Shown here: piece after piece, positions 1-64,000 of the stretch
Layout of the letters: each line of letters starts with the position of its first letter
Position numbering within the stretch: the stretch's first letter is position 1
Assembly (NCBI GenBank): GCA_013115145.1
Contig: JAAPAO010000120.1
Coordinates: 1-64,000, forward strand
Reading direction: 5' to 3'
DNA from: Perkinsus chesapeaki ATCC PRA-425
Taxonomy: Eukaryota; Protista; Perkinsozoa
Length of the DNA stretch: 64,000 bases
The notes under the pieces: model-generated
What the model saw: the letters and a program-made list of their open reading frames with translations, nothing else
Database searches by the model: none
Told to the model about the DNA's origin: nothing
Made by a program: the position numbers and the translations under genes

Positions 1-12886: not shown

Positions 12887-14569
12887 TCATAGGACAGATG
12901 TCGGTGCTTTGGCACGATATACCATTCGGTACGCCGACCTTAAGTCCTTGTATTCCGCCGGCTGGGCGGGGCCAGAGCGCCCCAGCCTACTAGGAACCAA
13001 ACACCCTTTATGTATATTGATGCGGACAGTTGGGGATGATAATCTAATTGAGCATGTTAATACTCTGAATTCACGGTATGGCTCAGTACGCATATTGCGT
13101 AGATCAAGAAGCTCTCGTTAAAAGAGGGTACTTCCGGGATAATATTAGCCACTTTTGTGGACTTCTCCGCAGACTGGAGCTCGCCTTCACCCATTCGGCC
13201 ACTCTCCACCGAAGTCGGACAGCAGCAGCCTGAGAACCTAATGTGTCAAACCGACTTAACAGCGTATTACTGAACCAAGAATATGACATCGCATTAAGTG
13301 GTAGGCTTCCGGCGAGGCTTGCGCTTCATTCAAAGCTCTGGATGCAAACTGCCGAGCGGTCCGTAGTATTCCGATCATATCGGCAAGTATCGGTGCTGAT
13401 CGAGCAGCAGAATGACGAGCCGAAGCTAGCGAGAAGGCTCACCAAATCCATCAATTGATGAGTTGTCTTCATCGCCTACTTCAGCCAGCTGGAGGAGCCT
13501 GCAGTCGACCTCGAGGGAATGTGCGCGTCTTTGAACCACTCTAGGGGATAGGCCTATTAGCCTGGCGCATATTCCTGCTAAAAATAGACCTTGAGTGCCA
13601 CACAGCTATGCTACCAATAACGGAAGTATAAGGTTTGATGCTAGTGCATCCATCCTCGCTATCTTGAGGGGTTCCCCTGTTATAATCGTCCACCTGTACG
13701 ATTCTACCTAAAGTTCAGTTACTCTGTTGTATTTGGGAGCAAGGGAAATGTTACCTCCGATGCAACGACTGTATCTGAGACGGGGAGAGTCTTCGGCGAC
13801 TGCGTGAACTTGACCGATCTCACATTGTGCCGTGATGTATCTCATTCTGCATGATAAATGGTGGGAGCCAGCTCGACTGTGCCACGATAAGAAGGATGTG
13901 TGGACAGTCCGGATCCCTCTGAGACAATCACAGCATAAGACGAAAAGACAGGTTCGATACCATGGTCTGATGGCCTTGCTTCTCCATAAGAAACGCCAAC
14001 CTGTCCGTGAGCCTTCCCGTCTCGAACTCGTTAAAGGGACGTCTCTCAGGCAAAGTCGCCGTCGAATTCTGGCCTCCTGATACCAGCATGGCACACATCA
14101 CCCACAGGCACTTACCATAAGAACTAAGTTTCGTGGATGCATTGCCGCCGCTCCATCCTTCGTCGCGTCCATACTGATCATCCTCGTAACTTGTAGTACC
14201 CGGCAGTCTTTCAAACTCCCTGGCATCGGCTGCGGTAGACTCTGTCTCCTCTGGCCAAGTTCTGCTGCTTTGAGAACCCTCCTGCAGTCTTTTGTATCCA
14301 GTGCCCCATCGGCTGTTGCCCGCTCACCATTTCGTGGTGCCAGCCAGTCCACCCGTGATCGTTTGTAACCATCTTCGCCTTGGCCATAGCCCTATCGAGC
14401 GGCCCCAAGAACACACAGCTAGCGAAGGGTCCCTGCAGCTCAAGTACGTCGGGAGAGTCTCAGACCACTTTACAGAGTCAAGCCCCTGCATTGGGGCTGT
14501 AGCATTATTCAGACCCCAGGGCTTCTCAGGAGCTTCGACTCCCGGAGGAGGTTGCTCTCGGAAATACAT
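12887..14569 (-). CDS. Multi-exon hypothetical protein
   Basis: Consistent minus-strand GT-AG introns (gtgagc...ctgcag; gtaagt...atcag; gtgagc...atcag) link open exons such as EGSQSSRTWPEETES... and LQLAEVGDEDNSSIDGF|APILADMIGILRTARQFASRAL. No family was recognised and the ends are uncertain. Confidence 0.4.
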
Positions 14570-14822
14570 TCCTATTATAATAGGTAGTTGTTATTGACCA
14601 ACGCAACGCCTAGGTGGGATAAGGAATATTCACTCAGGTGTAAACTACAGTCGAGATTGCATCACAAATGTTCCAGGTAGCACTATTATGAATCAATAAC
14701 AAAACCACGACTACCAAGTAAGAGTCGCACCTCAGGCCTCGAGGACACCCCTGGACTTCAGACCATCGCGCAGTAGCTCATACCTATGCAAACATTCACG
14801 GAGGAAGACGCACCGAAGAGCG

Positions 14823-16688
14823 TTACAATTGTAGCTGCTCTGAGTCTGAAAGTTGCATGACCTTCTCCAGCAGATTAGTGAAGGCCGCCGCGCTGTCGGC
14901 TACCACGAAGTTGGTGAGATAGACGTACGTGAACATACCCATCACAACCTGACAATGCTGAGTGAGAAAGAGAGTGCCCGCCGGGAGGACCGACCTGACA
15001 ATCGAAGCGATCAGTGAGGCCACCATGACCGGGAATAGAATCGCCAAAGTCCTTGATCTTGAAAGCTCTCTTGAAGCCTGAAGCCAGGAACCCACCGAAG
15101 GGCGCCACTAGAGATGCAAATATACCGAGGACCTGATAACACGCTTGGAAGAATGAAAGGAGAATATAGAAGTCGGTGAATAGAGAGTTCAAGAGGATGC
15201 TACCAAAGCATGGATCTGCATATCAGTCAGTTGCACTTCGATGCCGAATGGCGGTATAGTGTACCTAGGGTCATCAGATATTGGGAAGGAGTTACGGAAG
15301 GAGCGGTATGAGCTTACGTTCGGAATACAGTGTAGATCTCATCTGGTGTGCAGTGGGGATAAACGAAGGGCTTAAATACGATCTCCTCTTGTTTGCAAGT
15401 GAAGTACTCGTACTTTTGAAGGAAAGAACACCAGACTGAGAACAACTATCCACAAGGCCGGGAAGCTAAAGCTAAGTACTAATGGCAAATATCATAGTGG
15501 CGAAGGAGCCGCCGATAAAGCCTTCCCAGGTCTTCTTAGGAGATAATTTTATAAGGGGATGATCTGATCGATGAGACCGGCATCACCGTGCAGCAGCTAC
15601 AGCGAGGAAACTTACGGCCAAAGAAGAAGCCGAAAAGATAAGCAAAGATATCATTAACAATAACCAGGGATGTGGGCAAGAAGAACCAGATGAGCCCATT
15701 GTAGATGTTAGCAGTCATGGCGATGCCTTGGACCTGCACGAGGGAAAATGAGGGAAAATGAGAGAGGGAAATACCTACCACGACTATGACAAGGGTAACA
15801 ATAGTCCAAGCCAACTGCCCAAACTGATATCGCAGGGTGTATCTGAGGTAAGATTGTAGAAAAGAGCGGTATGAGAATACAAAGGGAAGCTCACTTTCGC
15901 AGACTCAAGACGAATGCCACGAGACCGATTATCAAAAGAGTGTATGAGATGACTCCGTGGTATTTAACAATAAAGTGGATGGAAGGGTACACCATAGCCA
16001 GACGGTCGAATCGGTCTGTCATGAAACGCTTATATCTGAACAGGACCCCAACTTGAGCTATTTTGTATCTTTCATATCCTACCCAATAAATACAGTGACA
16101 AAGAAGAGGTACCAGCGGAGAGAATAAAACAATGGAAGCTGCAGGTCCTTCTCCTTGTTACGCTTAAGCATGCATATCTCTTGAAACATGCCAGCTGCAA
16201 TACCGAGTACCTGATACCAACTTTACCTCCTCCACCCCTAGGGCGGCTATTACCAATAATGAACAATAGAAATGTCCCATGGCCACTACCAGCATGAAAC
16301 CGGATATCATGATGACAGCCCAGAATGTTCGAACTTTAAGGTTCTTCATCTTGCTCGCTGAAAGATTCCAATCCTTCCAACTTTTTTAGATCCTCCTAGT
16401 ACCCATGGGCTTGTCTGCTGACAGCTGGCCTGTCGCGGTCCCGGCGGCCGAAGCGGCCCGTTCATCCCTCTCCTCTTTAGTGAGCAGCTCATGCTTCTGA
16501 ACGGTCCTCTCTGAGACAGCTCCATAATACCATCACTTCGCCACGAATTCACCTCTGGCAGCAGAGCTGTCCCACTCAGAATCATCATCTGGCTCTGTCT
16601 GTGATAGAAGATCTCTCTCGGTGCTAACACGTCTCTGCCTCAAGCTAGAGGCCTCCTCCACCGCCGATTGCTGTTTTTTACTAGGCAT
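14823..16688 (-). CDS. CDS1: Phosphatidate cytidylyltransferase (CDP-diacylglycerol synthase)
   Basis: Motifs [36 protein letters not shown] (15490-15545) and the signature [38 protein letters not shown] at 16688, stop at 14823-14825. Confidence 0.93.
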
Positions 16689-17239
16689 TTTATTCCAACT
16701 ACACAAAGCACCCCACCAGACCTTGAATCGTTAAAGACTCAACGACAAGCAATTAGGAGAAACATACACTATAGCTTCGCACTTAATGGTGACGGGAGGC
16801 TGCCCGGTTATCACGGAACCTGAACCGGCTCTTTAATAAGGGCAACGAAGTGGAATTATCCTTACTGTTGGACCTTCCCTACGACCTTATCTTTCATCGT
16901 TTTGGTGCCTTCTATACAGGGATCGAAGCACGGCCTGAATGCTGACGAACAACTGGGCAATGTCGGTCAATATTGTAGCCTACTGTCTCCTTTATATGTC
17001 CCTACAGCAATGCCGACAATGAGGCCCACACAGAGCTCGATAATCATCACCAACGGAGATCACCAACAAAAACTACATAAGAACTATGTAGACTGGAAAA
17101 CTCAAGCCCACAAGATAAAGGAAAGGAGTGATATTCTGCTTAGTGTTTGGCTTAGTAACCATCCCTCCATAGCATTCTTCTCAATATGGTAGTACCACAC
17201 CCCTCCCTGTAATAATTATACGTCAGATCAGACTGCTGC

Positions 17240-19046
17240 TTAGATCAGATCGGCAACATTCATAGGCATCTCATCGATCTGGGTGGAGTAGTACCTGAGC
17301 AGCAAAGCCTTGGTCCAGAAACCACCGAAGGTTAAGCATTAGTACTGTTCGATATCTCTCAGGATCCTCACATCATCCTCCTTCACGAAGTTGATGGCGA
17401 CACCCTTACGACCGAAACGACCAGATCGACCGATACGGTGAATGTACCTTTTAACGAGAATGATAATATGGAGCTTCGCTCCCCCTTTTTACAATTCACG
17501 ATTATTAGGAAGATCATAGCAGATAACGAGGGACACTTGCTGGACATCCAGACCGCGACCCCAGATATCGGTGGTGATCAAAACTCGGGCCTGGCCGGAC
17601 CTGATCGATTCACAAAAATAAGAAAAAGATGGTATGAGATGGTATCGCTTACCTGAACTTCTGCATAATAGCATCTCTCTCCTTTTGTGGCATATCGCCG
17701 TGCATTGAGACAACGGTGAAGTTAGCCTCCCTCATCTTATTGGCCAACCAGTCAACCTTCTGCTTCGTATTGCAGAATATAACAGCTTGAGTGATAGTAA
17801 GGGTGTCATAGAGATCGCATAGTGTATCGAACTTCCACTGTTCCTTCTCAACCGCCACGAAGAACTGTTTGATGCCTTCTAGCGTCAGCTCATCACGCTT
17901 TACGAGAACCCTACCGACAATCCAATCAACAAAGACCAAGTCCGGTGCTCCCCTACCTGAAGGGGTTGTTCATGAAGTTGTTAGTCATCTCAAGAATCTC
18001 GTTAGGCATGGTGGCCGATACCAGAACGCATTGGGTGCTCGGGGGGAGATAGCGATAGATATCATAAACCTGACGCGGGAATATCTTTTCAGCTGCGAAG
18101 AGCTCCGAGCTGGTGACCTGTTCCTTGAAGCCTCTGTCCAACATTTCATCGGCCTCATCAAGAACAAGCATTTTGAGATGCCTAGTTGACAGGTGACGCT
18201 GTGAGATCATATGATACACACGTCCGGGTGTGCCAGAGACAATATGGACACCGGCCTCCAAGGCACGGATGTCGTCGGTGAGCTTCTTGCCACCGACACA
18301 GCAGTGAACCTATCGAGACCAATAGAACAACAACCGGCTTGATAGTAGGAGAGACATACCTGGACGTTCATATAGTCTCCAAGGGCCAAGCAGACCTTCT
18401 GGCTCTGCTCGGCCAATTCACGAGTAGGGGATAGTATCAATACCTAAACAAAAGGTTGCTGCTAGCTGGCACGTCTAGTACAAGGTACTTGGGGATCTCT
18501 CTCGGTAGGCTTGACAGTCTGCAATGCTCCCAGAGCGAAGACGCAGGTCTTACCGGTACCTTAATAACGCGGCGGTGAAGGGGCCTCGTAGGATGTTGTT
18601 AACAAGCCTTACCGGACTGACTCTGTACGACAACATCCCGTCCTTTGATGATGGGTAAGATGGCACGTTGCTGGACGGCAGAGGGCCGCTCGAAACCGTA
18701 TTGGTAGATACCACGGAGAAGGTCCTGAACAAAGGTAAGTTAGCAGTGGCAGCGGCCAGCACTAATACCTATAACAAACACGTCCCCTCGGGCCCCTCTT
18801 TATAGCACAATAACGATTAAGATACTATAGAGGAGACCAAGGGGCCAAGGGCCAAACGAGGGGCAACCGAAAAAGGATCATGTCCCCCATGAGCGCACCT
18901 CCTTCAATCCGAGGGCATCGAAGCTGTCTAGAACTTGAACATCTTCGCTGAAAGGGGAGTGCAATGGAGCTAAAAGATACGTTGGCCGAGGCGGCGCCTT
19001 ACCTGGTCTCGAAGATGAGTTCGTGATCGTGCTCGTCAAGGCCCAT
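17240..19046 (-). CDS. EIF4A3: DEAD-box RNA helicase eIF4A-III (exon junction complex core)
   Basis: Q motif [47 protein letters not shown], the eIF4AIII-type segment [49 protein letters not shown], and C-terminus [12 protein letters not shown]. Confidence 0.95.
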
Positions 19047-19269
19047 TAGATGTGTAAGGTACGAAGGAGTCGGTAGGAGATAATAAACCCCTGATGGAAA
19101 TAGTAGTGTCAAACTTAGATGACACGTGTTCAGTGATTAGGCGTTGAGGAAATGCAAGATCTGCGAGATTACGTAAGATTCCTCTTTTCGGTCCTCGGAA
19201 GTCTCTACAAGGTCGTGCGGGGATCACCGTTTGTATCCTAGTTTTTATCAGGATCGTTACACTAGCAAA

Positions 19270-20163
19270 ATGGCTGCTGCCGCCAGGGGGGCGAATCCTT
19301 TTTCAGCGCCCAGTCCGGTAGTTAATAAATGGATGGCCGGAGACACTAAGGAGGGTGACGTTATTATACATAGGAAGCATCAGGTTGAAGTAGTTCGGGA
19401 CAAAGAGGGCCATAAGGACAAAAGAGAAAATGATATAGTGGAGATGGCCACAGCGAACGCTGGAGGCTTCGACGTTGTTAGGATGGTACACGAGGATAAG
19501 GAAAGGAGTAACCCCGCGGCTCAGGTGGCTGGCCCAATGGGGCCGGGCCATAGAGGCTGCATACTGGACGGTTACATCAATGAGAGAGTATCTCACGGGG
19601 ATCCGGTAGCTCGACACCGATATCTACTGGAGCACTCCCTGGCCCGGGACATGGGATGCACTGGAGATTTTTATTCACAGTACTTCGGCCAACACGACGC
19701 CTTCAACAGGCTTAGTGACTATAGATTCTTCCCAGTGCGTCACAAGGAAAGATTCGATCCGGCCACCGGGCAGGGTCTAGGCATTCTAGCCGAAGATTTC
19801 TACGACTCCGTTGGTCGGCCAATCAGTCCTGCTCATCATCACCGTGCTTTGCACCGGAAACGACCGCCGGCGGGCGTTGAGTCCGCCAAATGCATCTGGG
19901 TCTTTCGGAATGGCGACGGCCATGACATTGGGACGAGGTACTTCCTCAAGACCAATCAGGGCCGGTACACTCTAAAGCACATATGCGTTGAGCTTTCCGG
20001 TATCTTGAAGCCCACTGGAGGAGCTATTAGGGAGCTGTATGACCAAAAGCTGGACAAGATCACCAAAGTTAGTGAGCTGAAGGACGGTGGCTGCTACCTG
20101 GCATGCGAAGGCAGCGGACCTACTTCTAATAGGCGTAGGTTGATGCGATTTATGTCAGCTTGA
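19270..20163 (+). CDS. Apicortin (partial p25-alpha domain plus DCX domain; TgDCX-like)
   Basis: FNRLSDYRFFPVRHKERFDPATGQGLG is a partial TPPP/p25-alpha motif. It is followed by a doublecortin domain, AKCIWVFRNGD...PTGGAIRELYDQKLDKITKVSELKDGGCYLACEG. The ORF is intronless. Confidence 0.88.
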   Translation: MAAAARGANPFSAPSPVVNKWMAGDTKEGDVIIHRKHQVEVVRDKEGHKDKRENDIVEMATANAGGFDVVRMVHEDKERSNPAAQVAGPMGPGHRGCILDGYINERVSHGDPVARHRYLLEHSLARDMGCTGDFYSQYFGQHDAFNRLSDYRFFPVRHKERFDPATGQGLGILAEDFYDSVGRPISPAHHHRALHRKRPPAGVESAKCIWVFRNGDGHDIGTRYFLKTNQGRYTLKHICVELSGILKPTGGAIRELYDQKLDKITKVSELKDGGCYLACEGSGPTSNRRRLMRFMSA

Positions 20164-20190
20164 AAATTCACATGTAATGTTGTAATCACT

Positions 20191-20911
20191 ATGGCCTTTG
20201 GGATTGTGTTGGCAGTGGGAGGAGCACGAGGACAGTTAAGCTCATGCCAGATGTTCGAAATCCGGGCCGGAGAAATCGAAAGGGACATGGTCCGGCTGCT
20301 GCAGTAGTGCATGGTACTGCTGTGAGGCTGCAAGGTGCTTTTTAGGAAGGACCCCAATGCGGCTGGCTCGTCCAAGCACGAAAGGAAAGCCTTGTATCCG
20401 GCGCCGCCAGCTCATCGGGGGATAGCTGTTAGGATTGCTTCAATTAAGGGTGATGATGATATAAGTTTTTGGTAGGCGTCCATTAATGTGGTGCTTAAAA
20501 GGCACGGTCTGGCCGGACTGCTGACAGAACGGAAGAGAGAGAGTGAAACTGATGAAGAGAGTTGCCCAGCTTGGCCGGTAGCGTTCGGAATTCTTTATAG
20601 TGCGCACAACATCTTTCAGAGAGGTATCTTCCTCGAGCCCGAGCAAAGCTATTGCCAGTTGAACCTAGTCACAATCGAAGACGTATTGCTACCTCGGTAT
20701 AGGCAGTCGGGAAGGTAAGTCTACGCGGTCTCGGCGTCAACTAAGCCATCGGCTACAGGCTGCCGACGGACTATCATGACTTTTTCGATCGGCTACGGGA
20801 GGAATACGAAGATTGCCGGGATGATGCGCAAAGGGCGGTAGGTGTATGCCGGGATGAAGAACTAACTAAAACACTGCACAACATAGAGCTGAATTTACGT
20901 GTGAAAGTTAG
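20191..20911 (+). CDS. Multi-exon hypothetical protein
   Basis: Five 42-49 nt GT-AG introns (one with gtaagt at ~20716, one with a ctaac branch point) give a continuous frame ending ...VLLPRYRQSGRLPTDYHDFFDRLRRNTKIAGMMRKGRAEFTCES*. The start is uncertain. Confidence 0.4.
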
Positions 20912-21002
20912 CCTAGAATAGGCATTGACGGTTCAACACAAGTTTTTCACTTGGAGAACCTCTGCGAGAGAGTATTATTCACCGGCGGTGAATCGTCGTC
21001 AT

Positions 21003-21592
21003 ATGGCGTCGTTGTGGCTTACCGCTCAATCCGCAAAGAAATGGCGGCTTCCTGTTAGTTTTCCAACGCACAGAGCTCTATCTCTAACATACAGTTAGAA
21101 AGAGCTAGCATGGAGTTACCTTGTCAGGGCCGAGTCCGAGAGGTTCGTCGCAGGAGAGCCGCCATTCACTTTACTAAATAATAGTCTACCATCTGCAATA
21201 TCATGCCAACCCAAGAACTCATTTGTGGTGTCTGTCCGAACATAGTGTTGAGTTGTGCAGTGAAGTATCCCTGTAGCTCTGTTGATTTATCTTTACAATG
21301 CTAACAGCTCAGGTGAAGGAGGCGTATCTTGCCCTCAACCTGTGAGCAGCTCCCTATTGGTGAAGATCTTCATGGTTTTTCTTAGGTCCTACGATGCGGA
21401 GTGGGAGAAGATCCTTGAGCGAGCCAAGAGCCTGAAACACAGGTCAGCTCCTTGGTGGTGACGATACCCTATTCCAGTGGCAGGTATAAGGCGGCGGGAG
21501 ATAGGCGGAGGCTGGCTCGAGTCTATAAAGCATTCTCTATCTTGGAGGCTGATAGGAAGAAGAAGGTGATACAAGGGGAGATTGGATGGTAA
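21003..21592 (+). CDS. Small multi-exon hypothetical protein
   Basis: The spliced frame reads ...EVKEAYLALNLSYDAEWEKILERAKSLKHRYKAAGDRRRLARVYKAFSILEADRKKKVIQGEIGW* with canonical short introns. Confidence 0.55.
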
Positions 21593-21988
21593 CCTCGTGG
21601 GGACAAGCTGGCGCCGTAGTGTTATGGTAGAAGCAATTCACCGTGGCAGAGAAGGTGCTTTTAGCAGAGCCGTCATTGCTTAATTGAATAGAGTTCATGG
21701 ATATGAGATAACCAATTCACGTTTCTTCCCTTTGTCCTGAAATAACAAGAACTCAAGTCATGCTCTTAACACTTTAAGAGGGTCTTCAGCCAACACATAG
21801 GTGGATAATAAAACGATCTGGAGCTTCTTGTTTGGGAACTCATATACTTTTCACAAGTATAATTTTTTAGTTATACGGCGGAGACGAGCAGTTGATTGGG
21901 CGATCCCGACGAGACCGTGAGCTCGATGGAATGTAGGTGAGCTAGGGTGCAGTTGAAGGGCTAATGCGTGGTCGGAAGGTTCAACCAT

Positions 21989-23567
21989 ATGAGTAAGGAG
22001 ATCGCCAAGCGTCATCGTGAAGAGAGCGTGGCTGGTTCGTCATCTGGAGTGGGTCTGCTTCGCTCCGCCTTTTTTTATTCTTCGTTTAGGTCGATCTCAT
22101 GCACACTGTTGTGGCGGACGACACAGTGCATACTGGAGAGCTTAAAAAGCAAGAGCCGTCCTCTGCAAGGTACAGCTCACCGGGGCCCACTAATTCAACG
22201 TTATTGTAGTTCCTCCTCCTCCTCCTCATCGTCGTCGAGTAAGAAGGAGGAGCCTCCTACCAAGAAGGCCAAGGAGGGGTCGAAGAAGGAGGAGGAGCCA
22301 GAAAGTGAAGGAAAGGACGAGCCACATCATACAAGTAGGGATGAGGAGACCGATGGTGGGTGATCTAAATTTTAGAGATGTCCGAAGTTGACTGGCCAGC
22401 ACAGTTCGCCCGTATGCGAGAGGGCATGGCCAAACACGAGAAGTGAGGAGAGCGGGGATGTGGAAGACCGTTAACGGCGGTTGGCAGGTACTTTCTGGTC
22501 TGCAAGTTGTTTCTGGAAAAATTCAACAAGTTCATGCGAGAGCCCACAATAGAGCGTCGGGAGATCCTGCATTGCATTGACGCTGTGGCCACTGCGCCCT
22601 ACACTAAGTCGTAGGCGATGCCCGGGCATGAAGGTCTCGTTACTTTGTCAAATCAGGATGCTCAAAACCTTCACGTTCGAGCGTGACGCTCCGCACTCCA
22701 ATGACATCTATCATTGCAATAGCGAGACGCTCAGGGAGAATAGGGAAGTGGCTCAGAAACTGGTCAAAGGGGTGGGTGTGGCGCGCCACGGTCTGGCTGT
22801 CGATAGGGCATGTCAGGTTGTCCTCAATCAGCGCTATTTCACTAACATTCCGGACGGAGTGTTGGAGGCACCTGAGGGGGTTCTCTCCATTTTCGATGTT
22901 TGGGACTTTACCGTCCAGAAGAGGAACAGCCTTTATTCAAGCGATAACTTCGTCTTCACTAAGGCGTGCAAGGACCTCACTGCACTGGTAGTGCGAGGAG
23001 GTTAGTCTTGGCTTGTCTACCGGCTCAAGCAGATGCTCGCTAAGGAGACCAAGTGGAGGGGCTTGAACCAGGACCCGCTGGCATCTAGTGAAGCTTCCCC
23101 CGAGGAGAGTGATGATGTTGATGGGGAGGAGTGTATTGATGGGGAAGGGCTCGAGGTAGGCTGTCACACCTTCGTATATCATTAGCGTTCACAACGTGTC
23201 TGTGATCTCCCTGTGTAGGGCACGTTATAGTGGCCTGCGTTGTTGTCAAGTGTATGCCTCTTACTGTAGGACGATGACATTCCCGATGGATTGAAGTCAG
23301 AGGCTACAAGTGAGGGTGATGATGATGACGATGATGAGAAGGAGCCAAAGCCGAATCTCTTGGCCATTACACCCTCCAGAGGTGGATGGACCCAACCTAA
23401 TGAAGAGTAGGCTCATATACGTCGTAATGGGGGTTGTGGCACCGCCTTGCAGGACCCTCGAGCGTCGACTCAGAGCGGAGTTCGTCCGTTCCATTGGGGC
23501 CATGGTACGAGCTAGCCATCGACCAGGCCGTTCCAGCGATGCTAAGGAGACCATGAAGCAAGTGTAG
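21989..23567 (+). CDS. Multi-exon hypothetical protein with Ser/Lys/Glu-rich and acidic tracts
   Basis: Exons MSKEIAKRHREE..., SSSSSKKEEPPTKKAKE..., a globular-looking exon at 22670-22990, and acidic EGDDDDDDEKE. The 3' end is uncertain. Confidence 0.5.
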
Positions 23568-24005
23568 GTTCCTATGGCAATTTGATCCGCCATGAACCTG
23601 CCTCATTGTTGATAGGTATCAGCATCGGGATATATTCTCTAAGGCCCAGCAAGAGTCTCTCCTTGAATACAATATGGCTATCCATCAAACACAGCTCAGC
23701 ACTCAGAACGACAAGGTGAACCGCCGTGAGCTCCTTGCTGTGTGTTTTTAGTGCCTTTCAGGCCTACCGTTTCGAGTACCGCAGCATTCTGGAGTCGAAG
23801 GCTCCTGTTCGTGACTCTAGAGAGACGAGGATTTCGTTTGACCATCAGCGTGGTGCCTTCGCTACGCCTATGTAAATGATTCCTAGTATAATACGTTACC
23901 ACTGCTTAATTGCCGTTATAACATTCAAAACGGCAATTTACACTGTCGTGTTCAACTATACACTTTAATCAAATGAAACGAGGAACTTTAATGGAACAAG
24001 ATTGT

Positions 24006-24756
24006 CTACTCGAAAGCTCCGTATTGCCACCGTTCACTCGGCTTGGCGGGCGGCAGTTCTCGCTTGTCCTCGGGCTCGGCGGCGCCCGCACCTAACAAAC
24101 CAATACCATAACAGACAGGGCCCAAAAGCTACTTCGGAGGATGTTGGCGACATCACTTCTTTCGTGCTCCTTGGCGAGCTCGAGTGCCGTTACACCTGCC
24201 AGGAAAGTGAAATGAATGCGGAGGTAAGCGCTTTACCATCTTCGTTGGCATAATTAACATCAACTCCTTTCTCTAGTAGTAGCTTCACTGTCTCAGGGGA
24301 CCGTCCCGCACTAGCAAGAATCTGAAACGGAATCTTTACAGTGCGGTTCGGTTGATATCATTACCAGGCAGTTGGAGAGATCCTCGGTCTTGGCGTTAAT
24401 ATTGGCGCCGTGTTCCAACAGCAACCTATAGGGAAAACACTATACCTCGAGAAGCTACTGAAACACCGGTATCCACATCTTTCTAAGCTGAACTATATCG
24501 ACCATTTAGACGATGCTTAAGGATACCGCACAGGGGCTTACTTGGCTACATCAGTATGACCGTTCCTGCAAGCCATAAGGAATGGAGTGCTACCATCATA
24601 GGCCTCGTAATCATCAGGCTTCACTGACTTGTCCACAACGAGCAATCGGTGTACCTGTTGGCTTTGAATGGACGGTTGGGACCAATGCTTCCTTACTTCT
24701 TCGAAATTCCCTCGACGAGAATACTCGAAAAGTTCAACTTCCTCTTCACTATTCAT
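24006..24756 (-). CDS. Ankyrin-repeat protein
   Basis: Ankyrin repeats GSTPFLMACRNGHTDVAK, LLEHGANINAK, PETVKLLLEKGVDVNYANEDGVTALELAKE across short introns. ATG at 24756. Confidence 0.85.
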
Positions 24757-24929
24757 TTTCAAGACAAACAACACTACATGGGGCATTATGTGGCCAACTT
24801 CAACAACTCGACAACATCATAGATTCACACATGCGAAACGGTTACGTGACAAGTATGATAAAAACATTAAAAACTCGTATGCCAATGGCGAACTTTTAAC
24901 TATGCCGTCGGTCGTTGTGACAAAAGCCC

Positions 24930-31697
<6,768 letters not shown>

Positions 31698-31881
31698 TGA
31701 AGATGGGGTTCCCAAGAAAGGGCTGTCGGACAGTGAGATTCGTTTTGGCGCAAGATTATAACGAGTTCCCAAAACCTGTATTCGTGAATCGCTTCGCTCC
31801 GCTAGACCTTCGTGCAGTTTGCATGCACGCAAACCACACCTTTGTGGAGACCTTCTCCTTCTTTCGACCGTGGCATTAAAA

Positions 31882-32459
31882 ATGAACTCGGCACAAGAAT
31901 TATTCGGAGATCAGCAGGATGATGACCATCAGCAAAACTACATACGTAGTAGAGGGGCTTCATGGGGGTGCGGCTATCGGTTGCCACGAAACCGTCAAAA
32001 TTTGGGAAAGCTGTTGGGTGGTGGGAACGAGCCTGTCTGGGATGTCATTGGCCGATAGTAGGGTGATTAGGAGAGTTACAAGGCTTATTTAGTGGCGCGC
32101 GGTAACTTGGGAACTGGTCGTCAGATATCCGCAATCAGCAACGAAATGGTAGGAAGAGTCTGACCATCATCCAGGGCTTGCCGAAGCAGTTCAGCTCGAA
32201 GAAGATACTCAAGCACTTCAAAAAGGTGCTATTGGCCGATGTTTTGTTGTTGGGGAATTTATTGCTAGGAGTTCAACTGCAATGGTAGCATAACAGAGGA
32301 TCCTGAGTTCGGTAAGGTCATTATGATCCAAGGCGACAAGCGAAAGCTCGTAGGAGACTTTCTGGTCCATGAGGGGATTGCCGAGAAGGACTTCGTGAAG
32401 GTAAGATACTTTTTAGGTTGACTTGGATTAGTGGCGTCTGACAGGTTCACGGTGTGTAA
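31882..32459 (+). CDS. EIF1: Translation initiation factor eIF1 (SUI1)
   Basis: Spliced product ...NYIHIRNQQRNGRKSLTIIQGLPKQFSSKKILKHFKKEFNCNGSITEDPEFGKVIMIQGDKR...VHGV*. Confidence 0.93.
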
Positions 32460-32628
32460 GCCTGCCATTTACCTCTGACGTTGTTCCTCTGGATTGTAGC
32501 GGTCTGGATTGTCCTGTAAAATAAAGGCCTTCTATCCTTCTGCTTCCATAGTGTAATGTTATCTTGTTTTTCGGGGTAGCCTTATTCTTCCTTAGCAATT
32601 AGTATCATCCTCTTTGCTTTGCCTCTCT

Positions 32629-33876
32629 ATGGCCCAACGAAGTGTAGGTGAAGATGGCGCATCAGCCGCGGCGGCGGCCGCAGCAGCCAGTGCTGTCTTC
32701 GACGCCGCTGCAGTGGTCCCTCAACCAGACGATGACCAAGGGTATCAGGCCCAGCAAGATGCCTTGGCCGCCAGTGGTATGGTACCAGCCTTTGAGTTCC
32801 CCGGTGGCAGAGACGGTATGCCTCCGCCATGGGCTGCCTTTGACCCTACGGCCATGGTTTTTCCGCCCATCCCTCCGGGCTTTGGTCCTGGATTCTTCCC
32901 GCCTCCGCCACCGATACCACCAGGAGCCACTACGCATCATTTATCACCAGAGAGTCCCGCGGCCATGGCTGCGGCTGCAGGGCTGCCTCCGGGCTGGGCG
33001 GACTACCTGGCCACTGCTGACAACCCGGGGGAGATCGTTCAGGCCATACATGACCTCGCTGCTATACAACAGTTGGGGCCCGAGGACGACTCTGTGCTGC
33101 CTCGAGGAGTGTGCCGAGAAGGACGTGGTTGGGTTGCCAGTGTGAGGCTGTTACGCAAGCAATTGAAGGGTCCAGTGAGACATACGATACAGCAGGCTGC
33201 CAGCGATCGGTTGCATATGACTATGCTTAAGAATACAAGGCCCCATCACGAGGTGCTGGAGATGGTACGAGCTATGAAGCGACGGAAACGACCCAACAGG
33301 CAACCTGGCCTTCCACCACCGCCAAAGCAGCCGCGGAAACAGAATAGGATAAGGGACTCTGAGGGCTATGAGGACTTGCAAGGGCCGCCATCTCAGCACG
33401 GTATGGCCGACGACAAGTCTGATGCTGCGGCAGCCGCGGCTGTGGCTGCGGCCTGGCCTGCACCACCTGGAACTGACAACGGCAGCTCAGTCCTCGAGAT
33501 GGGCCCCTCCTCTGCTGGGGAAGCCTCTAGCAGCTCAGCTGAGCAGGAAAGTGGTGACAGGGACACTGAGGCCCTATTGGCTGCCAACATCCACCAAATG
33601 TCGGTCCTTCAAGCACAGCAACTCAGTGTGCTGCAACAGCTCATGTTCACACAACAGCAAGCAGCTGCCATTGCTGCCTCGGCTGGACGAGGAGGCGAGG
33701 ACGGTGTTGAAATCAACATACCGGCCGCGGGTGAGGATGGGATATCTAGTACGGATGGATCCCTGTCGCCTCCGCCCTCTGGAGATGATATCACAGCAGC
33801 AGAAGCCCAGGATTTGGTAGGCCACATGGGGGGCCAGGATCCTAGCGGCCCGAGTGACGGCAGCGGTGCAACGTAA
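32629..33876 (+). CDS. Low-complexity nuclear protein with AP2-like DNA-binding motif
   Basis: Intronless and Ala/Pro/Gln-rich. The single globular core LPRGVCREGRGWVASVRLLRKQLKGPVRHTIQQAASDR (33097-33210) is followed by a basic NLS-like KRRKRP. Confidence 0.6.
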   Translation: MAQRSVGEDGASAAAAAAAASAVFDAAAVVPQPDDDQGYQAQQDALAASGMVPAFEFPGGRDGMPPPWAAFDPTAMVFPPIPPGFGPGFFPPPPPIPPGATTHHLSPESPAAMAAAAGLPPGWADYLATADNPGEIVQAIHDLAAIQQLGPEDDSVLPRGVCREGRGWVASVRLLRKQLKGPVRHTIQQAASDRLHMTMLKNTRPHHEVLEMVRAMKRRKRPNRQPGLPPPPKQPRKQNRIRDSEGYEDLQGPPSQHGMADDKSDAAAAAAVAAAWPAPPGTDNGSSVLEMGPSSAGEASSSSAEQESGDRDTEALLAANIHQMSVLQAQQLSVLQQLMFTQQQAAAIAASAGRGGEDGVEINIPAAGEDGISSTDGSLSPPPSGDDITAAEAQDLVGHMGGQDPSGPSDGSGAT

Positions 33877-34241
33877 AATGTCACCACACTGCTGCTGTTG
33901 TTGTTGTACCTGAATTATAAGAAGGCTGGCGGCTACTAGTCAGCAGCCTTCGTAACGTAGTATTCCCTTTATCGACCTGTTAATCCCCTTTTACGCAGCC
34001 TGCTGAACCCCCTCTAATGAGAGCCCTACTGTGTCTTATATAACAAAAAAAGAAGAAGGCCACGGCCCCTACTGCTGCTGCTGTTGAGGCCGCGAGGAGA
34101 TAGGATGATAACGATAATATAGCCACCATTGCCCTATAGAGAGACTACAATCTATAGTCTGAACCGCCGTAGCACTGTTGCGTTGCACTTAGTCAATAAT
34201 TAACTGCAAAACAACAGCACCACCACCAGCAGCAGTAGCAA

Positions 34242-37222
34242 ATGCGTTTGTTCATCAACAACGTTAACGCTCCTCTAGGCCGGCTGGTCTGTGCCCAGCT
34301 GAGGCAAGTTGCCAAGACCGAAGATGATGAGGAGCCACCAGAGCTCCCTAGGGTCATTGGCACCATACGAGAGGAGGAGGTCCAAGCTTGTGAAATGGTC
34401 ACTCGGGAATTGCATCCTCAGGTGGCCGAAAAACCGAAAGCGGTCCAGAGGGTGCTGTCGAAAAGCAAGCCCAAGGTAGTAGGAGTAACCGGTGTACTGG
34501 TGGGCCATGGGCTTCGGGTAAGATACTGGCTAAGGCCGTGTTCGAATGTGATGCGGCTGTGTACTGCATGACCGAGTGTGATCCATGGGAAGTTGAGAAC
34601 GTTCTGAACAGAGCTGAGGTGCTGCAGCTGCTGGGATATGGCAGTGGCCAGGGTTGCCACTTAGGCCCACGATTTCGACCATGCATTCACCTTTATATTG
34701 TTAACAAGCGCGGAGGGATGGACCGGCGCTTATGAGGGCCGTGGTGAGCTTTCACAGAGAAGCAGTGATATGTGTGTAACTGTCAGAGTTATCGGCGTCG
34801 AGCCCCGAGGACTTCGAAAGTCGGCGCGCTCCAGAGGGTGCCTCGGGCCTATGGCGGGCTTTGGAGGACAAAGCTCTGGCTCTCAACACTAAGCCTAATG
34901 TCAGGGTCCCTTGGTGGATGTTGGTTACTACTGATTGGACAGGTTATCTCCTATGTGGTATGCCATGGAGTTCTGTATGGCAGGGGGGAGCTGCAAGAGG
35001 GTTTCTATGGCCTTTTCAAGTCAGCACCTGGATATTGGTCAATGTCGGAGCCGATGTCAGGGACTCCTGGAGGGGCCAGAGAGACTCGCTTTGTATATTC
35101 GGGTCGGGTGACAACTGTTTGCCGATGATTCACATCTTGGACTTGGCCAGGATCGTGAAAGTAGTGCGGTGATGGTAGCTGGTACCAATGGCCTGAGATA
35201 GGCCCTCTTTACTCGTGCTGCTGCAGTGGCAAGTGGACAGGAGGACCCATTTAAGGTGAATGAGGTGTGGCAATGGCAGGGCAGAGCTAAGGTTAGGCTC
35301 CAGCGGAAGAAGGAGAGGAGGGCGGTAAAGAAGAGGAAGCCGAGCAAGCTGCCGGCGGGTTTTTGGGTACCATGGCTGGCTGGTGATAAGGTGACCGATG
35401 CGGTAGGTAATTATATAGTAGCCGTGGATGACGCTAAAAGTACGCAGAGGGAGGTCATTAGAGCGGTTGCAGAGGAGATACTAGGCATTGAGGAAGATAC
35501 TGGGATAAGGTCAACTGCCGCCGCGCAGACTTGCGCATGCGTGCAACCTGAGTCTACTGTGTCTGTCAGGGAGGTTGGCATGGACATGTGTCCTGCTTGG
35601 CTATCACTCAACCTGAAGATTCGTCAATCGGATATGTTGAAGCACCCTCACTTCTCCTGGTCAGTGCCGGAGCGGCCAGTTCCGTCAACATCACCTCCAG
35701 GCACTGTAGAGAGGGCCTTGTACGCAAAATCAACGACGTGGCTAAGGAGTTCTGTCGAGCCAGGAAGCTTGAGCCAGTAACGCCGGAACCCCCAGCTCGT
35801 GGTTGTCCGTGCCGCAGATCCGAGTGCTGATCTACGGCGAACCTCAGTGTGGAAAGAGTCACTTCGCCAAGAAAATATCCGAGCACTACAACGTGGGTTG
35901 TTGGGGACGCAGCCAGAACTGCTGCTGTAGATACCTCTGGTCTCGCTGGAGTCCGCGAGGGCCCTACAGAAATCTCGTGAAGGTGCTAAGTTTCGGAGCC
36001 CCTCGCATCAGCTTCATCAGGCGGGAAACCGGACGAGGCGGACAGCGCTGTGATGCGACGGTATGGAGTGGACAGAGCAGAATGCAAGTACAGGGGATGG
36101 GTACTGGACGGGTGAGTTACTATGAAGGAGAAATACCATCGGCGGGGATCGAACCTGCGTTGTTTTGTAGTTATCCTTCAAACGTAAAGGAGGCCCGTGG
36201 TATGTTCTTCGATGAGATCCCTAATGAAATAGAGCAACCAGAAGATGCCAAAGACGAAGCCGAGGTGAGCCCCACGGGCAAAAACGGTGACTCTGCCGCT
36301 AGGCTCCTGACAACGTTGACCAGCCAGCTGCGGTCCCCCCTCGGACCAAGACTGTCCCCGCTCGCCAACGCATACCTCACAGTGCTATACGCTTCGTGGT
36401 AGCCCTCCGCCGTGGCGTCTGATTATACTGGCCACTTCAGACCTCTATCGGGGCCCAAGAGGGCAGCGAGCACCAGAGCAAGGCCGAAGATATGTGTGAT
36501 GTCCTTCTGCAGGTAGGGGCGCTGGTCAGGTGTGATTGCCCACTGGGTGGCAGGACCTCGGCGTTGAGACCCTGGCTCTGGACGTGAGCAGCTCAGTGGC
36601 GGGGGATCCAGAGAGGGAACTAATGAGATTCGAGAAACTGAGAATGTATATTGAGAGGAATGGTGGGAGGGGACCCCTCATGGGATGGTAGATAGGGAGA
36701 ATTTGATAGGGAGACCCTTTAATTTCCTGGCGAGTGACGCAGAGGTATCCAAGGAGGTTCGCCAAGTGCTAGATCGTGCAGCTCATGCTCTGCGGCAGAT
36801 TTCGGAGGTGGGACGGCGTGGGCCTTGGTAAAGTAGCTTGATTCAGGACGAGGAAACGAAAGCTAATTTAAGAAGAGCGGAGGTAGCCCGAAAGGAAGCT
36901 GTCTTCGACGTTGAGAGGCAGTCGGCTATAGCCGAATGGCGGGAGAAGGTCATAACCTCGCCTCACAGGCCCGCTGCTGCTGCTGCTGGATGGTGCTTTA
37001 TAGGTGTCGATATTAAGGGAGAAACCATTGAGGGAGTATGTCCTAGAGTAGTACCGGAAGTTTGAAGGAGGGGTAGGAGGCTCGGCCCAAGCCGCTTGGG
37101 GCAGATACATCATCCCTGATTTGACGGAGGGCCTGGCGGAGATGTGTAAGGTGGACCCAGACGACCCTATCGAGTACATCGCCAACTACCTTGAGGCAAA
37201 GGCGGCAGAGACTACCACATAG
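34242..37222 (+). CDS. AK7: Adenylate kinase 7 (flagellar; SDR-like N-terminus, AK domain, Dpy-30 C-terminus)
   Basis: N-terminus MRLFINNVNAPLGR, P-loop IRVLIYGEPQCGKSHFAKKISEHYNV, and a C-terminal Dpy-30 motif YIIPDLTEGLAEMCKVDPDDPIEYIANYL. Many short introns. Confidence 0.88.
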
Positions 37223-37312
37223 TACCATGCATCCCTACTAATGTTATAAGGAAACGCTGTGGTGTTAGTCTGGGGAAAGTGGGGTGATCAGCTTTGATAA
37301 GCGAGAGCCTAT

Positions 37313-40300
37313 ATGAACGCTCATCCTGTCGCGCCGCAAGGGCCCCACATGCCACCCTCCTCGCCGGGCCCACCGATCTCCCGGTTGGAGAGGTTCCTGC
37401 GGCTGGGCCCTCGTGGGACTGAGGTGTCAGGGCCGCGGAGTAGCGGTAGTAGCAGCAGTAGCTCAACGGCAGCGACAGCTAAGAAGGCCACGAAGGGCCA
37501 GGCCGTCAAAGACGCTCGAGCAGTGTGCCTTGGAGAGGATAATATCACTCTAGAGGATGTGGCTGAAGTTGATTCCCTGGCTGAGAATGTAATAGAGGGT
37601 GGGAAGATATGGACAACAATTGGAAACGCATTGGTGATGGGGCGTGGCAGGTTGACAGCCCCGAATCCATGTGGCGCTATCTGGAGCTACTATTCCTGCC
37701 CCAAGACAGGCGGATGGCTCAGCTACTACGGGAATGGCTTAGAGGAGGAGCGGGCCCTGAGCCCATGGACGGGGATTCTAGTGAGGATGGTACTGGAGAG
37801 CTGCTGGGGTCTGACCATTACGTTGGCCTTTCAGTGGCAATGAGTGGCATCCAGTCGCAGCCGGCGCTGCTGCCCGAGTTAGCAAGGGCCGAGAAGGCCA
37901 TGGCCCAGTCTTCTACGGTAGTGTGGCATGGATGGTGGGGCGGTGGCGGAACTGAGCATATCAGATTCACTACAGCTGGGACTGGGCTTTAGAGGATGCA
38001 ATAGCTCCCAGAGAGCAAGCATTGGGGGTAACTCAACTGCTACGATGGTGCTGCTTGGTACACGGTGTATAGGTTTACGCAAGGTTAGGGATACCACCAC
38101 CTAGGGATCTTAAGGAGTTGAAGAAGAGCTTTCCTCGTGTTCAACTAGCAGGACCAGATCACACCTTCGACGTTAGGCTGTCTGATAGGCCAATACGGAC
38201 CAGACGTTTGCCTACCGCTCCCTTCTCCTACTCACCGTTACTGTAAGGCTTTGATGCAACTGTCGAATGGCAGTGGCTTGCCTTCAGATCTCCCTATCTC
38301 TCCAATCCTCTATTACAGCCTCCTCCACCCCTACCGACCCTCCTCACAACATCTGTGTCCTCCTCCTCCTCCTCTGACTGCATAACCGACCAAACGCTTG
38401 CAGCTGGTGGAGTAGCATATGTACCGCCGGAGTCAGGCCCACAGTTGTTCTCGGAGCCGGCCCGGGCTCGGTCGTCCAGCGACGAATCGGTGAGTGTCGG
38501 CAGCAATGTCGTTGAAGCTATCTTGGTTCGGCAGTCCGATTTCGCTCCAGCCAGGCATCGCTCACATAGACTTGGAGACAGCACATTCAGGCAGCTCTAC
38601 GAGGACCTTAAGTCAACCTACACGGTATCTTTATAGCTTGCTTTCGTGGCATATCTTTTGGTCTCCAGGAGAACCGTGAGCTAGGCCGGTATATATTGCG
38701 CAACATCATGGCGAATGTGGAGACCGAGGAGGAACGAGGGCAGGCTACACGGGCCTTTATGAGGACGTTATCAGAAGCAGCGGGGCATCATGTTATGAGA
38801 CTCGAGTGAGCACAGTTGCGAACAGGCGTATCTTAGGTTGGAGTGTGCATTTAAGGTATGACCATTGGATAGATAGCGTTGATGAGCTATTCCCTGCACC
38901 ACCTCAAGACTGGCCAAAATACGATGGCAAGCTACTCGTAGTCTTCGACGACTGCATCACCAAGATTCGGGCCAGGGCGATCGACCGGAATGTTGTTGTG
39001 GGGTAGGGGTGGCTCAAGGCCCATCCTCCCTCCCTCTCGGTCATCTGTCTCACTAGGTATCTCCGAGATCGCCAGCAGCGGTTCATGACTGGCTATGACG
39101 ACGTGCAGCAGTTCTCTCTGACTACACGGCCTTTGAGGAGCCATGACCTGCCCTCTGAGGTTGAAGATGATGTTAGTGTCCCAAGTTGCAGTGACGAGAC
39201 TCTGGAGGGCCTCCCGGACCTACCACAGATTGGTACGGCAAGCCACCTTTGAAGGAATGTCTTTGCTTTTGTCAGGTCCGTTCTGCCACATTTGCCGGCG
39301 GTCCGCTAAGGCGGTAGCTGCTGGAGCCGCCGATGCAGCGAGGAAGGAGGCCCTGGGTCTGCCACCCACTAGTAGGAACCTGTCCCGTAGCGGCGGCCAA
39401 CAAATTCCCCCGTTCAGGCTTGATAAATGTGGATGCGCGGCAGAGATCTCAGATGGCAGTCTGCAGTGGAGTCCTTGATGATGCCTTCGAAGGTAATGTC
39501 GCCATCTCTACGCCGGCGATCAGTCCTCCGCCGCAGGTTGGCCGGGCACCACTCCTTGCCACAGACGTTTCTGTCACACCTGTCTGGTTTTGTACAGTCA
39601 CCAAGCCCCTATTGAAGGTAAGGGAATGTCGATGGTCGCTGTGAAGGATTGCTCTCAGGGAAGCCGTGGAAGTGTCCAGTTTGCACGAAGTCTTGCTCTT
39701 GTGAACGGTGTACTCGGGCCCATTACATTAAAGAAATTCGAGCCTTTGCTCTTGCGTGAGAGAACCGATTGGATTCTGACTCGACGGTAGCGTTCCGTGT
39801 TTAGGAACCTGGGCACTGGGAGGCTGCGAGACCTGATAAGTCGGCCAGCGGACGAACCACGGGAGAAGTGGAAGCCTGGTTTTCCCGTGCCGTGGCCACA
39901 GTTCATGAAGATGGCCCCAGACAGTAGGGATGTCGATCCCTGATCCGATGATTGAATCGTATACTGCATCCCCGTCCAGGTAGCTTTATAATTCAACCTG
40001 ACGCCGAGGTCCACCGGCAAGCTCTGGAGATCGAGAGCGCACTCGCCCGCAAGGAGCTTCATAAGGCTGCTGGGGCAGCGGCCAAGGCCATGAAGGATTA
40101 TACTCCACGAATGTCCACACGGTCGAGTCATGGCCGACAGAAACAAAGTGGTGGGGTCTGGAAGCGGTGACTCTGGTGTATCTCACACTTAGGCCGGTCG
40201 AATGCCTCCAAGGCTGCAGTAGCCTCCCCAGCAGCCACATCTAGAAGCGCTGAGACTCCACCTTCGCTGGAGCTACACTCTCCTGAAGATGTCGCCGCTG

Positions 40301-41044
40301 CATTCCTCAGAGTGCTGCTGTATTTCGGCTAACCATCATGTTTATTGTTTGTTGGTGTTCAGGAACTGGTGCCACAGGGAGCCGGACCAACATCAACCGA
40401 GAAGCTGCTCGTGCTGCGGAAAGCTGTGGAGCGTCTCAGGGATGTACAGAAATTGCGGTAGGCCTCCGAAGCCGTAGAAGACACAGATAGATACTCTCTC
40501 TAGGTTAGAGGCAGTCGACCTGCTGAGCCAGCGAGAGTCGACCCTAGCAGCATCGCTGGAAGGTTCTGGCCCTCAAGTCCTCGCGCGGTCACTGCTACAC
40601 CCGACGCCTGACTGGCTTCCTACTGATGACCTCTGCATTAAGGATGATGACTTGGCGGATGAGTTCATTACGGCACTACATCGGGTCCTGCCCGAGAAGC
40701 GTTTGCGTCAAGAGGTGCCAGTCGAGGACAGCGAAACCGAGATCGAAGGAGGGCCTCCGCCAGATCCCTCTCGTGCTGCACGGAATGCTGTGAAATGGCG
40801 GCGACTTACTCGGCGATGTGGAGTTCGTAAGCCTTCAAGTGTGGCCCTACATCCCGGAAGGTCACGTACCAAAACAGCAGGCGACGAGACTGACACAGAG
40901 ATGATGCCGCCAAAGCATGCATCGCGTGGGCGAGGGAGGAAGCCAGGCTCAAAGCGGTCTGCAGCTGCAGCTGCTGCTGCCACCGTGCGCAGGCCGGACA
41001 GGTTCCCTGCTGCTGTCCATTATGAGATTATGGATTTCGTATAA
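37313..41044 (+). CDS. Large multi-exon hypothetical protein
   Basis: Colinear plus-strand exons with GT-AG junctions (e.g. 37609-37790, 38836-39000, 39057-39234, 40500-41044). A weak WHIM/WSD-like motif occurs near 37640. Boundaries are uncertain. Confidence 0.45.
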
Positions 41045-41862
41045 TACGCATAGTACTGCAAGATGACACAGTCTTTTTGTTAACAATCCTACTACAACAT
41101 TTGAAGCTTCATTTGTATTATTGTAAATTACGTTGGAGAAAAAATGCCAATGCTGTGTTGTTAGTTAATGAACATTAGGACAGAAAAAGAGAGCCAATAT
41201 GAGCGATTTGGTAGATGCTCCGAACTTGAGCGAGCGCGAGAGTTTCAAGTCCAACGCCGCAATTCGCCTTAGCCCAACACCAATGGACTTGAATATACAA
41301 AGGATATGAACTCTTGTTATCTTTTCCAAACTTCTGATGTACTTAGTAATGCGTCTCAATGATGTATTGTCTTGTAGTACGCTCTACGAGCCGGAATCAA
41401 TCCCTCGCTCGTCTATTTGCGTTGCCACGATTTTAAAAGGGAGTTATACTGTGCCTTTGCGATGAGTCAACTTGAGCGGTACTGTAAAGGTTATTTATAA
41501 AATATGCACACCCACCCCAAACTCCGTTTAACGTAATATCATTGCTTGTGACATGCTTTCATGCGACTGCCAAGCATCCCGCTTGTTTTGGAAAGCACTA
41601 AGTGCTTCGAGGTACAGTTCGAGCCGGAGTCTGTTCATCACCTGTGTATTTGTCTTGCCACACAATCCTGCGCAAGCTAGATGGTACATTTACAATTGTA
41701 ACGACAATATGATTGTTGTCGGACCATATATTGTTCCAATCCTGGCTCAAGCTCGTGGTGAGAACACATACTCGATACGTATATGGTATTTGCTGGTATT
41801 ATGCGATTGCCTTCCGACAGGTGCTAAGCATGTTCAATTGATAATAATCGGGCATTGTTTAA

Positions 41863-41939
41863 GCCTCAGCAATAGGAAGTTATCAATCACTTACAATCCG
41901 TTCTAACGTATGTGATATTTGATTAAGATCATCATTGGC
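41863..41939 (-). ncRNA. Box C/D snoRNA candidate (LSU rRNA guide)
   Basis: Minus strand: C box ATGATGA (41935-41929), D box CTGA (41869-41866), terminal stem GCC/GGC. The guide is antisense to TCTAACGTATGTG (41902-41914), whose TCTAAC matches the conserved LSU GGAGTCTAAC segment. Confidence 0.7.
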
Positions 41940-41949
41940 ATCATCACGT

Positions 41950-42021
41950 AGGTCAGAGTATATTAAAGTTGTTTGAATCGATCACAGTATCATTCACTTG
42001 ATAATATCTTTCATCATACCA
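41950..42021 (-). ncRNA. Box C/D snoRNA candidate (18S rRNA guide, snR47/U36 target region)
   Basis: C box ATGATGA (42017-42011), D box CTGA (41956-41953). A 16-nt antisense to the conserved 18S sequence GTATATTAAAGTTGTT (41958-41973) lies next to box D. Confidence 0.85.
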
Positions 42022-42030
42022 TCAATTTCG

Positions 42031-42110
42031 TAGGAGATCAGCCAGTAAGTCAGCGAGTAATCTCTTCACAATGTTCTGTGGAAAGAAGATTGCTTCGCAT
42101 CACCTCCTAG
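42031..42110 (-). ncRNA. Box C/D snoRNA candidate (LSU GGAAAGAAGA guide), copy A
   Basis: C-like GTGATGC, guide TCTTCTTTCC (42089-42080), D' CAGA, C' GTGAAGA, D CTGA (42041-42038), and a perfect terminal stem TAGGAG/CTCCTA. Confidence 0.75.
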
Positions 42111-42120
42111 ACACAATACT

Positions 42121-42202
42121 TTAATCAGACGGTAAGTCAGCGATTCAATTCTTCACAGTAATTCTGTGGAAAGAAGAATATGTCTTATCGCATCACATCA
42201 AC
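42121..42202 (-). ncRNA. Box C/D snoRNA candidate (LSU GGAAAGAAGA guide), copy B
   Basis: A diverged tandem duplicate of 42031-42110 that keeps GTGATGC, TCTTCTTTCCACAGA, GTGAAGA, CGCTGACTTAC and the terminal CTGA while its spacers differ. Confidence 0.72.
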
Positions 42203-42214
42203 TTCCCCATTCAA

Positions 42215-42305
42215 GCATGGCTCAGATTTGCAGAATTCCAAAGGTGTTCTCTTCACGCGCGTGGCGTCAGAGTCTAACGTATGAAAGATGTCATCATTAT
42301 CATGC
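42215..42305 (-). ncRNA. Double-guide box C/D snoRNA candidate (5.8S Gm75/SNORD96-type guide plus LSU guide)
   Basis: C ATGATGA (42297-42291), D' CTGA (42270-42267), C' GTGAAGA, D CTGA (42225-42222), stem GCATG/CATGC. The D guide is antisense to 5.8S TTGCAGAATTCC (42228-42239), and the +5 rule lands on the G of UUGCAG. The D' guide is antisense to AGTCTAACGTATG. Confidence 0.88.
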
Positions 42306-42420
42306 ATCATAAACCAATCCCATTAACAAGAATGACACACAACATTAAAAACAACGACGCAACCGCGAATCAAGGTCGCAGGGAACAACCTCGCCAATGA
42401 TCACGACTTGGAGAAAGCAT

Positions 42421-43106
42421 TTACTCTTCCTGGTTGATGGAGAAGTAACGAAGCTCGTAGGTGTTCTTGTTGCTGGCGACAACCCTCAAGAAATCACGGA
42501 GGAGCTGCTTCTTCAAGTACTTCTTGGTCAAGTACTACACAAAACAAAAAATCATGCAATTAATTAAGACGCGCAATCCACACGCATTATATTCCTCTTA
42601 ACGATATACCTACTAGGAAGACGCACACGACAAGCGCGGCGTTTTCCAGGGAAGATAGCCCTGGGCTCACCTTAAGATAACGCTTGGAGAAGGGGGCAGC
42701 GGCGGTCACAACAATCTTGGCCTTGCCAGTCTTGGTGACAGTGACGCTCTCACCGAGGTTACCGGTCTTGCCATCAACCTTAATGCGGTTGCGGAAGAAC
42801 TCAGCCTGAAACAGGAGTAGATACAACCAAGAACTGGGGATAGATAACTATCAATGTCCTCAACGATGCATTCAGAAAAGAATTAGTCAGCTGTGGTATA
42901 ATCATCATGATCATACGGGGAAAGAATAGGTCTCATCATTATAGCATCGGCAATGTCAGGTCAAATTACGAGCAACCCGCCCCACTTACCAAAGACTCGG
43001 CGTCGATGACGTTGTCGTTGACAGGCTTCTCGCAGTCAACAACGAACTTCAAGGTCTGCTTCTCGACCTTCTTGTTGGCCTTCTTAGCGATTCCCTTAAC
43101 AACCAT
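42421..43106 (-). CDS. RPL22: 60S ribosomal protein L22 (eL22)
   Basis: Three exons: MVVKGIAKK...[17 protein letters not shown]|[18 protein letters not shown]...FSKRYLK|[31 protein letters not shown]. Confidence 0.97.
42864..42949 (-). ncRNA. Intronic box C/D snoRNA candidate in RPL22 intron 1
   Basis: C ATGATGA (42939-42933), an 11-nt guide antisense to LSU CGGGGAAAGAA (42916-42926), D' ATGA, C' ATGATGA, D CTGA (42875-42872), and a perfect stem CGATGC/GCATCG. It sits in an intron of ~180 nt where most introns here are ~45 nt. Confidence 0.85.
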
Positions 43107-43256
43107 AGTTATTGATTCGTGGTTTGGAGTTGTCCATCCTCATAGCATATCGCTAACGTCTTATCGATTAAGCAATCGATGAAGATTTTCATGCAGTTGC
43201 AGGAAAACTGCACGCGCATTCTCCTCGTGTTGGCCAGAGACACTTGCACAGCTGCC

Positions 43257-45452
43257 ATGACGGACACCATTCGCATACCGGTTCGACTTTTCGTTGGCAA
43301 ACTCCCGGCCGCTTGGAAGGAGCAAAATGTCCGCGATCTTTTTGAAGCGTAAGACACTCTGAAAAGTGAACGCTTGAGCGGGTGAATCACTTGTTTAGAT
43401 ATGGTGAGGTCCAAGAAGTAGGCCTAATTAGGTCCAAAGAATCCAGCAAGCAGCAGACAGGTAGCACATTGCTACATAAAATGGCAATATCGCTCTAGCA
43501 GTGTCTCAAGTGCTTACCACACCTCTTTTCAAAGTGTTATTAATGCACTTATTATTATTATGAACCCCGTTTAGCTCGCAAAGTGTCATTGTCGTGTACC
43601 CATCATCGCAGCTTTAAAGTGTTATTTATTAACTCGTTTGTCTTCCTTCTTTGCAGCAGCACCCAATGTGATTGTTTGTTGTTGTTCCTCCAGGCTGTGC
43701 ATTTGTTAAGTTCGGTGCTGTCCATGAAGCCGCTACTGCTATCAAATCTCTTAATGGAACTTATAAAGCCGACGATGTACTACTAACAATCGACTCACTC
43801 TCTTACGACTGCTGACGGTCGTCATCATCATGATCATCACGGTATTGGTGAGCTTTCTGGTATCATTTTTATGTAAGCTCGTTATGTCTTTTCTCACAGT
43901 GTAACCGTGTATCTCGCATTCCCGCTGTTGTCAGCAGCTGATTGCCAATCTTGTTCCTTCAGGCGTGTGGTTTTATCCAAGTGCAGTTCGCTAATGGCGA
44001 ACCCGAGAGGCTTGGTCTTCCGGATGATACCGAAGGTTACTCTCAAAAGCTCTTTGTTGGCAATGTAAGCCTACAGGCTTCCGACCCAGTCAGTGCAATT
44101 TCTCAGGTCCCACCGTCCGTCAGCGATGATGAACTGAAGAAAATTTTTGAGGAGTGAGTGACGACAACTTTGATTGGTCTTTTCATCCTGATTTGCGCTA
44201 AGGCATGGCACCGTCAGCGAGGCCTACAGTCTGGAGTCGAAGCGCTCGGGAGGCAACAAGGCCGCCTTCGTGAGATTCTCTAAGAAGTCGGACGCATTGA
44301 AGGCCATCGAAGCTATGAACGACAAGTACACTTTTCCTGGGGAGCAACATCCCATTGCAGTGAAGTGTGCGGACACCAAAGAGCAAAGGTGAGGGAAGCC
44401 TCTGGAGCCCATGAGAGGCCAGGAGTGGTACTTGCTCAGATTGGCACACAAGCAAGAGGCCGAACAACATCGTTACCCAGGCGGCGGTGGGGATAGATCG
44501 TTCAACACCCCTGATCAGGGCAGCGGATATGACCGTATGGGTCGCATGGGAGGACCTAGAGATGGCTTTCAGACCCGAGGAGGAGGATACCAACCACCTG
44601 TAGGTTTGCGATTGACAAAGGTGCCTTCATTGGCCGCCATTTCAGCCGCCACCAATGGCAGCAGCTCAGCCAAGGCGTGCTGGGCCATGGACCGAGTACC
44701 TTAACCATCCAGATGGTCGCTACTACTACCATAACTCTCAGACGGGTCAAACACAATGGGAAGTGCCCTATGAGGTAACGAAATCTAGTGGTGATCAATC
44801 GTCATAGACTGACGCCTGTTTAGTTCCAGAACATGGGTCCCCCTCCCCCGCCCAACCCACAGCCTCAAGCTGCTGCTCCGGGGTAGCAAAGCGCCGCGTA
44901 AGCTCTTCATTTACTTCAACTTAGGTTCCAGCAAACTCCTCAAAGTAACTTTGGTCCTGGTGGCGGCTATGGGCAGATGAACATGCCGTCCGGCGGTGGC
45001 AGCCACCAGTCTGGTAGATCACAGCACCCTCGCAACGGTCCTCCTGGAGGTATATCTCTATAGGGCATCGTGTGCCGATTTTATTCCATCTTTTCAGCCA
45101 ATATCTTCGTATACAATCTTCCCAACGACTGGAAGGATGGCGACCTCGCACGGGAGTTTGCATCCTGTGGGACGATCACAACCACCAAGTAGGGCAGCCA
45201 TCCTGCTCCTCTTTCTGTCATTTTTTATTGCTAGAGTTATCGTGGATAATTCTAACGGCCAATCTAAGGGTTACGGTTTCGTATCGTACAACGAGGTCCC
45301 CAGCGCAGTGACCGCTGTTCGGACAATGGATGGTTTCACCACTCACACTGGCAAACGGCTGAGAGTCCAGGTAATGGAGGATCAGGCAGTGCGTGGTAAA
45401 CGTTATGTTGGCTTTAGATCAAGAAGGGTGAGGAAGAAGCAGCTGCACAGGT
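43257..45452 (+). CDS. CELF/Bruno-like RNA-binding protein (3 RRMs)
   Basis: RRM1 RLFVGKLP...GCAFVKF, RRM2 KLFVGN...AAFVRF...PIAVKCADTKEQR, a Gly/Pro-rich linker, and RRM3 introduced by GPPG with YNLPNDW...SKGYGFVSY. The 3' end is approximate. Confidence 0.88.
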
Positions 45453-45698
45453 GATGGGCGTGCCAGTGAGTCAGATTGGCGGGCATTGTAAGAACCTGTT
45501 CCTTTTGGTAGCCTGGTACTCCTTCTTTCAGCGAACCGTGGATCAAATCCATATTAATGGCCGAGTATTTTACGCCGCTTTTAGTTGATCAAGTTACGTA
45601 ACCATTGCTTGTAGAATATATACCAACGATTTGAGTTCGTCATCATTTTGAGGGATGTTTGTCGAGCCACGGACTTCCCCGAAGCTTGTAGTTATAAA

Positions 45699-47055
45699 AT
45701 GTCGCGCACCTACGGCGGTGCCCCTATTGACCCTCAAGAAGAGGCAGTTCTGGTGACAGGAGCCGGAACGGTCCGCACCAACGGTCGGTATTATAAGACA
45801 GACCGAGCGAGTGTGGAAGGAGTAGCGATGTACAGAAAGGTAATAGAGGAGGGAGGTTCAAGTTGTGAAGTTATGTCCGATAGCCCGGTAGTAGTCTTGG
45901 TCTGATATATTGGGAAGATGGGAAATGGTATATAGCGGACTGTGGTGATGAGTTTAGTCCAGCTGGAGAGGATCACCTGGATTTTTACTCTGCGGATGCT
46001 GGAGTACTCAAAGAGAAGGTCCCAACGAACGGGTAAATACAAGGCCTCCACTGGCTTGAGCTTCTATAGAGAAAGTGCCGTATGCATAGGTGGGCCGTTG
46101 AAGAGGACGGAATGGCCCCTCCACCAAAGGTAGACTTTGGTGATGATTGCGCTGCTAAGGGAGCAGCTTCGATGCTCATGGGTAACAAAACTTCTCTTGA
46201 TTCGAGCTCTTTACGAAGATGTATAGGTAAAGTGAAGGTGGATATGAGGCGAGCAGGCAATAAAGGCTCTGATGAGCTGGTCGCCGACTGTCGCTCGGCC
46301 ATAGCCCTCAATCCGACCTTCGACTCTTACTTCACTTTAGCAACAGTAGGGCAGCTCTGCTGTGGAAATTCTGCAGAGTGCGGATAGATACTCGAGGGGC
46401 TGGAGAGGAAGGATGAGGCGTATGAAGCACTGGCCGAGCTCGGAGGGGCTGATTGGATTAAATACGGTGCACCGGAGAACTACTATGTTATGGAACAGCG
46501 GAAACAGGTAATGCTGGACCAATGCATTCAAGTGTACTCGTTCCGCGTAGGCTAGTGAGCTGCTGGCCAGGGTGCACGATCCGGCGAAGGAAGACGTTGC
46601 TCATCTTTGCAGGATCTTGCTTGATACAAGAATACACCGGTGGGTGGTCCGCAATCTGTAGGCATTCGTTGACGGAAAGTTTAGTTTCACCGATTACATT
46701 GTTCGAGTATCGAAAACTCTGCGAGAAATGCTAGACCAAGAAGGAGGGCACGGCTACTATACGAGTGATGGCAGTACGAACGAGGATGACCATGAGGAAG
46801 AGGCACGAGCTAGAGAGTTCGCGAAAAGGTATATTGGTTTAATGCGGGTGTTGGGCATATTGTAGAATATGTCAGGCAGAGGGAGTTCAGGGACTGTGAT
46901 GGCTTGACAGTGGCCCACAATATGCGCATGCTTTACAGGAATATTGAGAAGTTCACGTTTGATGTAGTGATCGTTGGGGGGGGCGAGTCGCTTTGTAATC
47001 GGAGCTTAGACGCGCGATTTGGCCTTGACTCGTACCAAGCTCTTTTCGGCTGCTG
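45699..47055 (+). CDS. Multi-exon hypothetical protein with TPR-like segment
   Basis: Spliced exons include LVADCRSAIALNPTFDSYFTLA...ILEGLERKDEAYEAL, which is TPR-like. The 3' end is approximate. Confidence 0.5.
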
Positions 47056-47340
47056 ATGCCTTCCGAGCATTTGCCACTCCAGAGGTTCAGAGAATCGACA
47101 ACAGAGGCGTTGACGCCACGTTTAAAAAGTAACCTTCGGTGATCGAACCGGGCAAGAGTTTCGGTTAGGTTTTGGCAGACAGACGTCAAGAACGACGAAA
47201 ATCCTTACGAGAGTACCGAGTCCAAGTTGAAGGACACCGACCCGGAAAAAGAAGACAAATGCCCGGTCATTAAAAACATAAACGAAAGTTAGTTCAGAAT
47301 CACAGCTTCTCGTTTAGAGTTCATTCTTCCAGGTGACGAT

Positions 47341-48011
47341 ATGGACTCTGAGAGAGAGCGACAGGAGACATACAGAAAGCGTTTGTGGGACAGCGGGAAA
47401 CCGTGGGAGGCAATGCTTTTATTATTATCTTCGCGTGATAATATCGGTCAACTCTCGCAGGTTGGGGAAATCTCCTTGGGCACTCTCCACGCCCATGACT
47501 GTAATGCCCAGCTGAAGCTTATCTCGGTGCATGGTGTTGTCTTCGATGTCTCAGAGAATCTCGATAAGTACTATTTCCATACTTACTATTTAGCATCTTG
47601 AAGTGGTCTGTAGATACGCTCCGGATGGGGAATACTTTTTCTTCGCTGGGCGTGATATCACCTGGCCGCTGGCGACCAGTGCTCTCAATGGGGAGTACGC
47701 GGACCAATTTTATAATTTATCTCCGGAAATGCGGAAAAAGGTGCGCTGTTATGATCCGGCAATGATGATGCAATCGCAATACCGGCGTCAGGTGTATGGA
47801 TGGATGGAATACTACGAGAAAAAATATAAAGTTGTGGGCTACTTGGATAAGTACCACAGCGAGGAGGCATTCCCCGAGCCACCTCCTGAAGATGAACAAC
47901 CAGAAATGGAATGTAATGAGGGCGGGGGAAATCATTTACTCTTCAACGTCCATCTATACTACTCTTATGCAGAACACTTTGACGTCAACTTGTGCAGGTA
48001 CGATCATGTGA
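47341..48011 (+). CDS. Cytochrome b5-like heme/steroid-binding (MAPR family) protein
   Basis: LISVHGVVFDVS, YFFFAGRDITWPLA, and WMEYYEKKYKVVGYL are MAPR signatures. There is no N-terminal TM helix. The predicted last intron 47913-47997 gives the ending CTIM*. Confidence 0.85.
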
Positions 48012-48396
48012 AAACATTTTTTAACCTTCAAGACTTCTCCAATCTCTAATCGCGTGTGTACGTTTTTGTTATTGAATTCGATGTGAACATTACAGTGTTG
48101 CGTTTATATTAACCCAACTAAGCAGCATGTAGGAAACAAAAGAATTAAGACGTACATCATACTATCTAATAGGCTACTACAGTAACCATCTACCATTTAT
48201 CAGATTGCCTACGATAATACGCCATATCGTGCCCGGCTGGTCTATCGTACACCATGTGCCCAGTTGGCGCCTCACCAGTTGTCCGCCGCTGCGAGCTCTT
48301 CGCTCGAGGCTTCGATGGTCGTACCGGTTTGGTAGGCAAAGGCCGAGGAGCACACCTATGAGAACCTTTAGTGAAGTCACAGAAGCGTTGGTATTC

Positions 48397-51300
48397 TTAC
48401 CGATCGTCAACGATACTCGGTTCTCGGGCAGCCTCTGGTCGTGGTCGAAGCAAGACAGGTCGGTCGACTGGGCTCTCCTTCCGAGGCTCTTGGGGTGGAG
48501 GGGTCCGAACAAGCTGAAAGCAATATGGGAAGGGGCATAATATCTTCGAAGTCCTCACTGGTTTCAGCCTATTCTGAGATCGATCACGGCTTCTAGAATG
48601 CTGCCTCCAATCCCACACAGGGCCTGGCTGGCTTCGACTGCTGAGTGGTGTCGTGTCGTCCTTCATCGTGTAGCGTGTCCTCTGCTTCGCATGAACTGGA
48701 AGGTTCGGCATTCTCTCCCTTATGGGAGCTGCTGCTGCTACTGCTGCTGGTGGTGGTTGCCGTTCACAAGCTAAGGATGGTCGCCGAGCGTCCCGAATGA
48801 CCGACAAGGGTTCAGGCTAGAAATGAGATGGCATGATACAAAGAGTTAACCCCTACCTCCGCCTTCTCCTCCCAAAAGTCTTTCGGCACCTCCGACTTTG
48901 TCCACTCAGCCGCGTAAGATGACCGCCACGACGGCGATGCATCTGCAGCTTCTTCCTTAGTCTCTCTCTCCCAAGCATCCGCCCACTTCTCACCAACCCC
49001 AACGGCCGCCGGCTTCGACTCTTCCCAATCAGAGCGCTCCCATTCATCCCAACGCTCCCAAGTAGTGCCTTTCCATTCCTCATCCTTCTTCTCCACTCTT
49101 TCCCAGTCCTCCTCCTCCTCTTGCTTTTCCCACTTTCGGTCTACGTTCTCCCAACCCTGGTCCACCTTGTCCCAACTTCGGTCCTTCTTTGACCAATTGT
49201 GGTTGTTTTGGTCCCACTCCTGGTCCTTTTCCCATTCGTCAGACCAACTCGATTTCCCCTTCTGAGCGGCCGTAGTGCTCCTGTCATTGGCTTTACTGCA
49301 ATAGACCTCCCAACTCTCCGCCTTCCTTTCGACAGCTTTCTTCCTGGAATCACATATCTGGACGGCTGCTGACGGACTAGCGTGGCTCGGGGTTAAAGGC
49401 TTATTTGAAGATTCATGGTGCTTGGTCATCGGTGGCCTTGAATCATACGCAGAGGGACCGCGACGAACCTGCTGGAGAACAGTGAGATACTCAGAGCCCT
49501 GCGGCCCCTGCCACCAACCTTAGCTGGGGGAGGCTGCTGCCCTCCTTGGTCCTCTTCCTCCTGACTTGGATCCGTAGACTTGCGTTTTTTCTCCCATGTG
49601 CCACTATCTGGTGTGCCCCAAGAATCCTCCTCTTTATTAATTCCCTCTTCCTCTGTCTCATCGTCTCCTTTTGCCTTCTCGCCCACAATCACCTTTGCCT
49701 CCCCCGGTTTGTGTGTGATAACAGTAATAACTTCTTGTTTGCCGTTCCGGTTTCTGCCGCCTCTCCTTCCCCGATGGCCAGACTGCCTGCGGTGCTCTTG
49801 AGCTTGCTCGCCATTGGCTCCCCCATGCGTTGGTCGAGGCTGCTCATCTGCCATCTCGGTGACTGCAGCGTTGTTCTGCTGGGTGTTTCGCTGTTGCTCT
49901 GCAACCTCTTCGTGATTAGGGAAGGCCGGTTGTATCCACCTAAGGATCATTCCCATCATCAACTCCGATACAGTAGTACTTCCTTCCCTGCGAGATCTGA
50001 GTGCCCCCACCCTGCCCCTTTCCAGGCACCCCGACACTTGCTTTAGCTTGGGCTGGCACCGACTGCTGCCCTGTGCCACTAGCAGCTAAAGCCAGCTGTC
50101 TTGCTGCTTGCCGAGCGGCTTCAGCCTGGCACGGTGGCACCATGAGCCCGTTCTATCACCGATCCCCCTCAGTTTCCAACCTCTTTGTCCAATTCCATCT
50201 GCTCCTGAGCCTTCGCCTTTGCCTGAGCATCTGCCACCTCCTGTTTGGTCTTCAGCCACGACGAGGTAAATGCTACCTGCACGAGGCCCAATCGATCACC
50301 TCTCCAGGTTAGTGCCCCCACTACTTTCACAACAACATCTTTCTCGCTGTCCACCACCATACTCCTGATCACCAGCTTGCCCGAACTGTCAATCCATCCA
50401 GCTTCGATCAGCTTGGCAGGATCGGACTGGAGATCCAGAAGGCCGGACCACCCCCTGAGGACAGCACTCTCACTTCCACAGTGTCGCCGTTGCTGTCTCC
50501 TACAGTGTGGGCTGCTGCTTGCTGAACACTCCTGGACCATACCGAATAATGGAAGTGCTCGGTGACCTAATTGAAACATATCAGCCATCCCAGGGAGGAG
50601 CATTGCTGCAGCCCACTTGTAATTGGGTATCCAGACCATAACTTGCTTCTTCAATTCTGCCGACATCCACGGGTAGGTTGTACCTGACATGGCTCACACT
50701 GGCCTCATCAAGGCAAAGACGACCTACCAGCGAAAGGGCTCTGCGGCTTAGGTTCATGCTCGACGATGACATTGACCGCAAGCCAGCTGTCCGTGGGCTT
50801 CCTCTGGGCCGCTGGAAGATCCTTAAGTTGATATCTGAAACCCGAGCTCCACCCGCACCAGTGGGCCACCACCGTGCCTACCCCCTCGGATAGATCTGCA
50901 TGCGATGCCTGTAGGTGTGGTCGGGTGACGTTTGCCACCGACTTGTGAGAATCGTGGAGCGCATCGGGAACCGTGCGCGTTTGTCCGTCCACATTTCCAG
51001 TATCTGACACCTCTAGCCATCCCCTGCAGCATTTCTCTAAAACCCTACAAACTCAGCTTCCCCGGGCCTTAGTGGTGGCAACACTGACGTCATCAGTTCC
51101 GAGTATTTAGCACCCGAAGCCGGAGAAGACTGGCTCAGCCCTCGAGTGTCGCTGATGGTGATGCTGCCTGCCGACTGCATAACGGAAGCGCTCCCTGGAC
51201 CAGCTGGCCTATGTTGGCCTGCTGCCGTCGGCCCAGCTGGCAGTTGCGATGGTGGTGGTGGTGGTGCAGTACTCGCCACTGCTGATACTGCCTTAGGTCT

Positions 51301-52569
51301 AGCCTGGCCCTGGATACCATAGCCAGTAGCCATGGCAAGCGGAGGGGACATTTGCCCTTGGGGCCCTGCCGCATCACCAATGCATCTTCCCATACCTGCC
51401 GTTTACTACCTGTATACTGCTGCTGCTGGGTTGATGGCGGTGAGGCGGCTGCTGCTGTTGCCTTGGGCTGAGGAGGGCTCGAGCATCTGCCAGGTATCCA
51501 CAGCTCCAATAGCCAGCAGATATCCCCTCCCCTTACTGAGTTGCTGGCGATGCTGCCGTTGGCGAGCTTTGCTGTTGCGCTGCCTTCCCCTTGCCACCCT
51601 TTCCTCCTTTTCTTTGCCGTTGATCATATCGACTCCCCGAGCGGGCGACACCCAGGCTCGGCCGTCCAGTGGCCTGGTTGGGAGCTCCCTGGTTGACCGG
51701 CGGGCTAACGACCTTCAGAGGGGTAGGAAGCAGCGCACTTCCCACCGCCGCCGCCGTTGCTGGTAGTGCTGGTGGTGGCTGCTGGTCACTTCCAGTCGAA
51801 TAACGTGGCGCGTGACTAGGGCCCGCAGCAGCCGGCGACTGCTGCTGCTGCAGCTGGTTCTGGTGATTCTGACTAATCGGTCGGGCCGGGCTCTGTTGAA
51901 CCCATCGTTGCGGTTGGCTGGCTCCGCCTTTCCCAGGTGGTGTGGCCGCCACTGTGTGCCCCCCAAACTGGTTTGCATACTGCTGCTGTTGCTGATAGAG
52001 GCCAGCTGCGTCCTGCTGTCCTCCTCCCCCTGCATAAGGCATATTTTGCTGCTGTACCCCATGTGGACGGGCAAAGGCAGCGGCCGCCGATTGATAGTAC
52101 TGATTGTACTGCGGGTAATAAGGGGCCGCCGCCGCCGCAGCCGCACCAGCGTAAGCCGGCTGCCCAGCTTGACCCGCCGATGATGATGATGCTTGCTGCC
52201 CAGCCGAGGCAACAAAACCAGGGTACCCCTGGGCTTGGGCATAGTACTGACATCGACTGGAACTAACTATTTGCTATCCAACGCTACTACTACCTGTCTC
52301 CCAGCAGAAGCAGCTCCGCCCCACGGCGAGAAGTCACCATTATTAGAAGCACTGTTGCCGGGTGTTGCGGCCGCCGCCGCCGTAACTGCCGTCATCTGCT
52401 GCTGCTGATGATACTGCTGGCTGTTGGCCACCGACATGGGTCCTATATGGTTGGCATACTGCCCGGGGGCGGTGGTAGGAGGGGCCGAGGCCACCAGACC
52501 TGGCATGAACGCACGTTGTGGTGGTGGGGGTGGGGGCTGTCCTCCTCCTGCTCCTCCGTAATAAGACAT
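48397..52569 (-). CDS. Q/P/A-rich protein with central MATH (TRAF-like) domain and acidic Trp-repeat region
   Basis: The spliced core (50270-51000) reads HRMQIYPRG...DSWLAVNV...GWSGLLDLQSDPAKLIEAGWIDSSGKLVIRSMVV, matching a MATH-type YPxG start and WG...GWI..D.L.I end. ATG at 52569. The 3' end is approximate. Confidence 0.62.
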
Positions 52570-53621
52570 AGGACAGGCAACAGCGACCTAGCAGACAGAA
52601 ACTTTTCTACCTACACCTGAGTCACCAACTACCTATCAGTTTACATTCAACGCAAGACTTCACTGTTGACATTGATAAGTGAAAGAGCATCATATTCTTG
52701 AGCTAGCGATCAATCAGCGACGAGACAGAAGCATTGAGCTCGGGTAGGGTGGTGGCTCATACGTGGAATGATTATATCTTCGGACATGCTAATCAATCTC
52801 GAGGAGGCCAACAACTGCACTTTGCAATTTCATATCGAAGGACTACTATAAGGGGTAGAAAAATTTGCCGCAAAATAGGTTAGCAGCCCCCAATTCCATA
52901 ACCACGGACGGAGCTGCCCGAGTGCCGCTGCTGCCGCTTGGCGAGTGTAATGGCAATCGAGCTGCAGCAGCAGCTGCAGCCAGCGGCCGGGGCGAGTCTC
53001 GGCAAAAAGGGTACAAACCCTAAGAAGCGTTGCATGGATGAGCATAATCATTAGTTGCTTGACAAGTGAAAAAGTATTGCAAGTAATAGGTACTGTAAGG
53101 TGGCGTTGTCGTTATTGCCATTGGTAATAGACTATGTTAAAAAACATAAAAAATAATAGTAATGGTATACTTGGTAATTGCTGTCCACATAGAATGGTAC
53201 TACTCATGACGGTGATGGAAATGCAACACCAGCAGCAGCACATATAATCATTAATACCACCAGCAGCAGCATCAGCAGCACTACGTCACCAGAACCACGA
53301 CGAGAATGGGGAAAAGAGTACCACTTACTACCAAAGTTAGCGAATCTTAGCGCAGTGAGGCGTGTCACTAGTTTCATCGCCGACGTCCCGGATAAGGGTA
53401 AAAGCCCCAAACACACAAAAGGGAAATAATTGCGGAATGCGAATGTTACATCCTTCTAGACAACGACTTCGCCGCCGGCAATGTGGCGAATGATGATGTC
53501 ATTCTACGTAAAAGAGATCCAGCTGGATCTGTGAACTAGGATTCTACTTTAATAACGAGCTTTTAAGGGAAAAAGATAAACAAAAGTTAATGACCAGAAT
53601 AGGTCCATATCGTGCTGAGCG

Positions 53622-55330
53622 TCACTTCGACATTGATGACGCCCCACGCGAGGATTTATGTGGGGGCAAAGACAAAGACTGTAGGGCTCTACGACTGCTT
53701 GCTGAAGCCAAGGTGAGGATCGGTCTGAAGAAACTAATAACAATTCACAACCTACTTACGTCATCACCTTGGGAAGGGTTGTTGCACTCCATTCAGAAAC
53801 AGAGCTGGCACAGCAAGCTCCTGTAGGCCAGCGTCAAGCTAAAAATACCATCATGTAGAACGAACCAGGAACACTTGCAAACATACGTTGTTAAATACAT
53901 TTTGCGCGTTCCAAATTGGGCTGGTTAGAAAACGCTCAATGTTAGCTTTCAACCCCTGTACACGGGCCAAGGCGACCGTGCAAGCCTGAAAAAGGCCGAT
54001 GGCGGCGGCATGTGTACCACTATTCCTTGCACTACAACCTACCATTTTCCTGTATCCTGCCCCGGACAAAATAGCACCATGGAAAGAGTCGAAGAATGAT
54101 TTCACATATAAGGGGCTCGTCATGTTAACGAAGGCATAACCAAAATTGCAAGTGGAACGGAAATCCATCGGCAAGTAGACGAAGTCGAAGGACGCCGGAG
54201 GTAAGCGTCTCTCCAGCTCAGCTATCAGTTCCACACGGGTATATCTATACACTACATCACATTAATGCTAGTATCACCGCTCCTACCGATACGGTATGTT
54301 CTTAATCATCAGGGTGGTCCTATTATCATAGTCTTTATTCGCAAAAGGGACAGCCATTGTGTCAGACGTCCTTAATGAACGCCCTATCCTATTAGATTTC
54401 ATCGTGGGATCTTGTAGGAGATCGTGAGGGCCTTGGATGTTGTTTGGTGCGGAGAAAATCGCCCATCCAAGAGTCACCGCTGATCTGAAGGGAACGGTAG
54501 CAGCGGGAAATAAGCACCATACTCACCTGTAACGTAGGAGGAGGAGGAGGCATCAAGTCAGAGTTAAAGAGGCTCGGAAACCTAACAAAACAAACTGTCC
54601 ACCAAGACAAGGCCGGGGCGATTGGATTGGAGTCCCCCCCCCCTCAGGAACAGTTAGCACTCAGTACAGTGGAATACAATGTCCTATAATGTAGCTAGCT
54701 CCACATACGTCACATTCGTGACGCAATATATCCTACCTCAAATTTCCCAAGCCTATGCACTGCCGGAATACAGCCATACGAAAATCGCAATTTCCCCTTA
54801 TCATTGCATAACTCCCCCACAGATGCATTACACAATGTCGAGGCTTTCAAACCTGGACAAACTTTTACACCTAAGCAGTCAGTTGGACGGGAAGAGCATT
54901 CTCGTTGGAGCAGTCTGTGGGTTGGCCAATATTATAAAGAAACTTTTGCCCGTGACGTACCCGACTGAGTCTTGCTGGCAGACATCCATATACGTGGCGT
55001 TAGTGGATGACGGTGAGAAACCACCACGGACAGAGTTGGGCTGAAACCATAATAAAGTAACAAGATACGGCTTATGACCAGACTTACAATGCGATAGGTC
55101 CTACTAGCTATCTCTCTGAACGCAGAGGCCAAGCCAGCAGTATGAGAGTCCGAAATGAGCTGATCGATAAGTGCCGTGATAGTGTTGTGATTGCTATATT
55201 ACTACATTTAGAATATCTGACACCAGATCAACATCCTGACAGTGCGAAGGCGCCCAAATTTTCCCGGGGTCATCTGTCAAAGCACCCGGTAGACATACTC
55301 CGTCCAAGGGTGAGTTGCTGCAGTCCATAG
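53622..55330 (-). CDS. Mei2-like RRM protein, copy 1 (intron-rich)
   Basis: RTTLMIKNIPYRYTRVELIAEL...FDFVYLPMDFRSTCNFGYAFVNM...ARVQGLKANI is the Mei2 C-terminal RRM. Upstream spliced exons occur at ~54860-55330. Both ends are approximate. Confidence 0.8.
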
Positions 55331-56098
55331 ATTGAAGGTAATAAGACCTCGTTATATTAGTAACTTCAACGCGGGGCAGGTCATATGATAGAAAAGGTAT
55401 AGCAAGTTTTACGCTCATTCTCATCGTCACAATAAACCCGAGAAGCCACATCGAAGATAACGTCTCGAGCAGCAGCAGCAGCGAGGAATACAACAGAAGG
55501 AGACAGCAGTGGTCACAATACAACATTACTAATATAGAGCGATGCAACTACAAGGTGGTAGAGGCCGCCGCTACATTCCTAGTGATGGAGCAACGATTGC
55601 GCCTGGGATGCGAGCAGTAGGAAGAGGACACAGTAAAGGAGAAGGCAAAGAGCAGCAGCAGCAGCAGCAGGGAGAGGAGGAGCACAGGTGACAAGAATAT
55701 AGTATCCAAGACCGAAAATTTCATGATACAAAATGCCTTCTACGGTGATGATGGTATCAATACAGTGTGGAGAGGCCTGCCAGAAGAGGAATAGCAACCA
55801 CCCAGGCGAGTGGGACAACAAATCATTTAAGAGGTGGTCAACGAGAAGTGACAGGAGAAGAAGAAGACATAACAGAGCATATCAACGCTCGTACCAGAAT
55901 TACTGCTACAGCGTCGTCGCTAAGTGAGATAAGGGGAGCGGTGCTCGGTTACTATGGACAAATATAGGGAAAAGCAACATCACGATTGCCAAACGAATGT
56001 ACAACAGCAGCCTACTGATAATACCGTTGCCACCACCACCACTATTATCATACCGCTCTACTTTATAATCGTGAAAGTATATAGCCACCGACAGTCAG

Positions 56099-57596
56099 CT
56101 ACTCCAGACTAAGCATGTTCAAAGAGTCTAAGACTAGACGATCGGTATCACACGGCTGCCAGTCGGGACTCTGTAGCATATTCTTGTGATGATCTCCTTG
56201 CTCCTCTTCAACTAATTTCGCCGATGTACCCGTCATCGTTGACAAACCGCCGTACTGTCCACCATTTGCACCAAACAAGAGCGTTGGTGCTGAAACGAAG
56301 CTACTGGTATCGTCCAAAGGCATGGTGTCCCATAACAAAGATTCCAATCCAGGACCAGTCGGCACGCTCGATATAGTAGGAACCCACGTGTCGCTCGCAC
56401 CCCCAACTGAACTGGGCGGCGGCGGCGGAGGTGGTGATGCCGCACTCTGCATCGGGGCCATCTGAGAGTCCTCCGCAATTGTGGGCTGCTGCAGCTGTTG
56501 CTTTGGATGATGATGTTGTTGCTGTTGACGTTTAGTAGCCCTAAGCTGCTGTTGGCGCTCCCTTCGCATCTGTGCCAGCTTTTTAAAGGGAATCTGCTCA
56601 TTATGCTCTCCAAACACCAACGGCAAGGCATCATCGTCATCCTCCGGAGTACAATCCAAAATTGGAGAATTTATCAGACGATTAACATTCGCCTGCAAGC
56701 CCTGCACACGGGCGTATACTACTTCGCAGACTTTACTGCTCTTAACACCTGGGAGCCTAGAATTCTTGAAAGCGTTGAAGAACGTCCTAGTGTATTTAGG
56801 ATCGGTGACGTTGACAAAGGCGTAACCAAAATTACACCGTGAACGGAAGTCAATGGGCATATAGACAAAGTCAAATGATCCTACCGGCATACGGGCCATA
56901 ACCTCATCAACCAATAACTGTCGAGAATACTTGTTTGGTATATTCTTCAGCATCAGCGTGGTTCTAGGATCAGTCGAATCCATGGTAATGGTATTTGAAA
57001 CATTCGGCTGAGATCTCCTTCTCTGCCGAGCACTTGAAGATGCCAATCCGGGCTTGTGGCTTGCCGTAATCCCTCTAGGCGTCCGATTAGTAACAAGCGG
57101 TGGATGAAGAGCATTGGCGCCGGTGGCATACGAGGAAGAATGGTTACCGACTGTATAGGATGACGACGAAGTAGGCATACCTCCCTGCTGCCCATCGCCC
57201 ATAACGCTAATAGGAGCGAAAGGCTCGGCCTCAATACCGCTACCAAGCGCTGATGAGGTTTGCCCAGTGATACCGTTGCTATCTGAATAATTTAGATAAT
57301 ATATGCAATTAGGATAATTGAGATATACCTATACTAGGGGCAACGGTGGGAGATGTGTGATGGTCTCCAGAAGCCCTAGGAGGCACCCCTCTGCCATTCT
57401 GCCGTTTAGCTACTATTTCTTCGGCCAATTTCCATATATCTTCGAGGCTTTGACCGGACGATCTTATTTCGGGATTCGCCAGCAGCATTGCAGCGGTCTG
57501 AGGTAATGCTATCAACCTCTCAGGAATCTTTCATTCTCTTACCTCAACGACCGGACCATTCGGAGAATCCGCTGGAACATCGTCGTTTACCGGCAT
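56099..57596 (-). CDS. Mei2-like RRM protein, copy 2
   Basis: RTTLMLKNIPNKYSRQLLVDE...FDFVYMPIDFRSRCNFGYAFVNV...ARVQG lies in one long exon. Two short 5' exons start MPVNDDVPADSPNGPVVE at 57596. Confidence 0.9.
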
Positions 57597-57757
57597 TCTT
57601 AGCGAGAACAGATAAACTGATCACCACCCTAGCACACCGATCCGATCCGTTGGCTTCCAATGCTCGCGGTGGGGGAGCAGACTAACCGTTTAGCGCGCGC
57701 CCTGGTGATCGATTATGTGCGCAGAATTGAGGGTATCAACAGGTTTGGTTTTCCAGT

Positions 57758-60700
57758 ATGGGTGATGATCCTTATGCGGATCTTATCACTGAAAGGGGCG
57801 ATATGTGGCTTGGGCGGGAGGATTGCGGTCAGCTGGTAACCTCTGGAGTATCTTCGGGTATCTTTGAGCTCGTACAGGTCCACGACCTGAAAACGCCCTT
57901 TAATGGAGTTGTAGGGTTAACGGAAGCCATGAAGGTTATGGTGCGAGACGATGCCAAGCGCCGGTTACTAACAATGATAAACCGGGCCGGTACGAGGCTC
58001 GTTGAATATGTAAAAATCACCGTAGATCTCTCTGAACAGCTTATCTCCAGGTCGAGCGAACGCTGGAAATCGACGAGCTCTCGCGGGGCACAATGTTTAT
58101 GCAGCGTAATAAAATGTGTTTTTCCTGGAAAGCTTTGTAGTCAGGCCAGGAGGTCGACATTGGGCTCTCTATCTTGGAGGCAGTGGAGCTTATGCGATAC
58201 GCGGAGGACAAGAACGGGGTGCCCGTGAGAAAGAGCACTGTGGAATTGGTAGTGTCAGTGGGGACATAGGGAAGGTGGTCAGGGTCTCTATACAGATTCA
58301 TGATTGTCCTCCGGAATGGTCTGAGGGCGGAGGGCCAATGGTCGAAGGGGATGATATGAAAATCTCGAGGATAATCTATCACATACTAGACAATGCTCTC
58401 CGTTACACCGAATCCGTAGGAGGCCGGGAGTTAGTGTGTCATTGTAAGCATCCTCCGCAGGGAAGCGTGACGGTCTCCGGCAGACAAAGCTCCGACTTTA
58501 TAACTATCACTATAGCGGATACCGGTATAGGTATCGATCCTGACCGGCATGATGAGTAGGCTGTTCCTGTTGTGGTGCCGTAGCAATTGTCTCTCGTAGG
58601 ATTTTCATACCGTTTCGTCGACTGGCGTACCCATCGGATGGATGCCTCGGACTAGGCCTCTCAGTTGTCCTCGAAGTAAGCCTGTTCGCGCTTATGCTGC
58701 CTAAATTTTGTATAGACTCTTCATTTGATGGGCGGAGCGATTAGTGTTGTGTCTCCGGGTCGAGGCCAAGGCACCACCGTTACTGTTAAAATACCAATGA
58801 AGATGAACTCATCAGTGCCGCTACAGACGTAAGGATAAGCAGCAATCACCATTTGGATGGTCCTATCAGGTTCGATCGAGGCCCGGAGGGGTTCGGTCTC
58901 TACTTGAACATGGACCATCCTAGACCGTCACAAAGGCTGTTGATGAAGCACACAGTTGGGCTACTGGCCCATGAGCTTCGGATACCATTTCTGGGTGTTA
59001 TTGGGTCGAGCGACTATCTGGTAGTGATGGTTGTTCAGCCTCAGGAGGAGGCAATAGGTATTTGGCAGGTTCGTACGGAGGAGAAAAAACCGTTACAAAA
59101 GCAATTGGGAATGATAAATCGATGCGGCATTCGGTAGTAGAAGAGCAGCTGTTTGTAATACTACCGCCGCCCTTTATTAGACTGGTTGATGTTATTGAAG
59201 TAGTCAAGGATGCTGCACTTATGTTAGAGTTACCTCCTGGTCTATCCCTTAGAGCAGTAAGGGGGGGAGTGATCCAGTCCTTTTATAAGCCTTAGTCCTT
59301 TTATAAGCCTTAGTCCTTTCATAAGCCTTAGTCCATTTATAAGCCTTAGTCCTTTCATAAGCCTTAGTCCATTTATAAGCCTTAGTCCTTTCATAAGCCT
59401 TAGTCCATTTATAAGCCTTAGTCCTTTCATAAGCCTCAGTCCTTTCATAAGCCTCAGTCCTTTTATAAGGTCGTTTGGTCTATCAGGTTAAAGTGCCCCT
59501 ACTGGTCGAGAATGCTCATGCCCAGCTCGATGTCGCTAAGGTATTATTTATCATAGTTTATCACCGTCTCAAACTCATTCAGGATAAACGAAACCAGCCG
59601 ATGAAAAAGCGAGAAGTCAACTTCTTCAACGAGTGTCCAGCCACACTTCCCGAAATACAAGGGGATGAAGCCCAGCTGGCAAAGGTGCTGCCGCCCGCCG
59701 GGCTCGCAGGGAATATGATATAGCGAGTCTTCAGGTTATCGAACATGTTGCTGAGAACGCACTGAAGTTTACTAATAAGGGTCATGTTAGGATAGACGCC
59801 AAGGCAACCAAGGATACCGTAGGCATCTGCTAAATCTATGGCGTTGGGGGTATATATACTCCTTATGGTTGATAGAGTCAGCATTTATATTAGTTCGGTC
59901 GTTTGAATCCTGCTTGAGGGTCTGGTATGTCAGTTGTGATAGGTAACAATAATTGTTGAGGACACCGGTATTGGTATACCTGACGAGGACCAGGAGAGGA
60001 TTTTTCAACCTTTTTTTCGGTAATCCCGTGAGGCTGTGGCTGGCAGCTTTAGTGACGTCAGGCTGGAGCCCCAGAACTACTATGGCCTCGGCCTGGGCTT
60101 AACAGTCGTATACGAAATAGTTAAGCTGGCAGGAGGCAATCTGGAGATAGAATCCGCCAAGGATAAGGGCACCACGGTAGCGCTCACTTCCGTGGATTCG
60201 GACCGGGGAGTTCCTTTCAGTTTTATATACGTCTGCCGACAGTTCAGCCTAAGATGGCCTATTTGGATCACTTAGACGATGTTTTCGTGGAGGTCTCGAA
60301 GAAGTCTGCTCACGAATGTACGACAGATGGGGAATGTAGGCACTACTTTTGGCCACCCCCTGGGACCCGTCGCGCTTTCAGCCCAACCGCCCCCGCTGCC
60401 GGTCTCGAGCGAGTCGGTCAAAGAGGAGGTCGAGAAGCGGCCAACTGTTAGCTTTATGAACTCGGAAGAGTCATTATCACTTTTCTCACGGGAGAGTAGC
60501 CCGGTTGCGAGTAACATGCCTCAGGTGACTATCAAACCCATCGGATGGACTGATTCTTCTCACTCAGGCGTCTGGTAGCTCCATATCGCCTGACCAGCCT
60601 ACAGTCTCCGTAGAGAGCAAAGCGGCAAACCTTCAGCCCGTCGAGTCTGAACAAGCCGTGCAAGGCGCGGCTCAAACAGAGGTGGTTTCGAACGAAAACT
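57758..60700 (+). CDS. Tandem double histidine kinase (HisKA-HATPase-HisKA-HATPase)
   Basis: Module 1: VHDLKTPFNG (His 57881), ILDNALRYT, DTGIGI, IFIPF, LGLGL. Module 2: AHELRIPFLG (His 58970), VAENALKFT, DTGIGI, IFQPF, GLGLGL. The modules join in frame after removing a 41-nt GT-AG intron at 58829-58869. Confidence 0.88.
59276..59469. repeat. 18-bp minisatellite, ~10.5 copies, inside an intron of the histidine kinase gene
   Basis: The unit ATAAGCCTTAGTCC(T/A)TT(T/C) starts at 59285, 59303, 59321 ... 59447, with a partial copy at 59465. The variants TTTC and ATTT alternate over the central copies. Confidence 0.97.
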
Positions 60701-60725
60701 CGGGGATCATAGAGGTGGGGGAAAT

Positions 60726-62952
60726 ATGGACTCATTTTCATTTGAAGCGTTCAATAAAGGTTGTAGTTTACCTATGTACGGTTTATAGACTTTCAGGGAG
60801 ATATGGGCAGACTAAATTTGATTCGAAAGTCGGATCATCTTTAGTATCGATTTCTGAACTTTCGGCCCGTCAGAGGCCCTACAGCCTTGTGATAGGAAAT
60901 GAAAAGAAGGTATGAATCTTTGAAAGAAGAGCGAGATCTGTTGGATCGTCGAAGGACCGAAGAGAACGATCGATCGGTGCGCGAGGTAGAGCATCTTATG
61001 GTTATGCAGTGAGATATCATATGACTAGATACAACTGTTGAAGAAAGACTTAGGGTCGACCAAAGAGGAGAATCATTGTAAGCTGACTCTAGAGGGCGTG
61101 GGTTCGATCCTTCGGCTCGACATATTTTACATTCTATTTTGGAATTACAGAAGACTGCCCTTGTTAGCTCTACAAGCTTCGCTATGTCGACGAGATGAAG
61201 AGATAAAGCGCCTCGAAAAGGAAAAAGGTAAACGCCGTCGTCTTTGCCACTACCGCCATGGGGCACGGCTGCACCACTATTTCAGCCGCGGCGTTGTCGA
61301 GAGCGGAAAACGCCGAGGCTCAGCTTGTCGAAGAGAAACGTCAAAGATCGGAGGAGGCGAAAAACCAGTCCACTCCTCCGAAAATTATAGTCGCCAAGGC
61401 AAGAATTTCGTGGCGCGTTGGAATCGAAGTGCCTGATCAGGACCCGTACCCAGAGGAGGGCTCAGAGGCGTCGGAACTCCGGCGTCGGCTTGAAGAATCG
61501 GAGGAACAACTCCATACGACACGCCAGCAACTCGGAGCGGCTAGAACCGAGGTATGCGAAATGCTGCTTTGGTTTGTGCTTTAGTGATTCCGGCCTTTTC
61601 AGCTCGAACTACTCAAGAAGGAGGAGCGATCGTTCGACGAGACAGCGACCGTCAAGAGTTTGCGATCTAAACTGGACCGGGCGAATGACGCGGTGAGTGG
61701 AGGAAATCTTCGTGGATGCACTGGTAGCGGCCACGTTCAGGTTGATGACCTCCGAGGAGAATTGGAAGATTCTTTGGTGGAGCATAAAGCCATGACTCGC
61801 GAGCTTGAGAAGCTCAGGAGCCAGCGCACTGGTGGGCAGAATAGGACTGAAGATGGACGCGTGAGATTTTCACATCTGGTGCCTTTGAACTTTATCGTTT
61901 TAGTCGGTCATACATGCGGTAGAGCAGCTGAAAGGGATAGCCAGTATTATGCAGCGAGAAATAGAGGAACATGTAAGGAAGCCTTAAGGCTATAGTGGGC
62001 CATTCGGTCTCTGTGAAATTGCCTGGACGTTGAGACTGCCGCTACTCATAGACCTGTTATCGGTTTTGTCAACCTGGAAGTCATTGATGTTAGGTATCTC
62101 GGCGAGGAACGGAGACATCCGAGGCATTGCGCTCCTTACGAGAAGAGAACGAGAAGCTGAGGGCTGAGTTGAGGGGATGCGAGCGCGATGGACGGGTGAG
62201 ATACCAATTGCCTTGTTGCACAGCATGTCGTATACGTGCAGATTCCCGGTAATCCACAGGGAGAAGAGGTTGAGGCCGAATTGAAGCGCACTATAGAGTG
62301 AGTGAAACTGCCTTACCTTTTCCGGGAGTGAGATGCCGTGTCTGTAGCCGCCTTCGAGCGGACCTTGGCCATAGAAGTGCTCGGATACTCAAGCTGCAGC
62401 AGGAGATACGACTGCTACGTTCGCATATGGCAGATCTCAAACTAGCTTCTCAGGAGACCGATCGAGCGTCAAGGTCTGCCTTAACATTTATTAGTGTGAT
62501 TATGGCTGCTTCGAATCAGATTCTATAATCTTGCCAATAACCGGATGAGTGGTACGGCCCCAGTGTTCTATCGTCGATGGCGATGCCCGAGAGCTGCTGA
62601 AGGTAGGTCGGTTTTTCCTGGCTCTAGTCGAATCCTTGGCTCTATTCAGACATGGTGGAGTACGACTACTCTACAGGGGAGCTCCCTAGTAACCCTCTAC
62701 CAGCCCTGCCCGCTTCACAGTCGTATCGATCTCCCTCAACAATCCTTCCGGAGACTGCAAGATCCCTGGCTTCACCAACCGAGATACCGTGGTCGACGTG
62801 AGACGCCATCCATAGCCAGTGTCGGCTCCTATTTGAACCATTTCAGGCCGGCTCCACCTCGGACTCCTTCCGGTGGATCCCGTTATCGCAGTCCGCTGTT
62901 GCGACGCCTATATGGCCCAGACGATGCGACAGGGCCGAGAACTTCACCATAG
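60726..62952 (+). CDS. Multi-exon coiled-coil protein, possibly the C-terminal extension of the double histidine kinase
   Basis: Heptad-rich exons (EMKRRYESLKEERDLL, ELRRRLEESEEQL, LRSLREENEKLRAEL, ILKLQQEIRLLR). The frame 60658-60827 stays open across the putative boundary with the kinase gene. Confidence 0.55.
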
Positions 62953-62963
62953 CTTTGCCGCCT

Positions 62964-64000
62964 TCAAGGCTGATAACATTTCCGCACCATTACCCCTAAG
63001 TTTACCATGGTATCATGAAGCCTAGAATACCCCACCTGTGATGTACAGACAATCTTGATGATTTGTGTTATAGTTTGGGTGGGAGGAGTGGAATGTCTAT
63101 GAATTCCGTACCGCAGACAGTAGAGACGCATTTCACTGCTTCTTGACGAGGACCTCGCCCCACTATTCACCTTGCCGGCCTGGAGACTTGGTCATACCGT
63201 CAGTGACCGCTGAGTCTTCCAATCAGTTTGAGACAACTGCTTCGCTTTGCCTCTTGACGGTTGTGTTGTATCGGCGGGTGGTTCGCATTTGTGTGCTCAA
63301 TGGCGTGTCATTAGTCAACTCTGAGGGTTGTGTTGTAGTCCATCTTGTTTCCCGATAAGACTGTAGGCCACATCTAGGAGTAGTTACCCACATGTCCGAC
63401 ATATACTCTGTGATCAAGTTGCAGGAGCGCTTCGTGCCAGCCGACCAAGTACGATCTCCAGCCTGACATAACGACCAGCTCCTCTCCCTTTGTAGATTAA
63501 CTCATTGATGTCTGACAAACGAATTGTCCAGCTGCGTGATTTGAAGTGGGGGCACGATCAACTCCTAGGAGCATAGCACTGAGGTTTTGCCTAGGTTCGA
63601 GATTAAATCAAAAATCGAGCAAGACCGTGTTGTGACTGGGATGGTATACAAGGTCTCGCCGACTCGAACAGGAAAGTTGGGCAGAGGCCGATTGGCTCGG
63701 ACCGCTCAGTACGGTCTAGGGCTTGTGTGCGGAGCTCAACGTACCGATATGTTTAGGTATGCCGACGCCTGGATCACAGACTTCCACCCTTACAGTCCGA
63801 CCTATGCCCGCCTGCGGATAACAGACACTGCGGCAGCCATAAAGCTTCATAGGGGAGATGTGTGGTATCTTCTGAATCCAGAACTAACAGCAGACGATGA
63901 CAAGGTGGTCCTTTGGTGTCCATCCTGTCTTGCACGCCAGTGTGGTCAGGGATCAGTGATGGCCCCAGTTGCACTTACAGTCGATTCCAAGGACAAAATG
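62964..64000 (-). CDS. Partial multi-exon hypothetical protein running off the window end
   Basis: Repeated minus-strand gtaagt/gttagt/gtacgt...ag introns flank open exons (AGIGRTVRVEVCDPGVGIPKHI; DINELIYKGRGAGRYVRLEI). The frame is not fully resolved. Confidence 0.35.

What the first reader, a model, noticed from the sequence alone, without database searches (positions are those of the whole stretch)
57758..60260. Sensorless, receiverless tandem double histidine kinase assembled by splicing
Seen: two complete HisKA+HATPase_c modules, each with H, N, G1, F and G2 boxes, become one ORF when a 41-nt intron (58829-58869) is removed. Only ~25 aa precede the first phospho-His, the divergent Mei2-like ATG is ~160 bp upstream, and I found no TM, PAS/GAF or receiver domain in the gene or window. 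The modules share unusual segments (MINRAGTRLVEYVE vs MINRCGIRLVDVIE), suggesting internal duplication. Established: eukaryotic sensor kinases are typically hybrids carrying a receiver, and apicomplexans are generally reported to lack two-component kinases. Inference: this could be a single-chain pseudo-dimeric kinase or an atypical phosphorelay component in a parasite lineage.
Basis: partly seen in the sequence, partly recalled or inferred. Interest (0 to 1): 0.78.

Follow-up and report, generated by a model that had tools for sequence, protein, structure and literature searches.

The report
Perkinsus tandem double histidine kinase gene
This is a real, intron-rich gene of a Perkinsus shellfish parasite (not an apicomplexan) that fuses two complete histidine-kinase cores in one chain with no sensor or receiver but a long coiled-coil tail; it belongs to a small, conserved, uncharacterised protist family whose P. 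marinus member is already annotated.

Summary
The two HisKA+HATPase_c modules are real, and the 41-nt intron at 58829-58869 is exactly as described. It is a GT-AG intron at the same position in P. marinus and P. olseni, with unrelated intron sequence and conserved flanks (VPLQT|FDRGPEGFG).

- The kinase core needs 16 GT-AG introns removed, not one.
- The gene does not end at 60260. It runs to the TAG at 62950-62952 and adds a tail of roughly 450-550 aa, largely helical and coiled-coil-like.
- The host is Perkinsus (Perkinsozoa), where histidine kinases are already reported, not an apicomplexan.

The core is 79-84% identical to P. marinus XP_002768146.1 ("two component sensor histidine kinase, putative") and its P. 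olseni orthologues, with conserved synteny.

Single-chain tandem architecture is independently supported:
- a paralogue (contig C802) reads across the junction in one open frame;
- intronless single ORFs occur on compact eukaryotic metagenome contigs;
- complete MMETSP transcripts carry both modules.

A module tree shows one ancient internal duplication. Both ATP-binding domains stay intact family-wide, while either His (never both) can be lost. That fits a hard-wired asymmetric pseudo-dimer, but this is inferred, not shown.

Verdict: new variant of a known kind (dual kinases), moderate interest. This scan also noted the paralogue elsewhere in this genome.

The parts
57758..62952 (+). Whole gene: ATG at 57758 to stop TAG at 62950-62952. 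The core was modelled exon by exon. The tail is only bracketed by collinear matches.
   Evidence: tblastn of P0002, P0163 and P0164 is collinear from 57758 to 62916. The C-terminal ...SPLLRRLYG... matches the end of P0163. Same start Met as the P. marinus and P. olseni models.
57758..58105 (+). N-terminal 27 aa plus DHp1 (HisKA, module 1). Exons 57758-57835, 57878-58009, 58051-58105. Phospho-acceptor His28 = 57881-57883.
   Evidence: Pfam HisKA E 2.5e-5 on exon 57878-58009. H box QLVHDLKTPFNG is identical to P. marinus.
58106..58144 (+). Intron 3 (39 nt, phase 1, GT-AG). It contains the in-frame TAG at 58138-58140.
   Evidence: The same phase-1 intron position, CAG C|GTAAG..., is seen in the P. 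marinus locus L028 and the P. olseni locus L029.
58145..58828 (+). CA1 (HATPase_c, module 1). Exons 58145-58248, 58296-58415, 58461-58555, 58600-58675, 58716-58828. Asn156 (N box) = 58392-58394. The Asp of G1 (DTGIG) = 58518-58520. G2 (GLGLS) starts at 58649.
   Evidence: Pfam HATPase_c E 1.5e-8 and 0.034 on the pieces. Own-genome scan 48.2 bits. Motif table.
58829..58869 (+).
   Evidence: Same position in three Perkinsus species. The intron sequences and lengths are unrelated, while the flanking VPLQT|FDRGPEGFG is conserved.
58870..59256 (+). Conserved linker (FDRGPEGFGLY...) plus DHp2. Exons 58870-59020, 59069-59133, 59181-59256. His292 = 58970-58972.
   Evidence: The linker is identical to P. 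marinus and lies upstream of the first possible module-2 ATG at 58911. M1/M2 alignment. AF2 helical hairpin 281-345 in the orthologue.
59257..59486 (+). Intron 11 (230 nt), carrying an 18-nt minisatellite at 59276-59469.
   Evidence: TRF: period 18, 10.8 copies, 91% matches. GT-AG boundaries.
59487..60238 (+). CA2 (HATPase_c, module 2). Exons 59487-59540, 59583-59684, 59735-59818, 59943-60019, 60062-60176, then 60221 onward. Asn415 = 59756-59758. The Asp of G1 = 59961-59963. G2 starts at 60084.
   Evidence: Pfam HATPase_c E 4.5e-7, 2.1e-6 and 1.7e-5 on exons. Own-genome scan 59.2 bits. Motifs.
60177..60220 (+). Intron 16 (44 nt, GT-AG). Splicing gives KGTTFYIRLPT.
   Evidence: P. olseni reads KGTTFRIRLPT and P. 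marinus reads KGTTVSIHLPT. tblastn continues in frame from 60221.
60239..62952 (+). C-terminal tail: a low-complexity stretch followed by charged, heptad-like helical exons. No Pfam domain. Exon boundaries not modelled.
   Evidence: Collinear weak to moderate tblastn matches at 60221-60400, 61285-62130, 62094-62780 and 62848-62916. AF2 of the orthologue: residues 520-604 are low confidence, and helices span 605-855. Only coiled-coil-type sub-threshold Pfam hits.
56099..57596 (-). Divergent neighbour: a Mei2-like RRM_2 gene. The candidate ATG at 57596-57594 is unverified.
   Evidence: Pfam RRM_2 E 3.9e-28. The same divergent neighbour is present in P. marinus and P. olseni. ATG check.

Best explanation
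Shown:
- One gene (57758-62952, + strand) of a Perkinsus species encodes a soluble protein of roughly 1,000-1,100 aa.
- Its layout is 27 N-terminal residues, a complete class-I histidine-kinase core (DHp1 with His28, then CA1), a conserved linker of about 33 aa (DRGPEGFG motif), and a second complete core (DHp2 with His292, then CA2).
- A low-complexity stretch and a long C-terminal tail, largely helical and coiled-coil-like, follow.
- There is no sensor, receiver or HPt domain.
- It is the orthologue of P. marinus XP_002768146.1.
- It belongs to a small protist family that arose from a single ancient internal duplication of one kinase core.

Inferred mechanism:
- Both CA domains bind ATP.
- The two DHp hairpins supply the four-helix bundle that a normal kinase gets by homodimerising, most likely with each other inside one chain. 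This would be a hard-wired asymmetric pseudo-dimer.
- Phosphate goes onto His28 and/or His292 and then directly to separately encoded receiver proteins. The genome has receiver-cyclase-like and cNMP-receiver proteins.
- Input comes through the tail or bound partners, not through a ligand-binding N-terminal sensor.
For: Gene and splice:
- 16 canonical introns give a stop-free 559-aa core that is 79-84% identical to P0002, P0163 and P0164.
- The inter-module intron is conserved in position in three species, with conserved coding flanks. Synteny is conserved.

Single chain:
- Paralogue L021:4544-5254(-) is one 237-aa open frame running from the N box of CA1 into the H box of module 2.
- P0001, P0007 and P0167 are intronless single ORFs of 586-716 aa on compact eukaryotic contigs.
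- P0005 and P0151 are MMETSP transcripts labelled 'type:complete', and P0006 is another MMETSP transcript ORF with the same layout.

Kinase cores:
- Pfam hits on exons and orthologues.
- Foldseek top hits are ZraS, HK853, WalK and CpxA, E down to 8e-14.
- AF2 core pLDDT is mostly 80-94.

No sensor or receiver.

One ancient duplication: module tree.

Hints of a pseudo-dimer:
- N, G1 and G2 boxes are intact in both CA domains of all members. H1 is lost only in P0006/P0152. H2 is lost in P0005, P0001, P0167 and P0007. Never both.
- All four domains are similarly conserved, 33-41% mean pairwise identity.
- pTM is 0.69 for the 586-aa member even though about 20% of it is low confidence.
- In the ESM Atlas, bacterial two-kinase proteins align across both modules at TM 0.70-0.75.
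Against: - No RNA evidence from this species.
- No model coordinates or PAE were available, so DHp1-DHp2 packing was never seen.
- The coiled-coil tail would equally allow a homodimer in which each module pairs with its twin.
- No Hpt was detected in the genome (a weak negative for a short, intron-split domain), and the receiver partners are guesses.
- The family sample is small (about 7 clusters), so 'never both His lost' could be chance.
- The module-2 H box has Ile in place of the usual Thr/Asn after the His (HELRIP), so the two modules may not be functionally equivalent. This point rests on my own knowledge of the E/DxxT/N phosphatase motif.
Confidence: 0.7

Rival explanations
1. Homodimer of tandems. 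The coiled-coil tail brings two chains together in parallel, and each core forms a canonical homodimeric DHp bundle with its twin (1:1' and 2:2'). The protein is then simply two ordinary kinases on one polypeptide, as assumed for dual HKs, with no intra-chain pseudo-dimer.
For: - Long predicted helices at 605-855 in the orthologue.
- A conserved C-terminal helix even in the short members (A1; H548-585).
- All four domains are equally conserved.
Against: - Lineage-specific loss of one His with retention of that module's DHp and both CA domains is harder to explain if each module works alone.
- The linker is short (about 33 aa) and has a conserved motif.
Confidence: 0.3
2. Repurposed kinase-like protein. 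One or both modules no longer act in His-Asp signalling. The protein might be an ATP-binding scaffold, a pseudokinase regulator, or a Ser/Thr-type protein kinase of the GHKL kind, anchored by its coiled-coil tail.
For: - Neither His is universally conserved in the family.
- No Hpt and only a few receivers in the genome.
- No sensor domain.
Against: - In Perkinsus both H boxes are canonical (HDLKTP, HELRIP).
- N, G1, F and G2 boxes are intact in both modules.
- At least one His is kept in every member.
- Receivers exist in the genome.
Confidence: 0.15
3. Two adjacent genes. Module 1 ends at TAA 58830-58832, and module 2 starts at ATG 58911.
For: Unspliced, the frame stops at 58830, and an ATG follows 80 bp later.
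Against: - The linker FDRGPEGFGLYL lies upstream of that ATG and is identical in P. marinus.
- The intron position is conserved in three species, with diverged intron sequence.
- The paralogue, the intronless homologues and the transcripts all read through the junction.
Confidence: 0.03
4. A hidden sensor or receiver exon exists upstream or in the tail.
For: The tail exons were not modelled precisely. Short or divergent domains split by introns can escape six-frame Pfam scans.
Against: - The same start Met is used in the P. marinus and P. olseni models.
- Only about 160-240 bp separates the start from the divergent neighbour.
- Intronless members start 15-25 aa before H1, and their neighbouring genes are called 46-222 bp upstream.
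- No Response_reg, PAS or GAF in any full-length orthologue or on the contig.
Confidence: 0.03

Closest known systems
Perkinsus marinus XP_002768146.1 / EER00864.1 / UniProt C5LQX9, 'two component sensor histidine kinase, putative' (P0002), and P. olseni FOL46_007460 and FOZ62_010218 (P0164, P0163)
   Same: Orthologues.
- 79-84% identity over the 559-aa core.
- Same start Met, intron positions, linker and tail end.
- Same divergent RRM_2 neighbour.
   Different: - These are only automatic annotations. No paper naming these accessions was found.
- The P. olseni models P0164 and P0166 probably run on into the next gene (window 63593-64000).
Eukaryotic dual histidine kinases (fungal group XII such as Cryptococcus Tco2, Dictyostelium DhkD, Klebsormidium KniteHK1/2, Capsaspora CowczHK5), as reviewed in PMC6324907
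   Same: Two histidine-kinase cores in one eukaryotic polypeptide.
   Different: - From my own knowledge, those are large proteins in which each core is followed by a receiver. Here there is no receiver at all, the cores are fused through a 33-aa linker, only 27 aa precede H1, and a coiled-coil tail follows.
- The two modules here are each other's closest relatives.
- Fungal and amoebozoan dual HKs were not in my tree.
Bacterial two-kinase proteins (HK-REC-HK and similar; for example P0004 from Kofleriaceae, and P0090/P0233 from Bacteroidota, which is HK-HK-REC)
   Same: - Two or more HisKA+HATPase_c cores per chain.
- Predicted structures align across both modules, TM 0.70-0.75.
- P0090 has a 24-aa gap between cores.
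   Different: - 160 of 161 module pairs have at least 151 aa (a receiver) between the cores.
- They carry PAS/GAF sensors and receivers.
- Their modules do not group with this family in the tree.
Eukaryotic PAS-HK and rhodopsin-PAS-HK-REC proteins from protist transcriptomes (P0029/P0231, P0092)
   Same: Nearest outgroup of the family's modules in the tree, SH-aLRT 96.
   Different: They have a single kinase core, with sensor domains and (in P0092) a receiver.
Monomeric histidine kinase EL346 of Erythrobacter litoralis (own knowledge; cited in reviews found)
   Same: A precedent that a histidine kinase can work without homodimerising, using an intramolecular helical bundle.
   Different: It is HWE/HisKA_2 type, has one CA domain and a LOV sensor, and is bacterial. 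No homology beyond the superfamily is claimed.

Membership tests
Class-I (HisKA-type) histidine kinase core, module 1 | HisKA/DHp domain with an H box and a phospho-acceptor His | tested here: met
   Pfam HisKA E 2.5e-5 on exon 57878-58009 (just below the gathering score for the isolated exon). It passes in the orthologues P0002 and P0164. His28 sits in HDLKTPFNG.
Class-I (HisKA-type) histidine kinase core, module 1 | HATPase_c domain with N, G1, F and G2 boxes | tested here: met
   HATPase_c E 1.5e-8. Motifs NAL, DTGIG, IFIPF and GLGLS are present. Foldseek matches HK853, ZraS and CpxA (on the orthologue model).
Class-I (HisKA-type) histidine kinase core, module 2 | HisKA/DHp domain with an H box and a phospho-acceptor His | tested here: met
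   - The exon alone gets no Pfam hit.
- The orthologues have a second, weak HisKA stretch (P0165 203-256, P0001 287-326).
- His292 in HELRIPFLG aligns to His28.
- AF2 predicts a helical hairpin at 281-345.
Class-I (HisKA-type) histidine kinase core, module 2 | HATPase_c domain with N, G1, F and G2 boxes | tested here: met
   HATPase_c E 4.5e-7 and 2.1e-6 on exons. Motifs ENALKFT, DTGIG, IFQPF and GLGLGL are present.
Histidine kinase (functional) | ATP-dependent autophosphorylation on His and transfer to a receiver Asp | not testable with these tools
   Needs biochemistry.
Hybrid histidine kinase (the usual eukaryotic type) | Receiver (Response_reg) domain in the same chain | tested here: not met
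   No Response_reg on contig C223 at E <= 0.1, and none in P0002, P0163-P0167, P0001, P0003, P0005-P0007 or P0151.
Sensor histidine kinase | N-terminal input domain (TM, PAS, GAF, CHASE and so on) | tested here: not met
   - 27 aa before His28.
- No Pfam sensor domain in any member.
- Maximum KD19 hydropathy is 1.5-1.7, and it falls inside CA1.
- Intronless members start 15-25 aa before H1.
Dual histidine kinases (fungal group XII, DhkD type) | Two kinase cores in one chain | tested here: met
Dual histidine kinases (fungal group XII, DhkD type) | Each core followed by its own receiver, in a large multidomain protein | tested here: not met
   No receiver. The cores are 33 aa apart.
Dual histidine kinases (fungal group XII, DhkD type) | Common descent with fungal or amoebozoan dual HKs | not tested
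   No fungal or amoebozoan dual HK sequences were in the tree. The tree shows only that the duplication here is family-internal.
Perkinsus / protist tandem-HK family (P0001-P0003, P0005-P0007, P0163-P0167) | Collinear HK-linker(RGPxGFG)-HK core, and M1 and M2 falling in the family's M1 and M2 clades | tested here: met
   Alignments A1 and A2. Motif table. Tree: WIN_M1 in the M1 clade (97), WIN_M2 in the M2 clade (98).

The most novel reading that the evidence does not exclude
The family is a natural single-chain 'heterodimeric' histidine kinase. DHp1 and DHp2 form the four-helix bundle within one polypeptide, so the functional asymmetry that ordinary homodimeric kinases adopt transiently is fixed genetically. 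That would explain why lineages can lose either His but keep both DHp and both ATP-binding domains. It would act as a soluble, sensor-less kinase whose activity is set by its coiled-coil tail or partners, and it would phosphorylate stand-alone receivers directly, without an HPt relay, which is an unusual wiring for a eukaryote.
Probability: 0.35. Interest if true: 0.7.

Novelty: new variant of a known kind. Interest (0 to 1): 0.5.

Why it matters
Histidine kinases work as homodimers that behave asymmetrically. A natural covalent fusion of two diverged cores, with complementary loss of the acceptor His in different lineages, would be a ready-made system for studying cis versus trans autophosphorylation and dimer asymmetry.

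For Perkinsus, an economically important shellfish parasite, it adds a non-hybrid, sensor-less kinase to a very small two-component repertoire. It also raises the question of which of the few receiver proteins it feeds. Animals lack two-component systems.

The finding also corrects the first-stage premise. This is not evidence for two-component signalling in Apicomplexa.

Tried and rejected
1. Pseudogene, non-canonical intron or assembly error at the in-frame TAG 58138. I first found no frame-preserving GT-AG intron and considered a CG-AG intron or a spurious C at 58105. The P. marinus and P. olseni loci then showed a phase-1 donor CAG C|GTAAG. The matching canonical 39-nt intron 58106-58144 exists in the window. 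Idea rejected.
2. A second allele in the assembly, to check that site. Only one copy exists.
3. A frame-0 read-through alternative (58113-58556 is open). Rejected because the frame-1 translation is 76-100% identical to the orthologues.
4. Rejected in favour of intron 60177-60220.
5. Bacterial origin of P0001, P0007 and P0167. Rejected, because their neighbours are eukaryotic genes (MINDY, mRNA triphosphatase, C2, EF-hand/PH kinase, Rft-1).
6. Seeing the DHp1-DHp2 contact in the AF2 models. No coordinates or PAE are exposed, so only pLDDT, pTM and secondary structure were usable.
7. The supplement of PMC6324907, to identify PmariHK1-3. It is not held.
8. Searches for the accession numbers and for 'tandem/dual/pseudo-dimer histidine kinase' found nothing on this family.
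9. Species name. The genus is supported by orthology. 'P. chesapeaki' comes only from earlier agents' notes and was not independently tested.
Full report
**What is in the sequence.**

The region is a eukaryotic gene with many short introns. No frame is open across it.

I searched the exons by reference, piece by piece. Pfam finds:
- HisKA on 57878-58009 (E 2.5e-5);
- HATPase_c on 58113-58556 (1.5e-8) and 58716-58829 (module 1);
- HATPase_c on 59669-59830, 59943-60020 (4.5e-7) and 60024-60272 (2.1e-6) (module 2).

A six-frame scan of the whole assembly (G000, 41.7 Mb) gives the same two HATPase_c modules on this contig.

**A note on method.**

The joined, spliced protein was not handed to any database, family or structure tool.

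Exons were joined only inside local scripts, from window coordinates. This was done to check the reading frame and to run local BLAST, MAFFT and IQ-TREE against proteins already fetched. For database and structure work I used the P. marinus orthologue P0002 as a proxy.

**Gene model.**

Comparison with the orthologous proteins and their genomic loci gives 17 exons and 16 GT-AG introns for the kinase core.

| Intron | Coordinates | Note |
|---|---|---|
| 1 | 57836-57877 | |
| 2 | 58010-58050 | |
| 3 | 58106-58144 | contains the in-frame TAG at 58138 |
| 4 | 58249-58295 | |
| 5 | 58416-58460 | |
| 6 | 58556-58599 | |
| 7 | 58676-58715 | |
| 9 | 59021-59068 | |
| 10 | 59134-59180 | |
| 11 | 59257-59486 | 230 nt, with an 18-nt minisatellite |
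| 12 | 59541-59582 | |
| 13 | 59685-59734 | |
| 14 | 59819-59942 | 124 nt |
| 15 | 60020-60061 | |
| 16 | 60177-60220 | |

- The result is a stop-free 559-aa translation to 60400, with His28 and His292 as the two H-box histidines.
- An in-frame TAG at 58138 first looked like a defect. It lies in intron 3, a phase-1 intron at the same position as in P. marinus and P. olseni.
Intron 16 gives ...KGTTFYIRLPT..., matching P. olseni KGTTFRIRLPT.
- Collinear matches to the Perkinsus proteins continue to 62916. The stop is TAG at 62950-62952, and the C-terminus ...SPLLRRLYG... matches the end of P0163.
- The tail exons were bracketed, not modelled.

**Whose gene it is.**

- The core is 79% identical to P. 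marinus XP_002768146.1, "two component sensor histidine kinase, putative" (P0002). It is 81-84% identical to the P. olseni proteins P0164 and P0163.
- In both of those species the gene has the same divergent RRM_2 (Mei2-like) neighbour as in the window.
- The genome is therefore a Perkinsus species distinct from those two. Earlier agents' notes call it P. chesapeaki, and I did not test the species.
- Perkinsus is a perkinsozoan, not an apicomplexan.
- A survey of eukaryotic histidine kinases reports none in the apicomplexan genomes it examined but three in P. marinus. The same survey reviews 'dual' kinases in fungi, Amoebozoa, Klebsormidium and Capsaspora (PMC6324907).

**Is it one chain?** Five independent lines say yes.

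1. The inter-module intron sits at the same phase-2 position in three Perkinsus species. The intron sequences and lengths are unrelated, while the flanks encode VPLQT|FDRGPEGFG in all three.
2. The conserved linker lies upstream of the only ATG that a separate module-2 gene could use (58911).
3. A paralogue on contig C802 reads from the N box of CA1 through the linker into the H box of module 2 in one uninterrupted 237-aa frame (L021:4544-5254, minus strand).
4. A HMMER search of 1.84 billion representatives with that frame returned six proteins aligned across the junction. P0001 and P0007, and P0167 from the word search, are single intronless ORFs (586-716 aa) on compact contigs with eukaryotic neighbours and conserved synteny.
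5. P0003/P0151, P0005 and P0006 are MMETSP transcript ORFs, two of them labelled 'type:complete'.

Only two loci of this family exist in the window's genome.

**What it lacks and what it has.**

- No member carries Response_reg, PAS, GAF or any other Pfam domain apart from HisKA and the HATPase_c-type domains.
- There is no Response_reg on this contig and no Hpt in the genome. The Hpt negative is weak evidence.
- No hydrophobic segment outside CA1 reaches the usual TM range.
- All members begin 15-30 aa before H1.
- The Perkinsus and MMETSP proteins add a long C-terminal region after the second core. The short members still end in a conserved amphipathic helix.
- AlphaFold2 on the orthologue gives mean pLDDT 69 and core blocks mostly 80-94. 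It predicts DHp hairpins at 21-75 and 281-345 and two α/β CA domains.
- The same model has a low-confidence stretch at 520-604 and long helices at 605-855.
- Foldseek places each module with ZraS, HK853, WalK and CpxA cores.

**Origin.**

- Modules 1 and 2 of the window protein are 34% identical (E 2e-41).
- I built a maximum-likelihood tree of 78 modules: the family, bacterial two-module kinases and single-module kinases.
- All 18 family modules form one clade (SH-aLRT 99), split into an M1 clade (97) and an M2 clade (98). The duplication therefore happened once, before the family diversified.
- The nearest outgroup (96) is a pair of protist transcripts, a PAS-HK and a rhodopsin-PAS-HK-REC.
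- Two-kinase chains are common among the bacterial hits. However, 160 of 161 module pairs are at least 151 aa apart, with a receiver between them. Only P0090 (HK-HK-REC) is directly tandem.

**How it probably works.**

Shown: both cores have every sequence feature of active class-I kinases.

Family-wide, the N, G1 and G2 boxes are invariant in both CA domains, but the acceptor His is not:
- H1 is Ala in P0006/P0152.
- H2 is Tyr, Val, Val and Leu in P0005, P0001, P0167 and P0007.
- No member lacks both.

DHp2 and both CA domains are as conserved as DHp1, at 33-41% mean pairwise identity.

Inferred: the two DHp hairpins pair with each other. This gives a covalent asymmetric pseudo-dimer in which one His suffices. 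The phosphate would pass to stand-alone receiver proteins, and regulation would come through the tail or through partners.

Modest support for a defined inter-module geometry:
- pTM 0.69 for the 586-aa member;
- bacterial two-kinase models align across both modules at TM 0.70-0.75.

I could not inspect coordinates. The main rival is that the coiled-coil tail makes a parallel homodimer in which each module pairs with its twin.

**Novelty.**

- The gene is already annotated in P. marinus and P. olseni.
- It is probably one of the three P. marinus kinases counted in PMC6324907. I could not verify this, because the supplement is not held.
- I found no paper describing a receiver-less, sensor-less, directly tandem kinase family.
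- I rate it a new variant of a known kind (dual histidine kinases), of moderate interest.
- The scan also flagged what appears to be the C802 paralogue on another piece of this genome (s1-232789), and this same stretch in an overlapping window (s1-235089).

Noticed in passing
window 59276-59469: An 18-nt minisatellite (10.8 copies, 91% matches, consensus unit AGTCCTTTTATAAGCCTT) fills most of the 230-nt intron 11 of the kinase gene. Most other introns of the gene are 39-50 nt.
   Followed up: partly
G000:C802:43000-47100 (L021, minus strand): The second and only other tandem double-kinase locus in this genome.
- 39% identical to the window protein across the junction.
- The module-2 H box is degenerate (LAHMLVTP).
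- An assembly gap (run of N) lies in one intron.
- The representative search found no relative closer than 42% identity, so its orthologues in other Perkinsus species are either unannotated or absent.
   Followed up: partly
L024, L025, L026 (metagenome contigs ERZ19027509, SRR7812565, JGI 3300022752): Very compact, apparently intronless eukaryotic contigs (about one gene per kb). Gene order is conserved around the tandem kinase: OMP decarboxylase, MINDY, mRNA triphosphatase, C2/FYVE, tandem HK, EF-hand/PH kinase, Rft-1, UDPGP, ADK. The organism is unknown.
   Followed up: no
window 63593-64000 and P0164/P0166: The two longest P. olseni models (1462 and 1494 aa) continue into a region matching window 63593-64000. 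That is beyond the stop at 62950 used by the shorter models, so it is probably a fusion with the downstream gene. The P. marinus model (856 aa) ends earlier than the P. olseni ones.
   Followed up: no
whole genome G000: No Hpt (PF01627) match at E <= 0.1 in the six-frame scan. Response_reg matches exist at C3026, C387, C2991 and C343, and further kinase loci at C2991, C1995 and C1165. The phosphorelay may lack a recognisable HPt.
   Followed up: no
P0092 (MMETSP transcript, 1151 aa): A bacteriorhodopsin-PAS-HisKA-HATPase_c-receiver protein from a marine protist transcriptome. Together with the PAS-HK P0029 it is the nearest outgroup of the tandem family's modules.
   Followed up: no
window 58871-58897 and family alignment: The inter-module linker carries a strongly conserved motif, (D/N/E)(R/K)GP(E/L/F/I)GFG(x)(Y/W), in all members except P0007. 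Its function is unknown.
   Followed up: no
window 56099-57596 (minus strand): A Mei2-like RRM_2 gene is arranged head-to-head with the kinase gene, with about 160 bp between the candidate ATGs. The pairing is conserved in P. marinus and P. olseni, which suggests a shared bidirectional promoter.
   Followed up: partly
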